64,000 nt of DNA from a phage. The translations under genes were made by a program, and so were the position numbers. Shown one piece after another: positions 1 to 64,000 of this stretch (positions within the stretch are counted from its first letter, which is position 1; every line of letters begins with the position of its first letter). The stretch lies in the sequence record OZ346167.1. One strand, written 5' to 3'. The notes beneath the pieces were generated by a model that was not told the origin of the DNA, did not search any database, and saw only the letters and a program-made list of their open reading frames with translations.

Positions 1-1602
1 ATGGACTTAAATGCTGTTAAGCAGAAGCGAGTGGAAGATGTTAGGAAAGTCCTAGCTGGAGAGTTGGGGCTTTCTGATGAAGTAAAAGAAATTATTAAAT
101 CATTCGGTAAAGACCCCTCTAAATTCCTTCCAACTCAAATTCTGACTTTATTAAGATACACACCAGACCAAGTTCGCCTTATCTTTAAATTGATGACTGA
201 TAAGAACTATGTAGCCCCTCAGCCGGGTTCTCAAGAGGTCTTTTTAAATACTAATGCTGACTTGGTTCTCTATGGTGGTGCTGCTGGTGCTGGTAAGACT
301 GCCGCATTGTTAATGGACTCTTTAAGATTTATTGAAGACCCTAACTATAATGCTGTATATTTCCGTCGAAATACAACACAGTTACAAGGTGGTTTATGGC
401 CTGCTGCAAAGAAACTATTTGGTAAGTTTGGTGGGATTCCTCACGAGCAGAAAATGACTATCACATTCCCTTCTGGGGCAACTATCAAGTTTACCTACCT
501 AGAACTTGAAAAGCACGCTGAAGGTCATCAGGGTATTGAATACTCAGCTATTTACTTTGACGAAGGTACACACTTCTCTGCTTCACAGATTTCATACCTA
601 CAAACCCGTCTACGTTCTGGTGCTGAAGGCGATTCATACATGAAGATTTCCATGAACCCAGACAGAGACCACTTTATTTACGATTGGGTAGAGCCATTCT
701 TAGATGAAGAAGGCTACCCAGACCCTGAAAAATGTGGTCGTATTCGTTGGTATGTAATGAACGATGGCGTGATGGTTTCTGATTGGGAGAGAGACAAGAT
801 TCTTGAAATGTTCCCCCTTGAGATTCCTCAAACATACACCTTTATTTCTGGTACGATTGATGATAACCCAATCCTTGACTTCTTAGAGCCTAAGTACCGT
901 GGTAAGTTGGAAAACAACACTCCTGTAAACGTTGCAAGACTTCGTTTCGGTAACTGGAAGGCTCGTGCAGAAGGTTCAAACTATTGGCAAAGACAATGGT
1001 GTGAAATTGTTGATTCACTCCCAGAAGATGTATTTGATGTTAGAGCATGGGACTTAGCAGCAACTTTACCATCTGAGATTAACCCTAATCCAGACTGGAC
1101 AGCAGGTGTTAAGATGGGTAAATCTAAAAAAGACGGTTGCTATTATATCATTGATGTAGTAAGATTTAGAGATAGACCCTCTGGAGTCGAAACACAAATT
1201 AATTTGACTGCTGAAAGTGACGGTAAGCGAACTGGTATTTTTATCCCTCAAGACCCAGGCGCTGCTGGTAAATCCTACGCAACATCCCTCATCAGGAAAC
1301 TTGCCGAGAAAGGTTATCGAGCAAGAGCCAAACCAACAAATAAAGATAAAGTTACCCGCTTTGCGGGATTTTCTGCTGCTTCTGAAGCTGGACTTGTAAA
1401 AGTCTTGAGAGGTAGTTGGAATGAAGCTTACTTTCAAGAACTTGAAGGCTTTTGTGGTGACGGTAAAACTAAAGATGACCAAGTGGATGCTACCAGTGAT
1501 GCTTTCAACAGTCTTAACGAAGTTAAATTATTCAAGCCACCATCAATGGGTGCTCACACAGATTTAGTGAGAGGAAACCCATATGAGGGGCTTAGACGTT
1601 GA
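1..1602 (+). CDS. terL: terminase large subunit (ATPase + nuclease); N-terminus may extend beyond window edge
   Basis: 533-aa ORF; Walker A-like LYGGAAGAGKT; immediately upstream of portal-sized gene; acidic residues in C-terminal half consistent with nuclease domain. Confidence 0.75.
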   Translation: MDLNAVKQKRVEDVRKVLAGELGLSDEVKEIIKSFGKDPSKFLPTQILTLLRYTPDQVRLIFKLMTDKNYVAPQPGSQEVFLNTNADLVLYGGAAGAGKTAALLMDSLRFIEDPNYNAVYFRRNTTQLQGGLWPAAKKLFGKFGGIPHEQKMTITFPSGATIKFTYLELEKHAEGHQGIEYSAIYFDEGTHFSASQISYLQTRLRSGAEGDSYMKISMNPDRDHFIYDWVEPFLDEEGYPDPEKCGRIRWYVMNDGVMVSDWERDKILEMFPLEIPQTYTFISGTIDDNPILDFLEPKYRGKLENNTPVNVARLRFGNWKARAEGSNYWQRQWCEIVDSLPEDVFDVRAWDLAATLPSEINPNPDWTAGVKMGKSKKDGCYYIIDVVRFRDRPSGVETQINLTAESDGKRTGIFIPQDPGAAGKSYATSLIRKLAEKGYRARAKPTNKDKVTRFAGFSAASEAGLVKVLRGSWNEAYFQELEGFCGDGKTKDDQVDATSDAFNSLNEVKLFKPPSMGAHTDLVRGNPYEGLRR

Positions 1603-1609
1603 TAGCTAG

Positions 1610-3085
1610 GTGAGAAGAATGGCAGATATTACAGAAACACAAGAAAGCTTACCACCATTTAGAATGGGTGAAGTAGGTTCTTTGGGTCTGAAGGTTAAGA
1701 ATGGAAGAATCTATGAAGAACCTCGTCAGGCACTAAGGTTCCCTGAAAGTATTAAAACTTTCCAATTAATGATGCGTGACCCTGCTGTAGCAGCATCTGT
1801 AAATATTATTAAGATGTTTGTCAGAAAAGTCAACTGGAGATTCGTACCTCCAAAGGGAAAAGAGCAAGACCCTAAAATGCTTGAAAGAGCAGACTTCTTT
1901 AATTCTTTAATGGATGACATGGAGCATGATTGGGCAGATTTTATTAATTCTGTAATGTCATTCTGCACTTATGGGTTCTGTGTTAACGAGAAAGTTTATA
2001 AGAAGCGACAGGGTAAAAAAGGAAAGTACCAGTCAAAATTTGATGATGGTCTAATTGGATGGGCTAAATTACCAATCAGAAACCAATCAACACTTGATAA
2101 GTGGTATTTTGACGAAGACTTTAGAAAAGTTACTGGTGTTAGACAGAATCTGAGAAATGTTTCACATATTGCTGGAGCAATTAATCTCGGAGAAAGGCCA
2201 CTAACAAGAAAACTTCCACGAGCTAAATTCATGCTGTTTAAGTATGATGATGAATATGGAAACCCAGAAGGTCGTTCACCATTACTTAATGCCTATGTAC
2301 CGTGGAAGTATAAAGTTCAGATTGAAGAGTACGAAGCCGTTGGTGTTTCAAGAGACTTGGTAGGTATGCCAAAGATTGGTTTACCACCAGATTATCTGGA
2401 TGAAAATGCAGAACCTGAAAAAAAAGCTTTCGTACAATACTGCAAAACTGTTGTTAACGATATGATTGCTAATGATAGAGCAGGTTTAATCTGGCCTAGA
2501 TATATCGACCCAGATACTAAAGAGGATATTTTCGAGTTCTCATTAGTTTCTAGACAGGGTGCTAAAGCATACGATACAGGTTCTATTATTGACAGATATT
2601 CCAAGCAGATTATGATGGCATTTATGTCAGATGTTCTTGCTATGGGTCAGTCAAAATATGGTTCATTCTCTCTTGCAGATTCTAAGACAAGCTTACTAGC
2701 AATGTCGGTAGATATCCTGCTGAAGCAAATTAAGAATGTAATTAACCGTGATTTAGTTGCACAGACTTATGCTCTTAATATGTGGGACGATGAAGAACAT
2801 GTACAAATCACTTATGATGATATCGAAACTCCAGACCTTGAAGCAATTGGTTCTTATATCCAGAAGACTGTTGCAGTAGGTGCTTTGGAAGTTGACAAAG
2901 AGCTATCTAACAAACTTAGAGAGCATATTGGTCTTCCTCCTGCTGATGAGTCTCAGCCAGTATCTGAAAAGCTTTCTCCAAATAGCCAAAGCCGTTCAGG
3001 AGATGGTTATAAGACCGCTGGAGAAGGTACTGCAAAGACACCTTCAGCGAAAGACCCAAGCACAGCAAATAAGGCAAATAAATAA
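1610..3085 (+). CDS. portal protein
   Basis: 491-aa ORF directly after terminase and before protease/capsid genes; call by gene order and size only. Confidence 0.6.
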   Translation: MRRMADITETQESLPPFRMGEVGSLGLKVKNGRIYEEPRQALRFPESIKTFQLMMRDPAVAASVNIIKMFVRKVNWRFVPPKGKEQDPKMLERADFFNSLMDDMEHDWADFINSVMSFCTYGFCVNEKVYKKRQGKKGKYQSKFDDGLIGWAKLPIRNQSTLDKWYFDEDFRKVTGVRQNLRNVSHIAGAINLGERPLTRKLPRAKFMLFKYDDEYGNPEGRSPLLNAYVPWKYKVQIEEYEAVGVSRDLVGMPKIGLPPDYLDENAEPEKKAFVQYCKTVVNDMIANDRAGLIWPRYIDPDTKEDIFEFSLVSRQGAKAYDTGSIIDRYSKQIMMAFMSDVLAMGQSKYGSFSLADSKTSLLAMSVDILLKQIKNVINRDLVAQTYALNMWDDEEHVQITYDDIETPDLEAIGSYIQKTVAVGALEVDKELSNKLREHIGLPPADESQPVSEKLSPNSQSRSGDGYKTAGEGTAKTPSAKDPSTANKANK

Positions 3086-3585
3086 TGGCTGAAGTTATCT
3101 CTATTTCAAATGCTACACGAGTGCATTCGTATAGGGGTGTTCTTATCATTACTGACAAATTATCTGTAGAGGTTGGCTCAAGGGTCAGCCTTTCAGGTTA
3201 TGTTAGTGATGGTGGAATCTCTGACGTTTTCACTATTTGCAGGTTACTTGATGCACCAATGAGTGGAAAACCGTTTATTTCAGGAAATTGTAGTGAAATT
3301 GTTAAAATTCCATTTGACAGTTCATGCCTTTTGGGTGTAAAGTTATATAACTGCGAGAATAAACGTATCAATGTTAATAGCATTGAAGCCGCTTTCATTA
3401 CCCTCGATACTGCATTTCAATCTCCAATGACAGTTAATAAAGAAACAAACAGACTTGAATACATTTTTTCACAAAATGATTACAAAGTACTTGTCAAAGG
3501 TAAAGTATATGATATGATTGTAAATGTGGTAGATGAATCTGGTAACCATTCAACAGTCCTTAAACAAAAAGTAAGGTTTAATTAA
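3085..3585 (+). CDS. hypothetical head-module protein
   Basis: 166-aa ORF, start overlaps portal stop (translational coupling); no recognisable motif. Confidence 0.4.
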   Translation: MAEVISISNATRVHSYRGVLIITDKLSVEVGSRVSLSGYVSDGGISDVFTICRLLDAPMSGKPFISGNCSEIVKIPFDSSCLLGVKLYNCENKRINVNSIEAAFITLDTAFQSPMTVNKETNRLEYIFSQNDYKVLVKGKVYDMIVNVVDESGNHSTVLKQKVRFN

Positions 3586-3917
3586 TGGGAACATTAACTA
3601 TTGATGGTAAGAATAAAATCCTCGCCACGCTAACCCCAACGACTATTATTTTACACAATGTAGACCCAACGGCAGACCCTACAGCAAATAAGGTTACTCA
3701 GCCAGTGGCTATTTATTTTTCTGAACCGGATAATGGCTTAATTGCCTCAGAAGACACAGTTAATATTACTGTCCCAGCTTCTGCAACGGTCTCACACTAT
3801 AGCTTGTGGGATGCTAACGATAAATGCGTGGCAACTGGTGCTCTTAGCAAACCTCAATTCTTTGCTGAAGAAGGTATCTATGTTATCTCTTCAGTCTCTG
3901 TAGATTTAAACAAATAG
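3585..3917 (+). CDS. hypothetical protein
   Basis: 110-aa ORF tightly packed in head module. Confidence 0.4.
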   Translation: MGTLTIDGKNKILATLTPTTIILHNVDPTADPTANKVTQPVAIYFSEPDNGLIASEDTVNITVPASATVSHYSLWDANDKCVATGALSKPQFFAEEGIYVISSVSVDLNK

Positions 3918-3928
3918 GGTGAGTAAAA

Positions 3929-5275
3929 ATGAGTTCGAATATCTTCAGACTTGCTGATAGATTATTCAACCAACCTTTACTAGCCACTGAATCATTAGCT
4001 CACTCAGCAGCAACTTATGTGAATAACAGATTGCTGGGTGATGTCCAAGCAGCAGTAAACTTTGATAAACCTAAAGGTGAAGCAAGAAGTCTTTTAAAAG
4101 TAAAAGATGATATTGCTATTATCCCTATTATGGGTGGCTTAACCCATCGTATGACATTCATTGATGCAATGTGCACAGGTGGTTTAAGTTCTTATGAAGG
4201 TTTACGCAGAGTCTTTGACGAAGCTTTAGCAGATGAGTCAATTAAGACTATTGTTCTGCACATTGATTCTGGTGGTGGTGAAGCTTCAGGTTGCTTTGAA
4301 TTAGCACGTCACATTATGGCTTCAAGAGGCCAAAAGAAAATTATTGCTTATGTAGATGAGTTCGCTTGTTCCGCTGCATATGCTCTTGCATCTTCTGCTG
4401 AAGAAATTATTGCATCACCAGATGCAGATGTTGGTTCTATTGGTGTAATCATGGTTCATCAGGAATTAACTAAGGCATTTGAAAAGAATGGCGTAACAAT
4501 TAACGTCATCAAAGCTGGTGAGTTTAAAGGTATGGGTTCACCATTCCAAGCACTTTCAGAAGAAAGCAAAGAAAGACTTCAAAAGAGAATTAATGATACC
4601 TACGCAACCTTTACAGGTTTTGTAGCTGAATCTCGTAATCTCTCTGAAGAAGCTGTAAAGAATACTGAGGCGAATGTTTATTCTGCTCAGGAAGCTCTTG
4701 AACTTGGTTTAATTAACTCAATCATGTCTCAAGATGATTTCTTAAATTACTTACAAGGTTCTGAAGAGGCTCCTGTAAGTTTAAACGTTAACAATTCAGG
4801 TGAAGAAATGACTGAACAAGAAAAGCAAGAACTAGAAGCTTTGCGTCTTCAGGTTGCTCAAATGAAAGCTAAAGAACAGGAAGCTGCTTTGTCAGATTTG
4901 ACTAATAAGATTTCTGCTTCTGCTGAAGCTTTTGGATTTGATGCAAAAGAAGCTGCAACGACTATTTTAGGTGCTGGTCTTGATAACCCTCTGAGTGTTC
5001 TGTTTATGAATGCTATGGAAGGTGCTAACCAGAAACTTAATGAAACTATCGCGTCCCATGCTTCTGCAATGGAAGAAAAAGAATCAGAAATTACCAAGCT
5101 GAAAGAAACTGCTGGTGCTGTTCTTGAACATTCCAACGCTATGGAAGAAATGGGTAATGACGGCGAAGCTGATTTGGTTGAAGAAGAAAAAGAACCAGCT
5201 AAGAATGCTTCCGAAGACACCGCTGAACAACGCAAACTGGCTCTCCAGAATGCTCTAAAATCTCTTATCAAATAA
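3929..5275 (+). CDS. prohead protease (S49/ClpP-like) fused to scaffold-like coiled-coil region
   Basis: motif IHIDSGGGEASG typical of S49/ClpP-type serine peptidases; C-terminal third is charged, alanine/glutamate-rich (scaffold-like); lies between portal and capsid genes. Confidence 0.6.
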   Translation: MSSNIFRLADRLFNQPLLATESLAHSAATYVNNRLLGDVQAAVNFDKPKGEARSLLKVKDDIAIIPIMGGLTHRMTFIDAMCTGGLSSYEGLRRVFDEALADESIKTIVLHIDSGGGEASGCFELARHIMASRGQKKIIAYVDEFACSAAYALASSAEEIIASPDADVGSIGVIMVHQELTKAFEKNGVTINVIKAGEFKGMGSPFQALSEESKERLQKRINDTYATFTGFVAESRNLSEEAVKNTEANVYSAQEALELGLINSIMSQDDFLNYLQGSEEAPVSLNVNNSGEEMTEQEKQELEALRLQVAQMKAKEQEAALSDLTNKISASAEAFGFDAKEAATTILGAGLDNPLSVLFMNAMEGANQKLNETIASHASAMEEKESEITKLKETAGAVLEHSNAMEEMGNDGEADLVEEEKEPAKNASEDTAEQRKLALQNALKSLIK

Positions 5276-5286
5276 GGAACACAATA

Positions 5287-5664
5287 ATGGCATATCAAGG
5301 TTTTACTAAGTTAGGTAAAAGAGAACCTCTGAATGATATCATTCTTTGGGAACAGGTTACCCCAACAGGCCACTCTCGTAAAGAGTACACTCCACAGGCA
5401 TCTACAGAATATCGTGTAGGTGAAGTTCTGAAGGAAGACGGTACTAAAGTCGCAGCAGGGGAAGAAGCTCAGGCTGATTCTGTATGTATCGTTAACTTTT
5501 ATTCAGACCTGCAACCGTCTTACCACGGTCAGTTGAAAGTTGTTGGTATTTACCGTGACGCAGAACTGAAAGACATGCTTACTCTTGAGTCTAGTGTTAA
5601 TGCTGAGAACGTCAAGAAAGCTCTGGCTGCTAAAGGTATTGATTTCGTATCAACTGGCCTGTAA
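5287..5664 (+). CDS. hypothetical head protein (possible decoration protein)
   Basis: 125-aa ORF immediately upstream of major capsid gene. Confidence 0.35.
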   Translation: MAYQGFTKLGKREPLNDIILWEQVTPTGHSRKEYTPQASTEYRVGEVLKEDGTKVAAGEEAQADSVCIVNFYSDLQPSYHGQLKVVGIYRDAELKDMLTLESSVNAENVKKALAAKGIDFVSTGL

Positions 5665-5697
5665 TAACAATAATAAGACATTCTGGAGAATTTTACA

Positions 5698-6801
5698 ATG
5701 TTGACTAATTCTGAAAAAAGCAGATTTTTCCTTGCTGACCTGACTGGTGAAGTCCAGTCTATCCCAAATACTTATGGGTATATTTCCAACTTAGGTCTGT
5801 TCCGTTCAGCACCAATCACCCAAACTACTTTCCTTATGGACTTGACTGATTGGGATGTTAGCTTGCTTGATGCGGTAGACCGTGATAGCCGTAAAGCAGA
5901 GACTAGCGCACCTGAGCGTGTTCGTCAAATCAGCTTCCCAATGATGTACTTCAAAGAAGTTGAAAGCATCACTCCTGATGAAATTCAGGGTGTACGTCAG
6001 CCAGGCACTGCAAACGAACTGACTACTGAAGCTGTAGTACGTGCTAAGAAGCTGATGAAGATTCGTACCAAGTTCGATATTACTCGTGAGTTCCTGTTTA
6101 TGCAAGCTCTGAAGGGTAAAGTTGTTGATGCTCGTGGTACTCTGTATGCTGACCTGTACAAGCAGTTCGACGTTGAGAAGAAAACTGTTTACTTCGACCT
6201 TGACAACCCTAATGCTGACATCGATGCTGCTATTGAAGAACTGCGTATGCACATGGAAGACGAAGCTAAGACTGGCACTGTAATCAACGGTGAAGAAATT
6301 CACGTAGTTGTTGACCGTGTATTCTTCAGCAAACTGGTTAAGCACCCTAAGATTCGTGACGCTTATCTTGCACAGCAGACTCCACTGGCTTGGCAACAGA
6401 TTACTGGTTCTCTGAGAACTGGTGGTACTGACGGCGTTCAGGCTCACATGAACACCTTCTACTACGGTGGTGTTAAGTTTGTCCAGTACAACGGTAAGTT
6501 CAAAGACAAGCGTGGTAAGGTTCATACTCTGGTGAGCATTGATGGTGCTGGTGCAGAGGTTGGTGTAGGACACGCTTTCCCTAACGTTTCTATGCTTGGT
6601 GAAGCAAACAACATCTTCGAAGTGGCTTATGGTCCATGTCCTAAGATGGGTTACGCAAATACACTTGGTCAGGAACTGTACGTATTCGAATATGAAAAAG
6701 ACCGTGACGAAGGTATTGACTTCGAAGCTCACTCTTACATGCTGCCATACTGTACTCGTCCTCAGTTGCTGGTAGATGTTCGTGCTGACGCTAAAGACTA
6801 A
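5698..6801 (+). CDS. major capsid protein
   Basis: 367-aa ORF after protease/scaffold; strong RBS (GGAG) upstream; gene order. Confidence 0.55.
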   Translation: MLTNSEKSRFFLADLTGEVQSIPNTYGYISNLGLFRSAPITQTTFLMDLTDWDVSLLDAVDRDSRKAETSAPERVRQISFPMMYFKEVESITPDEIQGVRQPGTANELTTEAVVRAKKLMKIRTKFDITREFLFMQALKGKVVDARGTLYADLYKQFDVEKKTVYFDLDNPNADIDAAIEELRMHMEDEAKTGTVINGEEIHVVVDRVFFSKLVKHPKIRDAYLAQQTPLAWQQITGSLRTGGTDGVQAHMNTFYYGGVKFVQYNGKFKDKRGKVHTLVSIDGAGAEVGVGHAFPNVSMLGEANNIFEVAYGPCPKMGYANTLGQELYVFEYEKDRDEGIDFEAHSYMLPYCTRPQLLVDVRADAKD

Positions 6802-6822
6802 TATTCTTAAGGAGGGTTATGA

Positions 6823-7272
6823 ATGTGTTATACAGGCGACCCAGCCAATAACCCTCTTGATAGAGTAAGAATCCTCTGCACAGACACCAATAATGATGAA
6901 ATTCTTATTGAACAGTCTGTGCTAGAGTGGTTCTATCTAGAATCTGGAAAGGATGAAAAGAAAGCAGCCATCAAAGCTCTTAAATATTTACTCTTTCAAG
7001 TAGCCAAGATGGGAGATGAGAAGGTTGGTGGTGTTTATTTACGTAACTCTTCCAGATTCAAATCTCTGAAAGCTGTTTATGACGACCTTGTTAAAAGCTC
7101 TGTTTCAGGACTACCCTATGCAGGTGGTATTAATCAGTGTGACATTGATATGCGTCGTCAGAATCCTTGCTCTGTCAAGAAATACACAGAATATGGTGAT
7201 GCTGCCAGATACGAAGGCAGAGATTACTGCAACCGTGTTAATGGCGTATTTATTATCGAGCGAGATGAATAA
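6823..7272 (+). CDS. head-tail connector/adaptor candidate
   Basis: 149-aa ORF between capsid and tail genes; position only. Confidence 0.35.
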   Translation: MCYTGDPANNPLDRVRILCTDTNNDEILIEQSVLEWFYLESGKDEKKAAIKALKYLLFQVAKMGDEKVGGVYLRNSSRFKSLKAVYDDLVKSSVSGLPYAGGINQCDIDMRRQNPCSVKKYTEYGDAARYEGRDYCNRVNGVFIIERDE

Positions 7273-7754
7273 TGGTTAAAAGGGTTATTCACCCCGCTAG
7301 AGCAAAATTAGTCGGGGCTATGAAGAACTTGCAAACGGCTAATGCTCAAGTTGGGTATTTTCAAGAACAAGGTCAACATAGCTCTGGTTTTTCTTATCCT
7401 GCTTTAATGTATTTACAAGAAGTTATTGGGGTTCCTTCAGCTTCTGGTAAAGTATATCGTAGGTTGTTTGAAATCACTATGATGCTAAACAGACAGACCT
7501 TGTTAGAGCAGACTAAGAAGAATCTATATAAGCAACTTAGCAGTCTCAACGTAGACCCCTCAGATACCTTAGAAGCATTTGCAAAGAATGCTCAAAAGGC
7601 AATTAAAAGAGGTTTTGGTAATTCTGCTATCCTCCCTCCTAACGCACCTTCCACAGTCAAGAAAAAAGGCTTTAATGCACCTCTTGTTGAGACAGGTGAC
7701 TTAAGGGATAACCTTGCTTATAAAATTTCTACTAAGAAGGGTATTAAGAAATGA
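7272..7754 (+). CDS. head closure / neck protein candidate
   Basis: 160-aa ORF, overlapping start/stop with neighbours; position only. Confidence 0.35.
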   Translation: MVKRVIHPARAKLVGAMKNLQTANAQVGYFQEQGQHSSGFSYPALMYLQEVIGVPSASGKVYRRLFEITMMLNRQTLLEQTKKNLYKQLSSLNVDPSDTLEAFAKNAQKAIKRGFGNSAILPPNAPSTVKKKGFNAPLVETGDLRDNLAYKISTKKGIKK

Positions 7755-8152
7755 GACTCTTAAACAGACACAGCTTTGTAGTAAAGCGTAAAGTCTCTGA
7801 AGACGGTTATTATAATGATGATGGTGATTGGGTAGCTTCACAAGATATTGTAGAGGTTAACTGTAAAGGTAATATCCAGCCATATATCAAAGGTTCTGTA
7901 AAGAATGGTACACAGATTGCTTTACCGGAAGGTATCAGGCTTACCGATACAAGAATCCTGTATACCACATATAGACTTAGAACTTCAGATGATGTAGAGT
8001 GGAATGAGTCTGATATTGTTATGATTGATGGTCATGAGTATGAAGTATTTATGACTATGGATTGGTCACAGCAATTAGCCCATACATCCCATTATGAATA
8101 TATCATTATTAGAAGGGATAAAATGAATGCAGTTAGAAACAGCAGAACTTGA
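7751..8152 (+). CDS. neck / tail completion protein candidate
   Basis: 133-aa ORF; position only. Confidence 0.35.
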   Translation: MRLLNRHSFVVKRKVSEDGYYNDDGDWVASQDIVEVNCKGNIQPYIKGSVKNGTQIALPEGIRLTDTRILYTTYRLRTSDDVEWNESDIVMIDGHEYEVFMTMDWSQQLAHTSHYEYIIIRRDKMNAVRNSRT

Positions 8153-8726
8153 AAAAGGTCTAGTTAGAACCTTAGTGGGTGTTATTGGTCACAGACTAGC
8201 TCGTGATAAAAATAATAGACCAAATGTAATTAGAGCTTACCCTTCTGATAACTCAAATGACAAAGGTTTAAAACCTGACCAGCCATTTATTACCGTATAT
8301 TGTCAAGATGCTGCAACACCTTATGGTTGGGTTCTTGATAAGTTTGTTGAGGATGATGTAGTTTGCTACAGAATTGCTTTTCAGATTCCAGTATTAATTA
8401 CGGTGAATGGTAAAGGTGCTCACAGTATTATGCTTGAGCTTAAACAACGATTAGAGATGAGTTCAGTCAGAGATTTAATCCTTGAAGAAACAGGAGCTAC
8501 AGTACTAGACACTGGAGCTATCCCGAATGACTATACTTATCTCAATACAGATTTCGAAAATTCTGCACCTCTTGTTGTAACTCTTGTAAAAAACTCAGTC
8601 CTGAAGGATGAACGTGGAAGTATTATTGAGCGTGTCATTGTTGATGGTGAGTTGGTTTATGAAGAAGGGCAAGAGCCACCAGAATATACTATCCATCTAG
8701 AAGTAGACTCCAAAGGGGTAAAATAA
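8127..8726 (+). CDS. tail terminator / neck protein candidate
   Basis: 199-aa ORF immediately upstream of sheath-sized gene. Confidence 0.35.
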   Translation: MQLETAELEKGLVRTLVGVIGHRLARDKNNRPNVIRAYPSDNSNDKGLKPDQPFITVYCQDAATPYGWVLDKFVEDDVVCYRIAFQIPVLITVNGKGAHSIMLELKQRLEMSSVRDLILEETGATVLDTGAIPNDYTYLNTDFENSAPLVVTLVKNSVLKDERGSIIERVIVDGELVYEEGQEPPEYTIHLEVDSKGVK

Positions 8727-10079
8727 ATGTGGAATCCAATTGTTAATGTAGATATTACATTGAACACCGCAGGAACTACAAGAGAAGGTTTTGGTTTGCC
8801 ACTATTCTTAGCTTCAACAGATAACTTTGAAGAAAGAGTACGTGGTTACACTTCCTTAACTGAAGTTGCTGAAGATTTCGATGAGAATACTGCTGCATAT
8901 AAGGCTGCTAAACAACTTTGGAGTCAGACTCCTAAAGTAACTCAGCTTTATATCGGTAGACGCGCTATGCAGTACACTGTATCAATTCCTGATGCCGTTA
9001 CCGAAAGTACAGACTACTCAATTACTGTAGCTGTTGGCGGTGGAATTTCTCAACCATACCAGTACACAGCACAAGATTCAGACACTGCTGAGGTAGTGTT
9101 GCAACAGTTTAAAACACAGATTGAAGCTGACCCAACAATCAAAGATAAGGTTTCTGTGAATGTAACTGGTAGCAATGGCTCTGCCACAATGATTATTACC
9201 AAAGCTGGTGATAATGACTTTGTGAAAGTAACAACCACAGCACAGACTGTATATATTGCAAGTACAACTGCTGATACAGCAGCAACTGCTCTGGCAGCTA
9301 TCGAAGCTTACTCTACTGACTGGTATTTCATTGCAGCAGAAGACAGAACTCAACAGTTTGTCTTAGCAATGGCTTCTGAGATTCAGGCTCGTAAGAAAAT
9401 CTTCTTTACGGCTAACTCCGATGTAACAGCCCTACAAGGTACAGAATTAGCCAGTGCAAATGATGTTCCAGCACAGCTTGCTAAGAATATGTACACTCGC
9501 ACAGTTTGCTTGTGGCATCACGCAGCAGCAGAAGATTATCCAGAGATGGCATACATTGCTTATGGTGCTCCATATGATGCAGGCTCAATTGCTTGGGGTA
9601 ATGCTCAGCTAACTGGCGTAGTAGCTTCTCTACAACCATCTAATCAGAGACCTCTGACAAGTATTCAGAAGTCTGCTTTAGATGTTCGTCACTGTAACTT
9701 TATTGACCTTGATGGTGGTGTTCCAGTGGTTCGTAGAGGGATTACTTCTGGTGGGGAATGGATTGATATCGTCCGTGGTGTTGACTGGTTAGAATCAGAC
9801 CTGAAAACTTCTCTGAGAGACTTGCTAATTAACCAGAAGGGTGGTAAGATTACTTATGATGATACTGGTATTACCCGTATTCGTCAAGTCATTGAAACCT
9901 CTCTGCAAAGAGCAGTCAACAGAAACTTCCTGTCATCTTACACAGTTAATGTTCCTAAAGCCTCTCAAGTTGCTTTAGCAGACAAGAAAGCACGTATCCT
10001 GAAAGATGTTACCTTCGCAGGTATCTTAGCAGGGGCTATCTTGGATGTTGACTTGAAAGGTACAGTGGCTTACGAATAA
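8727..10079 (+). CDS. tail sheath protein
   Basis: 450-aa ORF followed by 148-aa tube-sized ORF and a strong terminator; contractile tail inferred from gp25-like and J-like baseplate genes downstream. Confidence 0.5.
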   Translation: MWNPIVNVDITLNTAGTTREGFGLPLFLASTDNFEERVRGYTSLTEVAEDFDENTAAYKAAKQLWSQTPKVTQLYIGRRAMQYTVSIPDAVTESTDYSITVAVGGGISQPYQYTAQDSDTAEVVLQQFKTQIEADPTIKDKVSVNVTGSNGSATMIITKAGDNDFVKVTTTAQTVYIASTTADTAATALAAIEAYSTDWYFIAAEDRTQQFVLAMASEIQARKKIFFTANSDVTALQGTELASANDVPAQLAKNMYTRTVCLWHHAAAEDYPEMAYIAYGAPYDAGSIAWGNAQLTGVVASLQPSNQRPLTSIQKSALDVRHCNFIDLDGGVPVVRRGITSGGEWIDIVRGVDWLESDLKTSLRDLLINQKGGKITYDDTGITRIRQVIETSLQRAVNRNFLSSYTVNVPKASQVALADKKARILKDVTFAGILAGAILDVDLKGTVAYE

Positions 10080-10094
10080 TAGAGGTAAATTGGA

Positions 10095-10541
10095 ATGGCT
10101 ATGTATCAGCAATATTCCCCTAAAGACGTTGTATGTAGCTGGAACGGCATTGCTATTGAAGGCTTTGCTCCAGACTCATTCTTGCGTCTACAGAGAACAT
10201 CACCACTTGTGACACCAGTTGTTGGTGCAGGTGGTCAGGTTGCTCTGACACGAAATGCAGACAAGACAGGTACTATTGAGATTGAGCTAATGCAGACTTC
10301 TCTCTCTAACCAGATGCTTTCTGCAATTCAAGCTAAACAAGACAATATGGAACTTGAAGAAGATATCTCTTCTAACTTCGTAATCTACGACCCATCAGGC
10401 TCTGTTCTGGCAACTGGTATTAACGCTTGGTTGCAGGAGTTACCACAGATTGAACTTGGTCGTGACCAGAACTCTAAAACTTGGATTTTTGGTTGTGAGA
10501 AGTTAGACTACACTTCTACAATTCCAGCGTCAAGTGTTTAA
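10095..10541 (+). CDS. tail tube protein
   Basis: 148-aa ORF after sheath gene, followed by intrinsic terminator. Confidence 0.5.
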   Translation: MAMYQQYSPKDVVCSWNGIAIEGFAPDSFLRLQRTSPLVTPVVGAGGQVALTRNADKTGTIEIELMQTSLSNQMLSAIQAKQDNMELEEDISSNFVIYDPSGSVLATGINAWLQELPQIELGRDQNSKTWIFGCEKLDYTSTIPASSV

Positions 10542-10553
10542 TAAATCCTATAA

Positions 10554-10590
10554 GGGGGAGACTTTAAAAGGTCTTCCCCTTTTTTGTTTC
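10554..10590 (+). terminator. rho-independent terminator after tail tube gene
   Basis: GGGGGAGAC-loop-GTCTTCCCC stem followed by TTTTTTG. Confidence 0.6.
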
Positions 10591-10613
10591 TTTTAAAGTA
10601 TTAAGGAATCACA

Positions 10614-11012
10614 ATGAAAACAGAATCTAGAGTAATTAATGGTAAGAAAGTAAATATCGTTCTGCTTGGGGCAAGAGATGGTATTAAGATGTCTATGAAG
10701 TTGGGTAAGATTGTTGTCCCGACCTTTGCACAGATGCTATCAAGTCTGACTGACAAGGGTAAGAAAGAAGCTCCAATGGTTCCATTTAAAGAACTTGTTG
10801 AAGCTTGTTTTGACAGAATTGAAGAAATTAACCTTGAAGAGATGGCTACCCTGCTGTTTCAAGGGGCAACTGTTGATGACTTCCCACTTAATATTGATAC
10901 GTACTTCCAAGCAAACTACGGTGAGTTTATTGATTACTTAGCATTTGCGCTGGAGGCAAACTTCGGAAGTTTTTTCGAAGCAAGCATTTTCAAAAGCCTA
11001 ACTTCTCAGTAA
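10614..11012 (+). CDS. tail assembly chaperone candidate
   Basis: 132-aa ORF between tube and tape measure genes. Confidence 0.4.
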   Translation: MKTESRVINGKKVNIVLLGARDGIKMSMKLGKIVVPTFAQMLSSLTDKGKKEAPMVPFKELVEACFDRIEEINLEEMATLLFQGATVDDFPLNIDTYFQANYGEFIDYLAFALEANFGSFFEASIFKSLTSQ

Positions 11013-11014
11013 AC

Positions 11015-11253
11015 ATGGGTAACACTCTACAGACACCACTAACTGATGCTGCTGTAGAGGCAACCTATGAAGAAGCAGACGAGATGAAATTTGTGCTTGC
11101 TATTTATGGTATGGAAGGGTGTAAAGAAACACTTGACCAACTCTTTGCTATGACATTCTCTGATTTATTATCATTGAGACAATTTCTTGAGATTCAGAGG
11201 TCGTATAAAGAGGAAATTGCTTACAACGAACTTAGAAGAGCAGGAAAAATGTA

Positions 11254-11254
<1 letters not shown>
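11015..11254 (+). CDS. tail assembly protein candidate
   Basis: 79-aa acidic ORF immediately upstream of tape measure gene. Confidence 0.35.
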
Positions 11255-19270
<8,016 letters not shown>

Positions 19271-19272
19271 TA

Positions 19273-20421
19273 ATGGCAGTAGGTGAAATTCAAATTAGTG
19301 CCTTGCCTCAAGCAGCCTTACCAATTGACCTTAGTGATATCTTCCATCTTAAACAGGGTATCGAGGATAAGAGATGCACTCTTGAGCAATTACTTGCTCC
19401 ACACTCAAGCCTAAGAAATAACCCTCATGGTGTTACTAAGACACAAATTGGTTTAGATAACGTTATTAATGCTCTCCAGTTAGTTGCTGAAAATAACTTA
19501 TCAGACATTGTTAATGTAGCTGAGGCAAGAGCAAATCTACAGATTATGTCTTCAGAAGAGGTTAATAATCTTATTCAACAACATATTGATGATAAGAGCA
19601 ACCCACACAATACCACTAAGGCACAGGTTGGGTTAAGTAATGTTCAGAACTGGGTGACATCTAACCTTTATAACGAGGATGCAGATAAGTATGCTACAGC
19701 AAGAGCAGTAAATAACTTGTACAAGGCTGTTCAGGCTTCTTATCCAGTAGGTACTATCCATCTCTCTATGAATCCTGCAAACCCTTCTACATATTTAATT
19801 TGTGGAGGTACTTGGGAGTTAGTTTCAAAAGGAAGAGCACTTGTAGGTTATGATAGTGCTTCTAGGCCAGTTGGCTCAACGTTTGGTTCGCAGACTACTG
19901 CACTGACAGTTAACAACATTCCTGCACATACTCACTCAGTATACGTCACTGGTGGTGGTCACACACACGGTGCAACGGCCTCTGTCAGTGCTTTTGACTA
20001 CGGTACTAAAGGGACTACAACGTTTGACTATGGAACAAAGACTGTATCTACTTATGACTATGGTAACAGAACAACCAGTGCTGCTGGTTTAACACAAACA
20101 ACATTCATTAATCGTGGTTATGCTGATGGTGGTTGGAGAGGTTTATCAGTTGAGGGGGCAAGCTATGACCCAAGAGCTACGCTGACAACAGCTAACAACC
20201 ACACTCACTCTGTAGCAATTGGTGCGCATAATCACACAGTTGTTATTGGTGCTCACAGTCATTCTGTTGCAATTGGCTCCCACAACCACTCAGCAACAGT
20301 AACAGTAACCGGAGCAGGTGAGCATTCGCACTCTGGCACAACTGGCACAACTGGTTCTGGTCAAGCATTTAGCGTTGAACAGCCATCCTTCGTATTGTAT
20401 GTATGGCAGAGAACAGCTTAA
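19273..20421 (+). CDS. tail fibre protein (short) with C-terminal His-box repeats
   Basis: 382 aa; C-terminal repeats of HTHS/GAHNHT/GAHSHSV type and a C-terminal tail (SGQAFSVEQP...WQRTA) shared with the next gene. Confidence 0.6.
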   Translation: MAVGEIQISALPQAALPIDLSDIFHLKQGIEDKRCTLEQLLAPHSSLRNNPHGVTKTQIGLDNVINALQLVAENNLSDIVNVAEARANLQIMSSEEVNNLIQQHIDDKSNPHNTTKAQVGLSNVQNWVTSNLYNEDADKYATARAVNNLYKAVQASYPVGTIHLSMNPANPSTYLICGGTWELVSKGRALVGYDSASRPVGSTFGSQTTALTVNNIPAHTHSVYVTGGGHTHGATASVSAFDYGTKGTTTFDYGTKTVSTYDYGNRTTSAAGLTQTTFINRGYADGGWRGLSVEGASYDPRATLTTANNHTHSVAIGAHNHTVVIGAHSHSVAIGSHNHSATVTVTGAGEHSHSGTTGTTGSGQAFSVEQPSFVLYVWQRTA

Positions 20422-20424
20422 TTT

Positions 20425-20452
20425 CTTTACAGGGGCTGTATAGCCCCTTTTA
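20425..20452 (+). promoter_or_regulatory. terminator-like hairpin embedded in TTTACA promoter-like context
   Basis: TTTACA then GGGGCTGTATAGCCCC hairpin then TTTTAAG; same TTTACA-GGGGC...GCCCC architecture as the cassettes at 61525-63011. Confidence 0.45.
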
Positions 20453-20467
20453 AGAGGAAAATTTATA

Positions 20468-22819
20468 ATGGCAGATTACAAGTTGAGTGAATTAAACTCA
20501 ATTGATACAATTCGTTCAGACGACCTCCTTCATATCAGGGTTAAAAAGAGACCTGAAATGCTGGGTGATGAAGACCGTCGAATGACCTATCAAGACTTCT
20601 TAGCGTCTTTTAAACTAGAAAGATTTGTCCAGATTGCTGGTAGCAGCATGACGGGTGACTTAGGAATTGTCAAGTTACTTTATGGTGGTAAGGCAGTATT
20701 TGACCCTACAGGTTCTTCTGAGATTACTATGGGGGATGTTTTAAAGGCTTTTAAAATCAATGCAAATGGTCTTAAACTAACTATTGCAGATGCTTCAAGG
20801 TCTGCAACTGTTTATCATACTCTTAATAAGCCAAGTCCTAATGAACTTGGGATGAGAACTAATGAAGAGAATGATGCAAGATATGCAAGACTTGCTGTTA
20901 CAAACTCATTCCAAGCTAAACAGAGTGTCGTAGCAAATGGTGAGCAGTTGACACTGAAGACCCCTGCGGGTGCAAGTGAGGCATACTCTGCTATTGTAGG
21001 TCGAAATGCCAATAATGATAAAACTTGGGCTGTTGGGAATCTAACTCAAGGAAGTCTTGATGTTCATCTCGAAAACAGCAGAGGTTCAAGAATCACTCTA
21101 GGTGCAATTGTGTCTGTTAATAAGGCTCTTGCTATTACTGGACAGGTTCAACCTTCTGACTTCTCTAACTTAGATGCTAGATACTTTACTCAGACAGCAG
21201 CTAATCAGAGATTTGCGCAGCTAGTTGGTAATAACACATTCAGTGGTTTAAACACATTCAACCAACTAAGTGTTTTCAAAAAAGATGGTGAAGCAATTAG
21301 GCTACAGAATGCCAATGCTGCACAACCATTGTACATTAAGGCGATTGATAGCACAGGTGTCAACAGATGGTACATTGGTAATAGTAACGAAGGTGATAAC
21401 GTAGCTCTAGAAAACTACAAAACTAGTGGCAAGATTACTGTAGGGACAAGTGTTAATATCAATAAAACACTAACTGTAACTGGTCAAGTTCAACCTTCTG
21501 ACTGGACTAACATTGACTCTCGTTATGTTCTTATCGGTTCATACGCAAATCTTGCTAAGAAGAATGAAGCTAACACATTCACTTTACAGCAGAATATTCA
21601 ATCTGATGGTGAAGCATTAAGAATCTACAGCAAGGCTCAGAATAATTCTTCTTACATTGTTGGTAAGAATACTGATAACACAAATAAGTGGTTTATCGGT
21701 TGTGGTACTAATGGTTCTGGTACGGCATCATTCCATAACTACTTGACTGGTGCAAGACTCGATTTAGCTGACGAAATTCTTCTGTCTAAATCTCTACAGA
21801 TTACTGGACAGGTAAAACCTTCTGATTGGTCTAACTTAGATGCTAGATACTTCACTCAGTCAGCAGCTAATCAGAGATTCATGGTTGCAGGTTCTACAGG
21901 AGAAGCTACAGAGCAGAATGCAGATGGTGTGGCATGGAACGCTAAAACAGGCTTATATAATGTAACATCACCAAATGGTGATTACACATCACTTGTATTT
22001 CAAATGTATCAGGGAGTGTCCTCTTCTACTGCCTGTGCGCAACTAAAGTTCCAGTATAAAAATGGTGGGATGTGGTACAGAACATCTGTAGACAGTAAAG
22101 GTTTTGAGGCTAAGTGGTCTAAGGTTTACACAGAGGCTCAGAAACCAACCCCTTCAGAGCTTGGTGCATACACTAAAGCTGAAACTGACCAGAAGATTGC
22201 ACAGGCAGTAAGTGACTCTACAGACCTTAACAAAATCTACCCAGTAGGCATTGTAACGTGGTTTAACAGTAATGTTGACCCTAATACAGCACTGCCTGGC
22301 CTAACTTGGACGTATCTGAAGAATGGTGTTGGTAGGACTATTAGAATTGCAGCAGCAAATGGTTCAGATGTTGCTACAACTGGTGGTTCAGATTCTGTAA
22401 CGTTAGCTGTTGGGAACTTGCCTTCACACACTCACAGTTTTTCTGCTACCACTTCATCTTTTGACTACGGAACAAAAAACACTAACACGACTGGTGCTCA
22501 CACTCACTCTGTAAGTGGCTCTACTTCATCTGCTGGTAACCACAACCATTCCATTTCGTGGATTGGTCAGAACTCTACACACTACTCTGGTGGTGGTGGT
22601 GGTAGTATTGGTGTAGGACCGGGTTACACCGATGCTAACGGTGCTCACACCCACTCCGTAAGTGGTACTGCCGCTTCTGCTGGTAACCATGCTCACAGTG
22701 TTGGTATTGGTGCTCACAGTCATACAGTAAGTGGTAACACTGGTGGTACAGGTTCTGGTTCAGCATTTAGTGTTACTAACCAGTTCTACAAGTTAATGGC
22801 TTGGGTGAGAACTGCTTAA
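20468..22819 (+). CDS. tail fibre protein (long) with internal repeats and C-terminal His-box repeats
   Basis: 783 aa; three internal ITGQVQPSD(W/F)(S/T)N(L/I)D(A/S)RY repeats; C-terminal GAHTHSVSG / GNHNHS / GAHSHTVSG repeats; C-terminus GSGSAFSV...WVRTA parallels previous gene. Confidence 0.65.
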   Translation: MADYKLSELNSIDTIRSDDLLHIRVKKRPEMLGDEDRRMTYQDFLASFKLERFVQIAGSSMTGDLGIVKLLYGGKAVFDPTGSSEITMGDVLKAFKINANGLKLTIADASRSATVYHTLNKPSPNELGMRTNEENDARYARLAVTNSFQAKQSVVANGEQLTLKTPAGASEAYSAIVGRNANNDKTWAVGNLTQGSLDVHLENSRGSRITLGAIVSVNKALAITGQVQPSDFSNLDARYFTQTAANQRFAQLVGNNTFSGLNTFNQLSVFKKDGEAIRLQNANAAQPLYIKAIDSTGVNRWYIGNSNEGDNVALENYKTSGKITVGTSVNINKTLTVTGQVQPSDWTNIDSRYVLIGSYANLAKKNEANTFTLQQNIQSDGEALRIYSKAQNNSSYIVGKNTDNTNKWFIGCGTNGSGTASFHNYLTGARLDLADEILLSKSLQITGQVKPSDWSNLDARYFTQSAANQRFMVAGSTGEATEQNADGVAWNAKTGLYNVTSPNGDYTSLVFQMYQGVSSSTACAQLKFQYKNGGMWYRTSVDSKGFEAKWSKVYTEAQKPTPSELGAYTKAETDQKIAQAVSDSTDLNKIYPVGIVTWFNSNVDPNTALPGLTWTYLKNGVGRTIRIAAANGSDVATTGGSDSVTLAVGNLPSHTHSFSATTSSFDYGTKNTNTTGAHTHSVSGSTSSAGNHNHSISWIGQNSTHYSGGGGGSIGVGPGYTDANGAHTHSVSGTAASAGNHAHSVGIGAHSHTVSGNTGGTGSGSAFSVTNQFYKLMAWVRTA

Positions 22820-22826
22820 TCCCTTG

Positions 22827-22855
22827 TTGACTGATTGTTAAGATGGTGTTAATAT
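22827..22855 (+). promoter_or_regulatory. sigma70-like promoter with overlapping inverted repeat
   Basis: TTGACT-17 nt-TAATAT; 9-bp inverted repeat AAGATGGTG (22840-22848) / CACCATCTT (22873-22881) brackets the -10. Confidence 0.5.
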
Positions 22856-22898
22856 TCTTTATGGGTATTCTCACCATCTTGGCTGATGAGGTGATTAA

Positions 22899-23093
22899 AT
22901 GCCTACAATCCTAGCAATTCTTCTAAAAAATCTAGGTAGCTTCTTCTGGAAACTCATTTTATCCCTTCTAAGTGAATACATGATTGAGAAAGTGTTCTTT
23001 AAGCTTGCAAGATACCTTGCGAGTAAGACAGACACACCTATTGATGATGAGTTCGTAGATAACTTAGAAAAAGCTTTTAAGGGGGAGAAATAA
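22899..23093 (+). CDS. small membrane protein (holin-like candidate)
   Basis: 64 aa with one hydrophobic helix (FFWKLILSLL) and charged C-terminus. Confidence 0.3.
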   Translation: MPTILAILLKNLGSFFWKLILSLLSEYMIEKVFFKLARYLASKTDTPIDDEFVDNLEKAFKGEK

Positions 23094-23465
23094 ATGAAGT
23101 GGCTAGAGGAAGCTTTTAAAAATAATATTGGTGCAATTGTAGTTGGTATTTTTAGTGTTATTGGGATGTATACCACTATGCAAGTTTCAAGTGGTAAGCA
23201 AGAAGTGTCTGTCACAACAAAGTTACAGCAGCTAGATAATTATTCCAAAAGTAACTATTCAGCTATTCGTGAATTACAGTCTGACATGAGACTGATTCAG
23301 CTAGGGATGGAGAACCAGAAAGTTCAGTTAGAGAATGTTAAGGGTGAAAACGCAAAACTTACCAAAACTCTTGATAAATTCTCTGACAGTGTGAATAATC
23401 TGGCTCAATCAGTATCAGCCCTCCAAGCTATTACTGAGAAGAACACAAAGAATACTGAAAAATAA
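23094..23465 (+). CDS. membrane-anchored coiled-coil protein
   Basis: 123 aa; N-terminal hydrophobic segment IGAIVVGIFSVIGMY then coiled-coil-like region. Confidence 0.3.
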   Translation: MKWLEEAFKNNIGAIVVGIFSVIGMYTTMQVSSGKQEVSVTTKLQQLDNYSKSNYSAIRELQSDMRLIQLGMENQKVQLENVKGENAKLTKTLDKFSDSVNNLAQSVSALQAITEKNTKNTEK

Positions 23466-23473
23466 AATTTTAA

Positions 23474-23500
23474 GGCTCCTTTTGACGGGAGCCTTTTTTG
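23474..23500. terminator. bidirectional rho-independent terminator between convergent gene blocks
   Basis: GGCTCC-TTTGAC-GGGAGCC hairpin with A-run before and T-run after. Confidence 0.6.
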
Positions 23501-23503
23501 TTT

Positions 23504-24403
23504 TTACTTACCTACTGACAAAGGTGCTTCAATCTTTCCTGCATGTTTGTAGTTGTTGATGCCACCAATAAAGTCACTTGCAGTAAGATGTTTTAAGTCA
23601 CTTAAAGTGTTAAGTGGTACACCAATCTCAAAAGTAGGTGCATGGAACTCTTCGTTGTTCATCAGTTCATAAACCTGCTTCATATGATTCTGATAAACCT
23701 GAGTATCCCCAAAGACACCTATCAAGTATCGTGGAGTGTATCCAGTCATCTTACAAAGAACTTCCAGAATAAAACCGTAAGATGCAATATTAAACGGAAG
23801 TCCTAAAAAGGTGTCTACAGAACGCTGATACCATTGCAAATCTACTTCACCTTCGTTAGTGATATAAATCTGAAACAGAACATGACAAGGTGCTAAAGCC
23901 ATCGAGTTTGCTGCAATATCTGCTGCATTCCAAGCATTAACAATCATGTAGCGGTCTGTGATATCACCCTTCATCTTCGTTACTAAGGTCTCTAACTGGT
24001 CTACAACACAACCATTATGACCTTCAAAGTTTCTCCACTGAACCCCGTAGATTCTCCCACCTGCATCTTCTAACCAATCTTGTTCAGAGGAATAGTTAGA
24101 GCTTAACCAGCGTTTAAAATCATCTGACCAGATAGTCCAGCGTTCTCCATCATTTTCACCCCAAGTACGGTAACGGAGTTCACCAAGTTTATTTTCACCA
24201 TTCAGGAACCATAAAGCTTCCCCGATAACTTGCCGTGTAAACACCTGTTTAGATGTTAAGAGTGGGAAACCAGTTCGCATATCAAAACGAAACTGAGGTG
24301 GAGCAAATGCAGAGATAACATCTCCAGTTCGTGTAGTACGCAGTTCACCAACGGATAAAACATGGTTCAGGATATTTTTGTAACTTGAATCTGCTTGTGA
24401 CAT
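23504..24403 (-). CDS. thyA: thymidylate synthase (ThyA family)
   Basis: LWFLNGENK, MALAPCH (catalytic Cys), QWYQRSVDTFLGLPFNIASY motifs; Asn retained in PFNIASY indicates a dUMP substrate; adjacent DHFR. Confidence 0.85.
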   Translation of the reverse strand: MSQADSSYKNILNHVLSVGELRTTRTGDVISAFAPPQFRFDMRTGFPLLTSKQVFTRQVIGEALWFLNGENKLGELRYRTWGENDGERWTIWSDDFKRWLSSNYSSEQDWLEDAGGRIYGVQWRNFEGHNGCVVDQLETLVTKMKGDITDRYMIVNAWNAADIAANSMALAPCHVLFQIYITNEGEVDLQWYQRSVDTFLGLPFNIASYGFILEVLCKMTGYTPRYLIGVFGDTQVYQNHMKQVYELMNNEEFHAPTFEIGVPLNTLSDLKHLTASDFIGGINNYKHAGKIEAPLSVGK

Positions 24404-24404
24404 A

Positions 24405-24950
24405 TCAAAAGTGTCCTTTTACTTGTGGAACATAAATTTCAAAAGTTGCTTTACCATCCTCTGATGGTTTTGACTGTACCTTTGTAAATACACGGTTATC
24501 ATACAGCTTCTCAAAGAAGTTTTCAAAAGGTAAATACACAGTGGCCTCTTCAGTAACTTTATGGAAAACTGTATGGAAAACTACACCAGCATATGGTAAA
24601 GCATTGACAAGGACACCTGCACCACCAATTACAAAGACATCTTCATCAATAGAGCTATCAAGATACTTCAAAAATGCTCCAAAGGATTCTTTGCTGGCCT
24701 TAGCATACATTACATCATCTTTGCCAAAATCTATGCCTAAATATGGTACAGAATTTGTTAAGATTAGGTTTGCACGTTCTGGTAGAGGTTTACTACCCAG
24801 AGTCTTAAAAGTCTCATTACCCATGACTACTAAGTTATTTTTAGTGAGTCTCTTAAACTCTTGCATGTCCTGTTTATGTCGAGGCCACGGCATACCAGTC
24901 GGTGTACCAAATTCACCGTTTTCACCACTTGCAAATATTAGTTTAATCAT
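24405..24950 (-). CDS. frd: dihydrofolate reductase
   Basis: MPWP, LVVMGNETFKTLG, PLPERANLIL, VIGGAGV motifs matching DHFR; immediately upstream of thyA. Confidence 0.8.
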   Translation of the reverse strand: MIKLIFASGENGEFGTPTGMPWPRHKQDMQEFKRLTKNNLVVMGNETFKTLGSKPLPERANLILTNSVPYLGIDFGKDDVMYAKASKESFGAFLKYLDSSIDEDVFVIGGAGVLVNALPYAGVVFHTVFHKVTEEATVYLPFENFFEKLYDNRVFTKVQSKPSEDGKATFEIYVPQVKGHF

Positions 24951-25207
24951 TTTGTAAACCCTTTCTTAATGAACCAGTTGATGACACTCTTCACAAATTT
25001 ACTACGATGGTAGATAAAATGTGGAGAGGGTTGGTATGAACCATAAGCCCAGAAAGCGATAATTTCATTACACCCTGTGCATCGGGTACTTTCTTCAGCA
25101 ATATGACCATTGACTATTTCACTTACCTCACCTTGTAAGTCTGTACACCCACAATGTGGACAACGGATAGGTGTTCCATCAGACTCATAGCAGTGTTCAA
25201 TTTTCAT
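24947..25207 (-). CDS. zinc-ribbon protein
   Basis: 86 aa with CPHCGC...CTGC cysteine pairs. Confidence 0.4.
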   Translation of the reverse strand: MKIEHCYESDGTPIRCPHCGCTDLQGEVSEIVNGHIAEESTRCTGCNEIIAFWAYGSYQPSPHFIYHRSKFVKSVINWFIKKGFTK

Positions 25208-25723
25208 CTATTTAACCTCAAAAACTGGCTCAAGAACCAATATAAAGTCTACACAGTCATCTTCTTCATCCAGAATACCATCAAAGTTCTTAGGAACGAA
25301 GTCGAAGAGGCTCATAACAAAACAGTCAGAAGTGACCCTGATAGTTCCTCCCATGTTCTCTACAGTTAACACTGTACGACTTTCTTTTACCTCCCTCAGA
25401 AGATTACTCACAAAGTCATCTAAGAAGTACTTCATCAATGACTTGAAACCTTTAGGGTAATCTGTACCAGAGTATGTTTCAATCTGTGGTACAAGCTTAA
25501 CATTTATACTAGTCTTTGTTAAGAACGTTTTAGAGAACATACTATCAGGTAACTTACAAATAGTCTTTCCAGTACCTTCATGTTCAATCTCAACAAAACC
25601 AGCTTCATCGCCACACGTAACTATTTTAAAAGATGCTTCATTTTCATACTGTGAAGCCATAAACTTTTTAAGCATCTCTTTAAGGAAGTCTGCATGAGCA
25701 TCTTGTAAGAAGATATCAATCAT
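25208..25723 (-). CDS. hypothetical protein
   Basis: 171-aa ORF in tightly packed minus-strand cluster. Confidence 0.4.
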   Translation of the reverse strand: MIDIFLQDAHADFLKEMLKKFMASQYENEASFKIVTCGDEAGFVEIEHEGTGKTICKLPDSMFSKTFLTKTSINVKLVPQIETYSGTDYPKGFKSLMKYFLDDFVSNLLREVKESRTVLTVENMGGTIRVTSDCFVMSLFDFVPKNFDGILDEEDDCVDFILVLEPVFEVK

Positions 25724-25736
25724 AGTTAATCACCTA

Positions 25737-26096
25737 TTATGGGAACAAGCACTTAATGTCGTCGTTTTTGAAAACAAAGCTTGTGTAGTTATGACCGTCA
25801 ACATCCAGCCAAACAGCCTGAACATCTACACCATCAAGATTCTGGTAAAGCTCTTTGATGAAGTAGTCTTTCACAATCTGACTGCTAGTTGTTTCCAGCT
25901 TAATGTTCGAGATTGCTGAACCTACAGCCATATAGCCCATGACACGTTTCTTCTCAGTATGCTTAATCTTACCATCTTTGTAAGCCATAATGAGATTGGA
26001 AAGAATCTTTACACCATAATACTTTTCAAGGTGAGTAGGTACACCATAAAAGCCTAATGCGAAGTTTTCAGAGTGGATAATGTTTTCACGTTTCAT
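25737..26096 (-). CDS. hypothetical protein
   Basis: 119-aa ORF. Confidence 0.4.
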   Translation of the reverse strand: MKRENIIHSENFALGFYGVPTHLEKYYGVKILSNLIMAYKDGKIKHTEKKRVMGYMAVGSAISNIKLETTSSQIVKDYFIKELYQNLDGVDVQAVWLDVDGHNYTSFVFKNDDIKCLFP

Positions 26097-26097
26097 A

Positions 26098-26427
26098 TTA
26101 GTCTGCCAACCTTAAATTGAAATTAACACCAAATTTTTCACATACTTCCAACATATACTCAAGTGAAACATTCCCAGTGAGGTGGATTATGTTGGATACA
26201 CGAGCTTGAGAGATACCACAAATTTTAGCAACTTGCTCTTGAGAAAGACCTCTGGATTTAATCTCTCTCTTAAAACGATGTGCAACGAAGTCTCTCATTT
26301 CGTCTACATCCATTGGACAAATATAACTCTCCATTTCAGCCTCTCTATCAGCCTCCCAATCATCTTGTGGAGCATAAGGGTCAAAAACCTCATTCATCTT
26401 TCTTCTTCCGTTTGCGTGAAGTGTCAA
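26098..26427 (-). CDS. XRE-family helix-turn-helix transcriptional regulator
   Basis: C-terminal GLSQEQVAKICGISQARVSNI helix-turn-helix. Confidence 0.55.
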   Translation of the reverse strand: MTLHANGRRKMNEVFDPYAPQDDWEADREAEMESYICPMDVDEMRDFVAHRFKREIKSRGLSQEQVAKICGISQARVSNIIHLTGNVSLEYMLEVCEKFGVNFNLRLAD

Positions 26428-26602
26428 TCAATGAATCTATGTTTGTAGCCCTAACCTTTTCGCGTTCATCGTTAAAATAATCGTCAAGAGCCTTTTCAAT
26501 CTGTGAATCATCTTGACAGATAACTGTAAAGACTGTAAAGCCGTCTGTATCATCAATTATCTTACCATAGCCGCTTCTGGGATGTAACTTTTTAAGAGCC
26601 AT
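26390..26602 (-). CDS. hypothetical protein
   Basis: 70-aa ORF overlapping start of regulator gene. Confidence 0.3.
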   Translation of the reverse strand: MALKKLHPRSGYGKIIDDTDGFTVFTVICQDDSQIEKALDDYFNDEREKVRATNIDSLIDTSRKRKKKDE

Positions 26603-26603
26603 A

Positions 26604-26987
26604 TCAAATACCTGTGCAGCTTCTGTTTTCTAAGAAATACTCAACACCATACATAGCTTTTTGCATCAAATCCTCTTTAAACTGGATACGATGATTTAGC
26701 ATAGCCTGTACATCAATATTATCAGGGTGCTTCTCTTTAATGTTTGCAGATTGCAAGAAGTACTCTGCAAGAACACGATACTGATAGTCAGTTACTTTAT
26801 CAGTCATCTCTGTCAAAGACTCTTCAGAGATTGGTTTAAGTAGCTCACCATTAGCTAGAGCAACACCTTTTACAATCTGGCAAGTATCCTCTGGAACACC
26901 TGATAAGTCCACATTTGGAAGTTCTGTTGCATTGACTGGTAAATTCATTGCCATAACCATTGCAGCAGCTAATAAAATCTTTTTCAT
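26604..26987 (-). CDS. secreted/periplasmic protein (signal peptide)
   Basis: N-terminus MKKILLAAAMVMAMNLPVNA is signal-peptide-like. Confidence 0.45.
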   Translation of the reverse strand: MKKILLAAAMVMAMNLPVNATELPNVDLSGVPEDTCQIVKGVALANGELLKPISEESLTEMTDKVTDYQYRVLAEYFLQSANIKEKHPDNIDVQAMLNHRIQFKEDLMQKAMYGVEYFLENRSCTGI

Positions 26988-27031
26988 AATGACCTCAAAG
27001 TTATATTAAATTTTGTATTACATTGAGTATA

Positions 27032-27060
27032 AAAATAAGCTATAACACCTGACTTGTCAA
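27032..27060 (-). promoter_or_regulatory. sigma70-like promoter for secreted-protein gene
   Basis: on minus strand TTGACA-17 nt-TATTTT about 45 nt upstream of start at 26987. Confidence 0.4.
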
Positions 27061-27099
27061 CAGATTTTATAGCTTATTTGGCAGATTTTTTATAAGGCT

Positions 27100-27530
27100 A
27101 CTGCCATCCTTCCATACATTACCTTACCTCACCTGACCTGACCCTACCTAACATTACCGTGCCACACCTCACTTAAAAACCCTCTTAAAAGACTCTTAAG
27201 TGATGTAATCGAATTTTAATGTAGCTCCGATTAACTACCCATACCTTGCATTACTTCACCAAACCGTACATTACTTCACCAAACCATACATTACCAGACC
27301 ATGCCACACCTGTCCAAACTCAACCTCATTAAAAGACCCTGTTTAAAGACCTTTTAAAAAGGTAAGTCTCATTTTAATGTAGCTGAGACTAACTACCCAT
27401 ACCATACCTTACACCGCCGTACCACACCGAACATCACCAAACCATACCAAGCCAGAGCCTACTGTACCATACCGAACATCACTTAAAAACCCTTTTCAAA
27501 GACTCTTAAGTGATGCTGGTGAGTACCCGT
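27100..27530. repeat. non-coding G-depleted (A/C/T-rich) repeat region with conserved hairpin elements
   Basis: three A/C-rich tracts; inverted-repeat element TCACTTAA...TTAAGTGA at 27169-27204 and 27479-27514; two hairpins (27207-27232, 27365-27390) with identical loop ATTTTAATGTAGCT and different but complementary stems, each followed by TAACTACCCATACC. Confidence 0.6.
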
Positions 27531-27729
27531 TGGTTTATGATGCTCAGTATACTCACCAAATTTTCTATGTCAACAACTTTTATAAAAAAGTTCTGATAGC
27601 TATATGCGTCACGAAACAAAAGATTGTAAACAAGACACCCATTGCAAAAGATGTGTCCAAAAGCTTACTTGCAACGTATGACAATACAAAGACAACCAGT
27701 ATAAACAAAATGACTGTACTGAACATAGT

Positions 27730-28866
27730 TTACTCATAATCCCTAATAACTAGCCCAACAGGGAACTGTAAAGAACCCTTACGAGTCATCTTCTGGAACT
27801 GAACCGTTAAAGGTTTCCCGATAAACTCTTCAGGATGTTCAGCAAGATACTGTTTCTTCTCGTGTGTAGTTTTCCATGAAACATCTACAAAGACGTTAGG
27901 AAGAGTCTCTACAACGAACTTACCATGACCACGTTTATCAGTCTTTACACCAGTCACTTTAAACTCTTCAGTGTGCATCTTCTTGTGCTTAATCAAGAAG
28001 TATGAACGGTGACAACACTCATAGAAGGAGTCTTCAGAGATTGAGCGGTACATTGCACCTTCAAACTTAGTTTCAACCCACTTATCATGAGCTTCATCAA
28101 ACTCTTCCCAAGAATTTACACGGATAGTCTGCACAGGAACAACTCTACAGGTATCCCCAAGCTCAACAATAGGTGAGTTATCAATAACTTCACGACGCTC
28201 AGGCCAAGATTTTGAATTGTCACAGATATCATACCAGTAGAATTTAAGAAGGTGACGGTCTGGATTGTCAGCATTCTTAATCATAGATACAATATCTTCT
28301 AAGTCCCAACCATGAGCATAAATCTCACCATCAAAGTCTTCAACTTGTGGATGTAATTTAAGCAACAAAAGCAAATCTGGGATTAGTTCTGTTGGAACGT
28401 TGTAAACAGTATTCTCACGAGAATAAGCTGTGAAACTGACTGAATCAGCATCTCTTGAAATTCTACAACGGACACCATCAAGTTTTGGTTGAGCATCAGC
28501 AGGGAACTTCAGATACTTTGCATGACTAACCTTTGCAGCATCATGAGCAAGCTGTACACCTACCTTCTCAGTATTCTGTGCAGATTCTTTTGTGTAAGCA
28601 TAACCTTTACGGTCAACTTGCTTTTTATACTTAGCAGCAACTTCAAAGAGAGCTTGCTGTTCAGCGTTACGCTCATTCTTTTTACCGATGTTTTTAGGTT
28701 CTGCTGTATACTCTTCAAACATCATCTTGCCATTTTCTTTACCATAGGTTGTAATAACTTTGTCACCTACAGCAACGCATGACCAGACGTTGAAAGAGCC
28801 ATCTTTATTTTGTTTGTATAGGATTGTCATTTTATTCCTCTGAGTGATACCAAGTGTTGCAAGCAT
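27730..28866 (-). CDS. ATP-dependent DNA ligase
   Basis: adenylation motif KLDGVR plus DGEIY and EGAMYR motifs. Confidence 0.75.
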   Translation of the reverse strand: MLATLGITQRNKMTILYKQNKDGSFNVWSCVAVGDKVITTYGKENGKMMFEEYTAEPKNIGKKNERNAEQQALFEVAAKYKKQVDRKGYAYTKESAQNTEKVGVQLAHDAAKVSHAKYLKFPADAQPKLDGVRCRISRDADSVSFTAYSRENTVYNVPTELIPDLLLLLKLHPQVEDFDGEIYAHGWDLEDIVSMIKNADNPDRHLLKFYWYDICDNSKSWPERREVIDNSPIVELGDTCRVVPVQTIRVNSWEEFDEAHDKWVETKFEGAMYRSISEDSFYECCHRSYFLIKHKKMHTEEFKVTGVKTDKRGHGKFVVETLPNVFVDVSWKTTHEKKQYLAEHPEEFIGKPLTVQFQKMTRKGSLQFPVGLVIRDYE

Positions 28867-29023
28867 TACATGCGTAAAGCTCTAAGTCATTTTTATCCGG
28901 TTTATGAAAACAGTTTGCTCCGCAGTGGCAACGAAATGGCTTTCCACCAACTGTCAGGACGAAGGACTGAATCTTTCCATCAGGAGTTCGTACAGCATTT
29001 TTATGCTTATCTTCTTTGTTCAT
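28832..29023 (-). CDS. small zinc-binding protein
   Basis: 63 aa with CHC...C...CNAC cysteines. Confidence 0.35.
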   Translation of the reverse strand: MNKEDKHKNAVRTPDGKIQSFVLTVGGKPFRCHCGANCFHKPDKNDLELYACNACNTWYHSEE

Positions 29024-29325
29024 TTCCTCTTGCCACCAATTTCTACGTCAATAACTTGAACATCACCAGCAACATCAAACTTATGAATGATGCTTTCCAC
29101 AGTGTAAGTCCAACCATCAATGCGAACCAACTCACCTTCTCGTGGGACGATTGGATTACGTTGAGCTACCGTTGTAGTGGAGTGAACAACATCATAACAA
29201 TAGATATAGTTTACTAGGACTTCCATCGTGAAAACCTTACTCAATAACCGTAGTGTGTGATTGACCATTTTTGCCATAGCTATAAGATGTTGTTGTTTGG
29301 GAGTTTGGACATCTGACAACAACAA
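29020..29325 (-). CDS. hypothetical protein
   Basis: 101-aa ORF. Confidence 0.35.
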   Translation of the reverse strand: MLLSDVQTPKQQHLIAMAKMVNHTLRLLSKVFTMEVLVNYIYCYDVVHSTTTVAQRNPIVPREGELVRIDGWTYTVESIIHKFDVAGDVQVIDVEIGGKRK

Positions 29326-29506
29326 TATCTCTGCTTATAGCATCACCATGTAACTTGTATACTCTGCAATCTTGCATCTCTGGTGGGAGGCTGTAAGAAG
29401 CATTTTTATCTTCATAAGAAGGGTTGCAGCCAGATAGAAAAATAACACCAAGCGCAATTACTGATTTCCACATAATACTTCCCCAGAGACTGTACATTTT
29501 CTTCAT
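29237..29506 (-). CDS. putative lipoprotein
   Basis: signal peptide with lipobox-like LSGC. Confidence 0.4.
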   Translation of the reverse strand: MKKMYSLWGSIMWKSVIALGVIFLSGCNPSYEDKNASYSLPPEMQDCRVYKLHGDAISRDIVVVRCPNSQTTTSYSYGKNGQSHTTVIE

Positions 29507-29736
29507 AGCAACTCCAGAATATCAATACGCTCACCTTTGAGTACTCCAGTGCGGTCTTTTGCAATCTTACCGTCAACGATAAGGATGTGTGTAGACCTTA
29601 AAGCATCGTTGTTAAAGGTTTTTACGAACTTGCTAGGCATGACTACAATGGACATCTCCTGAATTAACTCTGGAGTGTAGCAGTTATCATGAAGTTGCTG
29701 AATAACGTCTGCAAGTGTCATTTTTGGTGTCTCCAA
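29503..29736 (-). CDS. hypothetical protein
   Basis: 77-aa ORF. Confidence 0.3.
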   Translation of the reverse strand: METPKMTLADVIQQLHDNCYTPELIQEMSIVVMPSKFVKTFNNDALRSTHILIVDGKIAKDRTGVLKGERIDILELL

Positions 29737-29927
29737 TACTCAATATCAATAAGTTCTTGTGCAATACTTTTCAGATTACCTTTCAAGAAAACCTTCTCAG
29801 AACCTGAAAGAGATGAATTGTCAATTAACCTGCTCATTCTCTCAAACAACTTCTGTTTACGGTTCTTGATAGTTTCCTTTGAAGCACCTTTCATCATCGC
29901 TGCATGGGTTCTTCCACGGTGGCTCAT
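29718..29927 (-). CDS. hypothetical protein
   Basis: 69-aa basic ORF. Confidence 0.3.
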   Translation of the reverse strand: MSHRGRTHAAMMKGASKETIKNRKQKLFERMSRLIDNSSLSGSEKVFLKGNLKSIAQELIDIEYWRHQK

Positions 29928-29978
29928 AATCCCTCCTATATAAGATATTGTATAAGGTACTCTTCCATGAGCACCTTG

Positions 29979-30545
29979 TCAAGATAGTTTTGCAAACTCT
30001 CCGTGGAGTTTAATAGCAGCTTCACAGTAAGCTTTATGGGCTTCTTCAGGTGTGTCATGGTAACCTAAAAACATCTTCTTACCTTTATAACTTATCTGTG
30101 CGACCCACTTACCAGACTTCTTCTTCAGGCTTACACCCTTATAGCCTGATTTATTGGTGGATAGTTTGCTTTTATTCCAAGCACTTTGGTAGTCATATGC
30201 TTCTCTTAAGTTTACAATCCTGTTATCAAGGGAGTCTCCATTAATATGGTCAATAACACCTTTCGGCAACCTACCATACATGTACAGCCATGCGAGTCTG
30301 TGTGCTTTATGTGCTTTCTTGTCAAAATAGATAGTAATCTGCTTATGACCAGTTGAGTCAATCTGGATGCTCCCCGCTACCTGTCCTGCGTACTGACTAT
30401 TAAAAACTTTAACAGCCTTTGAGTCGCCCTCTCTACGAAGCCAAGTAAAGACCCCTGTTTCGGGGTCATAGTGTAGTAGTTCCTTTAAACGTTCTTTTGT
30501 AATCATTTTGTCACCATTAATGCACTTCCAACCACGATTTACCAA
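29979..30545 (-). CDS. HNH homing endonuclease with AP2-type DNA-binding domain (free-standing)
   Basis: HNH core HRLAWLYMYG...IDHINGDSLDNRIVNLR; AP2-like GYKGVSLKKKSGKWVAQISYKGKKMFLGYHDTPEEAHKAY; overlaps 3' end of polymerase exon 2; paralog of 40353-40868. Confidence 0.8.
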   Translation of the reverse strand: MVNRGWKCINGDKMITKERLKELLHYDPETGVFTWLRREGDSKAVKVFNSQYAGQVAGSIQIDSTGHKQITIYFDKKAHKAHRLAWLYMYGRLPKGVIDHINGDSLDNRIVNLREAYDYQSAWNKSKLSTNKSGYKGVSLKKKSGKWVAQISYKGKKMFLGYHDTPEEAHKAYCEAAIKLHGEFAKLS

Positions 30546-31076
30546 CCTTTGCTGTACCAGTTACAAGTGTTTCTTTCCTCAAACCTAAGTTTTTTGAAGC
30601 TTGTCCATACATCCAGTCAGCAATTGCTTTCATATCATGTGTCATACCCTCTGGACATTCCCAACTATTTTCATCGTGATATGCCAGAAGTAACCTTGCT
30701 CCGATAGCTGGTTTTCGAGCATTCAGTTTTGTCAGGCCATCTTCACAGGCTTTTCTTGCTGCTAGGTTGATGGCCTCATTCTGAATCTGTGCTTCCGAAC
30801 TCATCAGGAGGTAGTTCAGTAGTTTATGTGGAGATTTGCACCATATCCATGCTCCAGCGACCCTGATATAACCACCTTTAGCAATTGAAGAATTCTTCCC
30901 AAAAACCTCTTCCAGAGCCTTTTTAGACGCCTTAAAATCGGCTTCTAAGCTATCAAGTAACTTCTTAATCTTTGGCAGACGCATATAGTAAGTTTGTTTA
31001 GTTAATGCACCTTCCTCTGTAGAAGCTGCCTTAATGGTTTTGGCAAACTTCTCATCACCTGCACCGAACAATACAT
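30517..31076 (-). CDS. DNA polymerase (family A, T7 gp5-like), exon 2 (C-terminal part)
   Basis: FGAGDEKF, SPHKLLNYLL, AYHDE (motif C) align with T7 DNA polymerase C-terminus; in-frame stop immediately upstream at 31081-31083; exact 5' boundary uncertain by a few nt. Confidence 0.8.
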
Positions 31077-31347
31077 CTGGTCAATACACTCGCAAGGTGT
31101 ACCAGTTCTCTTATGAACTTCTCCGCATTTCTACGGAGTGTCGGACTATATCACGTAGTAGTAATACTACCGTTGCACTTGGGAATGGTCATTGGCTTAC
31201 CACCCTACTCTACTCAGTTCATACGTTAAGTATGCTTTTCGATAGTCTCTGAACGTTCCTCTTAAGAGGCTTCGCTGCTGATTACCATATCTTTACAGAC
31301 TTAGGCTTCCAGCAATTCACAACGTTTTACATGCGCCACTGACGCAT
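31077..31347 (-). mobile_element. group I intron (ORF-less) in DNA polymerase motif B
   Basis: on the transcribed strand the conserved core elements P (AAUUGCUGGAAG), Q (AAUCAGCAGCG), R (GUUCAGAGACUA; + coords 31243-31252) and S (GAUAUAGUCC; 31143-31151) occur in canonical order; ends in G; splits polymerase motif B. Confidence 0.75.
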
Positions 31348-33514
31348 AAATGCCATTTTTGGCTTTCTTACGACCTTTTGTAATCTCGTGGAGAAGTTCC
31401 TCATCCTGTGTCTCCCTACAACGAACAATATCTTCTTCCTTGTTCAGACCAAAGTAAATACTGTTCAGTGTATGCGCATCAGTCCCTGTGTAGACTTCAT
31501 AGAGGTCGTTCTCAGCATCATAACGAAGATACTTGTCAGTTTCTGGATTAAGGTGCTTATCAAGATGTTTGCAATAATATCTCCCATCTTCTTGCTTGGT
31601 AAATTCTACTGACTCTTTACCTTCAGTTACTGCTTTAGTGAACTCTTTATCACCCATAAAGTTACACAGTAAAACAAGCTGTGCAGAGTTCTGGTCAACA
31701 GAAACAATGTTAGTCCCCTCTTCACAAATCCACACTGCCCTCATAGGTGCTCCATAGACAGCAGCACCAGACGGTACGTTTACAATACCATATTGTGTCA
31801 TACGTCCAGTTGAAGTACCAAACACCATTGCACCAGCACTAAGGCGACCATCAGGACGAATCTGGTTCAACCAACCTTTTTCATCATCCTTTGAGTTCTC
31901 AATAGTTCTGCGTCGGTGCATCAAAGTATAGTACTTAGCAATCTTCTGTCCAAGCTCACCTTCAATCGTATCATAAGATGATTCAGTAAGTTTTGGTGAA
32001 GTACGGATTAAGCAAGGCTCAAGCAAGTCTGTGTATTTCTTCACAGACCAGTTATGCTCAATGTACTGTACACCTTCATGTTCAACATAACTCAAACCAC
32101 ACCGCTCAACCATTTCCTGCCACTTAGGATGCTTTGTAATCATCTTTTTATTGTCTTTGAAACGACAAACTTTGACAGGGCGACCATCTGAGTCTTTCTT
32201 GTAATTCCAGTCATCTGGAATCCAACCAACTGATTTCAAGTAGTCTTTAACAACTGCTACCTGAGTCATACGAGAAACTTCAAACTCAATTGGTGTATAT
32301 GGTGCATCAATCAAACCTGTGTAGCGACTTGACTCAAGTTCAAAGTGATTAACAACGTGGCTGTTATAGTACTTCACAGTTTTGACTGTTTTTACTGGCT
32401 TCCAGTCTTTGCATTTCTTACCAATCTTTGCGTTCAACTCATTGCAAATTGCACGAGCATCCTTCATTGCTACAAATCCCTCTTTGTACTCTTCACCAGT
32501 TACAGAGTTGGTTGGTGTATAGCAATTTCTCTTTTCAATGTTAAAAATCTTTGTAGTTGGCTTACCAAATGGCTTGATTTCATATGTCTGCATCTCACCG
32601 TTACGTACCTGCTGACGATACTTTGTCTTAGGGTACTTGGTAATCCTCTTCAGCCCATCTGCATGACCGAATGCTTCAACATATTCATTCCAAGCTTTTG
32701 CAAACTCTTCTCCAGTAACTTTACCTTTGGTCTTAATAGTTGGAGGAAGATGTGGTTCAACCTCTGAAGCAAGCTCATTAGTCAACTTGTCAAGTTCCTT
32801 TACATGGAACTCCATAAGCTCTTTATCAGCTTTCCAACCATTGATAGCTTGCTGGCTCATCCAGAAAGATGTTTCTTTAGCTCGCATGTAGGTTTCATAA
32901 GTGTCTATGCCACACTTCTTAAGCTTGAGATACTCGTTATCAAGTGCCCGTTTAGTTTTGGCGTTAATACGGATATCTTCTACGACACGAGTGAAGATTT
33001 CTGCATTCCACACACCCCAATGCTCAATCTCTGGCTTACGAACACCAACACGAGCACCCCATGCAGCCAAACCATGAGCACCTTTATAACCCTTTGGAGT
33101 TGGCCTATCCATCCACTGAACACGAGACTGGATAAGAGAATCCTGAAAGAAATTACCCCACGGCTTACATTTTGGATTATCAAAGTTCCATAAATCAGGT
33201 GCAATGTGATTGAAAACCCACCAGTCATAACCGAGACCATTATGGATGCAAAGACGTTTTGCCTTTAACGCAAATTCAACACCTTCACGTAAACCACCTT
33301 TGATGTACTTAGTGTACTTGTGACCGAGGATAGGCTCATCTGTAAAGACCCATACAGGTGGCTCTTCATCGTCAGATTTATAGTCTGCAAAGGCCATTAC
33401 GTGAACTTTAGTGAACTCAAGGAGTAAACCATCAGTTTCTGTATCACCAACCAAATGTAAGTTTTTAAAATCTACGTTTTCCATTTTTACTCCCTCTAAA
33501 ATCATTAACCTCAT
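31348..33514 (-). CDS. DNA polymerase (family A, T7 gp5-like), exon 1 (3'-5' exonuclease and most of polymerase domain)
   Basis: motif A-like IVSVDQNSAQL and start of motif B RKKAKNGIY; continuous ORF ends in a stop 16 codons into the intron. Confidence 0.8.
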
Positions 33515-33741
33515 ACATTACTGCAAAAAATTATAAAAAGCAAGTTGACAATGTACTTGACAAGGTGTTAATCTTTGCGAAGTGGGTTTTTACTTAAAAG
33601 GTTACTTAACAGTTTAACTATACAGATACTTTAAAACTCTTAAAAGATTATTTAATAGCTTTTAAAAAGCTTTAAAGTATAACGTATAGAATACGTTAAG
33701 ATAAAAGATTAAAACTTAATAGTTACTTAAAAGAGGCTTAC

Positions 33742-34164
33742 ATGCAGAAAATGTTTGTTCACCCAGACATAGCTGACTTTGTTAGAGCTTTGCAGAAGTT
33801 GGAAGAACTTGACATTGCTGCTCAACGGGAATATGCTCACCATCACAGGAGAATGGTTGATATACAACATGAAATAGAGTTATCTGAAAACTATGAAGAT
33901 GACTTAAAATGCTCTGTATTTGAGCATATGAAAGATGTTGCTACAGCGAGACGTAAAGCTAAAGACACAGTTGCTTTACTAGATTCTCTTAAAAAGAGGT
34001 TGCAAAGTGGTACAGACCTGTGTAATCTAGCGTCACTGATTAACGATGTTGAAACTTCTTGGGATAGGCACTATTATCCACGTTCTGAAAAGACACTTGA
34101 CTTTTCTTCATCCGAAAACTTAAAATGTTCTAGAAAGAAACTTAACCAACTGAGAGAGAAATAA
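33742..34164 (+). CDS. hypothetical protein
   Basis: 140-aa ORF, first gene of plus-strand replication block, divergent from polymerase. Confidence 0.4.
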   Translation: MQKMFVHPDIADFVRALQKLEELDIAAQREYAHHHRRMVDIQHEIELSENYEDDLKCSVFEHMKDVATARRKAKDTVALLDSLKKRLQSGTDLCNLASLINDVETSWDRHYYPRSEKTLDFSSSENLKCSRKKLNQLREK

Positions 34165-34165
34165 T

Positions 34166-34966
34166 ATGAATATCGATGTAGAAAAGATGCTTGAAGAAAA
34201 AGGTATTGACGAAGCATTTTTAATCAATGCCGTAGAAAGCATGGCTATGATTCTTCGTGGGAACAACTACACAGAACAGTTTATGCCTTCAAGCTATAAC
34301 TTGCCTGAAGACAAGTCTGATAACGGTGCTTTTGCAGAACAGGTTAACATGATGTTGACAGACACTACACTTGCTTTAGCATCTATAGTCGTAGGTGTTG
34401 ATGCTCTTGCAGAGTTCATTTTTAAGGAGATGCAGAAAAATGACTATATCTCCCTTAACTCTGAAGAAAAGGACTTATTACTGTCATTAGGTAATAATGA
34501 GTTAATTTCCATGATAATTTCATCAACAAGTGCTGTTATGGCTGCTCTTGAGAAGCGAATGGAAGAGAAGCTGTCACGATATGAAAAACTTGATTGGGGG
34601 GTAGAAGAACTAAACCCACGAATCCAAGAAATTATCCAGCAAACTAAAGAGTCTTTGGAAGAAGCTGTTGAAAATGACTCTGTAGCTGATATAGAACCAC
34701 TTCAGGTGAAAGTTGCACTGATGATTCCAGCTATCTCTACGATGATGAATATCGTTGCACTAATCCAACTTTCACAGATGATGGGTATGAGTATTGAGTT
34801 CATTGAGGAGATGACTGGTGGTGTCAGTCTGCAAGCAATCAATGATGTTTTGGTGAACATTGGTGCTTCAATCATTGAAGAAAAACTACGCATTAACTTC
34901 GGTGATGATTTTGTGAAGCAAATCTCAGCTATGGCTGAAAAAGAGTCTGCTGAGCAACTGCACTAA
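34166..34966 (+). CDS. hypothetical protein
   Basis: 266-aa ORF followed by terminator. Confidence 0.4.
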   Translation: MNIDVEKMLEEKGIDEAFLINAVESMAMILRGNNYTEQFMPSSYNLPEDKSDNGAFAEQVNMMLTDTTLALASIVVGVDALAEFIFKEMQKNDYISLNSEEKDLLLSLGNNELISMIISSTSAVMAALEKRMEEKLSRYEKLDWGVEELNPRIQEIIQQTKESLEEAVENDSVADIEPLQVKVALMIPAISTMMNIVALIQLSQMMGMSIEFIEEMTGGVSLQAINDVLVNIGASIIEEKLRINFGDDFVKQISAMAEKESAEQLH

Positions 34967-34984
34967 ATCTTTATAAATCTTAAA

Positions 34985-35010
34985 AGCCTCCTTAGTTGGG
35001 GGCTTTTTAG
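34985..35010 (+). terminator. rho-independent terminator
   Basis: AAGCCTCC-TTAGTT-GGGGGCTT followed by TTTT. Confidence 0.55.
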
Positions 35011-35027
35011 TAATTAAGGGAGATAAA

Positions 35028-35771
35028 ATGAGTAATATTATCGCATTTACTGGAAAGGCACGTTCTGGAAAAGACACCTCATGTTCTATTGTGAAGAACA
35101 TCTTAGAGGATGAGTATGGCTACAATGTTGCTGTAATGGCCTTTGCAGACAACCTTAAACTATCTGCATCAAAGATATTTGACTTGACTTGGAATGACCT
35201 GTACGGTGAAACTAAAGAGACTCCACAGGTTTTTGACTTATCATACTCTGAACTGATGTTTAAAGTTACGGAAGCTATGGAGTTCACCTTCAGAGATGAA
35301 CGTTACCATATGGACTTCAAGCTTATGTCAGAGTTAACCGGACGATTAATCATGGAGCTTAAGAAGGTTGCTAAACCGACTCTATTGACACGTCTGGGGT
35401 TTAGTAAAAAGTATAAATTCTCATCAAGACAAATTCAACAGGTTTGGGGTACTGAAGTTGTCCGTAAAGTAATGGGCGACAAGTTCTGGTCTAAAGACCT
35501 TGAAAAAAGAATGGTTAGATTCCATGAAATGTGCTCACTTAGAAATCAATATGGTTTTGTATTAATCAGTGATTTAAGATTTGACTCTGAAGCTGAATGG
35601 CTGAGTAGATTTGCACACCAAACTATTGAAGTAAAAAGAGACAATGTGGACAAAGTTTCATCACATGTTTCAGAAAATGGGATTTCTACAAAATATGAGC
35701 GTGACATTATTCATAATAATGGTACTCTTGCAGACCTTGAGAACAAGCTAAGAGCCATCATTAAAGTTTAA
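35028..35771 (+). CDS. deoxynucleoside monophosphate kinase (T4 gp1-like)
   Basis: N-terminal P-loop IAFTGKARSGKDT closely resembles T4 gp1 N-terminus. Confidence 0.65.
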   Translation: MSNIIAFTGKARSGKDTSCSIVKNILEDEYGYNVAVMAFADNLKLSASKIFDLTWNDLYGETKETPQVFDLSYSELMFKVTEAMEFTFRDERYHMDFKLMSELTGRLIMELKKVAKPTLLTRLGFSKKYKFSSRQIQQVWGTEVVRKVMGDKFWSKDLEKRMVRFHEMCSLRNQYGFVLISDLRFDSEAEWLSRFAHQTIEVKRDNVDKVSSHVSENGISTKYERDIIHNNGTLADLENKLRAIIKV

Positions 35772-35779
35772 AAGAGAGA

Positions 35780-35980
35780 ATGAAGATGAGAGTAAAAGAC
35801 AATTTTAAAGTTATTGACCACCGTTTAGTGGAACTCTCATCTCTTTCCAATGAGGTAATGATTGAACGTCTTAAGAGAGTTGAATCACGAAGGAAAGAGA
35901 TTGCAGATGAAATTCATGAACTGGACAAGATTGAAAATGGATTGAAGGCAGAACTACAACGAAGAGGTGCTAATGTCTAA
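35780..35980 (+). CDS. hypothetical coiled-coil protein
   Basis: 66-aa ORF. Confidence 0.3.
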   Translation: MKMRVKDNFKVIDHRLVELSSLSNEVMIERLKRVESRRKEIADEIHELDKIENGLKAELQRRGANV

Positions 35981-37958
35981 AGGTCGTAAATTGAAAGAGG
36001 CTGGTCAGTTTGTTGGTCATTGTGCATGTCCACGTTGTGGTTCATCAGATGCTGGTTCAATCTATCATCATGACGATGATTCTTATTCGATGACTTGCTT
36101 TAGTTGTAAGAAAGGTTTCCCAGAGTGGGATTTTGATAAAGGACAAATCGTGAGCACTTATTCTACTGGTTCAGACAATAAAAACCGTACTTTCCGTGGA
36201 ATGGATTTAGACGATGTAAAAGAAAACCTAGAAGCAATGGACTTGAAAGACAGGAAGATTCCTGCAAAAGTTCTTGAGCGTTTGGGTATTAAGGTTGACA
36301 TTGACAGTGATGGTGAAATTGACGCACATTTCTACCCAACTTACAAACGTAATGAAGATGGTAAGCTAGAACATGTTGGCTACCGTGTTCGTCACCGTTA
36401 CCCAGAAGACCATCCAAAAGAGCACCTACGTGGTAAGCTAAAAGACTTCTCAGGTGGTGTTGGAGACATTAAAGGTGAACTGGCAATGTTCGGTTCATGG
36501 ATTGCTCCAGAAGGTGGTAACCGTCTATTCATCTGGGAAGGTGAGATGGAATGTGCGACCGCAATCTATATGACTTCTCTTGCGATTAAGGACAAGTCTC
36601 GTCGTAAGAATTACTGTCACGTATCTGTCCCATCAGGTGCAAACATTAAGTCTATCAAAGACAACTATCAGTACATTACATCATTTGATGAGATTTACTT
36701 GTGCTTTGATAATGATGAAGCAGGTGCTAAAGCTACCAAAGAGGCTGCTGGCATTCTCCCTATCGAGAAGGTTCGTTTATTTCAGTATCCAGAGGGTGTA
36801 AAAGACCTTAACGAATGGTGGACAAAGTTCTATAAAGAGAAAGACACAGTTCTGGAAGGATTTAAGCAGCGTATCTACAATGCACCTCGTTACTGTCCTG
36901 CTGGTATCAAGAACTTTGCAGATGGTTTTGAGGCAATGAAGAATCGTGGTCAGATTCCATTGATTCCTTTCCCAGAATCTTTCGGAGATTTGAACAGGCT
37001 GACTTATGGTGGTTACGGTTTAGGTGAGATTACAACTATTGCAGCACCATCTTCAGTAGGTAAGTCAGCTTACACTCGTGAGATGATTTATTCAGCTTGG
37101 AAAGAAACTGATTATAATATCGGTGTAATTCCTGTAGAAGATACTTACGAAGAACTTATGGAAATGCTCTGTGCAATCCACCTGAGCAAGCAGATTTCTG
37201 AGATTCCTTATGATGAACGGGATTGGGATGAATTAAAAGGAGCACACGCAGAACTATCTAAAGGCCGTCGTATCCATATCGTTGACCATCAAGGGGCAAT
37301 TGACCAAGATAACCTGCTAGAGTTTGTTGACTATCTTGTTAACAGTTTAGACTGTAAGATTATCATTCTTGACCCTATCACGTTGGCTCTGTCACGTTCT
37401 GATACGGATGAAGAGGAAGTATTGTCTGAACTATTGCGTCGTTGCAAACGCTACCAGTATGCACAGGTAAACGTCTGTCACGTTCGTAAGAGTGCAGGTG
37501 GTCAGAAGGCTAACTCTGAAGGTGGGGATATCTCTGAAGAGGATATTAAAGGCTCTGGTGCGTATTTCCAGATTTCTATGAACAACATTCTGTTAATGCG
37601 TAACAAGGTTGACCCAGACCCTGTTAAGAAAAACTTGACAAAAATCAAGCTAACTAAATGTCGTCGTCACGGTAAGTCAACGGGTATTGCTGGTCATACT
37701 TGGTACAATCCAGATACAGGACGCCTCATTAAAGCATCTGGTTGTGGAGTTGACATTGATGGTGCAGCAGAAAATATTCGCCAACAGTTTGGTATTGGTG
37801 AAGCTGAAGACCATTACGATGATTCTTTGCCACATTATGAGGATGAAGTGTTTGACCGTGAGACTGGTGAAGTCTATACTGAAGAGCAGCGTCAAAGCTC
37901 AACGATTCCACCTGTATTAAGTGAGGATGCAGATGACTGCCCATTCGAAACTGAGTGA
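35967..37958 (+). CDS. bifunctional primase-helicase (T7 gp4-like)
   Basis: N-terminal zinc ribbon CPRCGSSD...CFSCKKG; TOPRIM-like IWEGEMECATA; DnaB-type Walker A APSSVGKSAYT. Confidence 0.85.
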   Translation: MLMSKGRKLKEAGQFVGHCACPRCGSSDAGSIYHHDDDSYSMTCFSCKKGFPEWDFDKGQIVSTYSTGSDNKNRTFRGMDLDDVKENLEAMDLKDRKIPAKVLERLGIKVDIDSDGEIDAHFYPTYKRNEDGKLEHVGYRVRHRYPEDHPKEHLRGKLKDFSGGVGDIKGELAMFGSWIAPEGGNRLFIWEGEMECATAIYMTSLAIKDKSRRKNYCHVSVPSGANIKSIKDNYQYITSFDEIYLCFDNDEAGAKATKEAAGILPIEKVRLFQYPEGVKDLNEWWTKFYKEKDTVLEGFKQRIYNAPRYCPAGIKNFADGFEAMKNRGQIPLIPFPESFGDLNRLTYGGYGLGEITTIAAPSSVGKSAYTREMIYSAWKETDYNIGVIPVEDTYEELMEMLCAIHLSKQISEIPYDERDWDELKGAHAELSKGRRIHIVDHQGAIDQDNLLEFVDYLVNSLDCKIIILDPITLALSRSDTDEEEVLSELLRRCKRYQYAQVNVCHVRKSAGGQKANSEGGDISEEDIKGSGAYFQISMNNILLMRNKVDPDPVKKNLTKIKLTKCRRHGKSTGIAGHTWYNPDTGRLIKASGCGVDIDGAAENIRQQFGIGEAEDHYDDSLPHYEDEVFDRETGEVYTEEQRQSSTIPPVLSEDADDCPFETE

Positions 37959-38214
37959 TAGTTATAAAAGAGAGGGGTTCACACCCTTCTTTGAAGAAAA
38001 AAGTTTAAATAAATTTCAGGAAGAGTGTTTGACAAAGATTGATAGGTTCTATAGAATGCTCTACATGAAATGTGATGGCGGTGTTGAGGTAGAAGAAAAG
38101 TTCCATCACAGTATTATCACAGTCACTATTACTATACCTGAACATAATATTGGTTGGCTGTTTATAATGAAAGAAAATGTGTTTGAATATCAAGTATATC
38201 GGAGAATATCATGA
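37921..38214 (+). CDS. hypothetical protein
   Basis: 97-aa ORF. Confidence 0.3.
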   Translation: MRMQMTAHSKLSDSYKREGFTPFFEEKSLNKFQEECLTKIDRFYRMLYMKCDGGVEVEEKFHHSIITVTITIPEHNIGWLFIMKENVFEYQVYRRIS

Positions 38215-38367
38215 AACACTCTAAAGCATTTGAAAAAGTTTTTGGGGATTCCTTAAAAGCCACTGCTGGAAAACCAGCAAAGTACTATGAAGAGAAACGT
38301 GTAAGAACTGGAAAAACTGCACGTAAAGCAGCTTCTAAAGATAAGCACAACTTCCAGTAATTAGTAT

Positions 38368-38396
38368 TTGACAATAGAGTATCAACAAATTAGAAT
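38368..38396 (+). promoter_or_regulatory. sigma70-like promoter upstream of SSB-like gene
   Basis: TTGACA-17 nt-TAGAAT. Confidence 0.55.
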
Positions 38397-38432
38397 TGGT
38401 ACTCTTCATAAATTGAGATAGAGGTTTAAATA

Positions 38433-39290
38433 ATGTCTAAAGTTGTTAAAATGAAAGCTCCGGTAGAGAAGTACAACGGTACTGAACGTCAAACTCTGCG
38501 TTACCTACTGAAAGATGTCTGGTTTTATTACCTGAACACTTCACCACGTCCGGGAAAAGGTAAGTCTATTGATAAGAAATTCCCAGGAAAAGATTGTAAC
38601 TACAGCGTATCAATTCTGGCAGAAGACGGTAACAAACTGTTTAAAGAGTTTACTAAGTCTAAGAAAAATCCAGAAGGCTGGGATAAAGTTACTACTGAAG
38701 CAGTTGATGCAGATGACTTCGAAGAGAAGTTTGGTTGTAAACCACCTTTTGAAGCAGACACTTACTACATCTTGAAAGTAAGTCGTGCAGCAGCTTATAA
38801 AGATGGTGCTGTATGGACAGCTAAACAGTCATTCCCTGTAATGCTGATTGAAGAAGTAAATGGTAAGCGTGTAGCTGTTAAGCAGCCGATGAAGAAAATC
38901 AAAGCTCAAGCATCTGATAAACATGAAGATGACAAGAACTATGATGTAATTCATCCAGATATTGCAGTTGGCAACGGTTCTTTTGGTAGTGTGATTCTTT
39001 CTACTCACTTCTACACTTTTGAGAACAATGTTCTGACAAAACCTATTCAGGAACAGTTTATCATTGACACTCTTGTACCTTACACTGGTGGTAACGGTGC
39101 TAATGGTGAGCCTGAACTGGATGAAGATGAACTGGCTATGCTTGGTCTTGACGGTGTTGAAGATAACGGTGAAATCACTGAAGAAGACGCAACAGACCAT
39201 AAATCTTCGAATGATTCTGATGATGGTGATGATGAAGATTTGCCAGACCCAGATGACGAAGAAGATGAAGACTTCGATACAGAAGATTAA
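38433..39290 (+). CDS. single-stranded DNA-binding protein candidate (acidic C-terminal tail)
   Basis: 285 aa, strongly acidic C-terminus (DDGDDEDLPDPDDEEDEDFDTED) as in T7 gp2.5/T4 gp32; sits between primase-helicase and exonuclease. Confidence 0.5.
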   Translation: MSKVVKMKAPVEKYNGTERQTLRYLLKDVWFYYLNTSPRPGKGKSIDKKFPGKDCNYSVSILAEDGNKLFKEFTKSKKNPEGWDKVTTEAVDADDFEEKFGCKPPFEADTYYILKVSRAAAYKDGAVWTAKQSFPVMLIEEVNGKRVAVKQPMKKIKAQASDKHEDDKNYDVIHPDIAVGNGSFGSVILSTHFYTFENNVLTKPIQEQFIIDTLVPYTGGNGANGEPELDEDELAMLGLDGVEDNGEITEEDATDHKSSNDSDDGDDEDLPDPDDEEDEDFDTED

Positions 39291-39317
39291 TCTCTAAAAG
39301 TTACTTTAAAGCCCTGT

Positions 39318-39350
39318 ACTCAGTATGGGGCTTTTTCATATGGAGAGCCA
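39318..39350 (+). terminator. rho-independent terminator candidate
   Basis: imperfect GCCCTGTACT/AGTATGGGGC stem followed by TTTTTC. Confidence 0.4.
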
Positions 39351-39352
39351 TA

Positions 39353-40399
39353 ATGGAGAAGTACACATTAACAAAACTTCCCGATTCAGTTACACATGTC
39401 TTTATTGACTCTGACAGTATTGCCTATAAAGGTGCTTGTGTAGTTGAGAAAGCAAAGTATAAATATGTCAATAAACTCACAGCAGAAGAGTCTGAGCCAT
39501 TTGATAATGCGAAAGATGCCGCAAGATGGTTAGCAGACCAGAGAATCTTTGTGGAAGAGCTTGGTCTGACATTTGATGAAGATGAATGGGAAAGACAGAC
39601 TTGGAAAGAAGCTAAGAGTGAAAAAGAAGCTATCATGGCTACTCAACAGGTTCTTCAGGAATGGCTTAAGTTTGTTGGTAAAGATAGAACTTGGGTGGGT
39701 TATTTAACAGAGAAAGGTGTGCATAAACATAAAGACATTAAAGGTCTTGAGCACCAATATCAAGGTAACCGCAAAGATGCTGTCACACCAACACACTTAG
39801 TTGCTTGTCGTGAATATCTTTTATCCAGACCAGAGTTCAAACTCTTAAGGGGTGGCTTCGAAGCCGATTCAATCGTAATTGCTAAAGCTGAAAAGATGGG
39901 TAAGAAAGCTGCTCTTATGAGTATTGACAAAGACCTTCGACAAGCTGAAGGTACTTACTGCATTGATATGACCTATGAAAAATCACCTTTAATTTTTATT
40001 GCTGATAACAACGTTGGTGAAATTTGGGATTGCCCAATAAAATCAACACCGAAAGCTAAGAAGACAGTTGGGGTAGGTTTTAAATTTCTTTGTTATCAAG
40101 CTGTGGCTGGTGATAATGCAGATAACTATTTTGGTTTAAAGGGCGTTGGTAAGGTTGCTGTAATGAAAGCCCTTGAAGGTAAAACTACTTACAAAGAGTG
40201 TCTTGATGCAATCTATGAACTTTATGCTAAGAAAGAGTCCTACACTTATGTCTCGTGGGATGGTCAAACAATTACCAGAACACCTTTAGAACTAATGCAG
40301 CAACACTTCTTCTTAGCTTATCAGGAAAGAAATAAGAAAGACGATTTTACTTTTGATAAGTATGGGTGGACACCAAATGTTAACTCAACAAACTCTTAA
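39353..40399 (+). CDS. 5'-3' exonuclease / flap endonuclease
   Basis: helix-3-turn-helix signature AVAGDNADNYFGLKGVGKVAV matching the GDxxDNxxG-GxG FEN family motif. Confidence 0.7.
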   Translation: MEKYTLTKLPDSVTHVFIDSDSIAYKGACVVEKAKYKYVNKLTAEESEPFDNAKDAARWLADQRIFVEELGLTFDEDEWERQTWKEAKSEKEAIMATQQVLQEWLKFVGKDRTWVGYLTEKGVHKHKDIKGLEHQYQGNRKDAVTPTHLVACREYLLSRPEFKLLRGGFEADSIVIAKAEKMGKKAALMSIDKDLRQAEGTYCIDMTYEKSPLIFIADNNVGEIWDCPIKSTPKAKKTVGVGFKFLCYQAVAGDNADNYFGLKGVGKVAVMKALEGKTTYKECLDAIYELYAKKESYTYVSWDGQTITRTPLELMQQHFFLAYQERNKKDDFTFDKYGWTPNVNSTNS

Positions 40400-40868
40400 A
40401 GAGTACCTACATTATGACCCCGAAACAGGGGTCTTTACTTGGATTAAGAAATCTGCTAGACACACAAAAATTGGCTCTGTTGCAGGTACAAACTTAAGAG
40501 GGTATACCAGAATTTATTTGTTTGGTAAGGGCTATTATGCACATACCCTAGCCGTTCTGTATATGGATGGATACCTACCTGAGTGTGTTGACCATAAAAA
40601 TCATGTAACACTAGACAATCGCTGGGTAAATCTTAGGGCATGTACGTTATCAGAGAACCAATGTAATAGGTTGCTCAATAAGAACAATAAATCAGGTGTT
40701 AAAGGTGTGTACTACAAAAAACAGTATGGTAAGTGGTCTACACAGATAACTTTTAAGAAAAGGGTCTACTTCTTCGGCAACTATGACACTATTGATGAAG
40801 CAGCAGAGGTTGTAAATAGGGAACGTCAACGTTTACACAAAGAGTTTGCTAATAAAGGTGATGAATGA
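40353..40868 (+). CDS. HNH homing endonuclease with AP2-type domain (free-standing)
   Basis: shares LHYDPETGVFTW, HNH core and AP2-like GVKGVYYKKQYGKWSTQITFKKRVYFFGNY with the 29979-30545 protein; overlaps exonuclease 3' end. Confidence 0.8.
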   Translation: MISMGGHQMLTQQTLKEYLHYDPETGVFTWIKKSARHTKIGSVAGTNLRGYTRIYLFGKGYYAHTLAVLYMDGYLPECVDHKNHVTLDNRWVNLRACTLSENQCNRLLNKNNKSGVKGVYYKKQYGKWSTQITFKKRVYFFGNYDTIDEAAEVVNRERQRLHKEFANKGDE

Positions 40869-41365
40869 GAAAAATAAAAGGTTTTGGCAATTGCCCTGAA
40901 TATGGACATTGGGTTTCACTATGTGGTGAAGTTGACCCAGCAAAGCACTTTGGTTTTGTCTACCTAGTGTACTGCAAAAAGACTGGACAGTACTATTTGG
41001 GTAAGAAACAGCTTAACAGTGTGACCAAAAGAAAAGTTGCTGGGAAGACTCGGAAGAAGATAGTCACTAAGGAAAGTGATTGGATGACTTATGAGACTTC
41101 TTCTGAGTATATTAAAAAAGATATTGAGAGTTTTGGAAAAGAATTTTTTGACTTTTACATTATTCAGACCTACTACACAAAAGGTGGCCTAGTCTATGGT
41201 GAAGCAAACCTTCAACATAAATTCGATGTAATGACAAAAAGGATTGACTCTAAGCTCAGACTCTTCTACAATGCCAATATTGCAGCAATTAAGTTTATCA
41301 CTAAAGAAACTTATGAAGATGCTGAAAAAAGAATCCATAAGGTAATGAAAGCAAATTATGCTTGA
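40865..41365 (+). CDS. GIY-YIG-like endonuclease candidate
   Basis: FGFVYLVYCKKTGQYYLGKKQ resembles the GIY-(9-11 aa)-YIG motif; immediately downstream of the HNH gene. Confidence 0.4.
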   Translation: MRKIKGFGNCPEYGHWVSLCGEVDPAKHFGFVYLVYCKKTGQYYLGKKQLNSVTKRKVAGKTRKKIVTKESDWMTYETSSEYIKKDIESFGKEFFDFYIIQTYYTKGGLVYGEANLQHKFDVMTKRIDSKLRLFYNANIAAIKFITKETYEDAEKRIHKVMKANYA

Positions 41366-41371
41366 TAACTA

Positions 41372-41635
41372 TTGAGAGAGAATAAAATGTTTAACAAAAG
41401 TAAAGCTGTGAGTCATGTAGCAAAAGTTGACAGCAAGATTGAAGAACTTGAGCGCATCCTTGCAAATGCTAGAGAGTCAATAATTAAAGAAGTTGAAGCT
41501 GTTGAGTCTCAAATGCAGCACCTAATGCTTAAACGTCAAGAGCTACGTGAACATCTAGAATATATTGAAACACGAGAGCTAAAGGTTAACAAATATTTTA
41601 AGGAGTCCGAATGTTTAACTCAAGAGAATCAGTAA
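41372..41635 (+). CDS. hypothetical coiled-coil protein
   Basis: 87-aa ORF. Confidence 0.3.
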   Translation: MRENKMFNKSKAVSHVAKVDSKIEELERILANARESIIKEVEAVESQMQHLMLKRQELREHLEYIETRELKVNKYFKESECLTQENQ

Positions 41636-42366
41636 AAAACTGGAACCTTCGTTGTGGAAACACTCAAAAGCAACCTTACAGTGATGAGTATTGGGAATCT
41701 TTAAAATCTCAATCTCTGTGTATGCTTGAAGAAGCAAAAGAGCTTGTAAAAGCAATTGAAGAGAAAGACCCCATTGAGACACTGGATGCTCAGGCAGATT
41801 TGCAATATGTTCTTGACGGCTTGATTTATCTGTCACAACATGACCATAACGGTGCTATGAAAGCTGTTTGCCGTAATAATGACCTGAAGTACACAGATGA
41901 CTATGAAGAAGCTTTAAAACGTCTTGCAGACATTGAAAAGCGTACTGGTCAAGAGTGTATTATCAGAATGTCAGTAGTTGATGGTAAAGAGTGGTATGCG
42001 ATTGTTCGTGCAGCCGATGGGAAGATTATGAAGCAATCAAATCTCCCTAAAGTACAGCTTGGTGAATACATTGTAGAACTTGAAAGCCAAGAACTTTTTG
42101 TGGTAGTATCTGAGACATGCGTTATCTGCAAAGGTATTGTAGGTAGCTTAAAGGATTTGGGTGTAGATGGTTTTGTAGAAGTTAATCCAATTACCTCTAA
42201 AGCAGATAAAGACTTCTGTAAAGAGAATGGACTATGGATTGCAGATATTGTCTATTATGATGGTGAGCAGTTCCATGTAACCTCATACCCGAAACTGAAT
42301 TATGATGCTAATAACCTGAAGTGCTGGTTAAAAGGGGTTGGTTATAATGGATTCACAGAACATTAA
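41611..42366 (+). CDS. hypothetical protein
   Basis: 251-aa ORF. Confidence 0.35.
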   Translation: MFNSRESVKNWNLRCGNTQKQPYSDEYWESLKSQSLCMLEEAKELVKAIEEKDPIETLDAQADLQYVLDGLIYLSQHDHNGAMKAVCRNNDLKYTDDYEEALKRLADIEKRTGQECIIRMSVVDGKEWYAIVRAADGKIMKQSNLPKVQLGEYIVELESQELFVVVSETCVICKGIVGSLKDLGVDGFVEVNPITSKADKDFCKENGLWIADIVYYDGEQFHVTSYPKLNYDANNLKCWLKGVGYNGFTEH

Positions 42367-42670
42367 TAAAGAGGGTGTGGCTCAGAAGAGCCACTTCTCA
42401 AACTACAACATTTCTATGACGGTGTTTATGAATGACCCGTTACTTGAAAAGTATGGTGAGACTCCAGATACACTTCTGGATAATGAACAAGTTTTAAAAG
42501 CAGTCCTGTACAAATATGGGATTGATATTGAGAAAGAGTATTCCTTTGAAATCTGCCAACACAGGAACACTTTCGGTAAAGTTGTGATGGCTCCACTCTT
42601 TATGGGTGTAGAAAGGACTGACTATGGTTGGTTGTATCTAAAAAGAAACTTGGAGAAATACCGTGTCTAA
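42338..42670 (+). CDS. hypothetical protein
   Basis: 110-aa ORF. Confidence 0.3.
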   Translation: MVIMDSQNINKEGVAQKSHFSNYNISMTVFMNDPLLEKYGETPDTLLDNEQVLKAVLYKYGIDIEKEYSFEICQHRNTFGKVVMAPLFMGVERTDYGWLYLKRNLEKYRV

Positions 42671-42998
42671 AGCAAAAAAGCTATCTTATGATGACATCAT
42701 CTCAGGTGCTAAGTTAGGTGTTGACAGTATCGGACAAGATATCAAGCACGGAGACACAGTTATGTACTGTGATGACCGAAGAGGCAGAAGTGCAATCTTG
42801 TTTGGAAGAATTGTTTGCAAGATGAGAGGTAATTACGTTGTTGCAGACATGGATGTGAACGTTACACAAAAACTTGAAACGATTATGGGTGATAATACAC
42901 CGTCATGGCTCCTGAATTGTATGCACACTTCTTCAGTCACAAAAGTAAGTGATAAGTTTTACGATATGTGGCAGAATGAGCAAATTTTCAAGATTTAA
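42663..42998 (+). CDS. hypothetical protein
   Basis: 111-aa ORF followed by terminator. Confidence 0.3.
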   Translation: MSKAKKLSYDDIISGAKLGVDSIGQDIKHGDTVMYCDDRRGRSAILFGRIVCKMRGNYVVADMDVNVTQKLETIMGDNTPSWLLNCMHTSSVTKVSDKFYDMWQNEQIFKI

Positions 42999-43003
42999 AC
43001 TAT

Positions 43004-43027
43004 GGAGCCTCTTCGGAGGCTCTTTTC
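43004..43027 (+). terminator. rho-independent terminator (UUCG tetraloop)
   Basis: GGAGCCTC-TTCG-GAGGCTC followed by TTTTC. Confidence 0.6.
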
Positions 43028-43044
43028 ATCTGTAGGATTCAAAA

Positions 43045-45279
43045 ATGATTAAGACAATTAAAAAATCAAACGGTACAGTAGTAAGCTTTGACCCAGAAAG
43101 ACTGAACAAGTGGGCATCATGGGCAGATAAGCGTGGAATTATCTGGTCAGAAGTCACTATGGAAGCCATGAAACGTGTCTATGAAGGATGCACTACAAAA
43201 GAGATGCACCAAGCCATGATTGATGTTTGTGTTGATAAACAAACTCAAGAGTACTCAGACATGGCTGGACGGCTACTTTTGGGTATTATCTACAAAGAAG
43301 CCTTTGGAGGCTTTACTAAGGTTCCTACACTGATTACCTTCGTTAAAAATATGGAGAGAGCAGGACTTTGGGAGAAGATGGACTATTCACAGGAAGAGCT
43401 TGAATACCTGCAAGGTTACATCGTACACTCAAAAGATATCTCTTACGGTTATGCAGTCTTGAAACAGTTCAGAGACAAGTACGGTATCCGTGATATTAAA
43501 ACTGGAAGACTTTTTGAGTCACCACAGTTTATGTTTATGGGTATGGCTATGAAAGCCTTTGAGAAGCAACCAAAGCACCGTAGACTGCAAGATGTTATCA
43601 AGCTGTACACTTACCTGTCTGACCTGAAGATTAATGCTCCTACACCTTATTTAAACGGTTTAAGAGCCACCAAGTCAGGCTATGCGTCATGCTGTTTGAT
43701 TAAGGCAAATGATACTGCTGAATCACTTGGTATTGCTGCAAAGGTTGCTTATGATATGACTACAAAGCAAGCTGGTATTGGGATGCTGATGGAGACTCGC
43801 ACTATTGGTGATGGTATCCGTCAAAACACGATTGAACACATGGGTAAGCTACCTTATTACAAGCTTGTACGTTCATCTGTAGAGGCAAACAAACAGAAGA
43901 GTCGTGGTGGTTCAGCTAATAACTTCTACACTGCTCTAGACCCGCAGATTGAAGATTTACTGCGTTTGAAGCACCCTACAACGGTTCCTTCGAAACGTAT
44001 TAATGAGATGGACTACTCATTTGGTACAAATGATTATTTCTGGCAGTGTGTTCAATATGATACAGACTGGTTGCTATTCTCTTACAAGGATGCGCCAAAA
44101 CTCTATGACATGTTTTACACAGCATCTGCTGATGAGTTTGCTATGGCAGTTGGTCATGCAGTGCATTCAGGTGTTAAGCACAGACGGGTGAAGGCTCGTG
44201 AAATTGCTAAACTATTTATCCAGCAGCGTTATGCAACAGGACGTGTGTATCCATTCTTCACTAACAATGCGAACACACATACACCATTTAAAGAACCATT
44301 GAAGATGTCAAATCTTTGTATGGAAATTGTGTTGCCAGTGTATGGTTTTGAGAAAGAGACAGACCTTTACAGAGACGATGCTGTGAAAGAGGATGGTGAG
44401 GTGGCTCTTTGCTTCCTAGCTAGTTTGGTTGCAGGGAGAATTTCAGAAGATGAATACGCTGACGTTGCTTATTATGCTCTTGCAATGGTTGACTCCGTTA
44501 TTGACCTTATGGATTATCCGTATCCGTCGATGCGTAACCATGTTCAGAAGCGTCGTTCTGTTGGGATTGGCCTTACAAATGTGGCTCATTACCTTGCGAA
44601 GAACTACGTGAACTACTCTTCACGAGCAGGTAAAACGAAACTTCATGAACTGGCAGAGATGCACTCTTACTATCTGCATGAAGCCTCTCTGAGACTTGCT
44701 AAAGAGCGTGGCGTTCCAGAGTATATGCAGTTCACTAAGTATCCTGAAGGGTGGGTTCCTCCAAAGACAGCTAACAAGAAGATTGATGAGAAGCATGATG
44801 CAAAACTAAGATATGATTGGGATGACTTAGCACAACGTATCAAAGAAAATGGTGGAATCCGTAACTCTGTATTAGAAGCTTACATGCCTAACGAGAGTTC
44901 TTCACTAGCGACTAATACAACAAATGGCTTGTACCCAATTCGTGACTTTATTTTAACTAAAAAGTCTGCAACTGGTAACGTACTGTTTATTGTTCCAGAT
45001 TATGAAGAGTTGAAGTATGTCTATGAAATTGCTTGGGATATTGACACCTTTGATATGATTGATTGTTATGCAATTGTTCAAAAGTTCACTGGTCAAGCTA
45101 TCTCTTCAGATTTCTATGTTGACTATGCAAAGTCTAAGAAGGTATCATTGGCTCAAGCTTTGAAGTACATGATTTATGCCAACTCGGTAGGTATGAAAAC
45201 CATGTACTACCTTAACAGTCGCATTGGTGTAGGTAAATCTGCACTGCAAGATGCTTATTGCGAGGGTTGTGGTGTTTAG
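43045..45279 (+). CDS. nrdA: ribonucleotide reductase class Ia large subunit
   Basis: 744 aa; ATP-cone-like N-terminus; active-site SNLCMEI motif. Confidence 0.85.
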   Translation: MIKTIKKSNGTVVSFDPERLNKWASWADKRGIIWSEVTMEAMKRVYEGCTTKEMHQAMIDVCVDKQTQEYSDMAGRLLLGIIYKEAFGGFTKVPTLITFVKNMERAGLWEKMDYSQEELEYLQGYIVHSKDISYGYAVLKQFRDKYGIRDIKTGRLFESPQFMFMGMAMKAFEKQPKHRRLQDVIKLYTYLSDLKINAPTPYLNGLRATKSGYASCCLIKANDTAESLGIAAKVAYDMTTKQAGIGMLMETRTIGDGIRQNTIEHMGKLPYYKLVRSSVEANKQKSRGGSANNFYTALDPQIEDLLRLKHPTTVPSKRINEMDYSFGTNDYFWQCVQYDTDWLLFSYKDAPKLYDMFYTASADEFAMAVGHAVHSGVKHRRVKAREIAKLFIQQRYATGRVYPFFTNNANTHTPFKEPLKMSNLCMEIVLPVYGFEKETDLYRDDAVKEDGEVALCFLASLVAGRISEDEYADVAYYALAMVDSVIDLMDYPYPSMRNHVQKRRSVGIGLTNVAHYLAKNYVNYSSRAGKTKLHELAEMHSYYLHEASLRLAKERGVPEYMQFTKYPEGWVPPKTANKKIDEKHDAKLRYDWDDLAQRIKENGGIRNSVLEAYMPNESSSLATNTTNGLYPIRDFILTKKSATGNVLFIVPDYEELKYVYEIAWDIDTFDMIDCYAIVQKFTGQAISSDFYVDYAKSKKVSLAQALKYMIYANSVGMKTMYYLNSRIGVGKSALQDAYCEGCGV

Positions 45280-45592
45280 TTTTAACAACTATGAGGGTCG
45301 TAAAAGACCCTCTAAAAATAACTTTGGAGAGACCATGAAAGACTTAATAGAAAAACATGAGCGGCCTATATACTTGCTCCACAAGCCTCGGAAAACGATG
45401 TACTATGTGAGTAGCACAGATATGATGATAAAACAAAATGATGACTCATGGGTTGCTGGTATCTCTTACATCTCTACAGCAGATGGTAAAATCTACGCAA
45501 GACCTTATGAGATGTTTAACAAAGAAAACTGGGAAGTTTTAGACAGAAAACAAGCCCGAGAAATGATAAAGAAAGGAGAAATCACGCTATGA
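45251..45592 (+). CDS. hypothetical protein
   Basis: 113-aa ORF between nrdA and nrdB. Confidence 0.35.
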   Translation: MLIARVVVFSFNNYEGRKRPSKNNFGETMKDLIEKHERPIYLLHKPRKTMYYVSSTDMMIKQNDDSWVAGISYISTADGKIYARPYEMFNKENWEVLDRKQAREMIKKGEITL

Positions 45593-46662
45593 TTAACCAG
45601 CACCCAATCTTTTTAGGTGGTGAGAGAAAAACTTTTGACTCACTTAATAAACACTACCCAAAAATCTTTGAACTTTATAAACAACAAAAAGCACAAGACT
45701 GGTCAGAAGATGAGTTCCCTTTTGAACAATCACGTCTTGATTTTGAGAGTGTCCCAGCATCAATGTCAGGTGTAATGCTTGAGATTCTTAAGTGGCAATG
45801 GGAAGCAGACACTCAAGTTGCTAAGAGCTTGGCATTTGCCTTTGCACCTTTTATCTCTGATGACATCTATGCAACTGCAATTATGAAGCAGTCTGAGATT
45901 GAAAACCTACATGCTCTTACTTACTCAGAGATTGTAAGGCAATGTATTAAAAACCCTGAAACAATCTTAGATGAGATTAACCAGAATGTTGCTGTGCAAG
46001 ACCGATTAAAAACTGTGAATCGTGTTCTTGAAGAATTACTGGATGAAGGTATAAACTATCGTCTGAGTTATGTTCGTGATTCACTTCTGGACAAAGACCC
46101 TTTACACTTCCATAAAGTGATTCTGAAAGGGCTGTTTGCAGTGACTGCACTTGAAGGTATATCTTTTATGGCATCATTTGCATGTACTTTTGCACTTGAT
46201 GCTCAAGATAAATTTCAGGGTATTGCTCAAGCGGTACAGAAAATTATGCTTGACGAAATCCTTCACACTAAAATTGATATTGAAGTTTTAAAAGAAACTT
46301 TAAGAGATGATGAGTGGCAGAAAGCTTTTCAACAAATTCTTCCAGAGATTAAAGTAATCTTAGATGAAGTAGTTGAAAGTGAAGAGAAATGGTCGTATTA
46401 TATCTTCTCCGAAGGACGTGCTGTAGTTGGCCTAAATACAAAGCTTCTTCATGAGTGGGTTTACTATAATGCTGCCCCATTGTATGATATGTTTGGCATT
46501 CCCAGAGATTTTGTAGCTCCTAAAGAACCACCTTTGAAGTATATGATTAAGAAGATGGAAATTGATAAAGAGCAGAATGCTAATCAGGAGCAACAGAACG
46601 GTGCGTACCTATTGAATACTGTTGTAGATGATTTGAATAGTGGATTTTTAGAGGTTCCTTAA
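45589..46662 (+). CDS. nrdB: ribonucleotide reductase class Ia small subunit
   Basis: 357 aa ferritin-like protein immediately after nrdA; E/H-containing helices consistent with di-iron site. Confidence 0.75.
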   Translation: MINQHPIFLGGERKTFDSLNKHYPKIFELYKQQKAQDWSEDEFPFEQSRLDFESVPASMSGVMLEILKWQWEADTQVAKSLAFAFAPFISDDIYATAIMKQSEIENLHALTYSEIVRQCIKNPETILDEINQNVAVQDRLKTVNRVLEELLDEGINYRLSYVRDSLLDKDPLHFHKVILKGLFAVTALEGISFMASFACTFALDAQDKFQGIAQAVQKIMLDEILHTKIDIEVLKETLRDDEWQKAFQQILPEIKVILDEVVESEEKWSYYIFSEGRAVVGLNTKLLHEWVYYNAAPLYDMFGIPRDFVAPKEPPLKYMIKKMEIDKEQNANQEQQNGAYLLNTVVDDLNSGFLEVP

Positions 46663-46904
46663 TGACTTATGTAATTTACTCCAAAACTGGATGCCCTCAG
46701 TGTGAGACTGCAAAGAATTTTGCAAAAGCTCGTGGTATTGACCACGTTGTGAGAATGTTAGGGCAGGATTATGAGCTATCAGACCTGATGGATATTGCAC
46801 AGATGCCAGTTCGTCAGATGCCATTCATCATGAAAACTGATGGACAAAACCTAAAACCTGTTGGTACGCTACAGAATTTTATGGCAGAGGTGAATAATGC
46901 TTAA
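46662..46904 (+). CDS. glutaredoxin / NrdH-like redoxin
   Basis: 80 aa with CPQC active site near N-terminus; coupled to nrdB. Confidence 0.65.
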   Translation: MTYVIYSKTGCPQCETAKNFAKARGIDHVVRMLGQDYELSDLMDIAQMPVRQMPFIMKTDGQNLKPVGTLQNFMAEVNNA

Positions 46905-47103
46905 ACGCCTTTGGGAAGGTTTGGTTGTTGATGCACCAGCTATTGTGATTGGTATGCTTATTGTTAACCTATTTACTGACTTTGAACAAGGTTCATTGTT
47001 TGGAGCTATGTTACTATGGGTTATCTTTGAAATATTAGAGATACAGTTAGGTATAACTGAAAAACTAAGAGAACTCTTTTCGAAGTTTTCTAAAAAGATT
47101 TAA
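46897..47103 (+). CDS. small membrane protein
   Basis: 68 aa with two hydrophobic segments. Confidence 0.3.
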   Translation: MLKRLWEGLVVDAPAIVIGMLIVNLFTDFEQGSLFGAMLLWVIFEILEIQLGITEKLRELFSKFSKKI

Positions 47104-47111
47104 AATGAAAG

Positions 47112-47132
47112 GGTCTCTTCGGAGACCTTTTT
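47112..47132 (+). terminator. rho-independent terminator (UUCG tetraloop)
   Basis: GGTCTC-TTCG-GAGACC followed by TTTTT. Confidence 0.6.
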
Positions 47133-47151
47133 AGCATGTAAAGGGGCAATA

Positions 47152-48348
47152 ATGAACAAAGTACAGATTATTAAAAAGAACGGCTCACTTGAAGAACCTG
47201 ATATCAAAAAAGTTTTAGCAGCAGTCACAAAGTCAGCTAATAGGGTTGGGTATAAAGAACTCCCACCAGATGTTACCCAAGCTCTTGAGTCAGCATTTAT
47301 GAGGATTCTGGTAAAATCCACTAAGCAGAATAATTTACTCATTTCAGTAAATGATATTCACAGTATTGTTGAGGGTGCTTTGGCAGAAGTCAATCACGAG
47401 ATTTATGAGTCTTACTCAACATATAGAAATTACCGTAAAGAAGTTGCTCAAAATTGGGATGAACTCTACCAGAAGACCAAAGATACACTCTTCTTAGGTG
47501 ACAGAGAGAATGCTAACTTTGACAGCAGTTTAATTTCTACAAAAGGTTCAATTATTCGTGGTTATCTGACTAAAGAAATCTTTAAACAGTACCATTTAAC
47601 ACCAGAGGAACTTGAAGCCATTGAAAAAGGGTTTATCTATATCCATGATTTAAGAGACCTAATTTTTGGTGGTATCAACTGTTGCCTGTTTGACATTGGT
47701 AAAGTCCTGAAAGGCGGCTTTGAAATGTCTGGCATCGAATATTGTGAACCAAAGTCTGTACTGTCGGCCTTACAGGTTATTGGTGACGTAGTTCTTTCAG
47801 CAACTGCACAGCAATTTGGTGGTTTTACTTTAGCAGAGATTGATAAGGTACTTGTACCGTATGCTAAGAAGTCTCTACGCTATCATGCTGAGAAAGCAGC
47901 ATCTTATGGTATTCCTAAAGAACATTACCACAATTATGTCATGGAGCAGCTACAGATTGAACTGACTCAAGGTTTCCAGTCACTTGAAATGAAGCTAAAT
48001 ACTGTACCTTGTAGTCGTGGGGATTTTGCATTCACAACTTTGACATTCGGGTTACTTGACTCAGATATGTCCAATGAAGATAACCGACTGCAATATATGA
48101 TTGCAAGTACTCTCCTAGATGTTCGTATGAATGGACAAGGTAAGAGCAAGAAGCCTGTTGTATTCCCTAAACTGGTTTATATCTATGACCAGAAGAGACA
48201 CGATGAGAATATCTGTCAAGGACACCTGTACAGTAAAGCCATTGAGTGTTGCTCTAAAGCAATGTATCCAGATTTCTTAAGTGTATCTGGTCATGGTGCT
48301 GTAGCAGAAGCTTTTGAGCGTTCTGGCAAGGTAATTTCGCCGATGGGT
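47152..48348 (+). CDS. nrdD: anaerobic ribonucleotide reductase (class III), exon 1
   Basis: ATP-cone-like N-terminus; ORF ends ...KVISPMG then stop at 48349-48351, exactly where exon 2 resumes with CRAFLSPY. Confidence 0.8.
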
Positions 48349-49090
48349 TAACAGGCTCTATAGCTCATCTAAAACGTGCCTAAACAGGGAAACTCTACAG
48401 GTGTAGACAATCCTGTGCTAAATGATGTACGATGTAAGAAACTATACAATATAGGAGTCTTACATGCCAAACTATCACGTCACTGAAGATGGAAAAGTCT
48501 TTAGGGAAAATGGTGTAGAGCTTACGCAGTGGAAATCCAACACTGGGTATATGAAAGTGAGGTTTTACGGTAAGAAGAATCGTGACATGTATGTCCACAG
48601 GTTAGTTGCTGAGAAATATGTACCTAACCCGAATAATCTTCCAATTGTAAAACATAAGGACGATAACAAACTAAATAACCACGCATCTAACTTAGAATGG
48701 GGTACTCATTCTGAGAATGCTAAAGAGGGTTATGAGAACGGATGTTACAAGTTCCACAAGCGTTCATATGCCGTGAAAGCCACACACAAAGTGACAAAGG
48801 AAGTTATTGTTACTAAGTCAATACGAGAGTTGTCCAATATACTTGGACACAATCGCAAGACCATCTCTTCAATATTGAAGGGTGTAAAAGAGCATAATAA
48901 CTTCGAATATGAGTTTGAATACATCTAAATGCCGAACGACTAACCGTGATGAATGTAGCGGTGTAGGGTCAAGCGACTCGAAATGGTACGCTACTTAGAA
49001 ATAAGTAGAAGATATAGTCTGGACTTACTGGCGACAGTAAGCAGCTTGAATAAAGCGGGGTAAGCTTAGCGAACTTACCTGAACAACAAG
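48349..49090 (+). mobile_element. group I intron in nrdD carrying an HNH endonuclease ORF
   Basis: follows exon-terminal U, ends in G; P4-like pairing CCUAAACAGGG / AAUCCUGUG; R-like GAACGACUAA (48934-48943) and S-like AAGAUAUAGUC (49010-49019); internal ORF 48464-48928. Confidence 0.75.
48464..48928 (+). CDS. intron-encoded HNH homing endonuclease
   Basis: HNH core HRLVAEKYVPNPNNLPIVKHKDDNKLNNHASNLEW; located inside the nrdD intron. Confidence 0.75.
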   Translation: MPNYHVTEDGKVFRENGVELTQWKSNTGYMKVRFYGKKNRDMYVHRLVAEKYVPNPNNLPIVKHKDDNKLNNHASNLEWGTHSENAKEGYENGCYKFHKRSYAVKATHKVTKEVIVTKSIRELSNILGHNRKTISSILKGVKEHNNFEYEFEYI

Positions 49091-50038
49091 TGTAGAGCGT
49101 TTTTATCACCATACCATAACGAATATGGTGAAGAGTTTTATGTAGGTCGTGCTAACATTGGTGCTGTATCTTTGAACTTACCAATGATTTACCAGTATTC
49201 TAAAGAGAATGGCTTAGATTTCTGGAAAGAGCTTGATAAGTACCTAGAAATGATTCGCAGCTTCCACAAGAAACGTTACGAAATGATTGCTAATATGCCA
49301 GCAAGTTCTAACCCTCTTGCATTCACACAGGGTGGTCTGTACAAAGGGAATAAGAAACCTACTGACAAGGTTGGCTGGGATATCGTGAAGTCCTTCACAG
49401 CTTCTTTTGGGGTTACTGCGCTTGATGAGCTATCTGTTCTTGCTGAAGGTAAACGACTTCATGAAGTTGGAAGCTGTAGTTTTGCATATGATGTTCTGGA
49501 ATATATCAACATGAAGACTGAAGAGTTTAAAAATGAAGATGGCTTCTTATATGCAGTCTATGGCACTCCAGCAGAATCACTTTGTGGAACTCAGCTAAAA
49601 CAGTTCAGAGATATGTTTGGCGTTATCAAAGGCGTTTCTGACAAGGAATACTTTACAAACAGTTTCCATATGAATGTTGCAGCAGATATTACACCATTTG
49701 AGAAGCAGGACTTAGAAGAACCCTTCTTCCATATCTGTAGAGGCGGCAGAATCCAGTATGTAAGAGTGGCTAACCCAGAAAACTTATCAGCACTTAAGAG
49801 TTGTATTACAAGAGGGATGTTGAAAGGTTTCTATCAGGGACTTAACTTTGACTTAGCAATCTGTGAACATTGTGGTAACAGACCAAAGGCTGATGTTGAA
49901 GAATGTGAGGTTTGTCATTCACACGATATCTCTGTGATTAACAGGGTGTGCGGATATTTGGGATGGACTAAGATTAAAGGTGAATCCCGAATGAATGATG
50001 CAAAAATCGCTGAGATTCGTGACAGAATTTCTATGTAA
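49091..50038 (+). CDS. nrdD: anaerobic ribonucleotide reductase (class III), exon 2
   Basis: begins CRAFLSPY... and ends with glycyl-radical motif RVCGYLG; in-frame stop just upstream at 49088-49090. Confidence 0.8.
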   Translation, partial: CRAFLSPYHNEYGEEFYVGRANIGAVSLNLPMIYQYSKENGLDFWKELDKYLEMIRSFHKKRYEMIANMPASSNPLAFTQGGLYKGNKKPTDKVGWDIVKSFTASFGVTALDELSVLAEGKRLHEVGSCSFAYDVLEYINMKTEEFKNEDGFLYAVYGTPAESLCGTQLKQFRDMFGVIKGVSDKEYFTNSFHMNVAADITPFEKQDLEEPFFHICRGGRIQYVRVANPENLSALKSCITRGMLKGFYQGLNFDLAICEHCGNRPKADVEECEVCHSHDISVINRVCGYLGWTKIKGESRMNDAKIAEIRDRISM

Positions 50039-50049
50039 AACTTGACAAG

Positions 50050-50436
50050 GTGATGTGGGTCTTGATAGGCTTACATCACCTTTTTATTTGGAGTTACATT
50101 ATGGACTTGTGGCTTTATGTAGCAGTTTGTGGGATTGTATGTCTGATAATCTTATTTATTCTTGGAATAATGCGATTTAGAGACATCATACAGTCAGATT
50201 TTTTGCCTGAGTTTACCATGATGGTTGGAGTTATTGCACTTTGTGTCTTGGCGGTGTTCTATTCATACAAAACTGTGATATGGATGAAGGCAAACAATTG
50301 TGTAAAAACTCATCAACATCGTGAGGTTACTTATTTTGTGAGTGTACTTAGTGGGAATACCACTGTACTTGTCCCACAAACTTCTGTAGAGTATCTTTAC
50401 ACATGTGATAATGGTAAAACTATATGGTGGAATTAA
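50050..50436 (+). CDS. integral membrane protein
   Basis: 128 aa with 2-3 hydrophobic helices. Confidence 0.35.
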   Translation: MMWVLIGLHHLFIWSYIMDLWLYVAVCGIVCLIILFILGIMRFRDIIQSDFLPEFTMMVGVIALCVLAVFYSYKTVIWMKANNCVKTHQHREVTYFVSVLSGNTTVLVPQTSVEYLYTCDNGKTIWWN

Positions 50437-50639
50437 CAATGACAACAATCTTAAAGGTATTGACACCCATACTACACATAGTAATCTTCTTCTTTGGTGT
50501 TAGTGTTATGGTATGGGGTTTTTCAGACCCACAATGGAATTTCTCATATCATGGTAAGATGGATTTATGGTCATGCTTCAAACCATTTTTAGGGTTAGCT
50601 ATAGCATTCAGTGCATTACCAACTAAGGTGAGTTTATGA
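50424..50639 (+). CDS. small membrane protein
   Basis: 71 aa, two hydrophobic segments. Confidence 0.3.
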   Translation: MVELTMTTILKVLTPILHIVIFFFGVSVMVWGFSDPQWNFSYHGKMDLWSCFKPFLGLAIAFSALPTKVSL

Positions 50640-51031
50640 TTAAGTTGAACCAAAAACAGTTAGAGTGGATTAAAGATTACGCCTCAGAGTGTGGCTCTTG
50701 CGAAAAGAATCACGTAAGATACTCAACATTCCATACAACCTTCACATTGTATATTGGTGACAATGTTCTAAGTGATTCTGTAGAAGATGGTGTAGTATTG
50801 CCTAATGAATTACTTGATAAACTAGCTGTAGTCTCTGGAACTTGGTCTGAAGAAGATGGTCACGAGCTGTCTGATGATGTTGTCTTCTACACCCTTGAAA
50901 ACATCATGAACCCAGAGTACATTATGCTAATGACTTGCGCACAAGATTGTGTACCATTACAAAACTTCATTAAAGAGCACTGTGAAGAATTTATTACTAA
51001 ACAGGTTCCTTGTCAGGTGGTATTTGAATGA
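50636..51031 (+). CDS. hypothetical protein
   Basis: 131-aa cysteine-containing ORF. Confidence 0.35.
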   Translation: MIKLNQKQLEWIKDYASECGSCEKNHVRYSTFHTTFTLYIGDNVLSDSVEDGVVLPNELLDKLAVVSGTWSEEDGHELSDDVVFYTLENIMNPEYIMLMTCAQDCVPLQNFIKEHCEEFITKQVPCQVVFE

Positions 51032-51327
51032 GTAAAACAATTCGAAGAAAAGGTTTAAAGAACGTTCATGGACTTTATGAGTGGAGAAATGAGGTACGTA
51101 ACAGAGAAAATGCTTCAGAGGTCTACTACCACTCTGATATGATGTCTAGAAAAGGTGGCTCTTACGACTTCACAAGCCAGCCTTGTAGAGAGATTAAGAA
51201 GGCTACTAAACGTCTTACAAGAACACAAATAAGGCAGCTTTCTAAGACATCCTACTTAGATGAAGACTTTGACATTGATAGCAAGTCTCCAAAGAAAGCT
51301 GCTCAGAGCACTTATATGTATTGGTGA
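51028..51327 (+). CDS. hypothetical protein
   Basis: 99-aa basic ORF. Confidence 0.3.
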   Translation: MSKTIRRKGLKNVHGLYEWRNEVRNRENASEVYYHSDMMSRKGGSYDFTSQPCREIKKATKRLTRTQIRQLSKTSYLDEDFDIDSKSPKKAAQSTYMYW

Positions 51328-51336
51328 GGTAACTAG

Positions 51337-51822
51337 ATGAATTACATGGAGATTCGACCATTTGATACAGCTAATGGTGAAGGGGTTCGTGTAAGCCTCT
51401 TCGTAGCTGGCTGTAAACATCACTGTGAAGGCTGCTTTAACAGGGAGTCTTGGAAGTTTAATGCTGGTAAAGTGTTCACTTATGCAAACCTCTGCGGCAT
51501 CATTAAGTTAATGGATGATGAGGCCATCGGTGGGTTGTCGATACTTGGTGGAGAACCTCTGGATGATAGAAATATTCAAGAGGTTACCAATATATGTAAA
51601 CGTATTAAAACTGTTTACCCAGAGAAGTCTATCTGGCTCTGGACAGGTTTTCAGTTACACGAAAAAATTCACCTAGATGTGATGAAATATGTTGACGTGG
51701 TGATTGATGGTAAGTATGATTCATCTAAACCAACAGTTAAGCCATATCGTGGTTCTGATAACCAAAACCTATGGAGAAAAGAGTATGGGTGGCAAGGTGA
51801 TTGTCAGTGGAGAGCCGAGTAA
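51337..51822 (+). CDS. nrdG: anaerobic ribonucleotide reductase activating protein (radical SAM)
   Basis: CKHHCEGC fits the CxxxCxxC radical-SAM cluster motif; ~160 aa; same block as nrdD. Confidence 0.7.
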   Translation: MNYMEIRPFDTANGEGVRVSLFVAGCKHHCEGCFNRESWKFNAGKVFTYANLCGIIKLMDDEAIGGLSILGGEPLDDRNIQEVTNICKRIKTVYPEKSIWLWTGFQLHEKIHLDVMKYVDVVIDGKYDSSKPTVKPYRGSDNQNLWRKEYGWQGDCQWRAE

Positions 51823-51859
51823 GTCTCGTCGTAAAGTGGGTTACGGAAAAGGTGAAATA

Positions 51860-52162
51860 ATGGTTCTTTCTTTTAACAGTGCTTTATTAGGTACTTACAA
51901 AGTTAAGACCGAACTCCTTGATGAATGGAGAAAGTATACAAACTCACTTTTCGGTAATGTTGGAATGGAAGCCTTAGCAGAGATTGAGAAGGCTGGAACA
52001 TTTGAAGTTGTCGGTAAAGGTAACTACACAATGTTCTACAAAACAAATTTAAACGTTGGCGACAGTCTTGTTGGTGTCACTGAAGAAGAACTTAAAACAT
52101 TTTGTGAAAAGATTGAGAGAGATACGAAATGGGAATCTGGAACAGTTTTAAATCAAAAGTAA
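51860..52162 (+). CDS. hypothetical protein (start chosen at internal ATG with AAGGTG RBS)
   Basis: track ORF 51704-52162 overlaps nrdG by about 120 nt; internal ATG at 51860 has a good RBS. Confidence 0.35.
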   Translation: MVLSFNSALLGTYKVKTELLDEWRKYTNSLFGNVGMEALAEIEKAGTFEVVGKGNYTMFYKTNLNVGDSLVGVTEEELKTFCEKIERDTKWESGTVLNQK

Positions 52163-52386
52163 AAGCAGCACTAGCCTCATTAGGTATGCTCACTGGGGTT
52201 GATGTGACTCATCTTATGCAGAACTTCAAGATGGATGAGAAGCTGGCTAATGAGATTATGAAAAGTATCTATGTAGGCCGTGGTAAAGGCGGTAAGAAAC
52301 AAGCCCACCGTCCGTCTGGTGCAGCAGCTATTAAACGAGCAGCTAAGAAAGCTCGTAACCGTAAACGTAATAAGAAGGCTAAATAA
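52129..52386 (+). CDS. hypothetical protein with basic C-terminus
   Basis: 85 aa, C-terminal KRAAKKARNRKRNKKAK. Confidence 0.3.
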   Translation: MGIWNSFKSKVKAALASLGMLTGVDVTHLMQNFKMDEKLANEIMKSIYVGRGKGGKKQAHRPSGAAAIKRAAKKARNRKRNKKAK

Positions 52387-52388
52387 TC

Positions 52389-52709
52389 ATGAGCAAAGTT
52401 TATAACACTCGCAAATTACAGATTTTCGTACTGTGCCAGTTTATGGCTAAAGAATACAACTTCTACTATTGTGGCACAGGTTTTATTAGCGATGATGATG
52501 GTTCATACCTACCATTTAAAGAGGCTGTGAAGCTCTTTAATGAAGAGAAAAACTCTAAGAAAGATATTGAAAAGGTCAAGCTAACCTACAGCAAGAAAGA
52601 TAAGAAGATTATCTGCCTAGATAACTTTGTAAAAGTTACAGGAGAAGCAAAAGAGTTTATGGATGAGAGTGAGATTTCATTCACAAGTATCTTGAAAGTA
52701 GCTCAGTAA
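52389..52709 (+). CDS. hypothetical protein
   Basis: 106-aa ORF followed by terminator. Confidence 0.3.
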   Translation: MSKVYNTRKLQIFVLCQFMAKEYNFYYCGTGFISDDDGSYLPFKEAVKLFNEEKNSKKDIEKVKLTYSKKDKKIICLDNFVKVTGEAKEFMDESEISFTSILKVAQ

Positions 52710-52722
52710 ACAGATACTATAA

Positions 52723-52746
52723 GGGAACTGTAAAGGTTCCCTTTTT
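52723..52746 (+). terminator. rho-independent terminator
   Basis: GGGAAC-TGTAAAG-GTTCCC followed by TTTTT. Confidence 0.6.
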
Positions 52747-52760
52747 ATTTTGGAGATGAT

Positions 52761-53276
52761 ATGTATCTATCAAACCTAAAACGTTCGGCTGCAATGTCAG
52801 TTCTAAGACTCAGCTTTGAGGAACGTCAAGAGTTCATTGATTCCCACCAATACGACCCTTCTAACTCCAATCACATGATTCTCTGGAATCGTGAGAGTTC
52901 CCGTGAAAGAGCATTATTCCGGTATTACCCACACTACACCGTAGATAACCTGTATGAATGTTTTGTTGTGAAGAACACCATTACAATACTCAATAAACTT
53001 TGCAGATACACAGGTAGTCAATCCTTCACATTAGGACACCACAAACCTGTTACAAAGGGTGGTGAGCATCACTGTGCAAACTGGTTTATCCAGACTAAAC
53101 TTGATAACCAGAAGCAAGGGGATAGTCTTTTAATTACCCCTAAGATGACCTACGAAGAGCAAGAGAAATATATCAAAAATAATATGCCAGATGTGCTTGA
53201 CAACAACTATACAGATTTGGCAATATCTCTCCTGTTGAAGTTCGAGACAGTTTATAGGGCAACTTATAATGGCTAA
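52761..53276 (+). CDS. HNH-motif nuclease candidate
   Basis: GHHKPVTKGGEHHCANWFIQTKLDN fits the HH..P...GG.....N HNH core. Confidence 0.4.
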   Translation: MYLSNLKRSAAMSVLRLSFEERQEFIDSHQYDPSNSNHMILWNRESSRERALFRYYPHYTVDNLYECFVVKNTITILNKLCRYTGSQSFTLGHHKPVTKGGEHHCANWFIQTKLDNQKQGDSLLITPKMTYEEQEKYIKNNMPDVLDNNYTDLAISLLLKFETVYRATYNG

Positions 53277-53547
53277 AGAAAAGTGGGAGATTTTACCATT
53301 AGTCAGTGAAGGCGGCAATGGTTGTGAAATGTACATGATACGTGGTCATATTCCAGAGCCAATTGCACTTGAGATGGTAAATAATTATACAGATGGTTCC
53401 TGCAAAGACTTAGGAGAACCAACTGTCAAGCAGCAATGGGTAAAGCCTGTGCCAGACAGCACAGGTAACTGTAGTGTACTTTATCACGTTGTAGACCCTG
53501 TAAAATGCAAATCTGCAATGGCAGTAACAAACGTAACTTTTGATTGA
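53269..53547 (+). CDS. hypothetical cysteine-containing protein
   Basis: 92-aa ORF. Confidence 0.3.
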   Translation: MAKEKWEILPLVSEGGNGCEMYMIRGHIPEPIALEMVNNYTDGSCKDLGEPTVKQQWVKPVPDSTGNCSVLYHVVDPVKCKSAMAVTNVTFD

Positions 53548-54440
53548 GAGAGAAAACTATGAAAACATCTATCCGTGTTACAATTCATTCACCAACTAAA
53601 GGAACTCATGAAGAAGAGTTTAACATCATTCAATTCCCTTCTGGTGAGATTGGTGGACACTTTTCACAAGAGCTAGTTGATTTTACTGCTTATGCAGCAT
53701 CCTCCATTAACAATGTGGTTATGATTGTAAAAGGCTACGACAAGGACACATTGTTTGCTGTGGCACTTGCTAAAGAAGCAATTGATGATTTGATTCCTCA
53801 TGATTATGCCTTAAAGACTGTCATCTTTTACTACTTACCAAATGCACGATATGACCGTCACATGTTTAAAGGTGATGCAGCAGCTTTGAAGGTTTTTGCT
53901 AAACAGGTTAATGCAATGGGGTTTGGTGCAGTCTGTGCAGTTGACCCTCACAGCTATGTACCAGATAACCTGTTTAACTGCTTCCAGAGTATTCCTCAAA
54001 AGGAGATTGCAGTCCACTATGCAAATGACCCACTGGTTGATTACTTAGTAGCCCCAGATGCAGGTGCTGCTAAGAAGGTTGCAGAGACCGCTAAAGAGGT
54101 GGATAAACCATATATCACAATGTCTAAGGTGCGTAACCTTAAGACTGGTGAAATTACTGGTATGCGAATCCTTGATGATGTTGATTTGACAGATAAAACC
54201 GTCATGATTCTGGATGATATCTGTGATGGTGGTCGAACCTTCATAGAAGCAGCTAAGCATCTTCGTGAAGCAGGTGCAAAACGTGTGGAACTTTATGTAA
54301 CACATGGTATCTTCTCTAAAGATGTTGAAAACCTTCTTGACAATGGTATCGACCATATTTACACTACAAACTCTTTAGGCGAAGCTAAAGACCGTGGCTT
54401 AACACATTATGGTCAAGTTACTGTAGCAAACCTTGATTGA
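53544..54440 (+). CDS. ribose-phosphate pyrophosphokinase (PRPP synthetase) family protein; candidate ADP-ribose pyrophosphate synthetase of a NARP1-type pathway
   Basis: PRPP-binding loop ILDDICDGGRT and YLPNARYDRH (cf. ARQDR flexible loop); adjacent to NAMPT-like gene. Confidence 0.7.
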   Translation: MREKTMKTSIRVTIHSPTKGTHEEEFNIIQFPSGEIGGHFSQELVDFTAYAASSINNVVMIVKGYDKDTLFAVALAKEAIDDLIPHDYALKTVIFYYLPNARYDRHMFKGDAAALKVFAKQVNAMGFGAVCAVDPHSYVPDNLFNCFQSIPQKEIAVHYANDPLVDYLVAPDAGAAKKVAETAKEVDKPYITMSKVRNLKTGEITGMRILDDVDLTDKTVMILDDICDGGRTFIEAAKHLREAGAKRVELYVTHGIFSKDVENLLDNGIDHIYTTNSLGEAKDRGLTHYGQVTVANLD

Positions 54441-54449
54441 AAGTTTATA

Positions 54450-54470
54450 GGGGCTTGAAAGCCCCATTTT
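54450..54470 (+). terminator. hairpin / weak terminator between the Prs-like and NAMPT-like genes
   Basis: GGGGCTT-GAA-AAGCCCC followed by ATTTTG. Confidence 0.4.
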
Positions 54471-54544
54471 GAGAGAGATTAAAAGATGACTAAATCACTT
54501 TATGCAGTACCAGCAGGTTTAAACGCAGATGCTTACAATATCTT

Positions 54545-55897
54545 ATGTTGAACCTGACACCACGTAGTGACAAATGGTTTAACAGCCCTTTGGCAATTGA
54601 CGGTGTAGTGGCTTTTGGTATTCAACGTTTCGTTAAAGATTACTTGATAGACCATTGGAACGCCACTTTCTTTGAACGTGACAAAAAAGAAGCAATTGAC
54701 GAAATCTTAGAAGTCATGAACGGCGTTATGGGTAAAGATGCTATTGGTCGAGAGCATTGGGAAGCACTTCACGACTTAGGTTATCTACCAGTTGAAGTAT
54801 ACGCTGTAGAAGAAGGCACAGTTGTCCCGATGCGTGTCCCAATGATTGTCTTCCAGAACACTGTTTCAGGTTTCCATTGGGTAGCAGGTTATCTGGAAGA
54901 TGCTTTCTCTGCTGAGATTTGGAAGGCTTGCACCATTGCAACTATTGCATTGCATTATAAACGCATCTGTAAGAAGTGGGCTGACCTTACTTGTGACAAC
55001 GACTTACATTTACCTTATCAGTGTCATGACTTTGCTATGCGTGGTATGTCAGGCTTTACTGATGACGCATTTAACGCTGTAGGTCACTTAACCAGCTTTA
55101 AAGGAACTGATAGCTTCCCTACTGTGTATACGGCTAAACGAATCTATGGACAGTCCTACCCAATCTCTGATATTGGTAGCTCTGTACCAGCCACTGAACA
55201 CTCTGTAATGTGTGCAAACATTGCTTGGGAAGGTGGTAATGAATTGATTGAAGAAGAAAGACGCTTTAAAGGTGAGTTACAAACCTTCCGTCGCTTCTTA
55301 ACAGAAACTTACCCAACTGGTATTGCAAGTATTGTTTCAGATACTTATAACTTCTGGAGAACTGTGTCAGAAATCTTACCAGCACTCCGTAAAGAGATTA
55401 TGGAACGTGATGGCAAACTGGTAATTCGGCCTGACTCTGGAGACCCTGTACATATTGTCACAGGATATAAAGCAATCCACTTAGAGTGTGCTAAGAAGGC
55501 TTATTACGAACACTTAAGCAAGCTTGAAGCCAGCGACACAATGTTGAATGCTGTTCTGAACATGAAGCTTGAAAACATCAATTATGGTATTGCTGGATGG
55601 CTACTGTCAGAAGGCTACGAAATGGTTGTTGACAGAGAAGACTTTGAAGTTGCTGATACAGTGCTGTTGAAAAACGCTTATATGGTTGGTTCTGCAAACG
55701 TTGTAACACGTCCTGTAGCTGAGATTGATGGAGCTATTAAGACACTGTACAACATCTTTGGGGCTTTGTATCTCACCTTGATGTTGAAATTGATGAAGAA
55801 GGTTACATCATTGGTTGGAAGAAAGTATCTACTCGTGAAGGCAAGCTGGTTGACTCCCACACCTACAGAGTACCTAATGATTTGGGTAACATTGTAG
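54545..55897 (+). CDS. nicotinamide phosphoribosyltransferase (NAMPT/NadV) family protein; candidate nicotinamide ADP-ribose transferase; reading frame probably continues in +2 frame to 56208
   Basis: matches NAMPT blocks: HDFAMRGMS, SFKGTDS, SVPATEHS, VSDTYN, IRPDSGDP; last ~50 codons are atypical and an overlapping +2-frame ORF runs on to 56208. Confidence 0.7.
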   Translation: MLNLTPRSDKWFNSPLAIDGVVAFGIQRFVKDYLIDHWNATFFERDKKEAIDEILEVMNGVMGKDAIGREHWEALHDLGYLPVEVYAVEEGTVVPMRVPMIVFQNTVSGFHWVAGYLEDAFSAEIWKACTIATIALHYKRICKKWADLTCDNDLHLPYQCHDFAMRGMSGFTDDAFNAVGHLTSFKGTDSFPTVYTAKRIYGQSYPISDIGSSVPATEHSVMCANIAWEGGNELIEEERRFKGELQTFRRFLTETYPTGIASIVSDTYNFWRTVSEILPALRKEIMERDGKLVIRPDSGDPVHIVTGYKAIHLECAKKAYYEHLSKLEASDTMLNAVLNMKLENINYGIAGWLLSEGYEMVVDREDFEVADTVLLKNAYMVGSANVVTRPVAEIDGAIKTLYNIFGALYLTLMLKLMKKVTSLVGRKYLLVKASWLTPTPTEYLMIWVTL

Positions 55898-56208
55898 AAA
55901 TGCCACGTTGGATGGTTGATAATAACCGTAACGTGACTTGCTCTCAAGGTCTTCATGTTGGTGCTTGGGATTATGTTCGTTGCTTCTCAGGTGATACAAT
56001 TCTGAAGGTTCGTGTCCATCCACGAGACGTTGTATCCGTACCAACTGATTACAACGATATGAAGATGCGCTCGTCTCGTTATGAAGTTGCAGCAATCGTT
56101 GATAATCAACGTAAAGTGCTGAAAGCATGGGATGGCAAGACTGAAGCTTTGCATGTCATCGTTGGCACTGCTGGGGAACTCATCTCTCAGCGTAAACGTG
56201 AAATCTAA
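55741..56208 (+). CDS. probable C-terminal continuation of NAMPT-like protein in alternative frame (or separate small protein from 55882)
   Basis: +2 frame is open from 55741; inserting one G at the GGGG run 55761-55764 fuses both frames into one ~554-codon ORF. Confidence 0.4.
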   Translation, partial: DTVQHLWGFVSHLDVEIDEEGYIIGWKKVSTREGKLVDSHTYRVPNDLGNIVEMPRWMVDNNRNVTCSQGLHVGAWDYVRCFSGDTILKVRVHPRDVVSVPTDYNDMKMRSSRYEVAAIVDNQRKVLKAWDGKTEALHVIVGTAGELISQRKREI

Positions 56209-56224
56209 TAAGTAATTTCTTAAA

Positions 56225-56248
56225 AGGCTGCTTCGGCGGCCTTTTTTA
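56225..56248 (+). terminator. rho-independent terminator (UUCG tetraloop)
   Basis: AGGCTGC-TTCG-GCGGCCT followed by TTTTTT. Confidence 0.6.
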
Positions 56249-56308
56249 TTTGTATTTTGTGCAGAGTACTGTATAATTGTTGTCACGATAAACTAAACAG
56301 GAGAACCA

Positions 56309-56857
56309 ATGAAGAAATTGATTCTAGGTTTGTGCTTAATGTTTACAGCACACTTAGCTTATGCAGTTGACTGCCCAGAGCTATCAATTAGCCAAAAAGT
56401 AAACATGTTAAAAGCTTACCAGTATGGTGAGAATAACATGGGTAAAGGTTGGGGTATCACTCTAGCTGCTATAGCCTTACAAGAGTCAGAGTTAGGTCTG
56501 AAGGTAGAGAATAAAAAGACACACGATTATGGTATTTTCCAGAATCACTTGAAGACTGTTGTAAAGCGTAACAAAATTAGTCCTAATGTGGCTAAAAAGA
56601 AACTCTTAAAAGACTTTGACTATGCTGCAAAGGAAACGCACAAAGAACTTGAGTTTTGGACAAAGGTGCATGGTCAGCCAAAGTCAAAGAAGACTTTACA
56701 AAAAGTTTTAGCATCATATAATGCTGGGTATTCGTACAGAATCCCTAAAGCTAAGAAGTATTCTCAAGATGTCTATAACAACATGAAAGTTATTGCCCAA
56801 TGTGAATTTGCAACAAACATTTCTAAGGTAAACCATGAAAAAATTAAGAAAGTCTGA
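56309..56857 (+). CDS. secreted lytic-transglycosylase-like protein (endolysin candidate)
   Basis: signal peptide MKKLILGLCLMFTAHLAYA; AIALQESELG and DYGIFQNH resemble the SLT-domain catalytic ES and GLMQ motifs. Confidence 0.45.
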   Translation: MKKLILGLCLMFTAHLAYAVDCPELSISQKVNMLKAYQYGENNMGKGWGITLAAIALQESELGLKVENKKTHDYGIFQNHLKTVVKRNKISPNVAKKKLLKDFDYAAKETHKELEFWTKVHGQPKSKKTLQKVLASYNAGYSYRIPKAKKYSQDVYNNMKVIAQCEFATNISKVNHEKIKKV

Positions 56858-57530
56858 TGAAGTCCTGTGCCATGCTTATGACTTGCATCCTCATGAGTTA
56901 GGTCTTGATTCCTGTGTATGGACTCCAGAACAGTATAGGGATTTTGAAGACACTGCAAGAGAAGTTGTATGTTCACTTGAAGAGTTCCACACATCAGAAC
57001 CAATCGTGAACGTTGTGGACAAAGAGACTGGACAGACTGTAGGGGTAAGACGTGATAGCTTAGTCATAGTCAATAGAGACCTTGTAGAAAAAGGGAACCT
57101 CATCTTAGCAGATATTGATGGTGTTCTTACAAATTTTAATCCAGAAGATTACTCAACGGAATTGACTGATGGTTCATTTTCACAGTACACTAATCTCCTT
57201 GACTCTGTAAGAGCAAAACCAACGTATGTTTTCAATATCATTGATGCAATTGCTAATCATGCTGCCGTTGGACTCTTGACAGCGAGAGGCGAATCTCAGA
57301 GAATACCTACTGAGATGTTTTTAAGGCATAACACAGAGCATGACTACATGCTTTTTATGCGTGGTTTTGGGACTAACTCTATAAGTGCAGAAAGTTTGAA
57401 AGTGAGGATGATTCAGTCTTGCATTCTGCCTTACTTTAATATAGTATGTTTTATAGAAGACACAGAGAAGAATGTGCAGAAGGTGAACAGAATCCTTCCA
57501 CACATTAAAACCATGTTAGTTAAACATTGA
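56835..57530 (+). CDS. HAD-like hydrolase candidate
   Basis: LADIDGVLTNF resembles HAD motif I (DxDGxL). Confidence 0.3.
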   Translation: MKKLRKSDEVLCHAYDLHPHELGLDSCVWTPEQYRDFEDTAREVVCSLEEFHTSEPIVNVVDKETGQTVGVRRDSLVIVNRDLVEKGNLILADIDGVLTNFNPEDYSTELTDGSFSQYTNLLDSVRAKPTYVFNIIDAIANHAAVGLLTARGESQRIPTEMFLRHNTEHDYMLFMRGFGTNSISAESLKVRMIQSCILPYFNIVCFIEDTEKNVQKVNRILPHIKTMLVKH

Positions 57531-57540
57531 GAGAAAACTT

Positions 57541-58005
57541 ATGAACAATATCATTACGGTAGCACTGGACGTTACGGCAAACAAATCTGAAGTAGTTCGT
57601 AACATTATCAAGAGCAACTTTGAGGGTAAAATCTTCCGTGCTGTCAATGTAAAAGCAGACGGCAACATCCGAGAGTATCGTGCTCTTTTGAATGTTAAGA
57701 AACACGTCAAAGGTTCTGGTTCAACGACTGCACACAAAGAAAACCTGATGACCATCTATGATATGGGGATGGCCTCAGAATTAGGTGCTGAAGGTATCGT
57801 TAAAGAAGGTGCTCCGTATCGCTCTTTCAATCTGGAAACTGCTCTCATGCTTTCCTTTACAAGTGGTTCTAAAACAACTACTTATCTCTTTACTGATGCT
57901 GCAACGGTATCTGCTATCAAGGATAGCACTGTCAAAGCTGGGGTAGCTGCTGCTGCAAAAGCTTCTTCGATGGCTGCAAATGTCCTTGCTAAAGTCCTCG
58001 GTTAA
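57541..58005 (+). CDS. hypothetical protein
   Basis: 154-aa ORF followed by terminator. Confidence 0.35.
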   Translation: MNNIITVALDVTANKSEVVRNIIKSNFEGKIFRAVNVKADGNIREYRALLNVKKHVKGSGSTTAHKENLMTIYDMGMASELGAEGIVKEGAPYRSFNLETALMLSFTSGSKTTTYLFTDAATVSAIKDSTVKAGVAAAAKASSMAANVLAKVLG

Positions 58006-58018
58006 GGTTAAGATACAG

Positions 58019-58039
58019 GCTCCTTCGGGAGCCTTTTTC
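58019..58039 (+). terminator. rho-independent terminator (UUCG tetraloop)
   Basis: GGCTCC-TTCG-GGAGCC followed by TTTTT. Confidence 0.65.
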
Positions 58040-58057
58040 ATTTCAGGAGATTGTTAA

Positions 58058-58405
58058 ATGACATTTAAAGAGTTCTGTCAAGCTACTTTCATAATTGTTT
58101 TCTTAGTTGGGGCAGGTGTCTGGGGAGGATACTCTTACAGAGACTATCAAGTTGCTGAAACTGAGCTAAACAATCAAAAGCTCATAAGTGTTGCTAAAGA
58201 TGCTTATCAGGAAGGATTAGTCACACTGAGCACCAATTACAAAAATGATTTGAAAGATGTGCTTGCTAAGAATAAGCATACAAAAGAGGTACTAACATAT
58301 GAAAAAACTAAGCCAGAGTTTTATAATGTTTGTGTTACTGATAACTATGTCAGGGTGTTCAACGAACAAAGTGAACAGTACATTCAAAAACTTCCAAGTA
58401 AGTGA
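58058..58405 (+). CDS. i-spanin-like protein (N-terminal transmembrane anchor)
   Basis: 115 aa; N-terminal helix FIIVFLVGAGVWGG then soluble charged domain; 3' end overlaps a lipoprotein gene in another frame. Confidence 0.35.
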   Translation: MTFKEFCQATFIIVFLVGAGVWGGYSYRDYQVAETELNNQKLISVAKDAYQEGLVTLSTNYKNDLKDVLAKNKHTKEVLTYEKTKPEFYNVCVTDNYVRVFNEQSEQYIQKLPSK

Positions 58406-58568
58406 GAGTGATAAGTACACTCAAGAAGAATCACGTTATATCATCAAAGGCAACACAGGCAGTGATGTAGCAGCAGCCCTTGAGTTCTATCGTGACGGCT
58501 TTTACCAGTGTACAATCAAAGCTAATAACCTTATTGACATGATTTTATTAGGGAATAAGCAGCAATGA
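58299..58568 (+). CDS. o-spanin-like lipoprotein
   Basis: 89 aa; signal peptide with lipobox LITMSGCS; start embedded in the previous gene (Rz/Rz1-like overlap). Confidence 0.35.
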   Translation: MKKLSQSFIMFVLLITMSGCSTNKVNSTFKNFQVSESDKYTQEESRYIIKGNTGSDVAAALEFYRDGFYQCTIKANNLIDMILLGNKQQ

Positions 58569-58834
58569 CAGAGAATCAAGAGACTTTCTATGTAGAAGGT
58601 TACTTACTGTTACCACGACCAAAAGAAACTTATATGCGAATTGATTTCTCACCAACCATCATGGATAATGTGATGTGCCATATCTTTATGCAAGGTATCA
58701 CAGCACAACTTAAGCATGTTGGCAAAGAGTGCAAAATAAAGGTTGACACTCATCCAGAAATCAAAGAAAATCACTACACATGGTTCTTACCAGACTCTAA
58801 AGAAATCTTAGCAGTTCTTAAAACGAGGAAATGA
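58565..58834 (+). CDS. hypothetical protein
   Basis: 89-aa ORF. Confidence 0.3.
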   Translation: MTENQETFYVEGYLLLPRPKETYMRIDFSPTIMDNVMCHIFMQGITAQLKHVGKECKIKVDTHPEIKENHYTWFLPDSKEILAVLKTRK

Positions 58835-59145
58835 TTATGCAATTCCAGCCAACAAATCGTGGATTTTCTTATGCAGAATTTAAAGATGCTAAAGGGGAAA
58901 TTTGTACTTTACAAGAGAGTTCATCATACGAACCATGTATCTGGTTAGGTGCTAAAGAGGTCTCTGTTCAGTACCTAGACAATGGCTGGAAAACACTTGA
59001 TATCCCAGCATTAGTGGGCAAAGATTTTGTAGGTAACCAAAGAATGAAGCTCAATCAAGAACAGGTAAAAGAGTTGTTGCCGTACCTCCAATACTTTGCT
59101 GAAAATGGTGAATTACCAACAGAGGAACTTACAAATGCAGATTAA
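58831..59145 (+). CDS. hypothetical protein
   Basis: 104-aa ORF. Confidence 0.3.
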   Translation: MIMQFQPTNRGFSYAEFKDAKGEICTLQESSSYEPCIWLGAKEVSVQYLDNGWKTLDIPALVGKDFVGNQRMKLNQEQVKELLPYLQYFAENGELPTEELTNAD

Positions 59146-59461
59146 TGGAAGAGACTTTGTAGCCGTTTACTACGAGAAAGGTAAAGAGGTTGGTGTAGCA
59201 CAAGTAACTTATGGCAACGGTAAGTGGCTATATGGAACAATCGCAGTAGTAGGAACAAGAAGTGACACAAAAACTTTTAAAGATTGTGTTGACCTTCTTG
59301 AAGAATCCATCCAGAATCATTGGTGTCTGATATGGATGACTGATAACGAAGTGATGGAGCGTTTCAAAAAGATTGATATCAACATTGACAGTATTGAGCA
59401 TGTTGATTTATATGAGCTAACTGAGAAGGTAAACTATGAAAGTAATACTAGCCAGAGATAA
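59096..59461 (+). CDS. hypothetical protein
   Basis: 121-aa ORF. Confidence 0.3.
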   Translation: MLKMVNYQQRNLQMQINGRDFVAVYYEKGKEVGVAQVTYGNGKWLYGTIAVVGTRSDTKTFKDCVDLLEESIQNHWCLIWMTDNEVMERFKKIDINIDSIEHVDLYELTEKVNYESNTSQR

Positions 59462-59663
59462 AAAGACACGAAAACTTATCAGGTCAGCAGTGTTCATTGG
59501 ACGAAATGAGGTCATCCCATTTACAGCAAATGATGTGATAGCTTACAGGAAGAACTTAGTATTCACTGACTGCTTACGTGGCTTCATCTCTGAACCATTG
59601 GAAGACTTTAAAAGTCGTTGTGGTAAAGGTATCATCATTCAAGAGGCAATTATTCATGGCTGA
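59436..59663 (+). CDS. hypothetical protein
   Basis: 75-aa ORF. Confidence 0.3.
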   Translation: MKVILARDKKTRKLIRSAVFIGRNEVIPFTANDVIAYRKNLVFTDCLRGFISEPLEDFKSRCGKGIIIQEAIIHG

Positions 59664-59856
59664 CTTCTGTAAAGACTGTTCTATCGAAATGTTCGGACGT
59701 GATACAGGTGACTTAAAAGGTCTTATCACTGAAGAGGACTTTAAAGCTGGCTATGCAATGCCAGTAATCTGTGAAGGATGTGGATGTATCTGGGTAGACC
59801 ATGAAGGGCAACGTGTAAAACCTTCAGAAGATAAAGAATCTTGGGAGAGATGTTAA
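59578..59856 (+). CDS. small zinc-ribbon protein (true start probably at internal Met)
   Basis: CKDC...CEGCGC cysteine pairs. Confidence 0.3.
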   Translation: MASSLNHWKTLKVVVVKVSSFKRQLFMADFCKDCSIEMFGRDTGDLKGLITEEDFKAGYAMPVICEGCGCIWVDHEGQRVKPSEDKESWERC

Positions 59857-60636
59857 ATGGGTATTGTAAAAGTTGTAAAAGGTAACTTACTGGCTGCCTT
59901 CAAAAACACAGATATTGAGTTAATTGCTCATGGTTGCAACTGTCGTAACCTCATGGGTGCTGGAATCGCTCAAAAAATTGCTAAGATTTTCCCAAAAGCT
60001 GAAGAAGCTGACCGGAAATTCCATAAAAAGTTTGGCTACAGTGCTCATGATATCGGATACCAGATGGTGGGTGAGGTGTCACATGCTCGAACGGAGTACG
60101 GTTACATTTTTAACCTGTATACACAGTTGGATGTTGGGAAGTGTGCATCATACCGATACTTAGTGGAGTCACTAGAAAAACTCCGTAAGTTTTGCTGGCT
60201 GCACAACATTCGTAAGATTGGTTTACCCATGATTGGTGCAGGTATCGGTGGTTTAGATGCACAAGCTGTGAAAAGCCTCATTAATAGTGTTATGTACAAC
60301 GTTGATGTGTACCTATATGTCTATGATGAAGCAATGGCAAGTGTAGTTACCCCTAAGTATGCTACCTCAGCACCACAATTCTATGATGGTGTCGTGCTCA
60401 GTGATGGTAAGTCTAACCATGTTACCCTCTATCAGCTTGTTGATGGTGAAGTTGAGGTTAGTTACCCTCTGGTTAGTGAGATGGGTATGTGCAATAGTGA
60501 AATGTTCCCAGTTGACCCGTTTGGAAGATATGAAGGTGTATTCTTTGATAACTACCCAGCAGCGTACATCTACACAACAAATCAGGATGAAGTTCACTAC
60601 TTGCTGTATTCTAAAAAGTTCAAATTCATAAGCTGA
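59857..60636 (+). CDS. macrodomain protein (TARG1/OARD1-like ADP-ribose hydrolase) with C-terminal extension
   Basis: IAHGCNCRNLMGAGIAQKIAKIF and GLPMIGAGIGGLD align with the TARG1-type macrodomain signature blocks; ~100-aa C-terminal extension of unknown function. Confidence 0.65.
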   Translation: MGIVKVVKGNLLAAFKNTDIELIAHGCNCRNLMGAGIAQKIAKIFPKAEEADRKFHKKFGYSAHDIGYQMVGEVSHARTEYGYIFNLYTQLDVGKCASYRYLVESLEKLRKFCWLHNIRKIGLPMIGAGIGGLDAQAVKSLINSVMYNVDVYLYVYDEAMASVVTPKYATSAPQFYDGVVLSDGKSNHVTLYQLVDGEVEVSYPLVSEMGMCNSEMFPVDPFGRYEGVFFDNYPAAYIYTTNQDEVHYLLYSKKFKFIS

Positions 60637-60669
60637 TTAGTACTTCATAGTATCTACAAATCATCTAAG

Positions 60670-60718
60670 AAGGCTGCCTAACCCATTGAAAAATTTAAGG
60701 TAAGGCGGCCTTTTTCAT
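60670..60718 (+). terminator. terminator candidate after macrodomain gene
   Basis: AGGCTGCC ... GGCGGCCT stem with long loop, followed by TTTTTC. Confidence 0.4.
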
Positions 60719-61032
60719 TTTCAATTTGTGCAGGTATCTGTAGGGGTCTGTACAGATATCCCAAAAAATCTCATCGCCGGATAGAAAAATCATTCTCAAA
60801 ACGTGCAGACCCCGCTCAGGTCGGGCAAGAAAAATCATTTTAGAATTGTGCAGGTAGGTTTTTATAGAGAGCCAGCCCAGCCCCTCTCCCCCTCTTACTC
60901 CCCCTCTCCCCAAAAGTCAAGAGAAAAATTTGTAGCGGATTGAAAAATAATTCTTGATTTGCGTTCTGTTTTGTGGTAGTCGTGCGCACCCGTTTCATTA
61001 CAGTTTTGCCAAAAATATTTTTAAAATTTTTA

Positions 61033-61061
61033 TTGACTCTTTGAACGTGGTTACCTAATAT
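61033..61061 (+). promoter_or_regulatory. sigma70-like promoter followed by leader hairpin
   Basis: TTGACT-17 nt-TAATAT; hairpin GGGGAGGGAATGACCTTCCCC at 61072-61092; conserved leader ACTAAATAAAATCCTAAACTGGAGATTCAAAAATG. Confidence 0.6.
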
Positions 61062-61124
61062 TTACATCAACGGGGAGGGAATGACCTTCCCCACTAAATA
61101 AAATCCTAAACTGGAGATTCAAAA

Positions 61125-61313
61125 ATGGCATCAAGAAAAATTAAAGTTGGCGATGAGGTTAACATCAAGCACGAACACTCTTACAAAATGCTAACTATAC
61201 GCTCTTATAAGGTTTATCAGGTGGAAGCTATCCACAAAGATAACACTTTTTCCTTAAAAGGTTATAGCGAACGTTTCCCTGCTGAACTCTTTGAGAAATG
61301 GAGCGCGAAATAA
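61125..61313 (+). CDS. small hypothetical protein
   Basis: 62-aa ORF with conserved leader and GGAG RBS. Confidence 0.45.
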   Translation: MASRKIKVGDEVNIKHEHSYKMLTIRSYKVYQVEAIHKDNTFSLKGYSERFPAELFEKWSAK

Positions 61314-61519
61314 TGCTTTACAGTCGTGAATTGATGGTTACAACTAACGTTAACACAAAGGTAAAACGTTTTTACATGCAAATTTGTGGCGTATGGTCTA
61401 GAATATCAGAGGCTGACTATTGCAACTATGTAGAAACAGCTATAAACTCTAATTGCTATCTTACAAGAAATACAAGAAAGTACATAAGACAGACAGCAAT
61501 TTACTACTACGATAAATAA
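61298..61519 (+). CDS. small hypothetical protein
   Basis: 73-aa ORF overlapping the previous stop. Confidence 0.35.
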   Translation: MEREIMLYSRELMVTTNVNTKVKRFYMQICGVWSRISEADYCNYVETAINSNCYLTRNTRKYIRQTAIYYYDK

Positions 61520-61524
61520 AGTAC

Positions 61525-61560
61525 TTTACAAGGGGCTTATAGTTCGATAAAGTAAGCCCC
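61525..61560 (+). promoter_or_regulatory. promoter/stem-loop cassette (PeSL-like), copy 1
   Basis: TTTACA-17 nt-TAAAGT with hairpin GGGGCTTA...TAAGCCCC spanning spacer and -10; followed by conserved leader AGATAAAGAGCTTTACCACTAAATCCTAAACTGGAGA. Confidence 0.6.
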
Positions 61561-61605
61561 AGATAAAGAGCTTTACCACTAAATCCTAAACTGGAGAACT
61601 TAAAA

Positions 61606-61986
61606 ATGGCATACCGCGCACCGAAATTCATCAATAAAGAAAATTTTCGTAATGTATTAGAGAAGGCGCTTGATGAAAAATTTAACGGCAAAATAATTGT
61701 TGTTCACTCGTTCAATTTCAAGTATGATATCAACGGGAATAAAATCAACCATTACACGGCAACCATGTTAGATGGCAATCTTTCAAGTGAAAAAGCCGTA
61801 CTGAATGCACTTGCTGGACGTGGAAAAAATCTGATAAGATGTGATAAGAGACGTTATCAGGGCGGCGCATATGGTTATGATGATGCTATCTATCATCTTG
61901 AAAATATGGGCTATCAAGTAGAAAAAGCTGGAGTATCACAAATCATCGGGAGCGATGGTTATGTAACAATCTTCAAAATTAACTGA
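61606..61986 (+). CDS. small hypothetical protein
   Basis: 126-aa ORF behind cassette copy 1. Confidence 0.45.
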   Translation: MAYRAPKFINKENFRNVLEKALDEKFNGKIIVVHSFNFKYDINGNKINHYTATMLDGNLSSEKAVLNALAGRGKNLIRCDKRRYQGGAYGYDDAIYHLENMGYQVEKAGVSQIIGSDGYVTIFKIN

Positions 61987-61994
61987 TAAAGTAC

Positions 61995-62030
61995 TTTACA
62001 AGGGGCTTATAGTTCGATAAAGTAAGCCCC
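61995..62030 (+). promoter_or_regulatory. promoter/stem-loop cassette (PeSL-like), copy 2
   Basis: near-identical repeat of 61516-61608 (TTTACA, GGGGCTTATAGTTCGATAAAGTAAGCCCC, conserved leader). Confidence 0.6.
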
Positions 62031-62075
62031 AGATAAAGAGCTTTAACACTAAAATCCTAAATTGGAGATTCTAAA

Positions 62076-62369
62076 ATGGCTATTATCAGAAACGTTGTAA
62101 TTACTGCAAAGACTCGTGATGACGCTCGCGCTATGGCTAAAAAGTTATGCGGGAAAGTGGTTGACAACGGAAAACAATCTGCTGTAAGATGGGGCGTAAA
62201 GGTTGATAAACATTTGAAGTTAAAAAATTCACCGATAAACCTTTTTACATGTGTAAACACTATCGGGAAGACAAATGTATACACGAAAAAGGCATATATT
62301 AGACGCGTAGCATTAACATCCCCCATTCGTACAATGAGAAGTTATGCAAAGCTAAAAATTAACAAATAA
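62076..62369 (+). CDS. small hypothetical protein
   Basis: 97-aa ORF behind cassette copy 2. Confidence 0.45.
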   Translation: MAIIRNVVITAKTRDDARAMAKKLCGKVVDNGKQSAVRWGVKVDKHLKLKNSPINLFTCVNTIGKTNVYTKKAYIRRVALTSPIRTMRSYAKLKINK

Positions 62370-62374
62370 AGTAC

Positions 62375-62410
62375 TTTACAAGGGGCTTAAAAGCTGGTAT
62401 CTTAAGCCCC
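62375..62410 (+). promoter_or_regulatory. promoter/stem-loop cassette (PeSL-like), copy 3
   Basis: TTTACA-17 nt-TATCTT; hairpin GGGGCTTAA...TTAAGCCCC with a different loop; same conserved leader. Confidence 0.6.
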
Positions 62411-62454
62411 AGATAAAGAGCTTTACCACTAAATCCTAAACTGGAGATTCCAAA

Positions 62455-62967
62455 ATGAAAACTGTAGACGCTACCTTTGAAGTTGTAAAAGAAAAATTCA
62501 CCATTATTTATGAAGCTGTTAATTGCTACGAAGCAAGCCATAATCTTGATAATTGGAAGTTTACAGATGACCATCAAGGCGGCGTGACTATTAAAAACCC
62601 TAACTGTCAGCGTAACGATTTTAAATATGCAATCCCTTTAAATTATAGCCTTAAACAGCTTTCTAGTGACTATGCAAAACAAGGCCGGGAAAACCCATCA
62701 AAAGAGGCTTACACCAGCTTACAGAAAGAACTAGAAAGAGATTTAGAGGCTTCAGAATACAACCTTGCCGCGAAAGTTATCGATGCAAATGGCAACACGG
62801 TTTTAGAGAGTTTTTATCTAGGATATGCCTTTGATTGGTGCTATAGTGACGGCGATGATTTAGATGACAGACTAAAAGAGGAAGTGAACAATTCAGACGC
62901 AGAATCTGAAGTATTAGAACGTCTGGAATCATTAAAAGACTCAGTGATGAATATCTTTAAGAACTAA
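62455..62967 (+). CDS. hypothetical protein
   Basis: 170-aa acidic ORF behind cassette copy 3. Confidence 0.45.
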   Translation: MKTVDATFEVVKEKFTIIYEAVNCYEASHNLDNWKFTDDHQGGVTIKNPNCQRNDFKYAIPLNYSLKQLSSDYAKQGRENPSKEAYTSLQKELERDLEASEYNLAAKVIDANGNTVLESFYLGYAFDWCYSDGDDLDDRLKEEVNNSDAESEVLERLESLKDSVMNIFKN

Positions 62968-62976
62968 GTAGATTTC

Positions 62977-63011
62977 TTTACACGGGGCTATCAAGCTGAT
63001 AAGATAGCCCC
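62977..63011 (+). promoter_or_regulatory. promoter/stem-loop cassette (PeSL-like), copy 4
   Basis: TTTACA-17 nt-TAAGAT; hairpin GGGGCTATC...GATAGCCCC (stem sequence changed, pairing kept); same conserved leader. Confidence 0.6.
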
Positions 63012-63054
63012 AGATAAAGAGCTTTACCACTAAATCCTAAACTGGAGATTCAAA

Positions 63055-63351
63055 ATGAAATTATCAAATAAAGTCCGTGAAAATCTAAGCAAGTTACTCA
63101 ACAAAATTGATTTTATCGAGACATCAAGGAATAGCCACGATGTTATGGAATGGTTACACGGAAAAATTAAAGGCCGTCGTGTAGTGATTTGCTTATGGAA
63201 TAGTTGCAGGGAGTATAAAAAACCTGTATTGCAAGTCAATATTTATGATGATACTTTTAAAAGTCCAGTAAAGTCTAAAAGTGATTTATTAGAATCCTAT
63301 GAGATAGCTGTAAGTGGCAAAGTATCACGTAAAGAGGAATCACCATGCTAA
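63055..63351 (+). CDS. small hypothetical protein
   Basis: 98-aa ORF behind cassette copy 4. Confidence 0.45.
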   Translation: MKLSNKVRENLSKLLNKIDFIETSRNSHDVMEWLHGKIKGRRVVICLWNSCREYKKPVLQVNIYDDTFKSPVKSKSDLLESYEIAVSGKVSRKEESPC

Positions 63352-63677
63352 TGACTGGCATCACTGCAATTATAGCCATTTTCGCGCTCTATAAGGCATA
63401 TAAAGCCTATAATCTAGCAAATAAGGCAATCACACAGCAGGTTAGCAACAGCCTTGTAGAGAGCTTTCTAGAGCGTTTGAGTGATGAACAATTAAAACGG
63501 TTAGAAATGAGCTTCAGATTTCAATCAAAAACTTATCAAATCAGCGACATTTTCAAAGATGATTTTCAGCTAGTCGATGATTATAATGCTCTGATAAATG
63601 CTTTAAATATCAGTGACTTAAAAGACTATTACGCTGTAATTGTTCAAGAATTAAGCAAACGAAAACAAAACTGTTGA
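63345..63677 (+). CDS. small membrane-anchored protein
   Basis: 110 aa with N-terminal hydrophobic segment TGITAIIAIFALY. Confidence 0.4.
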   Translation: MLMTGITAIIAIFALYKAYKAYNLANKAITQQVSNSLVESFLERLSDEQLKRLEMSFRFQSKTYQISDIFKDDFQLVDDYNALINALNISDLKDYYAVIVQELSKRKQNC

Positions 63678-63702
63678 CACTGATTTCTAGATAGATTAAA
63701 TT
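63674..63702 (+). promoter_or_regulatory. sigma70-like promoter with downstream leader hairpin
   Basis: TTGACA-17 nt-TAAATT; then GGCGAGGGAATGAACTTCCCC hairpin and leader similar to 61066-61124. Confidence 0.55.
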
Positions 63703-63768
63703 ACACATCAACGGCGAGGGAATGAACTTCCCCACTAAGTAAAGTCCTTAAACTAGGAGATTCAAAAA

Positions 63769-64000
63769 TGTATACTACTAACAACGGTCGCACTTTGAAC
63801 GTAACCCTGCACCACTATGTGAACGGTGTAATGCACTTCGAGGATTTACAAGCCGAACAACATATCTTAGATTGGCAACTTGCAGGACTCCAAAAAACTG
63901 CTACCGGATACGGGAAAAAGATTCCAACTAGCTGGAAAGTATACTACGAAGGACGTTTGCGCAGAATTTATCAGGATGTATATAGCAATAGCACAACAAG
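63769..64000 (+). CDS. hypothetical protein (3' end beyond window)
   Basis: ATG at 63769 after conserved leader AGGAGATTCAAAAATG; open to window end. Confidence 0.4.

Follow-up and report, generated by a model that had tools for sequence, protein, structure and literature searches.

Organisation of the fibre locus

The window analysed here is the whole 64,000-nt stretch of phage DNA (OZ346167.1). Two adjacent genes at 19273..20421 and 20468..22819 encode a short tail fibre (STF) of 382 aa and a long tail fibre (LTF) of 783 aa, the orthologues of Bas63 gp26 and gp27, respectively; these and the features within and between them described below lie on the plus strand. A DNA search matched 240 Ounavirinae records, and the locus was 98.4% identical to Escherichia phage heid. 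The gene order, wedge2-wedge1-platform-STF-LTF, is that of the relatives, with near-full-length identity in the synteny comparison, as for a Felixounavirus LTF/STF pair, and the neighbouring ORFs of 489, 285 and 100 aa have the sizes of Bas63 gp23, gp24 and gp25. STF matched Pfam Gp10_C (E 1.5e-17, aa 154-381) and the tail fiber family phrog_2097 (E 1e-126), and its orthologues in syntenic relatives carry the annotation tail fiber. LTF matched the tail fiber family phrog_4277 over its full length (1327 bits) and showed 98% aa identity to the tail fibre protein of phage heid. An earlier sequence-only reading had called both ORFs tail fibres, and these matches bear it out.

Between the stop codon of STF and the LTF ribosome-binding site (AAGAGGA, 20452-20458), a GC hairpin (GGGGCT-GTAT-AGCCCC) followed by TTTT was read from the sequence at 20432..20451. 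The terminator scan missed this hairpin because it has only four T, and any function of it is putative. In the promoter and terminator scans of 18900-23600, counts did not exceed those of shuffled sequence, with the one exception of a bidirectional terminator at 23472-23495. A tRNA scan of the whole window found none.

Receptor-binding tips of STF and LTF

The structure of the T4 gp37 receptor-binding tip (PDB 2XGF) was reportedly described by Bartual et al. in 2010. In phmmer searches, STF aa 146-352 (E 3.3e-13) and LTF aa 585-762 (E 1.1e-17) matched this structure, and the homology spans the collar and the needle in both fibres. The STF tip (aa 157-382, 19741..20418) consists of a collar, an HxH needle, a head, a return needle and a C-terminal strand, and the LTF tip (aa 591-783, 22238..22816) of a collar, a needle with six HxH motifs, the head SWIGQNSTHYSGGGGGSIGVGPGYTD and a C-terminal strand. 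STF has seven HxH motifs, starting at aa 219, 230, 310, 319, 328, 337 and 351, which are divided 2 + 5 between the outgoing and returning strands around aa ~271-305. The six motifs of LTF start at aa 654, 678, 692, 727, 741 and 750 and are divided 3 + 3 around aa 698-722. Thus the motifs flank a short distal head on both strands in each fibre, as in a gp37-type tip. STF ends in ...GSGQAFSVEQPSFVLYVWQRTA and LTF in ...GSGSAFSVTNQFYKLMAWVRTA; alignment of the two tips by BLASTP gave 30% identity (E = 1e-13), so the similarity of the HxH arrays and C-termini proposed from the sequence alone was kept on proper alignment. The proposal that the fibres share a receptor-binding module also agrees with the 2XGF matches, and the same has been described for gp26 and gp27 of Bas63 (PMC12609058).

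The needles contain several internal repeats. Gp10_C covers STF aa 154-381 over model positions 3-139, and the needle behaves as an insertion within this collar model. The outgoing needle strand of STF carries three 10-aa FDYGTK-type repeats (aa 241-270, 19993..20082), a motif also present in T4 gp37 in the 2XGF alignment, and on the return strand Tandem Repeats Finder found 3.4 copies of a 27-nt tandem repeat with 67% matches (20200..20291), which encodes HxH motifs spaced by 9 aa. LTF has a His-box direct repeat with copy a (GAHTHSVSGSTSSAGNH, 22493..22542) on the outgoing and copy b (GAHTHSVSGTAASAGNH, 22640..22689) on the return needle strand; the copies are 84% identical at a spacing of 147 nt, and their longest exact run is 14 nt. 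The heads are of different types, SWIGQNSTHYSGGGGG in LTF and FINRGYADGGWRG in STF, and the LTF head cassette is of the same type as that of Bas63.

STF and LTF are both expected to form homotrimers that terminate in a receptor-binding tip of the T4 gp37 type. After the collar domain, the chain would run out along the needle to a small head at its distal end, which would touch the receptor, and then return. The HxH motifs of both needle strands would coordinate metal ions, one site per motif; the T4-type tip is an iron-binding, intertwined homotrimer in which six His residues make up each octahedral Fe2+ site. The extreme C-terminal strand (..AFSV....W.RTA) is predicted to go back to the collar. 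Because the two tips carry different head cassettes, STF and LTF probably read different surface structures. By analogy with Bas63, which carries the same LTF head type and has been assigned an LPS-core receptor (PMC8594841), LPS-core structures are the most likely receptors.

Architecture of the LTF shaft

The LTF shaft is predicted to consist of five beta domains with short helix-turn linkers between them, three of the domains being tandem units of ~111 aa. Pfam PF20744 (gp37_trimer) matched LTF in three stretches (E 3.3e-58; 194 bits against a gathering cut-off of 21.7). Unit 1 (aa 141-256, 20888..21235), composed of a beta body and a linker, was delimited by PF20744 and by a unit HMM domain at 141-256; unit 2 (aa 257-366, 21236..21565) was delimited by unit alignment, with a unit HMM domain at 257-354; and unit 3 (aa 367-477, 21566..21898) was delimited by both unit alignment and unit HMM and matches the T7 gp17 pyramid domain (4A0T). 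The fifth shaft domain (aa 483-585, 21914..22222) is PF12604 gp37_C (E 2.7e-18; 66.3 bits against a gathering cut-off of 22.5), which is related to the fibre protein S of phage Mu and has a solved homologue in PDB 8JU3 (E 1e-16). In an AF2 model of the LTF monomer, the beta bodies had pLDDT values of 70-88 (74-85 for the unit 1 beta body) and the fifth shaft domain 64-76, and the linkers were low, with short helices. Mean pLDDT of the model was 52.7, and the tip, at ~30, was unmodelled.

A search of PDB with the shaft unit profile matched residues ~369-438 of T7 gp17, its pyramid domain (4A0T/4A0U, 7BOZ), with E 7e-5. Judged by this profile match, the PF20744 units are homologous to the pyramid domain. 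T7 has one such domain just before the tip, whereas here there is a tandem of three, after which come a Mu-S-like domain and a tip resembling that of gp37. The repeats and linkers of Bas63 have been likened to the T4 gp34 rod (PMC12609058), but PDB searches with phmmer and with the unit profile gave no sequence-level match between this rod and LTF.

Direct repeats are the linkers between shaft units

The DNA of the shaft contains three repeat copies: copy 1 (ITGQVQPSDFSNLDARYFTQTAANQRF, 21134..21213), which comprises the last strand of unit 1 and the helix-turn linker, copy 2 (VTGQVQPSDWTNIDSRY, 21476..21526) and copy 3 (ITGQVKPSDWSNLDARYFTQSAANQRF, 21800..21879). In the best register, copies 1 and 3 are identical at 73/80 positions (91.25%, E = 5e-28, 113 bits), and the top off-diagonal score in 100 codon-shuffled control sequences was 33.7 bits. 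A 93-nt extension (21121-21213 vs 21787-21879) is 86% identical. The spacing of 666 nt equals 222 codons, and recombination between copies 1 and 3 would therefore be in frame. The sequence-only reading had described a near-identical pair at 21136-21215 and 21802-21880; exact alignment confirmed a direct repeat that is in frame and conserved at the nucleotide level, but the register was off (71/80 there) and near-identity was overstated, the longest exact run being 23 nt. It had also overlooked the middle copy, which has identities of 55/99 and 51/99 nt to copies 1 and 3. With a third copy between the pair, the repeats are the ends of the three tandem units.

Among 43 aligned LTFs, the linkers are nearly invariant and the beta bodies are variable. 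Felixounaviruses are 92-98% identical in nucleotide sequence at the copy 1 linker, which stands as an island between diverged beta bodies. In our preferred interpretation, the repeats are conserved linkers between domains, and structural constraint would account for most of their similarity. Copies 1 and 3 share 20/26 synonymous codons, compared with 11.7 expected from codon usage (P = 7e-4, over only 26 codons), and this excess suggests that they have also undergone some sequence homogenisation.

It had been proposed that copies 1 and 3 are the substrate for a recurrent in-frame deletion of 666 bp, producing short-fibre variants as a mechanism of host-range variation. The frame, the 91% identity over 80 nt and the unusually similar synonymous sites of the two copies are compatible with this proposal, as are a unit number of 3 vs 4 or 5 among distant orthologues and a repeat-mediated in-frame deletion in phage mistaenkt, though at another repeat pair. 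However, the variants expected from it did not appear among relatives. The best 120 homologue clusters contained no LTF of ~561 aa or ~672 aa and no 666-nt deletion; their lengths were 777-844 aa, with one of 753 aa that aligned over 96% of the query. The deletion was also absent from 60 records sampled evenly from the 259 phage genomes with a match, in which all matches to the whole gene (54/60) spanned 2334-2550 nt. Variable repeat number is not reported across Felixounavirus in the Bas63 study (PMC12609058), and exact homology between the copies is limited to the 23-nt run. Furthermore, the deletion would shorten the fibre by two shaft domains but would not affect the receptor-binding tip, and a direct effect on host range is not expected. 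We regard such a deletion mechanism as very improbable. The DNA repeats are joints between shaft domains, not a demonstrated deletion switch.

Phages dune and DaR-2019a were considered as carriers of truncated LTFs, with matches starting from query position ~650-667, and were rejected, since their genes are full-length (2352 and 2523 nt). By sequence comparison, the apparent truncation is a module swap beginning at linker 1.

Shaft mosaicism among relatives

The identity between this LTF and those of relatives changes abruptly along the shaft. Against phage dune, only the body of unit 1 (20888-21127) is poorly conserved, at 40-57% identity, and the flanks are 92-100% identical. Against Suspvirus LTFs, unit 3 alone reaches 86-97% nucleotide identity; the neighbouring units are at 40-55% and the background is ~70-77%. 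The orthologue P0241, on a fully syntenic contig, is 1015 aa long and has five units by the unit HMM. The linker repeats coincide with the breakpoints of inter-phage swaps of shaft modules. The linkers retain homology where the beta bodies around them have diverged strongly, and for this reason they may be sites where co-infecting phages swap shaft modules by recombination; over long time scales they may also be sites of unit gain or loss. The mosaic pattern marks the places where identity changes rather than a recombination mechanism, and islands of conservation at the linkers would also be expected from purifying selection alone.

Linker similarity could be purely structural, with no role in recombination, and the mosaic could reflect faster divergence of the beta bodies, the first explanation offered for Bas63. 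The near-invariance of the linkers across the 43 aligned LTFs fits this explanation, and mutational tolerance of the beta-helix regions is one option put forward in the Bas63 study (PMC12609058). The changes in identity are, however, abrupt and, as seen for unit 3 against Suspvirus, reach the background of a different genus, and gradual divergence does not give a single unit body at 40-57% within flanks of 92-100%, as seen against dune. Selection at the protein level also leaves the synonymous excess of linkers 1 and 3 unexplained. A purely structural explanation is therefore unlikely, and we favour conserved linkers that may also serve as sites of module exchange.

Relationship between the two tips

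As judged from their divergence, the STF and LTF tips of this phage are old paralogues without recent exchange. Alternatively, the tips might resemble each other through a duplication or gene conversion that took place recently in this genome. In the genome of phage mio, a stretch of 261 nt covering the distal tip cassette is 87% identical between STF and LTF, and two cassette types are found in STF as well as LTF genes of different phages; such exchange therefore does occur in the group. In the present genome, on the other hand, the tips have only 30% protein identity, and no nucleotide match between them is better than one of 31 nt at 90%, a His box only. Moreover, the LTF cassette type of this phage was found in 99 clusters, all of them LTFs, and its STF type in three sequences, all of them STFs, namely its own STF and two homologue clusters. 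Recent duplication or conversion here is thus hardly credible, and the earlier suggestion that the module was duplicated or exchanged holds for STF-LTF cassettes in relatives, not as a recent event in this phage. The old-paralogue reading is retained.

Phage mistaenkt carries a 147-nt in-frame deletion between His-box repeats, a Suspvirus repeat pair homologous to copies a and b of LTF. Among phage records matching across the junction, this type of deletion was found only in mistaenkt; for the majority of records the match was confined to the last 180 nt and is uninformative. In T-even phages, Tetart et al. are said to have described His-box mediated duplication and swapping in gene 37 (J Mol Biol, 1996 and 1998). 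There, the variable segment of the adhesin lies between short conserved GxHxH motifs at which recombination takes place, and the mistaenkt deletion and the mio shared cassette are likewise bounded by GxHxH motifs. The events in relatives differ from those in T-even phages in that one is a deletion, not a duplication, and in that a cassette moves between two fibre genes of one virion; no such event was observed in the present phage itself. A tentative and rather doubtful extension is that the needle His boxes and the helix-turn linkers in the shaft together make up one cassette system in Ounavirinae. The distal cassette would move between STF and LTF, as in mio, JH2 and HK3, and units or heads would be lost or gained in frame, as in mistaenkt and the five-unit orthologue. 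This phage, with all the required repeats, might then make such variants at a measurable frequency.

Discussion

Our data indicate, with a probability of about 0.88, that the products of the two genes are the baseplate fibres of a Felixounavirus, both with gp37-type tips, and that the LTF has a five-domain shaft in which the direct repeats are linker joints. A shared gp37-like tip and a repeated shaft are already known from a close relative. In the cryo-EM study of Bas63 (Escherichia phage JohannRWettstein; Sci Adv 2025), collar, needle and head tips were described on gp26 and gp27, the tip fold being assigned from low-resolution density plus AlphaFold, and gp27 was found to have five beta-helix repeat domains with 'triple alpha-helix and turn' linkers (PMC12609058). 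The present phage has the same gene order, an STF of the same length (382 aa) and an LTF of 783 aa compared with 784 aa in Bas63. It also shares the tip architecture on both fibres, with seven and six HxH motifs, the LTF head type, and the five-domain shaft with helix-turn linkers. The two phages differ in the beta bodies of units 1-3, where nucleotide identity is 23-60% in places, compared with 92-98% in the N-terminus and collar, and in the head-proximal motif, which is HHxH in Bas63 and NHNH here. Sequence search of PDB found no Bas63 fibre models and returned only T4 gp37, Mu S, T7 gp17 and T4 gp10, and the PhageMaP preprint on Bas63 essentiality (PMC11482910) contained nothing usable on the fibre genes.

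The resemblance to the T4 gp37 tip extends to the collar, the FDYGTK motif, the HxH needle and the GIGAH.H motifs, all by sequence homology. The heads here are of other types than that of T4. The T4 fibre is made of four proteins, with the module on the distal one, whereas here the module is on short and long single-gene baseplate fibres. A further difference is that the two ORFs downstream of LTF belong to PHROGs families of unknown function, with no fibre chaperone and no gp38-type chaperone family detected. Some other Felixounavirus LTFs have a head that is 88-92% identical to that of T4.

For this locus itself the significance is small, as these are standard Felixounavirus fibres. In the literature surveyed, we found no mention of cassette sharing between STF and LTF or of the head-less LTF of mistaenkt. 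These side observations, a tip cassette shared by STF and LTF and a head-deleted LTF in a viable phage, modestly extend the known idea of His-box recombination. The assignment is also of value for annotation: the product of 382 aa is the short fibre and that of 783 aa the long one, names that several GenBank records reverse or replace by generic ones. Finally, the domain boundaries show where fibre modules could be exchanged for host-range engineering.

Results

The two fibre genes, and the window around them, come from the genome of a Felixounavirus (Ounavirinae), a myovirus of the Felix O1 type. Escherichia phage heid aligns with all of 19273-22819 at 98.4% identity, and 240 phage records, nearly all from Ounavirinae, match the region. 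The sequence-only reading had placed both ORFs exactly, the short tail fibre (STF) gene at 19273-20421 (382 aa) and the long tail fibre (LTF) gene at 20468-22819 (783 aa). In Bas63, a close Felixounavirus relative with a cryo-EM study, the gene order is wedge 2 (gp23), wedge 1 (gp24), LTF platform (gp25), STF (gp26) and LTF (gp27) (PMC12609058). The ORFs of 489, 285 and 100 aa upstream of the STF are the counterparts of wedge 2, wedge 1 and the platform, and STF and LTF follow in both phages. Bas63 STF is labelled 'long tail fiber protein' in GenBank. Some Felixounavirus fibre sequences also occur under implausible host or organism names ('Campylobacter phage A132', a 'Staphylococcus' record and a 'Methanobrevibacter gottschalkii' protein), probably through contamination or mislabelling. 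The gap between the STF stop codon and the LTF ribosome-binding site holds a small GC hairpin followed by TTTT (20432-20451, GGGGCT-GTAT-AGCCCC). Such a hairpin could set the STF:LTF ratio, either by attenuating read-through or by making the STF message more stable. A strong hairpin of 9 pairs, flanked by T runs on either side and resembling a bidirectional terminator, stands at 23472-23495 and separates the converging late operon, whose last ORF (123 aa) is annotated as holin in relatives, from the minus-strand thyA/DHFR operon.

The direct repeat reported within the LTF is real. The copies at 21134-21213 and 21800-21879 align over 80 nt with 91.25% identity (E 5e-28, 113 bits; the best score among 100 codon-shuffled sequences was 33.7 bits), and at a spacing of 666 nt the repeat extends to 93 nt at 86% identity. 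The description 'near-identical' was overstated, as the longest exact run is 23 nt, and a third copy at 21476-21526 had been overlooked. The three copies form the ends of three tandem units of about 111 aa (aa 141-256, 257-366 and 367-477), which are 38-45% identical to one another overall. Pfam places three PF20744 'gp37_trimer' domains over these units (E 3e-58), and their profile matches the pyramid domain of T7 gp17 (4A0T, 4A0U and 7BOZ; E 7e-5 to 2e-4). AF2 predicts all-beta bodies for the units (pLDDT 70-88), and the repeat segment ITGQV.PSD..N.D.RY... forms the last strand and a low-confidence stretch with short helices. The beta-helix domains of Bas63 gp27 are joined by 'triple alpha-helix and turn' linkers (PMC12609058), with which this prediction agrees. 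Two more linker-like motifs, KPSPNELGMRTNEENDARYA (aa 121-140) and KPTPSELGAYTKAETDQKIA (aa 559-578), bracket two further beta domains, one N-terminal and the other a PF12604 domain with homology to fibre protein S of phage Mu (8JU3, E 1e-16). Together with the three PF20744 units they give five domains, the number counted for the Bas63 gp27 shaft (PMC12609058).

Nucleotide identity profiles showed sharp mosaic boundaries that coincide with the linkers. In the comparison with phage dune, only the unit-1 body (20888-21127) drops to 40-57% identity, with flanks at 92-100%. Against the Suspviruses SUSP2, PC79-13 and mistaenkt it reaches 86-97% only over unit 3, from linker 2 to linker 3, over a background of about 45-77%. 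The profiles for Bas63 and finno show linker 1 as an island of 92-98% between bodies of 23-60%. Linkers 1 and 3 use the same synonymous codon at 20 of 26 positions, compared with 11.7 expected from codon usage (P = 7e-4), and linker 2 is at expectation. With 26 codons as a small sample, this points to some homogenisation or common origin of linkers 1 and 3 at the DNA level. The LTF repeats are best read as conserved linkers between domains, and their positions coincide with the boundaries of module swaps.

Recombination between copies 1 and 3 had been proposed as a possible mechanism of host-range variation. Such a crossover would keep the reading frame, with a single unit remaining. No such 666-nt deletion was found in the 120 best homologue clusters, of which one is 753 aa (aligned over 96% of the query) and the others 777-844 aa, nor in 60 records sampled evenly from 259 matching genomes of Felixounavirus, Suspvirus and Moogle/Mordin-like phages, where full-length matches are all 2334-2550 nt. 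All but one of the 120 clusters retain six HxH motifs. Dune and DaR-2019a were considered as truncated LTFs and ruled out, both genes being full-length. The Bas63 authors likewise saw no variable repeat number in the genus (PMC12609058). The deletion would leave the receptor-binding tip untouched and change fibre length, not specificity, and as a host-range switch the proposal finds no support in these relatives.

Shaft unit number does change over longer evolutionary distances. Among 1.84 billion representative proteins, a profile search recovered P0241, a 1015-aa LTF carrying five PF20744 units compared with three in the window, and P0242, an N-terminally truncated LTF of 901 aa with four. 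The P0241 gene (4001-7048 of a 77 kb Logan SRR22802239 contig) lies in a fully syntenic Ounavirinae locus: wedge 2, wedge 1, platform, STF (409 aa), LTF, two small ORFs, thyA and DHFR. With no more than 60% identity among themselves, the extra units are old.

The C-terminal similarity of the two fibres holds on proper protein alignment (STF aa 157-382 and LTF aa 591-783; 30% identity, E = 1e-13). Both match the T4 gp37 receptor-binding tip 2XGF (LTF E 1.1e-17, STF E 3.3e-13); the landmarks in common are the FDYGTK and GIGAH.H motifs, the collar and the HxH motifs. For STF there is a further match, to the C-terminal domain of T4 gp10 (Pfam Gp10_C, E 1.5e-17). STF has 7 HxH motifs and LTF 6, the same numbers as in Bas63, for which a T4-gp37-like tip is explicitly stated at the end of both fibres (PMC12609058). 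The shared module is thus the known gp37-type tip, a correct finding already published for Bas63. The tip of the AF2 monomer model of LTF has a pLDDT of about 30. Since a monomer cannot reproduce an obligate trimer, we rely on homology, by which the tip would be a homotrimer with metal sites.

Within STF, a 27-nt tandem repeat at 20200-20291 (3.4 copies, 67% matches) codes for HxH motifs spaced 9 aa apart. The number of HxH motifs in STF homologues is 6, 7, 9, 10 or 11, mostly 9; LTF homologues are fixed at 6. The window STF, with 7, is a minority type. The N-terminal part of STF (19414-19647, aa 48-125) contains NPH..TK.Q.GL.NV twice (aa ~49-63 and ~109-123). Numerous PHROG tail and virion families, unrelated to one another, match this stretch, which suggests a helix-turn motif widespread in fibres.

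The tip had been suggested to be a duplicated or exchanged module. In the window, the best DNA match between the two tips is 31 nt at 90%, no longer than a His box; the LTF head type occurs only in LTFs (99 clusters) and the STF head type only in STFs (three sequences, its own and two homologue clusters). For these reasons the two tips are old paralogues, and recent exchange in the window is not supported, but relatives do share cassettes. The 'GDWD' distal cassette occurs in 8 LTF and 7 STF clusters, and the T4-like 'YIEAWNGTG' cassette in 7 LTF and 2 STF clusters. In phage mio (MN850631), STF (778-1944) and LTF (1991-4339) share 261 nt at 87%, exactly the distal needle and head cassette, with collars that remain divergent. 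JH2 and HK3 likewise carry the cassette at two places per genome. For the T4-like head, protein identity between T4 gp37 and the LTFs of VpaE1, L27, REP6-12 and AYO145A is 88-92%, an indication that the receptor-binding cassette was transferred between Tequatrovirus and Felixounavirus.

Discussion

A deletion between repeats is seen at a site other than the 666-nt pair. The LTF of mistaenkt (MN850587, gene 2692-4893), a viable phage isolated on K-12, has 733 aa compared with 782 and lacks, in frame, 147 nt present in SUSP2 and PC79-13. The junction lies within a 22-nt exact stretch, CTGCTGCTTCTGCTGGTAACCA, common to two 'GAHTHSVSG.AASAGNH' His-box repeats, and the deletion removes one outgoing HxH, the entire head and one returning HxH, leaving four of six HxH motifs. 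Among records matching across the junction it is found in mistaenkt only. Sequence comparison argues that this is a real repeat-mediated deletion. The corresponding repeats in the window (22493-22542 and 22640-22689) are 84% identical, lie 147 nt from each other and match exactly over 14 nt at most. In 1996 and 1998, Tetart and colleagues reportedly described His-box recombination in T-even gene 37, which the mistaenkt deletion parallels.

Our analysis confirms the observation of shared tips and internal repeats, and supports its interpretation in part. Everything central has been described for Bas63 and T4, and the finding is therefore already known and of low interest. The sharing of cassettes between STF and LTF, the head-less LTF of a viable phage and the five-unit orthologue extend a known principle in small ways, and they are open to experimental test.

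What the first reader, a model, noticed from the sequence alone, without database searches (positions are those of the whole stretch)
27100..27530. Unexplained ~430-bp non-coding region: G-depleted A/C-rich tracts plus hairpins with conserved loop and covarying stems
Between two minus-strand genes lies a region with extreme strand skew (plus strand almost G-free, for example CCATACATTACCTTACCTCACCTGACCTGACCCTACC), arranged as three units. Units 1 and 3 end in an inverted-repeat element TCACTTAAAAACCC(T/C)...AAAGACTCTTAAGTGATG. Units 1 and 2 carry hairpins with an identical 14-nt loop ATTTTAATGTAGCT but different, compensating stems (AATCG/CGATT versus AGTCTC/GAGACT), each followed by TAACTACCCATACC. 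Covariation with a conserved loop points to a selected structure. Candidates are a replication origin or primase-loading zone (ACCA/ACCC/ACAC-rich, next to a T7-type primase-helicase system), a set of small structured RNAs, or a packaging site. No coding capacity; the track ORF 27530-27739 here is low-complexity and probably spurious.
Basis: seen in the sequence. Interest (0 to 1): 0.7.

Follow-up and report, generated by a model that had tools for sequence, protein, structure and literature searches.

The report
Effector-less VIPR guide-RNA array
The region is an array of three guide RNAs (vrRNAs) of the recently described phage VIPR RNA-guided DNA-silencing system, aimed at a satellite element of E. 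coli, but this phage lacks the gene for the Vipr protein that would use them.

Summary
The sequence is not an origin or a packaging site. On the minus (transcribed) strand, 27080-27573 holds a near-consensus sigma-70 promoter followed by three units. Each unit is a long G·U-rich hairpin, then 11-17 in-register pentamers of the form (G/T/A)-G-(T/C)-N-N, then a 34-nt 3' pseudoknot.

This is the architecture of vrRNAs of the VIPR system (bioRxiv 10.64898/2026.04.26.720920 and .720927). The promoter, spacers and tails are homologous to those of phage SUSP1, where the RNAs were detected and shown to guide the Vipr protein. In about half of related Felixounaviruses a two-gene cassette sits inside the array. 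Its 195-aa protein matches PDB 36pp, "SUSP1 Vipr protein" (E 5e-79).

The window has no vipr or vap gene, and neither does the complete genome of its closest relative, JK55. Under the published one-base-skip rule, guide a matches 26-31 of 32 positions at one site in a 107-aa gene of the published satellite target. Guide c matches 19 of 22 at the same site on the other strand. Guide b has no target.

The kind is already known. The effector-less ("orphan") state in a lytic phage appears undescribed.

The parts
27546..27573 (-). P1: sigma-70 promoter TTGACA-16 nt-TATACT that drives the array
   Evidence: 11 of 12 consensus positions. Found upstream of the first guide in all but one (L009) of the 30 array-bearing loci by the pattern used. 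P1 plus leader is 94 of 100 nt identical to SUSP1, where the downstream RNAs were detected by sRNA-seq (paper .720920).
27513..27545 (-). Transcribed leader between P1 and the first spacer hairpin
   Evidence: Coordinates. Conserved in related loci. Its 3' part (GTACTCACC) is complementary to GGTGAGTA, which overlaps the -10 box.
27480..27512 (-).
   Evidence: As RNA, 27476-27516 folds into a 19-bp hairpin that includes G·U pairs: -17.5 kcal/mol, z -4.8, 0 of 200 shuffles as good. Its function (processing site?) is inferred, not shown.
27399..27478 (-). vrRNA guide a: 16 pentamer repeats
   Evidence: 15 of 16 repeats fit D-G-Y-N-N. Under the 1-nt-skip rule it matches 26-31 of 32 NN positions at one orthologous site in all 11 satellite loci. 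Shuffled guides reach at most 23, tested on the first five loci.
27365..27398 (-). 3' tail of guide a: pseudoknot with S1 GTAG/CTAC and S2 AGTCTC/GAGACT
Evidence: Pair counts over 38 distinct tails: 95.3% paired, and 9 of 10 pairs change on both sides. The same tail follows two of the SUSP1 vrRNAs.
27326..27364 (-). Spacer hairpin A2 (CCTTTTTAAAAGGTC...TCTTTTAATGAGG)
   Evidence: Folds into 12+5 bp, -13.1 kcal/mol, z -2.4. In vipr-bearing relatives the same ~38-nt sequence follows both a type-1 tail upstream of the cassette and the terminator downstream of it. That makes it the likely recombination site that removed vipr-vap (inference).
27241..27325 (-). vrRNA guide b: 17 pentamer repeats with an internal 20-nt duplication
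   Evidence: 16 of 17 repeats fit D-G-Y-N-N; GGACA does not. JK55 carries the identical tract. No target reaches 75% in 1.79 Mb of fetched loci or 65% in the 11 satellite loci. An 11-repeat sub-pattern has no exact match in IMG/VR.
27207..27240 (-). 3' tail of guide b: pseudoknot with S1 GTAG/CTAC and S2 AATCGG/TCGATT
Evidence: Relatives show G·U, G-C and A-U at the closing pair.
27169..27206 (-).
   Evidence: Folds into 16+3 bp, -14.4 kcal/mol, z -4.0.
27114..27168 (-). vrRNA guide c: 11 pentamer repeats
   Evidence: 11 of 11 repeats fit D-G-Y-N-N. It matches 19 of 22 NN positions in 4 satellite variants, at the same site as guide a on the other strand; shuffled guides reach at most 18. Here the skipped base is not the codon wobble position.
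27080..27113 (-). 3' tail of guide c, terminal type: S1 AAGG/CCTT, S2 GGCAG/CTGCC, A-rich L3
   Evidence: Aligns without gaps to the other tails and keeps both helices through compensatory changes. The same tail ends the last of the three downstream SUSP1 vrRNAs.
27029..27079 (-). Hairpin (13+5 bp) followed by a U-run, with promoter P2 (TTGACA-17 nt-TATTTT, 27032-27060) inside it. Likely end of the array transcript and start of the g127 transcript
   Evidence: -17.8 kcal/mol, z -5.3. Promoter scan: 10 of 12. Conserved in all array-bearing loci inspected. The terminator role is inferred.

Best explanation
The region is a three-guide vrRNA array of a type II VIPR (Viral Interference Programmable Repeat) system of the SUSP1 clade, read on the minus strand.

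**How it works (inferred by homology to SUSP1)**
- Host RNA polymerase starts at P1 and transcribes a precursor.
- The precursor holds three units: spacer hairpin, then 11-17 GGY/NN pentamers, then a 3' pseudoknot tail.
- In the published system the mature RNAs are about 100 nt.
- One Vipr protomer binds each pentamer and sequesters GGY. The NN dinucleotides are presented to pair with double-stranded DNA, skipping every third target base. The filament then silences transcription of the target.

**Targets (shown here)**
- Guides a and c are aimed at a single site in a 107-aa gene of the chromosomal satellite element that parasitises these phages.

**The effector is missing (shown here)**
- The vipr and vap1 genes, which sit inside the array in about half of the relatives, are absent.
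- Inferred: they were lost by recombination between the ~38-nt direct repeats CCTTTTTAAAAGGTCTTTAA.AGGGTCTTTTAATGAGG that flank the cassette.

**Consequence (my estimates)**
- The guides cannot act alone.
- Most likely (about 0.55) they are a recently orphaned array that is still transcribed.
- Less likely (about 0.3-0.4) they are kept because they can load onto Vipr made by a co-infecting vipr-bearing relative.
For: 1. **Repeat code.** 929 in-register pentamers from 74 distinct tracts give pos1 G78/T15/A7/C0, pos2 G98, pos3 T89/C11, and pos4-5 near random (0.08-0.10 bits). 74 of 77 tract lengths are 1 mod 5. This is the GGY/NN code of vrRNAs (paper .720920).
2. **Tail.** The 3' pseudoknot is supported by covariation: 95.3% of cells paired against 31-45% for slid controls, and 9 of 10 pairs change on both sides. 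The SUSP1 pseudoknot was predicted and seen by cryo-EM.
3. **Homology to SUSP1.** The SUSP1 locus (L014) has exactly four tract-plus-tail units, one upstream and three downstream of the genes. That matches the four sRNA-seq transcripts reported. P1 plus leader is 94% identical to the window.
4. **The cassette protein is Vipr.** A profile of its family hits PDB 36pp, 'SUSP1 Vipr protein', at E 5e-79. The residues that bind GGY (H17, R138, D177, R179) are invariant or nearly so in my alignment.
5. **Independent link between tracts and Vipr.** Of 118 IMG/VR loci found only by the DNA pattern (GGTNN)6GGT, 35 encode a Vipr homolog, usually next to the tract.
6. **Targets.** Guide a matches 26-31 of 32 positions at the orthologous site in all 11 satellites, with the skipped base at the codon wobble position. 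Guide c matches 19 of 22 at the same site. One satellite (L181) carries the protein accessions the paper names for the SUSP1-targeted satellite.
7. **No effector.** There is no Vipr-family hit at E<=10, and no tblastn hit to Vipr or Vap better than E 1.1, in the window. The complete JK55 genome likewise has no Vipr-family hit (E<=10) and no tblastn hit better than E 0.33.
Against: - No expression data exist for this phage. Transcription and processing are inferred from SUSP1.
- The window covers about 64 of roughly 86 kb, so a vipr gene elsewhere in this genome is excluded only by analogy: JK55 has none, and all vipr-bearing records show a single copy; where checked, it lies at this locus.
- Guide b has no target, carries a 20-nt duplication and one non-GGY repeat, and at 17 repeats is just outside the published 9-16 range.
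- Guide c's skipped base is not the wobble position.
- Direct repeats are compatible with a deletion. They do not rule out the reverse event, insertion of the cassette.
Confidence: 0.9

Rival explanations
1. The orphan array is kept by selection and works in trans. Its vrRNAs load onto Vipr made by a co-infecting vipr-bearing Felixounavirus. The effect could be shared anti-satellite defence at no cost to this phage, or titration or redirection of a rival's Vipr, much as RNA anti-CRISPRs do.
For: - 10 of 33 loci are orphan arrays. Array DNA is present in 231 phage records, against 118 Ounavirinae records with vipr.
- Orphan guides reach >=80% match on the satellite as often as guides of vipr-bearing loci: 8 of 14 against 34 of 61, with 0 for shuffled guides.
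- GGY conservation is not significantly lower in orphans: 71% against 77%, p=0.10.
- P1 and the tails are intact.
- Satellites carry single vrRNAs but no Vipr (4 of 11), so use of Vipr in trans already seems to occur.
Against: - The sample is small.
- Recent and repeated deletion between the direct repeats would give the same picture.
- No vipr-like DNA is present in 5,426 E. coli genomes, so Vipr could come only from a co-infecting phage.
- No guide of the window matches the fetched phage loci at >=75%.
Confidence: 0.3
2. The region is a replication origin or primase-loading zone. A strong promoter makes a G-rich transcript that forms an R-loop, and the displaced G-rich strand offers dense T7-type primase sites.
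For: - A strong promoter lies directly upstream.
- GC skew is extreme.
- GGTC-like motifs occur in the tracts.
- The region lies among replication genes.
Against: - Positions 4-5 of each pentamer are free and hold 16-19% C, so the constraint is on a GGY triplet, not on composition.
- The NN positions spell a target in a satellite.
- The module is absent from three relatives that have the same ligase and neighbouring genes.
- The tracts travel with Vipr in unrelated phages.
Confidence: 0.02
3. The region is a packaging or terminal-repeat site.
For: - One record (warpig) starts inside the homologous region.
- PhageTerm calls direct terminal repeats for some Felixounaviruses.
Against: - In the records of those phages the region lies about 44-45 kb from the record start, though I do not know whether those records were re-opened at the physical ends.
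- Assemblies often break at repeats.
- All the evidence listed for the vrRNA reading applies here too.
Confidence: 0.01
4. The region is only a recombination or regulatory cassette: promoter-plus-stem-loop repeats like the PeSLs of T4-type phages, or a nut-like antitermination site.
For: - The module is bounded by two sigma-70 promoters. Relatives without it keep a single promoter at the same place.
- The repeats flank a variable two-gene cassette.
- The spacers contain GTCTTTA/GTCTTTT, which resembles boxA and Csp-binding sequences. This resemblance is from memory only and was not tested.
Against: - This reading explains the mobility of the module. It does not explain the GGY/NN code, the pseudoknot or the satellite matches.
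- It fits as a description of how the module moves, not of what it does.
Confidence: 0.05

Closest known systems
VIPR type II system of Escherichia phage SUSP1 (vrRNA1-4, vipr, vap1); bioRxiv 10.64898/2026.04.26.720920 and 10.64898/2026.04.26.720927
   Same: - The same locus, between the DNA ligase gene and the g127 gene.
- The same promoter: 94% identity over P1 plus leader.
- The same GGY/NN pentamer code.
- The same tail types (type 1 and the terminal type).
- The same satellite target.
   Different: - No vipr and no vap1 gene.
- Three guides in one uninterrupted array, instead of one upstream and three downstream of the genes.
- One tail (S2 AATCGG/TCGATT) is a variant not present in SUSP1 itself.
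- Guide b has 17 repeats.
Orphan CRISPR arrays, phage-borne mini-arrays and RNA anti-CRISPRs (solitary repeat RNAs that sequester Cas proteins); recalled from my own knowledge
   Same: Guide or repeat RNAs encoded without the effector. They could work only with an effector supplied in trans, or by titrating it.
   Different: - A different RNA architecture: a gapped pentamer code instead of repeat-spacer units.
- No evidence here for either trans use or inhibition.
vrRNAs carried by the SUSP1-type satellite elements of E. coli
   Same: A single tract of 13 repeats plus a pseudoknot tail of the same family, with no Vipr gene in the element (4 of 11 satellites). The paper says some satellites encode their own vrRNAs.
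   Different: - Those are stand-alone units: their own promoter, one guide and a canonical terminator.
- They sit in an integrated satellite, not in the helper phage.
TRAP-binding sites in Bacillus trp leaders (9-11 (G/U)AG triplets with 2-3-nt spacers); recalled from my own knowledge
   Same: A conserved triplet plus a free 2-nt spacer, repeated about 11 times, with one protein subunit per repeat.
   Different: - TRAP is a closed ring that does not use the spacer bases to read a target.
- Unrelated protein fold, and a different triplet.

Membership tests
vrRNA (guide RNA of VIPR systems) | 9-16 tandem pentamers with conserved GGY and hypervariable NN | tested here: met
   Guides a, b and c have 16, 17 and 11 repeats. 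15/16, 16/17 and 11/11 fit D-G-Y-N-N. Across relatives G2 is 98%, Y3 100% and N4-N5 about 0.1 bit. Guide b is one repeat over the published range.
vrRNA (guide RNA of VIPR systems) | Invariable structured 3' tail (a pseudoknot in the SUSP1 clade) | tested here: met
   All three guides end in a 34-nt tail that fits the two-helix pseudoknot. 95.3% of cells are paired and 9 of 10 pairs change on both sides.
vrRNA (guide RNA of VIPR systems) | NN dinucleotides match a natural DNA target under the 1-nt-skip (NNx) rule at >=80% | tested here: met
   Guide a: 81-97% in 11 of 11 satellites. Guide c: 86% in 4 of 11. Guide b: no target. Shuffled guides never reach 80%.
vrRNA (guide RNA of VIPR systems) | Expressed as RNAs of about 100 nt that co-purify with Vipr | not testable with these tools
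   Only indirect support: a near-consensus promoter that is homologous to the SUSP1 promoter.
Complete VIPR system (type II) | A vipr gene (RAMP-like, about 190 aa) next to the vrRNAs | tested here: not met
   No Vipr-family HMM hit at E<=10 in six frames of the window or in the complete genome of JK55. The window is therefore filed as a vrRNA array, not as a complete VIPR system.
Complete VIPR system (type II) | A vap1 accessory gene | tested here: not met
   tblastn with the 146-aa protein gives nothing better than E 1.1 in the window and no hit at E<=1 in JK55.
Phage replication origin (R-loop or iteron type) | Conserved presence in relatives that share the replication machinery | tested here: not met
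   L013, L015 and L022 have 85-241 nt between the ligase and g127 genes, with one promoter and no repeats. The tail motif occurs only at this locus.
Any Rfam family | Covariance-model match | tested here: not met
   No hit better than E 3.7 in 27000-27600. Rfam 15 gives no vrRNA-type match to this region.

The most novel reading that the evidence does not exclude
Effector-less vrRNA arrays, present in roughly half of Felixounaviruses, are maintained by selection as trans-acting RNAs. They would borrow Vipr from co-infecting relatives, so that guides act as a shared or stolen good. Or they would soak up and misdirect a rival's Vipr, as an RNA anti-VIPR analogous to RNA anti-CRISPRs.
Probability: 0.25. 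Interest if true: 0.75.

Novelty: new variant of a known kind. Interest (0 to 1): 0.55.

Why it matters
VIPR was reported in 2026 as an RNA-guided DNA-recognition system proposed to be older than CRISPR. Its discovery pipeline started from the Vipr protein, so arrays without the protein would not have been collected.

This window shows that a lytic Felixounavirus can carry an intact-looking, promoter-driven guide array with no effector. The array is still aimed at the known satellite target. The same state is common in the genus.

That makes two questions directly testable:
- Can vrRNAs be used in trans during co-infection?
- How fast are VIPR modules gained and lost through their own repeats?

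For genome annotation, it explains a G-poor 'non-coding gap' that is left unannotated, or marked only as a repeat region, in the Felixounavirus records I inspected.

Tried and rejected
**Ideas considered before the identification and then dropped**
- R-loop origin or primase zone: the periodic GGY with free NN and the absence from close relatives argue against it.
- Packaging site.
- nut-like antitermination or Csp binding by GTCTTT(T/A) in the spacers: a resemblance from memory only, not tested.
- A rut site on the antisense strand.
- Chi-like GT-rich recombination hotspots: only one weak Chi-like octamer in 77 tracts.
- G-quadruplexes.
- sigma-dependent or elemental pause arrays.
- ToxI-like antitoxin repeats: the unit is too long.

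**Searches that led nowhere**
- Rfam on the region.
- Pfam and PHROGs on the cassette and neighbouring proteins: all 'unknown function'.
- The Felix O1 genome paper and other Felixounavirus papers do not describe the region.
- Guide b, whole, halved or with the duplication collapsed: no target in 11 satellites or in 1.79 Mb of loci, and no exact IMG/VR match.
- blastn of vipr-vap and of the array against 5,426 E. coli genomes: no match.
- The paper's supplementary target tables are not held.

**Not used**
- The AlphaFold model of the Vipr homolog (pLDDT 95.9) was not needed once PDB 36pp matched by sequence.

Full report
**1. The observation**

The window is a Felixounavirus (Felix O1/wV8-like, Ounavirinae). 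Window 26000-29000 matches 260 phage records at 80-99% identity. The flagged stretch lies between the minus-strand gene 26604-26987 (called g127 here) and a 48-aa ORF plus the DNA ligase gene at 27730-28866.

GC skew reaches -0.61.

**2. Anatomy on the transcribed strand**

All flanking genes are on the minus strand. A near-consensus sigma-70 promoter (TTGACA-16 nt-TATACT, 27573-27546) points into the region. A second promoter (27060-27032) sits inside a hairpin at its end.

Read on the minus strand, the 'A/C-rich tracts' are G/T-rich and strictly periodic. The 12 best period-5 scores for GT in the whole window, on both strands, all fall here.

I fetched 29 IMG/VR loci through the ligase gene and 3 GenBank loci. 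With the window that makes 33 loci.

- The ligase-g127 spacer varies from 85 to 2,135 nt.
- 77 distinct tracts have lengths of 46-96 nt, and 74 of them are 1 mod 5.
- 929 in-register pentamers give G78/T15/A7 at position 1, G98 at position 2 and T89/C11 at position 3.
- Positions 4-5 are essentially random.

In relatives that hairpin comes with several different complementary stems.

**3. Finding what it is**

Apart from plain microsatellites it returned many unrelated viral contigs with degenerate GGTNN tracts, often in long tandem series.

In two of these (L068, L154) the gene just upstream ended in a GDWRP/GDFRP...G motif. The 195-aa protein encoded inside the array of most Felixounaviruses has the same motif. 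An HMM of that family (525 homologs, none named and none with a Pfam domain among the 120 listed) found a member in 35 of the 118 loci that had been retrieved by DNA pattern alone. In most of them it lies next to the tract.

A profile search of PDB sequences gave one hit: 36pp, 'SUSP1 Vipr protein', E 5e-79. That led to two 2026 preprints on VIPR systems.

The preprints report the following.

- Vipr is a RAMP-like protein of about 20 kDa.
- It polymerises on vrRNAs made of 9-16 GGY/NN pentamers capped by a 3' pseudoknot, one protomer per repeat.
- The NN dinucleotides pair with double-stranded DNA, skipping every third base. Transcription of the target is silenced.
- SUSP1-clade guides mostly target a satellite phage in E. 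coli genomes.
- The GGY-binding residues named in the cryo-EM paper (H17, R138, D177, R179) are invariant or nearly invariant in my alignment.

**4. Membership of the window's elements**

SUSP1 is one of my loci (L014). It has exactly four tract-plus-tail units, one upstream and three downstream of vipr-vap. This matches the four RNAs seen by sRNA-seq. Its promoter and leader are 94% identical to the window's.

The window has three units (coordinates).

| Guide | Repeats | Coordinates | Tail |
|---|---|---|---|
| a | 16 | 27399-27478 | 27365-27398 |
| b | 17 | 27241-27325 | 27207-27240 |
| c | 11 | 27114-27168 | 27080-27113 |

The tails align without gaps to 38 distinct tails from phages and satellites. 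They fit an H-type pseudoknot.

- S1 occurs as GTAG/CTAC, GTGG/CCAC or AAGG/CCTT.
- S2 occurs in five main versions.
- L3 is A-rich.
- 95.3% of cells are paired, against 31-45% when the partners are slid.
- 9 of 10 pairs change on both sides.

These are a handful of paralogous classes, not 38 independent events. Even so, the compensation is systematic.

As RNA they fold into hairpins of 16-19 bp that depend on G·U pairs (z -2.4 to -4.8). That suggests an RNA-level role, perhaps in processing. This is inference only; the papers say nothing about it.

**5. No effector**

The window has no Vipr-family hit at E<=10 in six frames, and no tblastn hit to Vipr or Vap better than E 1.1.

Its closest relative in this region is JK55. 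JK55 has 84% identity over the whole array, and its middle guide is identical. I fetched its complete genome: it has three guides and no vipr or vap anywhere.

Frequencies:
- Among the 33 loci, 20 carry the cassette, 10 are effector-less arrays of 1-3 guides, and 3 have no module.
- In GenBank phages, array DNA occurs in 231 records and same-clade vipr in 118.

In cassette-bearing relatives the ~38-nt sequence CCTTTTTAAAAGGTCTTTAA.AGGGTCTTTTAATGAGG occurs on both sides of the cassette. On one side it follows a type-1 tail; on the other it follows the terminator. The window has one copy, exactly at that junction (27326-27364). The simplest history is deletion by recombination between the repeats (inference).

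The whole module is bounded by two sigma-70 promoters. Relatives that lack it keep a single promoter at that place. This probably explains how the module is gained and lost as a block.

**6. Targets**

The paper names a satellite whose baseplate protein is 72% identical to that of SUSP1. Using the window's baseplate gene (13482-14279) as a blastn query, I found the element in 474 of 5,426 complete E. coli genomes. I fetched 11 variants. One of them, L181, carries the exact protein accessions cited in the paper.

Results under the published NNx rule:

- **Guide a** matches 26-31 of 32 positions at the orthologous site of a 107-aa gene in all 11 variants, with 31 of 32 in strain DEC5B. The skipped base falls on the codon wobble position. 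Shuffled guides reach at most 23, tested on the first five loci.
- **Guide c** matches 19 of 22 in four variants, at the same site on the opposite strand. Shuffled guides reach at most 18. Here the skipped base is not the wobble position.
- **Guide b** has no target in any form tried.
- No guide matches the window itself at >=75%.

As a wider check on five satellites, 34 of 61 distinct guides from cassette-bearing loci and 8 of 14 from effector-less arrays reach >=80%. No shuffled guide does. This reproduces the published rule independently. It also shows that orphan guides are not visibly degraded. GGY conservation is 71% in orphans against 77% in cassette-bearing loci (p=0.10).

**7. Where Vipr could come from**

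None of the 11 satellites encodes Vipr, although 4 carry one vrRNA of their own. No E. coli genome has DNA similar to vipr-vap. Only a co-infecting vipr-bearing phage could supply the protein.

**8. Verdict**

The element is a vrRNA array of a known, very recently described system. The identification is secure (about 0.9). The array-without-effector state in a lytic phage is a variant I did not find described. The published pipeline started from the protein, and neither 'orphan' nor 'Felixounavirus' occurs in the discovery paper.

Whether the array is a fresh relic or a trans-acting RNA cannot be settled by sequence alone.

Noticed in passing
window 31121-31404 (-): A group I intron (Rfam RF00028, 64.2 bits against a gathering score of 50, E 5.4e-16) interrupts the DNA polymerase gene. 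Residues 1-714 of the JK55 polymerase align to 33484-31343 and residues 715-899 to 31074-30520. JK55 has no insert there.
   Followed up: partly
window 27529-27553 (-); also L013, L015 and L022 at the equivalent promoter: An inverted repeat brackets the -10 box and the start site of P1. Its arms differ between phages but stay complementary: GGTGAGTA/TACTCACC, CCTGACGGG/CCCGTCAGG, AGTGGGT/ACCCACT and ATAGCAAG/CTTGCTAT. The function is unknown.
   Followed up: no
window 13482-14279 (+); loci L179-L189: The baseplate gene is up to 92.7% identical in DNA to a gene of an ~11-15-kb chromosomal satellite found in 474 of 5,426 complete E. coli genomes. The satellite is integrated in a DUF72 gene next to yecD, or near tonB, or near yegS. 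It carries tape-measure, baseplate and serine-recombinase genes. 4 of 11 copies carry one vrRNA, and none carries vipr.
   Followed up: partly
L154 3200-4400; L068; L078; L075; L161 and others: Unrelated IMG/VR contigs carry very long vrRNA-like arrays next to distant Vipr homologs. L154, for example, has about 1.2 kb with roughly 20 tracts, each ending in GGCAGTT. Other degenerate GGTNN arrays have no Vipr homolog within the stretch held.
   Followed up: partly
window 27165-27210, 27322-27368 and 27476-27516 (-): The spacers between guides fold as RNA into 16-19-bp hairpins rich in G·U pairs. Two sequence-different spacer types adopt the same shape. They are candidate processing sites, for example for RNase III; the VIPR papers do not discuss them.
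   Followed up: partly
window 27580-27726 (-): A 48-aa hydrophobic ORF (phrog_22006) is 98-100% identical in seven related loci and 86% in one, and is absent from others. The plus-strand ORF 27530-27739 is antisense to it and probably spurious.
   Followed up: partly
window 27241-27325 (-): Guide b contains a 20-nt (four-repeat) tandem duplication. The terminal guide of relatives differs by the number of GGTCA and GGTAA repeats. Adjacent identical pentamers are more frequent than in shuffles (55 against 40 +/- 6). Guides therefore change by in-register slippage, which would shift the reading of the target.
   Followed up: no

Follow-up and report, generated by a model that had tools for sequence, protein, structure and literature searches.

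The family A DNA polymerase gene of a Felix O1-like phage, read from the minus strand, is broken in two by a group I intron of 268 nt without an ORF (31074..31341 (-)), which very probably splices itself and whose excision, as predicted from the nucleotide sequence, would yield an uninterrupted polymerase of 906 aa. The window, i.e. the whole 64,000-nt stretch of record OZ346167.1 that was analysed, comes from a myovirus of the genus Felixounavirus (across the polymerase region it is about 96% identical to such phages, with JLBYU28 and L27 among the top matches). Exon 1 (31342..33505 (-)) is an open reading frame that begins, following the annotation of homologues (coding sequence 2721 nt), at the ATG at 33505, and its 3' end encodes ...GRKKAKNGIYA followed by U31342, the base with which Leu codon 722 begins. 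Another possible start is the ATG at 33514. Exon 2 (30517..31073 (-)) opens with the UA that completes Leu722, continues as LFGAGDEK... and closes with the stop codon TAA at 30519-30517. If the insert is left in place the reading frame runs into a stop 17 codons into its 268 nt, at 31303-31301, and the spliced protein has a single Pfam DNA_pol_A match (PF00476, E 1.5e-13, residues 710-903) extending across the junction. A gap-free alignment of the spliced protein with residues 517-621 of T7 DNA polymerase (RKKAKNGIYALLFG in the phage, RDNAKTFIYGFLYG in T7) reveals the motif B pattern R..K...Y...[YF]G, matching R518...K522...Y526...Y530 of T7, and places the split Leu722 codon on F528, which is flanked by Y526 and Y530 in the O-helix (motif B, the dNTP-binding helix). 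An earlier, sequence-only reading of this DNA, which had seen a polymerase split at motif B by a group I intron lacking an ORF, was in this respect correct.

The insert is identified as a group I intron by a covariance-model search, a check that the same reading had proposed: the Rfam group I model RF00028 matches 31121..31404 (-) over its full length (model positions 1-253) with 64.2 bits, above the gathering score of 50 (E 5.8e-14), and this is the sole Rfam hit in the whole 64 kb. The core elements P, Q, R and S, likewise noted before, are found in the correct order as AAUUGCUGGAA, AAUCAGCAGC, GUUCAGAGACUA and GAUAUAGUCC. A second candidate intron at 56573-56765, picked up by the Felix-type model (8.7 bits, E 0.35), was set aside as noise inside an intact ORF of 182 aa. 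The ends of the element were delimited by homologues. Three in-frame junctions combine a U before the 5' splice site with a G as the last intron base, and the choice among them was made by 17 intron-less homologues, a comparison also suggested in the earlier reading. Because only one splice reproduces the KNGIYALLFGAGDEK of these genes, the junction is placed between U31342 and C31341, the first intron base, and between the terminal G31074 (omega-G) and U31073; the spliced product then reads NGIYALLFGAG across the junction, and KNGIYALLFGAGDEK is identical in 17/17 uninterrupted genes (P219, AYO145A and 15 more loci including Felix O1). The intron thus interrupts a Leu codon in phase 1 (U/UA, the slash here and below marking the insertion site), with a predicted ligated junction ...AUUUAUGCGU/UAUUGUUCGG... 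and a predicted junction-spanning peptide ...NGIYALLFGAGDEK..., and its ends, CAGUGGCGCAUG...GACCAGAUG, are common to all eight of the other intron-bearing loci. The sequence-only reading had admitted, rightly, that the exact junction could not be fixed by eye, and the boundaries it offered prove to be 3 to 8 nt off: its interval of 31077-31347 has to be replaced by 31341..31074, its junction 31348/31076 (NGIYVLFGAG) is in frame but contradicts all intron-less homologues, and its junction 31350/31081 (NGIPDVLFGAG), again in frame, contradicts them as well and gives an intron that does not end in G. A further junction, 31342/31076, which would give NGIYAYVLFGAG, was rejected by us on the same disagreement with all intron-less homologues.

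The intron RNA, all on the minus strand, can be folded into group I helices, from which P2 is absent. P1 (31331..31347) is formed by six base pairs between exon AUGCGU (31347-31342) and the guide GCGCAU (31336-31331), with the wobble pair U31342-G31336 at the 5' splice site, and the P1 loop CAGUG (31341-31337) can pair with exon 2 UAUUG (31073-31069) as a P10 of 5 bp, two of them wobbles. We rejected the Rfam placement of P1 and P2 at 31404-31342, as this stretch is exon and the real P1 lies inside what Rfam calls an insertion. P3 (31324-31319 with 31176-31171) encloses the region 31171..31324, from P4 to P7.2, which comprises P4 (31314-31309/31281-31276), P5 (31306-31304/31286-31284), P5a with a GUAA loop (31300-31297/31292-31289), P6 as the hairpin CCUC-UUAA-GAGG (31269-31266/31261-31258), the 5' strand of P7 (GACUAU, 31247-31242), P7.1 (31234-31230/31224-31220) and P7.2 (31205-31199/31192-31181). 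There follow P8 (31170-31165/31160-31155), the 3' strand of P7 (AUAGUC, 31149-31144), P9 with a GAAA loop (31138-31132/31127-31121), P9.1 (31119-31115/31108-31104) and P9.2 (31101-31097/31089-31085). Judged by the presence of P7.1 and P7.2 and the absence of P2, the intron is of the phage IA type. Both P7.1 and P7.2 follow the 5' strand of P7 and precede the 3' strand of P3, the arrangement that marks IA2, and each shows two-sided changes; the reference introns of IA2 are T4 td and Twort.

A covariance model built from four Felix-type copies was used to gather and align related phage introns. On the alignment of these relatives the share of cells that form standard pairs is 93.1%, compared with 33-46% for slid partners, and two-sided changes are seen at 57 of the 64 base pairs, in every helix (P1 included) except the invariant P7, though the alignment was fitted to our own structure model and is biased towards it, making this agreement supportive and not independent. 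In P9, P9.1 and P9.2 of the same alignment 97.7-97.8% of cells are paired, with two-sided changes at each pair. The P7 strands GACUAU and AUAGUC can pair into the pseudoknot helix that is expected to contain the guanosine-binding site; they are invariant in all real relatives and hence give no covariation readout. Independently of the model, a MAFFT alignment of close copies contains two compensatory changes, from C-G to U-A in P6 (phage warpig) and from U-A to C-G in P8 (L006). The minimum-free-energy fold of the single sequence was not better than that of shuffled sequences (z = -1.22), which lends the structure no support but is expected for a pseudoknotted ribozyme.

On this structure splicing would proceed by the usual two steps. 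In the folded polymerase pre-mRNA exon AUGCGU and guide GCGCAU would form P1, presenting the U-G wobble at the splice site, and free guanosine would attack 3' of U31342. The guide loop CAGUG would next hold exon 2 UAUUG as P10, allowing the 3'-OH of exon 1 to attack past the terminal G31074, and the ligated message would be translated into the continuous polymerase of 906 aa carrying ...KNGIYALLFGAGDEK... at the former junction.

The distribution of the intron is patchy, as it is present in about 126 of about 260 Felix O1-like records; about a hundred records contain a copy that is at least 95% identical. It takes three forms: the ORF-less one of 268 nt seen in the window, an ORF-containing one of about 800 nt, and one of 311 nt. 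In the long form, as in phage pEP20, the P6 loop accommodates an ORF of 160 aa of the Endonuclease VII type (PF02945), and the 311-nt form of phage warpig is a pEP20-type intron from which the ORF has been deleted between two CTAA repeats. The ribozyme parts of the window and pEP20 introns are 98.7-98.9% identical, compared with only 75-79% for the 300 nt of exon flanking them on each side, and more generally the intron is 97-99% identical across polymerase alleles that diverge by 20-25%. Such near-identical introns in divergent exons indicate horizontal transfer by gene conversion. All intron-bearing alleles have the junction GCGU/UAUUG, i.e. the bases required for P1 and P10, and intron-less alleles have GCAC/UGCUG, GCAC/UACUG or GCCC/UGUUA, two of them having GCGU/U[GA]CUG (in the DNA, ...TATGCAC/TGCTGTTCGGTGCAGGTGAT... 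for type B intron-less alleles and ...TACGCCC/TGTTATTTGGAGCCGGAGAC... for the Felix O1 type). Where intron-bearing and intron-less alleles share the same polymerase background they are 92-100% identical outside a cluster of changes around the site, which reaches from about -23 to +21 nt in the comparison of L006 with L007, and the donor-type co-converted flanks are short and of differing length between phages. At the population level these comparisons establish the intron as a mobile element that has, to judge from its sequence distribution, spread by gene conversion, and in this sense it is a mobile group I intron of an ordinary, if tidy, kind.

Downstream of exon 2 lies a free-standing endonuclease gene of 175 aa (29979..30506 (-)), already recognised as an HNH gene in the sequence-only reading and assigned here by Pfam matches to HNH_3 (E 2e-15) and AP2 (E 3.5e-12). 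It probably begins with the ATG at 30506, 10 nt past the polymerase stop, and it is 0.56 kb from the intron. A PDB search with the HNH-AP2 protein returned plant AP2 domains only, the AP2 part resembling plant AP2/ERF structures, and no characterised homing endonuclease. Homologues at the same position in other phages form four clades, between which amino-acid identity does not exceed 54%, and in every clade some members adjoin intron-bearing and others intron-less polymerase genes. PMC5318435, citing Magnani et al. 2004, counts Felix O1 among the first-described cases of an HNH endonuclease with an AP2 domain. The protein encoded here has the same pair of HNH_3 and AP2 domains as the HNH-AP2 homing endonucleases, and differs from them in that a target site has been mapped for none of the members at this locus.

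The element is already known, though uncharacterised. A 2019 genome announcement of Salmonella phage Meda (MH586731) noted an endonuclease-free intron in the polymerase gene; it is of 268 nt, with site and termini identical to those in the window, and the record joins the two polymerase pieces, but the announcement does not go into the class, splice sites, structure or mobility of the intron. The genome paper of Felix O1 reports no introns (PMC3185647), in agreement with our finding that its polymerase gene is intron-less and followed by an HNH gene, and phage SPJ41 is described as having "two introns" among its non-coding RNAs (PMC9951933). In the literature searched we found no published analysis of the class, splice sites, structure, ORF gain or loss, or HNH link of this intron.

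Phage DNA polymerase genes are familiar hosts of group I introns, e.g. in SPO1, Bastille, T7-like PhiI and W31. The introns of PhiI, W31 and K1F resemble the present one in being HNH-associated group I introns in the family A polymerase of an enterobacterial phage. The possibility that the insertion site is the same as in the T7-like polymerase intron was nonetheless rejected, since exon 1 of K1F ends ...AYMAWVH (motif C), its motif B (AKTFIYAFLYGAG) is intact and its HNH gene is inside the intron, whereas the window is split at motif B; on K1F the Felix intron model matched just a 31-nt P7/P9 fragment. Related cores (P3-P8 at 73-80% identity, 55-106 bits with the Felix-type model) were found in Pseudoalteromonas HP1, Acinetobacter P577, Staphylococcus S-CoN_Ph5, crAss-like cr3_1 and Flavobacterium Fpv2, several of them carrying ORFs, and in other genes or at other sites than in the window. 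The HP1 intron has the same P1 hexamer pairing, AUGCGU/GCGCAU, and resides in a helicase/primase gene, and that of Fpv2 is at a different polymerase motif (DIDV...YPS). A shared insertion site was considered for cr3_1 and Fpv2 and dismissed, as the polymerase motifs differ and the ribozyme core alone is related.

An intron that encodes no endonuclease, in a host gene beside which a free-standing endonuclease gene lies, is the arrangement of collaborative (trans) homing, reviewed for the cyanophage S-PM2 psbA intron with F-CphI, T3 gene 5.3 with I-TslI, the enzyme of the PhiI intron, and T4 mobE with the nrdB intron (PMC3984707, PMC2988022). In all three, likewise, an endonuclease-free or endonuclease-dead group I intron interrupts a highly conserved gene and a free-standing endonuclease gene is adjacent. 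The T3/PhiI work is reportedly that of Bonocora and Shub in 2009, and T3 is said to have its free-standing HNH gene directly after the polymerase gene, like here. The Felix type is distinct from these systems in that the intron-borne enzyme of its relatives, of the Endonuclease VII type, is not homologous to the neighbouring HNH-AP2 protein, in having four divergent HNH clades at one position, and in that cleavage of the site by its HNH enzymes is putative, with indirect evidence on either side.

We examined the association of the two elements in 44 Felix O1-like genomes, drawn at regular intervals from the ranked list of phage-database hits. The HNH gene was present with all ten ORF-less introns (absent from none), with two ORF-containing introns (absent from four) and with ten intron-less polymerase genes (absent from 18), so that ORF-less introns differ from all others with a Fisher p of 0.0005 and from ORF-containing introns with p = 0.008, relatedness being ignored in both cases. 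Among the matches listed, HNH accompanies 38 of 38 ORF-less copies, and a chimeric query designed to match a genome with an ORF-less intron but no HNH gene returned no such genome in its best 60 hits; each intron copy that was checked has an endonuclease gene either inside it or at most 0.6 kb away. As four divergent HNH clades occur beside the intron, the pair is not one inherited block. The association may, however, partly reflect shared ancestry and the 0.56-kb proximity of both elements. That the adjacent HNH-AP2 endonuclease acts in trans to mobilise or retain the intron appears to us, from these genomic patterns, to have close to an even chance of being correct. Under such trans homing the intron would also interrupt the target of the endonuclease and so would protect the genome that carries it.

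The main rival to trans homing, a serious one which we rate somewhat short of even, is that the HNH-AP2 gene has nothing to do with the intron: it would be an ordinary free-standing homing endonuclease whose target is close to where it is itself inserted, at the 3' end of the polymerase gene. Recombination, for which this region is hot, would drag the intron along or leave it behind, and the ORF-less copies would be decaying remnants of the form with the Endonuclease VII ORF. Three genomes, L009, L010 and L019, fit this account, as they bear HNH and are intron-less with an insertion site that is identical over ±45 nt to that of HNH-less genomes, implying that at least two HNH clades do not obviously cut there; in L015 and L017, moreover, high similarity to the window begins at the HNH gene and stops short of the intron site. 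HNH is in addition frequent without the intron (10/28 intron-less genomes in the sample, and Felix O1 itself), and the warpig 311-nt intron is a known ORF-deletion derivative. What such recombination does not readily explain is the ORF-less copy without HNH, of which there were 0/10 in the sample, 0/38 among the matches listed and none in the best 60 hits of the chimeric query, when by contrast 4/6 ORF-containing introns do without it; nor does it account for a link that spans four divergent HNH clades, or for the P6 hairpin of the window, CCUC-UUAA-GAGG, which is no simple deletion product of the ORF-bearing form. The HNH cut site was sought through similarity breakpoints, and the region from -400 to +557 around the intron site is mosaic in all comparisons. 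Two other rivals concern splicing itself. A crippled group I intron, which either needs a phage or host protein or by poor splicing throttles polymerase synthesis, is improbable: P2 is missing, P1 is minimal with a wobble pair closing a 5-nt loop, and folding of the single sequence yields nothing more stable than shuffled sequences do, but the core agrees with the Rfam consensus at all conserved elements, P7 is invariant and the other helices are preserved by compensatory change, and about 100 plaque-forming isolates carry the intron inside an essential gene. It is more improbable by far, indeed scarcely credible, that no splicing takes place and the polymerase consists of two separately translated polypeptides, as might be read from the two 'DNA polymerase' coding sequences listed in most GenBank records. 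The O-helix itself would then be broken, at a point between the residues that match T7 Y526 and Y530, and exon 2 would have to be translated from its only in-frame start, a TTG without a clear ribosome-binding site. The RNA in between scores highly as a ribozyme, and the splice predicted for it gives back exactly what uninterrupted homologues read.

Self-splicing by the intron together with its mobilisation or retention in trans leads to a broader and more tentative proposal, which we regard as possible but rather doubtful. In this the Felix O1-like phages would hold a complete natural series of collaborative homing at one site, where the unrelated HNH-AP2 (four clades) and intron-borne Endonuclease VII-type enzymes would have converged on the polymerase O-helix, and survival of the ORF-less intron would depend on a neighbouring endonuclease that drives it into empty alleles and is prevented by the intron from cutting its own genome. 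If true, the selfish element would have two parts, with the intron supplying the immunity. The combinations found in the genus are neither intron nor endonuclease gene (AYO145A has neither intron nor HNH), HNH alone, ORF-less intron with HNH, ORF-bearing intron with or without HNH, and the ORF-deletion remnant; the sole combination missing among those sought is an ORF-less intron without a nearby endonuclease gene. The idea that free-standing endonucleases mobilise endonuclease-free introns has so far been based on only a few phage examples, and a genus comprising many culturable phages of E. coli and Salmonella offers a convenient test bed for how they mobilise and stabilise such introns.

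The exact junction also lets public genomes, about 100 with the intron and most of them listing two polymerase genes, be joined correctly. Most GenBank records carry the exons as two separate 'DNA polymerase' coding sequences, and in a few records a spurious antisense ORF is annotated inside the intron.

The polymerase gene is highly conserved among Felix O1-like phages (window compared with L002-L020), with 94-100% identity, as far as a point some 400 nt upstream of the intron insertion. From about -400 nt to the stop codon (window 30517-31750), the same comparison resolves two allelic blocks that share only 65-85% identity with each other, and these are reassorted independently of both the intron and the clade of HNH endonuclease that follows the gene. 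This independent shuffling makes 30517-31750 a local hot spot of recombination or divergence surrounding both mobile elements. The slot directly 3' of the polymerase gene is itself variable, being occupied in different phages by four divergent clades of HNH-AP2 endonuclease with between-clade amino-acid identity of no more than 54%, a set defined from the window gene (29979-30506, minus strand) and the genes at the same position in loci L001, L003, L005-L010, L015, L017, L019, L020 and L028-L031. The HNH gene is followed by several small ORFs and then by an ATP-dependent DNA ligase gene (27730-28866, minus strand) whose product is 87-99% identical in amino-acid sequence to the ligases of relatives.

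Two IMG/VR contigs, L015 (90,743 bp) and L017 (88,698 bp), carry intron-less polymerase genes in which the end of 'exon 1' is GCGT, matching the intron-bearing alleles, whereas all other intron-less type B alleles have GCAC. Either intron loss or partial co-conversion may have left the GCGT junction as its footprint. The 311-nt intron of phage warpig (L003 3198-3508) is the Endonuclease VII-bearing intron of phage pEP20 (L004 3020-3821) minus the ORF, which has been deleted between two CTAA repeats. The warpig intron plainly captures the loss of an endonuclease gene. Where the Endonuclease VII ORF is present its alleles are less than 80% identical, and the ribozyme around it is about 98% identical.

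Related group I introns are found in other phages. Pseudoalteromonas phage HP1 (L024), the record of which is without annotation, has two ORF-less examples (1687-1992 and 2507-2754) that apparently split its primase/helicase region. The one at 2507-2754 has a P1 hexamer (AUGCGU/GCGCAU) and a 3' end (...CAGAUG) identical to those of the Felix intron, but the two differ in host gene. Acinetobacter phage P577 (L027) has two in tandem (2418-2727 and 2808-3053), adjoining an HNH gene, and Staphylococcus phage S-CoN_Ph5 (L026) has one (2484-2729); in both phages the intron stretches are annotated only with short hypothetical ORFs. The DNA polymerase genes of crAss-like phage cr3_1 (L023) and Flavobacterium phage Fpv2 (L025) are annotated as two pieces, in Fpv2 broken between DIDV and YPS. 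The intervening DNA holds an ORF together with an intron core of the related type; the cr3_1 record calls this ORF a homing endonuclease and the Fpv2 record a hypothetical protein.

Immediately upstream of the polymerase start in the window, for which ATG codons at 33514 and 33505 are both candidates, a sigma-70-like promoter is predicted (33520-33560, minus strand; TTGTCA, 17-nt spacer, TATAAT). A 72-residue antisense ORF (31034-31252, plus strand), reported as lying wholly within the intron, is almost certainly spurious; a shorter ORF at the equivalent place in JLBYU28 is annotated as a hypothetical protein. Felix O1-like polymerase sequence, 88-96% identical to the window, is also contained in the public records MG065664 and MG065668 ('Campylobacter phage A132/A126') and GU169904 ('Staphylococcus phage SA1'), which suggests that they are mislabelled or mixed assemblies.

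Follow-up and report, generated by a model that had tools for sequence, protein, structure and literature searches.

Gene organization of the locus

The window, i.e. the whole stretch of DNA analysed here, comprises 64,000 nucleotides of a phage genome (sequence record OZ346167.1) and belongs to a Felixounavirus, a Felix O1-like phage of the subfamily Ounavirinae. At the locus under study, an exonuclease gene, an HNH-AP2 gene and a GIY-YIG gene follow one another (Table 1), and MazG and ribonucleotide reductase genes are found in the surroundings.

Table 1. Nuclease genes and associated elements of the window
Feature	Position	Strand	Remarks
5'-3' exonuclease gene (T7 gp6/FEN-like)	39353..40399	+	phrog_107, 5.8e-66; PF01367 match weak
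HNH(HNN)-AP2 gene, predicted free-standing homing endonuclease, allele type A	40377..40868	+	listed ORF start is TTG at 40353
HNH cassette, 491 nt inserted	40370..40860	+	from alignment with empty alleles of BPS17W1, warpig and Sf19
30-nt block identical to 30441-30470 (-)	40413..40442	+	holds hairpin GACCCC-GAAACA-GGGGTC (40416-40433), then a T-rich tail
SegE-family GIY-YIG gene, nuclease domain only, 166 aa	40865..41365	+	ATG overlaps HNH stop as ATGA
Paralogous HNH-AP2 gene, intergenic cassette	29979..30506	-	starts 10 nt past DNA polymerase stop; listed ORF start is TTG at 30545
Group I intron without ORF in DNA polymerase gene	31076..31343	-	Rfam RF00028, 64.2 bits, at 31121-31404
Third HNH_3 gene, without AP2	48464..48928	+	between two nrdD halves; group I intron signals sub-threshold

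The original prediction had placed an HNH-AP2 protein at 40353-40868. Pfam searches recovered both of its domains, HNH_3 (PF13392, 1.2e-11) and a C-terminal AP2 domain, and homology moved the start to the ATG at 40377 (MLTQQ...). With this start the gene still overlaps the 3' end of the exonuclease gene by 23 nt, as had been proposed. The HNH catalytic residues D72, H73, N85 and N97 are invariant across 64 homologs, including both copies of the window. Sequence searches of the PDB with the HNH and GIY-YIG proteins gave no meaningful match and folds were compared instead; the nuclease fold of the HNH-AP2 protein resembles those of characterised HNH homing enzymes.

The cassette carrying the HNH gene takes the place of 9 nt, GAGCCTTGT, that are present in alleles without the HNH gene. 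It is bordered by a Trp codon of the exonuclease gene (40367-40369) on one side and by ATGAATGA, the beginning of the GIY gene region, on the other. The record span is 1466 nt in occupied alleles versus 981 nt in empty ones, in which the exonuclease stop overlaps the GIY start. The exonuclease gene is the upstream flank of the insertion, and its final 10 codons, past the Trp codon, come from the cassette. Its product therefore ends in DKYGW-TPNVNSTNS in the window and in KKYNW-EPCMNED in relatives without the HNH gene.

The proposed paralog at 29979-30545 (-) was borne out as well: the two proteins share 42% identity over 177 aa (E 4e-40), and the paralog contains HNH_3 (2e-15) and AP2 (3.5e-12) domains. 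Its start is most likely the ATG at 30506, and the overlap with the polymerase gene claimed for it exists only if the TTG start is used. The cassette of the paralog is absent from Moogle and present in FGS030, has TGACAA repeats at both bounds, and occurs sporadically among relatives. The HNH gene beside the polymerase gene is a second copy of the same type of element as that at the exonuclease/GIY junction, and the view that paralogs were inserted at two loci holds, both being precise optional cassettes beside replication genes and sporadic among close relatives. About 560 nt upstream of this second cassette, a group I intron separates exon 1 (...33514) of the polymerase gene from exon 2 (31075-30517). 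The polymerase alleles of Moogle and FGS030 are intron-less, which gives a 268-nt gap in the alignment.

Two further endonuclease genes had been proposed. The one at 48464-48928 was found to be an HNH_3 gene and is probably intron-borne. The HNH-like ORF at 52761-53276 was rejected, as it had no Pfam HNH match, belonged to phrog_3500 (function unknown) and reached only E 4e-4 to one HNH phrog. The predicted four to five endonuclease genes are thus reduced to four genes with nuclease domains.

The 30-nt block shared exactly by the two HNH-AP2 genes of the window contains a hairpin. Among IMG/VR genes encoding YDPETGVFTW, the stem is possible in only 6 of 86 distinct 30-mers versus 4.2 expected, and the hairpin is not an RNA or DNA element common to this HNH gene family. 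Other low-GC phages have AT-rich codons at the hairpin position. In its exact form, the block is peculiar to the Felix-like lineage.

Distribution and mobility of the HNH cassette

About 89 of 298 related records have the HNH gene at the exonuclease/GIY junction, and about 70% of close relatives lack it. Of the 298 locus records, 86 covered at least 80% of a query containing the HNH gene. When 60 records were sampled evenly, 19 were occupied and 36 empty. A census of the alleles at the junction gave 21 of type A, 41 of type B, 21-23 of type C and 6 of type D/E. At least four highly divergent HNH alleles use one insertion site, with borders common to all of them, and pN among the alleles is about 0.29 versus 0.02 for the flanks. 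A further lineage, with only 57% identity in its GIY protein, likewise has an HNH_3 gene in this junction.

The cassette has also moved independently of its surroundings. Type D cassettes are 99.7-100% identical among Citrobacter, Shigella and Salmonella phages, and SflM004 and Moogle have 100% identical cassettes within flanks of only about 80% identity. The flanks themselves are mosaic. In wV8 and SflM004, about 300 nt of the exonuclease 3' sequence is foreign, and the first 105 nt or so of the GIY gene fall into two haplotypes that differ by about 22%; a breakpoint is present in warpig.

Judged by these patterns, the HNH gene behaves as an optional, mobile, free-standing homing endonuclease cassette. 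Its insertion rewrites the last exonuclease codons and preserves translational coupling on both sides, through the 23-nt overlap upstream and the ATGA overlap downstream. In a mixed infection, the HNH enzyme may nick or cut the exonuclease/GIY junction of genomes that lack the cassette or carry another allele, and recombinational repair would then copy the cassette plus short flanking tracts (intronless homing). This putative mechanism is drawn from the distribution patterns.

It could be argued that the HNH-AP2 proteins serve the phage instead, for instance in packaging, as a cofactor of the HK97 gp74 kind, or as regulators of the AP2 type. Similarly built HNH proteins have been domesticated (PMC10448857), homing is not demonstrable by bioinformatics alone, and the GC-rich palindromic block at the 5' end of the HNH paralogs is conserved. 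However, a gene that most close relatives lack, that can be replaced by alleles as divergent as those described above, and that moved between genera as an exact cassette does not look like one with a phage function, and the terminase gene is not near it. We regard a phage role of the HNH-AP2 proteins as highly improbable. An obligate pair of HNH and GIY proteins was also considered and rejected, since the HNH gene is missing next to the GIY gene in about 70% of genomes.

Identity and conservation of the GIY-YIG gene

The candidate GIY-YIG protein that had been noticed directly downstream of the HNH gene was confirmed. Its only Pfam match is PF19835 (SegE-type GIY-YIG), its motif VYLVYCKKTGQYYLGKK spans residues 32-48, and its fold is that of GIY-YIG nucleases with I-TevI as the closest match. 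The catalytic residues Y33, Y44, K48, E113 and N136 are invariant, also among homologs that are 30-60% identical. The protein ends one helix past the catalytic domain, and no NUMOD or HTH DNA-binding module was found in its 166 aa, while homologs of 230-360 aa carry NUMOD3/PF07460 repeats. A word-indexed search for homologs returned 10 matches and an exhaustive one 1297. The protein is probably a catalytically active nuclease.

In public records this gene is called 'NAD synthetase' or 'GIY-YIG homing endonuclease'. The first label, which is found in many GenBank records and in phrog_447, was rejected: the protein has no NAD synthase/PP-loop ATPase domain, and both the Pfam match and the fold are GIY-YIG.

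The GIY gene was present in all 298 locus records, at the same position directly after the exonuclease gene. These records span Mooglevirus, Kolesnikvirus, phiSUSP1-type phages and a Hafnia phage, and no allele without the GIY gene was found among them. Its dN/dS is 0.03-0.05, showing purifying selection as strong as that on essential neighbours. In a comparison with an Erwinia phage, the GIY gene has a pN of 0.27, the exonuclease gene 0.32 and MazG 0.43. The EC6 record, in which the GIY gene is split into two ORFs, may reflect a sequencing error or be a sign that the gene is dispensable. On these comparisons, the GIY-YIG gene is a core gene of Ounavirinae and not currently mobile. The original prediction of tandem free-standing homing endonucleases can therefore be retained for the HNH gene and its paralog, which are sporadic, optional cassettes. 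For the GIY gene it is not supported, because this gene occupies the identical position in all relatives, an outcome that the prediction itself had named as counting against it.

The GIY gene might alternatively be retained only for signals used by adjacent genes, for example those for translational coupling or an internal promoter, while its protein has no role. Start/stop overlaps connect the exonuclease, HNH and GIY genes, a promoter-like site lies inside the GIY gene at 41244-41272, and in T4 the retention of seg genes is favoured by promoters that lie within them (PMC2988022). Yet promoter-like matches are not in excess (11 found versus 9.2 expected from shuffled sequence), and the protein is under purifying selection along its whole length, with catalytic residues kept in distant homologs. 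We give this explanation very little weight.

Association of the GIY-YIG gene with exonuclease genes

GIY loci outside Ounavirinae were collected by a scan with a narrow alignment. An exonuclease gene was located upstream on the same strand in 56 of the 68 scorable loci, and in 26 of 34 clusters at 90% identity. The exonucleases are of three non-homologous families: 45 contain a Cas4 domain, nine are FEN-type and two are SbcC-type. Of the Cas4 genes, 41 abut or overlap the GIY gene. The remaining 12 loci have other neighbours, including ribonucleotide reductase, a porin-like protein, NifU and nucleoside deoxyribosyltransferase.

The association bears on the view, also found in several GenBank records, of a tandem of two active, selfish homing endonuclease genes in which the GIY gene has simply become fixed. 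In favour of this view, the GIY protein belongs to a Pfam family that takes its name from SegE, a homing enzyme of T4, and comes closest to I-TevI in fold, and some family members adjoin ribonucleotide reductase genes, a kind of gene typically targeted by homing. Of the features of a free-standing Seg-type homing enzyme, however, the GIY protein has the catalytic domain and lacks both the DNA-binding modules and the sporadic distribution. The gene is universal and syntenic in several genera, and a selfish gene fixed without empty targets would be expected to decay, whereas the low dN/dS and invariant catalytic residues indicate the opposite. Recurrence beside three non-homologous exonuclease families cannot be accounted for by sequence-specific homing. 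Selfish activity of both genes is thus an unlikely explanation.

We consider it likely that the locus combines a mobile homing cassette, the HNH gene, with a domesticated core nuclease, the GIY gene, that is coupled to the exonuclease. In such a partnership, the GIY-YIG protein would be a domesticated, domain-only endonuclease that makes nicks or breaks, or cuts branched DNA, and the exonuclease would then act at these sites. This would serve to break down host DNA for nucleotide salvage, or to process recombination and replication intermediates. A more specific proposal is offered tentatively and may well be wrong. The GIY protein would be the endonuclease half of a widespread phage two-gene endonuclease/exonuclease module, which arose from a Seg-type catalytic domain, has an interchangeable partner (FEN/T7-gp6-like, Cas4-like or SbcCD-like), and has had its junction repeatedly invaded by HNH genes in Ounavirinae. 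The adjacency to exonuclease genes could also be inherited gene order of related replication modules and not a functional partnership. As far as could be found, such a module has no earlier description.

Significance

The HNH part of this work is ordinary and confirms existing annotation, in that Felix O1-type phages carry several free-standing HNH genes. The site nevertheless offers a clear natural case in which empty alleles, occupied alleles, allele swaps and a dated-looking intergenus transfer are all represented, and should be useful for homing experiments and for excluding recombinant regions from phylogenies. The result on the GIY gene corrects the 'NAD synthetase' and 'homing endonuclease' labels in hundreds of genomes. 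The GIY-YIG module linked to exonuclease genes is of modest novelty. Should the pairing be functional, it would reveal a nuclease module common among phages and add a case in which a selfish nuclease domain was recruited for a phage function.

Comparison with known systems

T4 MobE, SegE, SegF and SegG are encoded by free-standing genes between conserved DNA-metabolism genes, are sporadic, and have mosaic, co-converted flanks (PMC2988022). The HNH cassette resembles these homing endonucleases in its stand-alone insertion, sporadic presence and mosaic flanks. It differs from them in that its DNA-binding part is AP2 and that at least four divergent alleles share one site; homing is deduced here from sequences. 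I-HmuI, the HNH nicking homing endonuclease of phage SPO1 (PDB 1u3e), is intron-encoded and binds through NUMOD/HTH elements, whereas the HNH protein of the window has AP2. The HNH(HNN)-AP2 architecture is shared with genes of the Xanthomonas phages Xp10, Xop411 and OP1 (PMC2248197) and with the IPA-HNH genes of ICP1 (PMC10448857), both of which occur as several dispersed free-standing copies per genome. Six HNH copies have been reported for Felix O1 (PMC3185647). Unlike in the Xanthomonas phages and ICP1, presence/absence polymorphism and an exact intergenus cassette transfer can be documented here at one site.

The GIY protein belongs to the same catalytic family (PF19835) as SegE and other Seg-type enzymes of T4, and long homologs carry NUMOD3. 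In contrast to Seg enzymes, it has no DNA-binding tail, and its gene is universal, strongly conserved and coupled to an exonuclease gene. T7 breaks down host DNA by the combined action of the gp3 endonuclease and the gp6 exonuclease. T4 endonuclease II (DenA) is a small GIY-YIG nuclease that has no separate targeting domain and starts host-DNA breakdown (PMC1564403, PMC2764454). The GIY protein of the window is likewise a small, domain-only protein without a separate targeting domain, and it is encoded by a stable phage gene.

Nuclease genes in the window

The HNH and GIY-YIG genes are surrounded by Felixounavirus (Felix O1-type) sequence. A sequence search with the 4-kb stretch around them matched 259 phage records, and the best matches were Salmonella and Escherichia phages of this genus (96-98% identical). 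Both ORFs were present as predicted. The HNH ORF matched Pfam HNH_3 (1.2e-11), phrog_99 (7e-69) and, below threshold, AP2 (4.3e-4); in the profile search the GIY-YIG ORF matched PF19835 SegE_GIY-YIG (1.1e-26). AlphaFold gave confident models of the HNH protein (pLDDT 96, 64-sequence alignment) and the GIY-YIG protein (pLDDT 95, 69-sequence alignment). Neither family shows any variation at its catalytic residues.

The gene beside the DNA polymerase gene is a paralog of the HNH gene, as proposed in the original prediction (42% identity, E 4e-40), and has clear HNH_3 and AP2 domains. Each of the two genes had been described as overlapping the 3' end of a replication gene. By homology, the HNH gene starts at the ATG at 40377 and does overlap the exonuclease gene, by 23 nt. 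The paralog, again by homology, most likely starts at the ATG at 30506, 10 nt past the polymerase stop; thus the overlap claimed at the polymerase gene is not real. An HMM scan of all ORFs in the window found two HNH-AP2 genes, one more HNH gene within nrdD, and a single GIY-YIG gene. These are four of the four to five endonuclease genes that had been counted. The remaining candidate, a conserved 171-aa ORF assigned to phrog_3500, has no Pfam HNH match and only a marginal HNH phrog match (E 4e-4), and judged by these profiles it should not be counted among the endonuclease genes.

Features of the HNH/GIY-YIG locus and of related loci in the window
Feature	Position (strand)	Remarks
Conserved protein gene, phrog_3877		Function unassigned; first in local order, before exonuclease gene
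5'-3' exonuclease gene	39353-40399	Before HNH gene
HNH gene	40377-40868 (+)	Listed ORF from TTG at 40353
GIY-YIG gene	40865-41365 (+)	166-aa protein; after HNH gene
Small conserved ORF		After GIY-YIG gene
MazG-like pyrophosphatase gene, then ribonucleotide reductase genes		End of local order
HNH paralog	29979-30506 (-)	Listed ORF 29979-30545
Polymerase group I intron	31076-31343 (-)	Rfam match 31121-31404
Identical 30-nt block	40413-40442 (+); 30441-30470 (-)	5' ends of HNH-AP2 paralogs
nrdD	47152-50038 (+)	Halves 47152-48351 and 49172-50038
HNH_3 gene in nrdD	48464-48928	Between the halves
Sub-threshold group I intron matches in nrdD	48861-49041; 48384-48458	33 bits; 15 bits
Conserved ORF, phrog_3500	52761-53276 (+)	Function unassigned

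The GIY-YIG gene is conserved and linked to exonuclease genes

The GIY-YIG gene occupies the same position in all relatives (298 records), and by the criterion set in the original prediction the homing interpretation therefore fails for this gene. As the sole query it also matched 298 records, and these were distributed over organisms exactly as when the query included the exonuclease 3' end. It comes immediately after the exonuclease gene in Felixounavirus, Mooglevirus, phiSUSP1-type phages, Erwinia Kolesnikvirus and one Hafnia phage, and this order is kept in three metagenomic relatives (L140, L141 and L145) at just 47-57% protein identity. Its dN/dS against Mooglevirus is 0.03-0.05 with dS saturated, the same as that of the exonuclease gene and below that of MazG. 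Against the Erwinia phage, pN rises from 0.27 for GIY-YIG to 0.32 for the exonuclease and 0.43 for MazG. In Escherichia phage EC6 (L130, 2466-2967), the annotation shows two ORFs in place of the GIY-YIG gene and a 5'-truncated exonuclease gene; this is due either to sequencing frameshifts or to a rare disrupted copy of the core gene.

An exhaustive protein search returned 1297 representatives of the GIY-YIG family in two length classes. The long members (230-360 aa) have NUMOD3 repeats, which are typical of the regions with which Seg and I-TevI bind DNA, and the short members (130-180 aa), including the window protein, have the catalytic domain only. The common "NAD synthetase" label of this gene found no support, its only Pfam match being PF19835 GIY-YIG and its fold being GIY-YIG.

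Upstream neighbours of short GIY-YIG relatives in other phages were determined in 12 assembly look-ups. They were FEN-type 5'-3' exonuclease genes at L143 and L146, Cas4-domain exonuclease genes at L138 and L148 (4-nt overlap) and at L144 and L147 (one small ORF in between), and an SbcD/SbcC pair at L133; two of the 12 contexts lacked an exonuclease gene. A motif-based scan of IMG/VR yielded 79 loci, whose ORFs were called and searched with HMMs built from the look-up exonucleases. A same-strand upstream exonuclease gene was found at 56 of 68 scorable non-Ounavirinae loci (45 Cas4-type, 9 FEN-type, and 2 SbcC-type) and in 26 of 34 GIY-YIG clusters at 90% identity. Of the 45 Cas4 cases, 41 had an exonuclease stop that abutted or overlapped the GIY-YIG start. 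Ribonucleotide reductase, porin-like and other neighbours were found at the remaining scored loci. Because the three exonuclease families are non-homologous and have no common homing target, the pairing points either to a functional partnership or to a slot conserved within replication modules, in which the exonuclease is swapped and GIY-YIG retained. Under either reading, the GIY-YIG gene would be a retained, working gene. From these sequence comparisons, its product is a domain-only nuclease, conserved and linked to exonucleases, which public records mislabel; it is a modestly new variation on known GIY-YIG nucleases.

The polymerase locus and the block shared by the HNH paralogs

An ORF-less group I intron of 268 nt (Rfam, 64 bits) interrupts the gene for the family A DNA polymerase, between KNGIYA and LLFGAG of a motif. 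This intron is missing from the Moogle and FGS030 alleles, and Felix O1 is reported to be intron-free. The HNH paralog, ~560 nt downstream of the intron, is a separate intergenic cassette with TGACAA repeats at its borders and is absent from Moogle. Both elements are sporadic among relatives: phages with both, with HNH only, and with neither were seen, and intron-only phages were not clearly documented. Collaborative or trans homing has been described where a free-standing endonuclease gene adjoins an intron that encodes none (PMC2988022). The layout here resembles such systems, and the polymerase locus could be a case of one or the other. In nrdD (anaerobic ribonucleotide reductase), an HNH_3 gene separates the two halves, and the group I intron matches were sub-threshold.

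A 30-nt block, TATGACCCCGAAACAGGGGTCTTTACTTGG, is exactly the same in the two HNH-AP2 paralogs. It is also nearly invariant across the divergent HNH alleles of the exonuclease locus, the rest of these genes being synonymously saturated. The genome is 39% GC, and the codons with which the block encodes YDPETGVFTW are GC-rich and rare. The block folds into a 6-bp hairpin (GACCCC-GAAACA-GGGGTC; z ~ -2.8 on 46 nt) followed by a T-rich tail, the sole terminator-like site within 39200-42700. Hairpin-compatible codons were not enriched among other genes encoding YDPETGVFTW; thus the block is lineage-specific rather than gene-family-wide. Paralog gene conversion, a regulatory hairpin, and a putative AP2-domain binding site are possible explanations.

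The HNH gene is an optional cassette at a fixed site

A 1466-nt query (exonuclease 3' end, HNH gene and GIY-YIG gene) matched 298 records, only 86 of them with at least 80% coverage. Of 60 records sampled evenly, 19 had the HNH gene at the exonuclease/GIY-YIG junction and 36 lacked it. In empty records the match spans 981 nt rather than 1466 nt, and the exonuclease stop overlaps the GIY-YIG start. Allele-specific searches found type A (window) in 21 records, type B (Felix O1) in 41, type C (wV8) in 21-23, and type D/E (Moogle) in 6, summing to ~89 occupied junctions in the 298 records. These alleles are mutually divergent (pN ~0.29, synonymous sites saturated; surrounding genes ~0.02). Felix O1-like sequence at the HNH loci was also seen in records named Campylobacter phage A126 and Staphylococcus phage SA1 (H131 and H212), which are probably contaminated or wrongly labelled.

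The insertion point is identical in every HNH allele: close to where the exonuclease gene ends, directly past a Trp codon. The exonuclease ends in KKYNW-EPCMNED-stop in empty alleles versus DKYGW-TPNVNSTNS-stop in occupied ones, and the 5' end of the cassette itself supplies the codons of the new tail. The cassette stop overlaps the GIY-YIG start as ATGA. The allele of Shigella phage vB_SflM_004 (SflM004; L006, 1978-2484) is identical to that of Moogle except for its 3' end, which runs into the ancestral tail (EPCMNED-stop) and preserves the original right-hand junction, thus pinning the right border of the insertion. An HNH_3 gene also lies in this junction in L145 (Logan SRR31860690 contig, 1999-4043), whose GIY-YIG protein is 57% identical to that of the window, which makes the junction a recurrent site of homing.

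The decisive result came from comparing SflM004 with Citrobacter phage Moogle. Their cassettes are 100% identical. In its flanks, SflM004 shares 94-100% identity with the window and only ~80% with Moogle. Phages of Citrobacter, Shigella and Salmonella carry this cassette at 99.7-100% identity. The cassette alone has thus moved horizontally, and recently. With ~89 of 298 junctions occupied, one fixed site and a transfer at 100% identity, the sequences argue for the homing interpretation of the HNH genes. These elements are ordinary and already annotated: six HNH copies have been reported in Felix O1 (PMC3185647), and HNH-AP2 genes are recognised homing elements of other phages (PMC2248197; PMC10448857).

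The flanks are mosaic. In wV8 and SflM004, ~300 nt of the exonuclease 3' sequence is divergent. The first ~105 nt of the GIY-YIG gene exist as two haplotypes ~22% apart, differing almost entirely at synonymous positions, and a recombination breakpoint lies in this region of the empty phage warpig. The GIY-YIG genes nearest to that of the window belong to records with type A or B cassettes. The 5' part of the GIY-YIG gene and the exonuclease tail are candidate regions for HNH cutting. In the intronless homing of the T4 Seg and Mob enzymes, cutting takes place within a neighbouring gene, with co-conversion of the flanks (PMC2988022); the distribution of the HNH cassette and its mosaic flanks resemble this system.

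Follow-up and report, generated by a model that had tools for sequence, protein, structure and literature searches.

The window analysed in the current study is a 64,000-nt stretch of phage DNA (sequence record OZ346167.1), and it carries a ribonucleotide reductase locus with the gene order nrdA, nrdB, glutaredoxin, nrdD and nrdG. The nrdD region (47152-50038) was 97.7% identical to that of Salmonella phage FSL SP-010 and 95-97% identical to that of many Felixounavirus phages, and the source genome is assigned to a Felixounavirus (Felix O1-like) phage. The nrdG gene is intact at 51337-51822, downstream of nrdD. The nrdD gene itself, which encodes the anaerobic ribonucleotide reductase, is interrupted, and the following features were found:

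47152-48348, plus strand: nrdD exon 1, 399 codons, with the ATP-cone and the N-terminal half of NrdD (ORF list, Pfam, intronless alleles)
48349-49090, plus strand: group I intron of 742 nt, assigned to a td-like subgroup IA2 without P2; it begins with UAA in the reading frame of exon 1 and ends in G
48432-48465, plus strand: hairpin AUGUAAGA...UCUUACAU over a Shine-Dalgarno (SD) sequence, inner stem CUAUA/UAUAG (local folds)
48464-48928, plus strand: predicted intron-encoded HNH endonuclease, I-HmuI-like, 154 aa, 465 nt (Pfam, PDB 1U3E, PHROG 59, dN/dS, orthologue alignment)
49091-50038, plus strand: nrdD exon 2, whose first codon is the Cys equivalent to Cys290 of T4 NrdD (CRAFL...), with the glycyl-radical motif RVCGYLG
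49093-49144, plus strand: exon 2 difference tract (+3 to +54), with 10 fixed differences between intron-containing and intronless alleles

The ORF of exon 1 (47152-48351) ends in ...KVISPMG followed by TAA, and in Pfam it matched the ATP-cone and positions 1-250 of the NRDD profile; exon 2 matched positions 264-560 of the same profile and Gly_radical. Fusion of 48348 to 49091 yielded a single ORF of 714 aa, which reads ...SPMG/CRAFLSPYHNEYGEEFYVGRANIG... across the junction and carries ...RVCGYLG... at its C-terminus, the predicted spliced junction reading CCGAUGGGU-UGUAGAGCG. The spliced NrdD aligned without a break across the PMG/CRAFL junction with a solved structure, PDB 9d3x (PMGCR(A/S)FL). 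T4 NrdD has its SPMGCRSFL cysteine at residue 290 and its CGYLG glycine at residue 580. An earlier note on this DNA had claimed that nrdD breaks off after ...KVISPMG, resumes 742 nt later and ends with RVCGYLG, and that joining the parts restores the full-length frame; both claims were borne out at 48348/49091.

The boundaries of the intron were fixed independently, because in the intronless Felixounavirus alleles FO1a and E9 CCGATGGGT is directly followed by TGCAGAGC, with 0 nt between the exons. Felix O1 itself has an intronless allele, in agreement with the absence of introns stated in its genome paper (PMC3185647). The identical junction holds a 742-nt insert in Meda, UAB_69 and BPS17S6, and ORF-less inserts of 316 nt (EC6 and L27) or 292 nt (RPN213). 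In the ORF-less alleles the loop alone is deleted and the same core is kept; 142 codons (426 nt) are removed in frame, leaving MPNNFEYEFEYI before the stop codon, and a larger deletion also occurs. The ORF-less form is a decayed derivative rather than the ancestor.

The helices of the ribozyme were drawn by direct inspection and their complementarity was checked by script. The elements, all on the plus strand, are as follows:

48342-48369, plus strand: P1, 9 bp, GAUGGGU/UA (48342-48350) with the guide UAGCUCAUC (48361-48369) (complementarity check)
48355-48362, plus strand: P10 guide strand GCUCUAUA, pairing over 8 bp with UGUAGAGC, the first 8 nt of exon 2 (49091-49098) (complementarity check)
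48375-48990, plus strand: long-range P3, CGUGCC (48375-48380) with GGUACG (48985-48990); compensatory changes in 4/6 pairs (MFE fold, RNAalifold)
48384-48416, plus strand: P4, ACAGGG (48384-48389) with UCCUGU (48411-48416) (Rfam partial match, folds, covariation)
48394-48407, plus strand: P5, UCUAC (48394-48398) with GUAGA (48403-48407) (folds, covariation)
48417-48932, plus strand: P6, GC (48417-48418) with GC (48931-48932) (folds, covariation)
48424-48925, plus strand: P6a, GAUGUA (48424-48429) with UACAUC (48920-48925), HNH ORF in the loop; compensatory changes in 5/6 pairs
48938-49019, plus strand: P7 pseudoknot, GACUA (48938-48942) with UAGUC (49015-49019), enclosing P7.1, P7.2, the 3' strand of P3, P8 and J8/7
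48943-48962, plus strand: P7.1, ACCGU (48943-48947) with GCGGU (48958-48962); covaries
48966-48979, plus strand: P7.2, GGGUC (48966-48970) with GACUC (48975-48979)
48991-49008, plus strand: P8, CUACUUA (48991-48997) with UAAGUAG (49002-49008), GAAA loop; covaries
49009-49019, plus strand: J8/7 AAGAUAUAGUC, inside the P7 region; the element spans the 3' strand of P7
49024-49041, plus strand: P9, CUUACUG (49024-49030) with CAGUAAG (49035-49041), GCGA loop (folds, covariation)
49044-49056, plus strand: P9.1, GCUU (49044-49047) with AAGC (49053-49056) (folds, covariation)
49058-49080, plus strand: P9.2, GGGUAAG (49058-49064) with CUUACCU (49074-49080) (folds, covariation)
49090, plus strand: terminal G (omega-G) (sequence, intronless alleles)

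Exon 1 ends in U (48348) and the intron in G (49090), as had been noticed from the letters alone. The exon-terminal U forms the wobble pair of P1 at the 5' splice site (U48348·G48363), and the P1 guide covaries with the exon sequence among homologues. The spacer between P1 and P3 consists of UAAAA only, and P2 is absent. The region of P4 and P5 (48384-48416) represents the classical P and Q elements, with an Rfam partial match to model positions 60-138, and the R/S elements are the P7 strands GACUA (48938-48942) and AAGAUAUAGUC (49009-49019). The criterion for subgroup IA2, as reportedly set out by Michel and Westhof in 1990, is a pair of extra hairpins, P7.1 and P7.2, located after the 5' strand of P7 and before the 3' strand of P3. 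Both helices are present here (48943-48962 and 48966-48979), with 65-71% identity to the T4 td intron, from which this intron differs in the absence of P2. A predicted minus-strand terminator at 49059-49079 is nothing other than the P9.2 hairpin.

Against the Rfam group I model (RF00028, gathering score 50 bits), the intron in the window gave two partial matches of 33.1 and 15.5 bits on either side of the ORF. The window copy falls below the gathering threshold because the 465-nt ORF occupies the P6a loop; a scan of the whole window at that threshold missed it, the sole match being the intron of the DNA-polymerase gene. Rfam support comes instead from the natural ORF-less alleles, which have essentially the same core and scored 53.6 (EC6), 53.3 (L27) and 60.4 bits (RPN213), with E-values of about 1e-11 to 1e-13. 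Other Rfam matches nearby (CRISPR-DR65, snoR101, U1A_PIE; E = 1.8-6.6) were due to chance. The DNA-polymerase intron, at 31121-31404 on the minus strand, scored 64.2 bits, and the claim that the window holds a second group I intron is upheld.

When the ORF was deleted as in EC6, the minimum free energy (MFE) fold of the intron had -83.4 kcal/mol (z = -3.7) and recovered P3, P4, P5, P6, P6a, P7.1, P7.2, P8, P9, P9.1 and P9.2 unaided. Covariation was assessed in an alignment of seven introns with trimmed P6a loops (the window, RPN213, ECGD1, 241Ecol014PP, Vibrio phage F98, the terminase intron of Aeromonas phage 2L372D, and T4 td). RNAalifold on these homologues gave the same helices as the MFE fold, the long-range P3 included. 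With the P7 pseudoknot added, 96.3% of the cells in the alignment pair and 31 of the 66 pairs show compensatory changes, a level reached by 0/500 shuffles; in slid controls 32-42% of the cells paired. P7 is invariant in 7/7 homologues and is therefore uninformative for covariation. The P4-like pairing and the R/S-like elements that had been proposed are real, because the MFE fold, Rfam, RNAalifold and the covariation tests all support the structure. Identification of the insert as a group I intron is likewise sustained by P1, P10 and the terminal G, by the Rfam scores of the ORF-less alleles, by covariation, and by exact excision as seen in the intronless alleles.

The ORF in the P6a loop (48464-48928) had been called an HNH endonuclease, and database comparison supported this. 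It matched PF13392 (HNH_3) with 41.2 bits (cut-off 24.8, E = 1.3e-10) and PHROG 59, and the closest solved protein was I-HmuI (PDB 1U3E; E = 3.7e-9), with residues 3-152 of 154 aligned to 12-169 of 174 at approximately 30% identity. I-HmuI is also encoded by a phage group I intron, that of the DNA-polymerase gene of Bacillus phage SPO1; target gene and host differ from those seen here. I-HmuI acts as a strand-specific nickase (PMC2988022). The catalytic His and both Asn are kept: the H-N-N motif H64, N76 and N85 aligns with H75, N87 and N96 of I-HmuI and is invariant in five orthologues. At the position of I-HmuI D74, however, the protein has K63, and the orthologues have K or C, so that the acidic ligand is missing. 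According to Shen et al. in 2004, D74 is said to be the acidic metal ligand that precedes the catalytic His. The catalytic geometry may differ, because the equivalent of D74 is Lys; since a D74-type residue is not universal in HNH enzymes, K63 weakens the case for I-HmuI-like chemistry and not for membership in the HNH family.

The HNH ORF is under purifying selection. Its dN/dS ratio was 0.07 in comparison with Meda and 0.04 in comparison with both UAB_69 and BPS17S6, over dS values of up to 0.70, and in the same comparisons the 3' part of the ribozyme (162 nt) showed 0-3 differences. These values indicate that protein and RNA core alike are strongly constrained. A scan with shuffled controls did not support a dedicated promoter for the ORF (6 sigma-70-like sites, 11.2 expected).

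The hairpin at 48432-48465 encloses the Shine-Dalgarno sequence AGGAG (48453-48457) of this ORF and the first two bases of its start codon. Its outer stem is kept in other Felix-type variants, and in arall and 241Ecol014PP different but analogous SD-pairing hairpins fold. Hairpins that sequester the SD of intron ORFs have precedents in T4 (PMC2988022), and by this analogy the hairpin is predicted to act as a translational repressor of the HNH ORF.

Among characterised ribozymes, the T4 td intron, which belongs to group IA2 and encodes I-TevI, was the closest one found. Identity was about 71% over the 3' 160 nt and 65.5% over the trimmed core, and the matches listed for T4-like records in a distant-mode similarity search lie in the td intron. 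The two introns share their helices, including P7.1/P7.2 and P9.1/P9.2, the location of the ORF in the P6a loop, a 5' exon that ends in GGGU, and an in-frame UAA as first intron codon. They differ in the host gene (td), in the enzyme, which in T4 td is the GIY-YIG protein I-TevI instead of an HNH protein, and in the P2 hairpin, which td possesses.

The earlier note had drawn a parallel to the nrdD intron of T4-like phages. This was upheld as far as the host gene is concerned: the T4 nrdD (sunY) intron, which is mobile (PMC2988022), also lies in nrdD and belongs to group IA. Its insertion point follows nt 538 of nrdD (...AFQAYE), approximately 110 codons upstream of Cys290 and thus at a different site. 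Its product is the GIY-YIG enzyme I-TevII, with the ORF at the 3' end of the intron (gene nt 774-1550 within the intron at 539-1571, i.e. intron nt 236-1012 of 1033), unlike the Felixounavirus intron with its HNH protein in P6a. The T4 nrdD intron was rejected as a homologue since insertion site, enzyme family and ORF position all differ; the ribozyme is related to that of T4 td.

The identical nrdD site, ...MG/CR(S/A)(F/L)L..., was found to be occupied in Justusliebigvirus (ECGD1, arall), in Vequintavirus 241Ecol014PP and in Vibrio phage F98. The introns at this site are homologous ribozymes without P2, with a core identity of 68-72%. Those of arall, 241Ecol014PP and F98 carry orthologous HNH ORFs (41-50% identity) in the same P6a loop, which extend through P6, J6/7 and P7 (ending in ...EMPND), whereas the Felix-type ORF ends five codons earlier. 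The ECGD1 intron is a natural ORF-less form, and its annotation joins the exons. Within the genus, Meda and other Felixounavirus records contain the same element at 92-99.5% identity.

The distribution of the intron among Felixounavirus phages is patchy. Pooled similarity searches, which give rough counts, covered about 218 records, with the ORF-containing intron in approximately 61, the ORF-less form in approximately 35 (approximately 96 intron-bearing records in all) and an intronless allele in approximately 122. ORF-less derivatives are thus frequent, making up about a third of intron-bearing genomes, and the endonuclease gene is often lost.

Comparison of seven intron-containing with two intronless alleles, a small sample, revealed 10 fixed differences within exon 2 positions +3 to +54. 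The next stretch, +55 to +120, had none, and the 90 nt upstream had one. Nine of the 10 are at synonymous third-codon positions; the tenth, at +34, alters residue 12 (N versus Y/H/D). P10 is improved by the difference at +3 (U versus C). We interpret the tract as a probable co-conversion tract, a target region of the endonuclease, or both. Megablast queries of 56 nt found the two exon 2 haplotypes in at least 55 and at least 26 records, which are lower bounds given the short queries. In exon 1, the window differs from the intronless allele FO1a at 31 of 1200 nt and from the intron-containing allele EC6 at 69 of 1200 nt. The exon 2 tract and this mismatch between intron state and exon 1 form a mosaic, such as homing with short co-conversion tracts produces, and the patchy distribution together with the flanking tract would fit recent homing of the intron.

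Taken from sequence comparison, the element is very probably a mobile, self-splicing, T4-td-like IA2 group I intron without P2, inserted in the nrdD of Felix O1-like phages between the Gly and Cys codons of PMGCR. We infer the splicing chemistry, the activity and target of the enzyme, and the translational control as follows. A ribosome on exon 1 would halt at UAA, the first intron codon. The ribozyme would fold with P1, including U48348·G48363, followed by P3 to P9.2, and with the ORF held out in the P6a loop. Exogenous guanosine would attack the 5' splice site, exon 2 would be aligned through P10, and ligation of the exons would occur after G49090. This would restore the 714-aa NrdD, the partner of which would be the NrdG activase encoded downstream. 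In the precursor RNA, the ribosome-binding site and start codon of the HNH ORF would be sequestered by the hairpin. In a mixed infection the HNH enzyme would nick or cut an intronless nrdD close to where the intron inserts, probably through contacts with the initial ~50 bp of exon 2, and repair templated by the intron-containing genome would copy the intron along with a short part of exon 2.

The presence of K63 in place of the metal-binding Asp of I-HmuI, and the loss of the ORF in about a third of intron-bearing genomes by the in-frame 426-nt or a larger deletion, could also mean that the ribozyme splices and the HNH protein no longer acts in homing, either because it is inactive or because it has a maturase-like or regulatory role; the intron would then be inherited vertically or by ordinary recombination. 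We regard this as unlikely. A dN/dS of 0.04-0.07 over dS of up to 0.70 argues against it, as does the invariance of H64, N76 and N85 in same-site orthologues from three other phage groups, which also have K or C in place of K63. The exon 2 tract and the mismatch of intron state with exon 1 fit recent homing instead.

Much less probable is a split gene without splicing, in which an endonuclease cassette would have cut nrdD in two and two separately translated polypeptides would reassemble. Most GenBank records annotate two NrdD fragments and an HNH gene, and Aeh1 nrdA, split by mobE, provides a precedent for a non-splicing split gene (PMC3653736). In the present nrdD, however, the earliest in-frame start in exon 2 is the TTG at 49172, with none between 49091 and 49172, so that a downstream polypeptide would lack 27 codons, including the CRAFL motif with the Cys290 equivalent. 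The first codon of exon 2 cannot be translated without splicing, because no start codon precedes 49172; Cys290 of T4 NrdD, its equivalent, is known as the thiyl-radical residue. The insert moreover contains a complete ribozyme with covariation, and ORF-less versions of 316 and 292 nt persist at exactly the same boundaries.

The least probable readings, a dead pseudogene or an insertion (intein or recoding site) that would be eliminated from the protein, have nothing specific in their favour beyond the probable aerobic dispensability of nrdD, and can be dismissed, as both exons are intact and conserved in every allele examined, nrdG is intact, and an intein is excluded by the UAA as first codon after exon 1 and by the HNH ORF, which has its own SD and lies in a frame other than that of both exons. 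With respect to dispensability, T4 nrdD is not needed aerobically, and the description of the host gene as essential in the earlier note was overstated for nrdD.

Beyond the interpretation of this locus as a homing group I intron, it is possible that the element belongs to an undescribed sub-lineage of td-like IA2 introns, lacking P2 and with an I-HmuI-like HNH ORF in P6a, which would have homed between families to the Gly/Cys(290) site of nrdD and so reached four or more unrelated groups of phages (Felixounavirus, Justusliebigvirus, Vequintavirus and a Vibrio phage). Movement between genes might then have taken place by guide-directed reverse splicing, after which the endonuclease gene would have been exchanged (GIY-YIG in td, HNH in the present intron); the HNH enzymes would use Lys or Cys for the metal-ligand Asp. 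For the related introns of td and terminase genes, the upstream exon always ends in GGGU, and this common end would point to transposition between genes directed by the guide sequence, i.e. reverse splicing. We hold this scenario tentatively, with slightly less than even confidence.

Several elements of these findings are on record. The GenBank entry of Meda annotates the two exons as joined over this 742-nt stretch, and in its genome announcement the insertion is regarded as an intron (PMC6486253). A split nrdD with a homing endonuclease was noted for UAB_Phi87 (PMC4837284), and for the FSL SP phages homing-endonuclease indels were noted as the main difference (PMC3728262). In phage CB7, introns with HNH genes in other ribonucleotide reductase genes were shown by RT-PCR to be spliced (PMC7344957). 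The literature searched contained neither a ribozyme model nor an assay of splicing or endonuclease activity for the nrdD intron, and a search for Felixounavirus together with group I intron found no paper. The element is of a known kind, and the nrdD intron is already annotated in public records; the current understanding of group I introns and homing endonucleases is left unchanged. Modestly new are its assignment to the td-like IA2 introns, the site at the Cys290 equivalent that is common to several phage families, and the series of alleles from empty to full.

For the annotation of Felixounavirus genomes, the junction 48348/49091 permits correct joining of the 714-aa NrdD. The intron adds to the known mobile introns that sit precisely at a catalytic codon, here the equivalent of Cys290 in T4 NrdD. 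With approximately 218 relatives in three states (empty site, ORF-less and full), the Felixounavirus phages offer a natural series for gain, decay and loss in homing, and for the length of co-conversion tracts.

Among the introns orthologous to the nrdD intron (loci L007 and L009; L014, phage 241Ecol014PP; L008, Vibrio phage F98), the HNH ORF extends past P6 and J6/7 and across the P7 5' strand and ends in ...EMPND, so that coding sequence and ribozyme core overlap there. In the Felix-type nrdD intron, a single G-to-U change produces a UAA stop codon five codons earlier (window 48917-48943).

ORF-less alleles of the nrdD intron were examined in three Felixounavirus phages (locus coordinates):
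EC6 (L002), 1501-1816, ORF-less nrdD intron
L27 (L005), ORF-less nrdD intron
RPN213 (L006), ORF-less nrdD intron
These alleles originated when precisely 426 nt were deleted in frame, leaving a 12-codon mini-ORF (MPNNFEYEFEYI, followed by a stop codon). RPN213 has an additional deletion, giving an nrdD intron of 292 nt, and its P9 loop has changed from GCGA to GUGA.

Felixounavirus nrdD or intron sequence (93-98% identity) was also detected in GU169904.1 (Staphylococcus phage SA1) and in MG065664.1 and MG065674.1 (Campylobacter phages A132 and A140). These records, named after Gram-positive or Campylobacter hosts, are probably mixed or mis-assigned assemblies.

The nrdD genes of F98 (L008, 1-3700) and 241Ecol014PP (L014, 33-2962) are split into at least three pieces by at least two insertions, and related td-like IA2 cores were found in other genes and phages (locus coordinates):
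F98, ~225-1383, extra group I-like core on the 5' side of the MG|CR intron, with a 309-aa HNH ORF
241Ecol014PP, ~684-991, extra group I-like core on the 5' side of the MG|CR intron
Aeromonas phage 2L372D (L015), ~1695-1994, td-like IA2 core in the terminase large-subunit gene
The 2L372D intron has GGGU at its 5' exon end, as does the nrdD intron. Aeromonas phage phiA019 (L013) and the phiKZ-like Pseudomonas phage PaZh_1 (L016) carry two further related cores per locus.

The window holds a second group I intron and a free-standing ORF that overlaps exon 2 of the DNA polymerase gene at its 3' end:
31077-31347, minus strand, ORF-less group I intron (predicted length 271 nt) in a T7-like DNA polymerase gene
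29979-30545, minus strand, 188-aa ORF with HNH_3 and AP2 domains (Pfam, 56.6 and 46.9 bits)
The intron, likewise noted in the Meda paper (PMC6486253), matched Rfam with 64.2 bits at 31121-31404 (minus strand). The predicted junction, ...KKAKNGIY|VLFGAGDEK, lies within polymerase motif B, and predicted splicing would give a 908-aa ORF. Depending on the relative, this junction is spanned by 571 nt or ~300 nt, indicating that both intron-containing and intronless alleles are present. The 188-aa ORF is probably a further homing endonuclease beside the intron-bearing gene.

Terminator-like hairpins flank nrdD, suggesting that the gene and its intron form their own transcription unit; the Meda record has terminators annotated at both matching positions:
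47112-47127, terminator-like hairpin
50047-50082, terminator-like hairpin
Directly downstream of nrdD, BPS17S6 carries a MobE-like HNH endonuclease gene (L017, 2998-3342). In the window this position is taken by a small ORF of no relation to that gene (50050-50436), which makes it a further endonuclease slot that varies at the nrdD locus.
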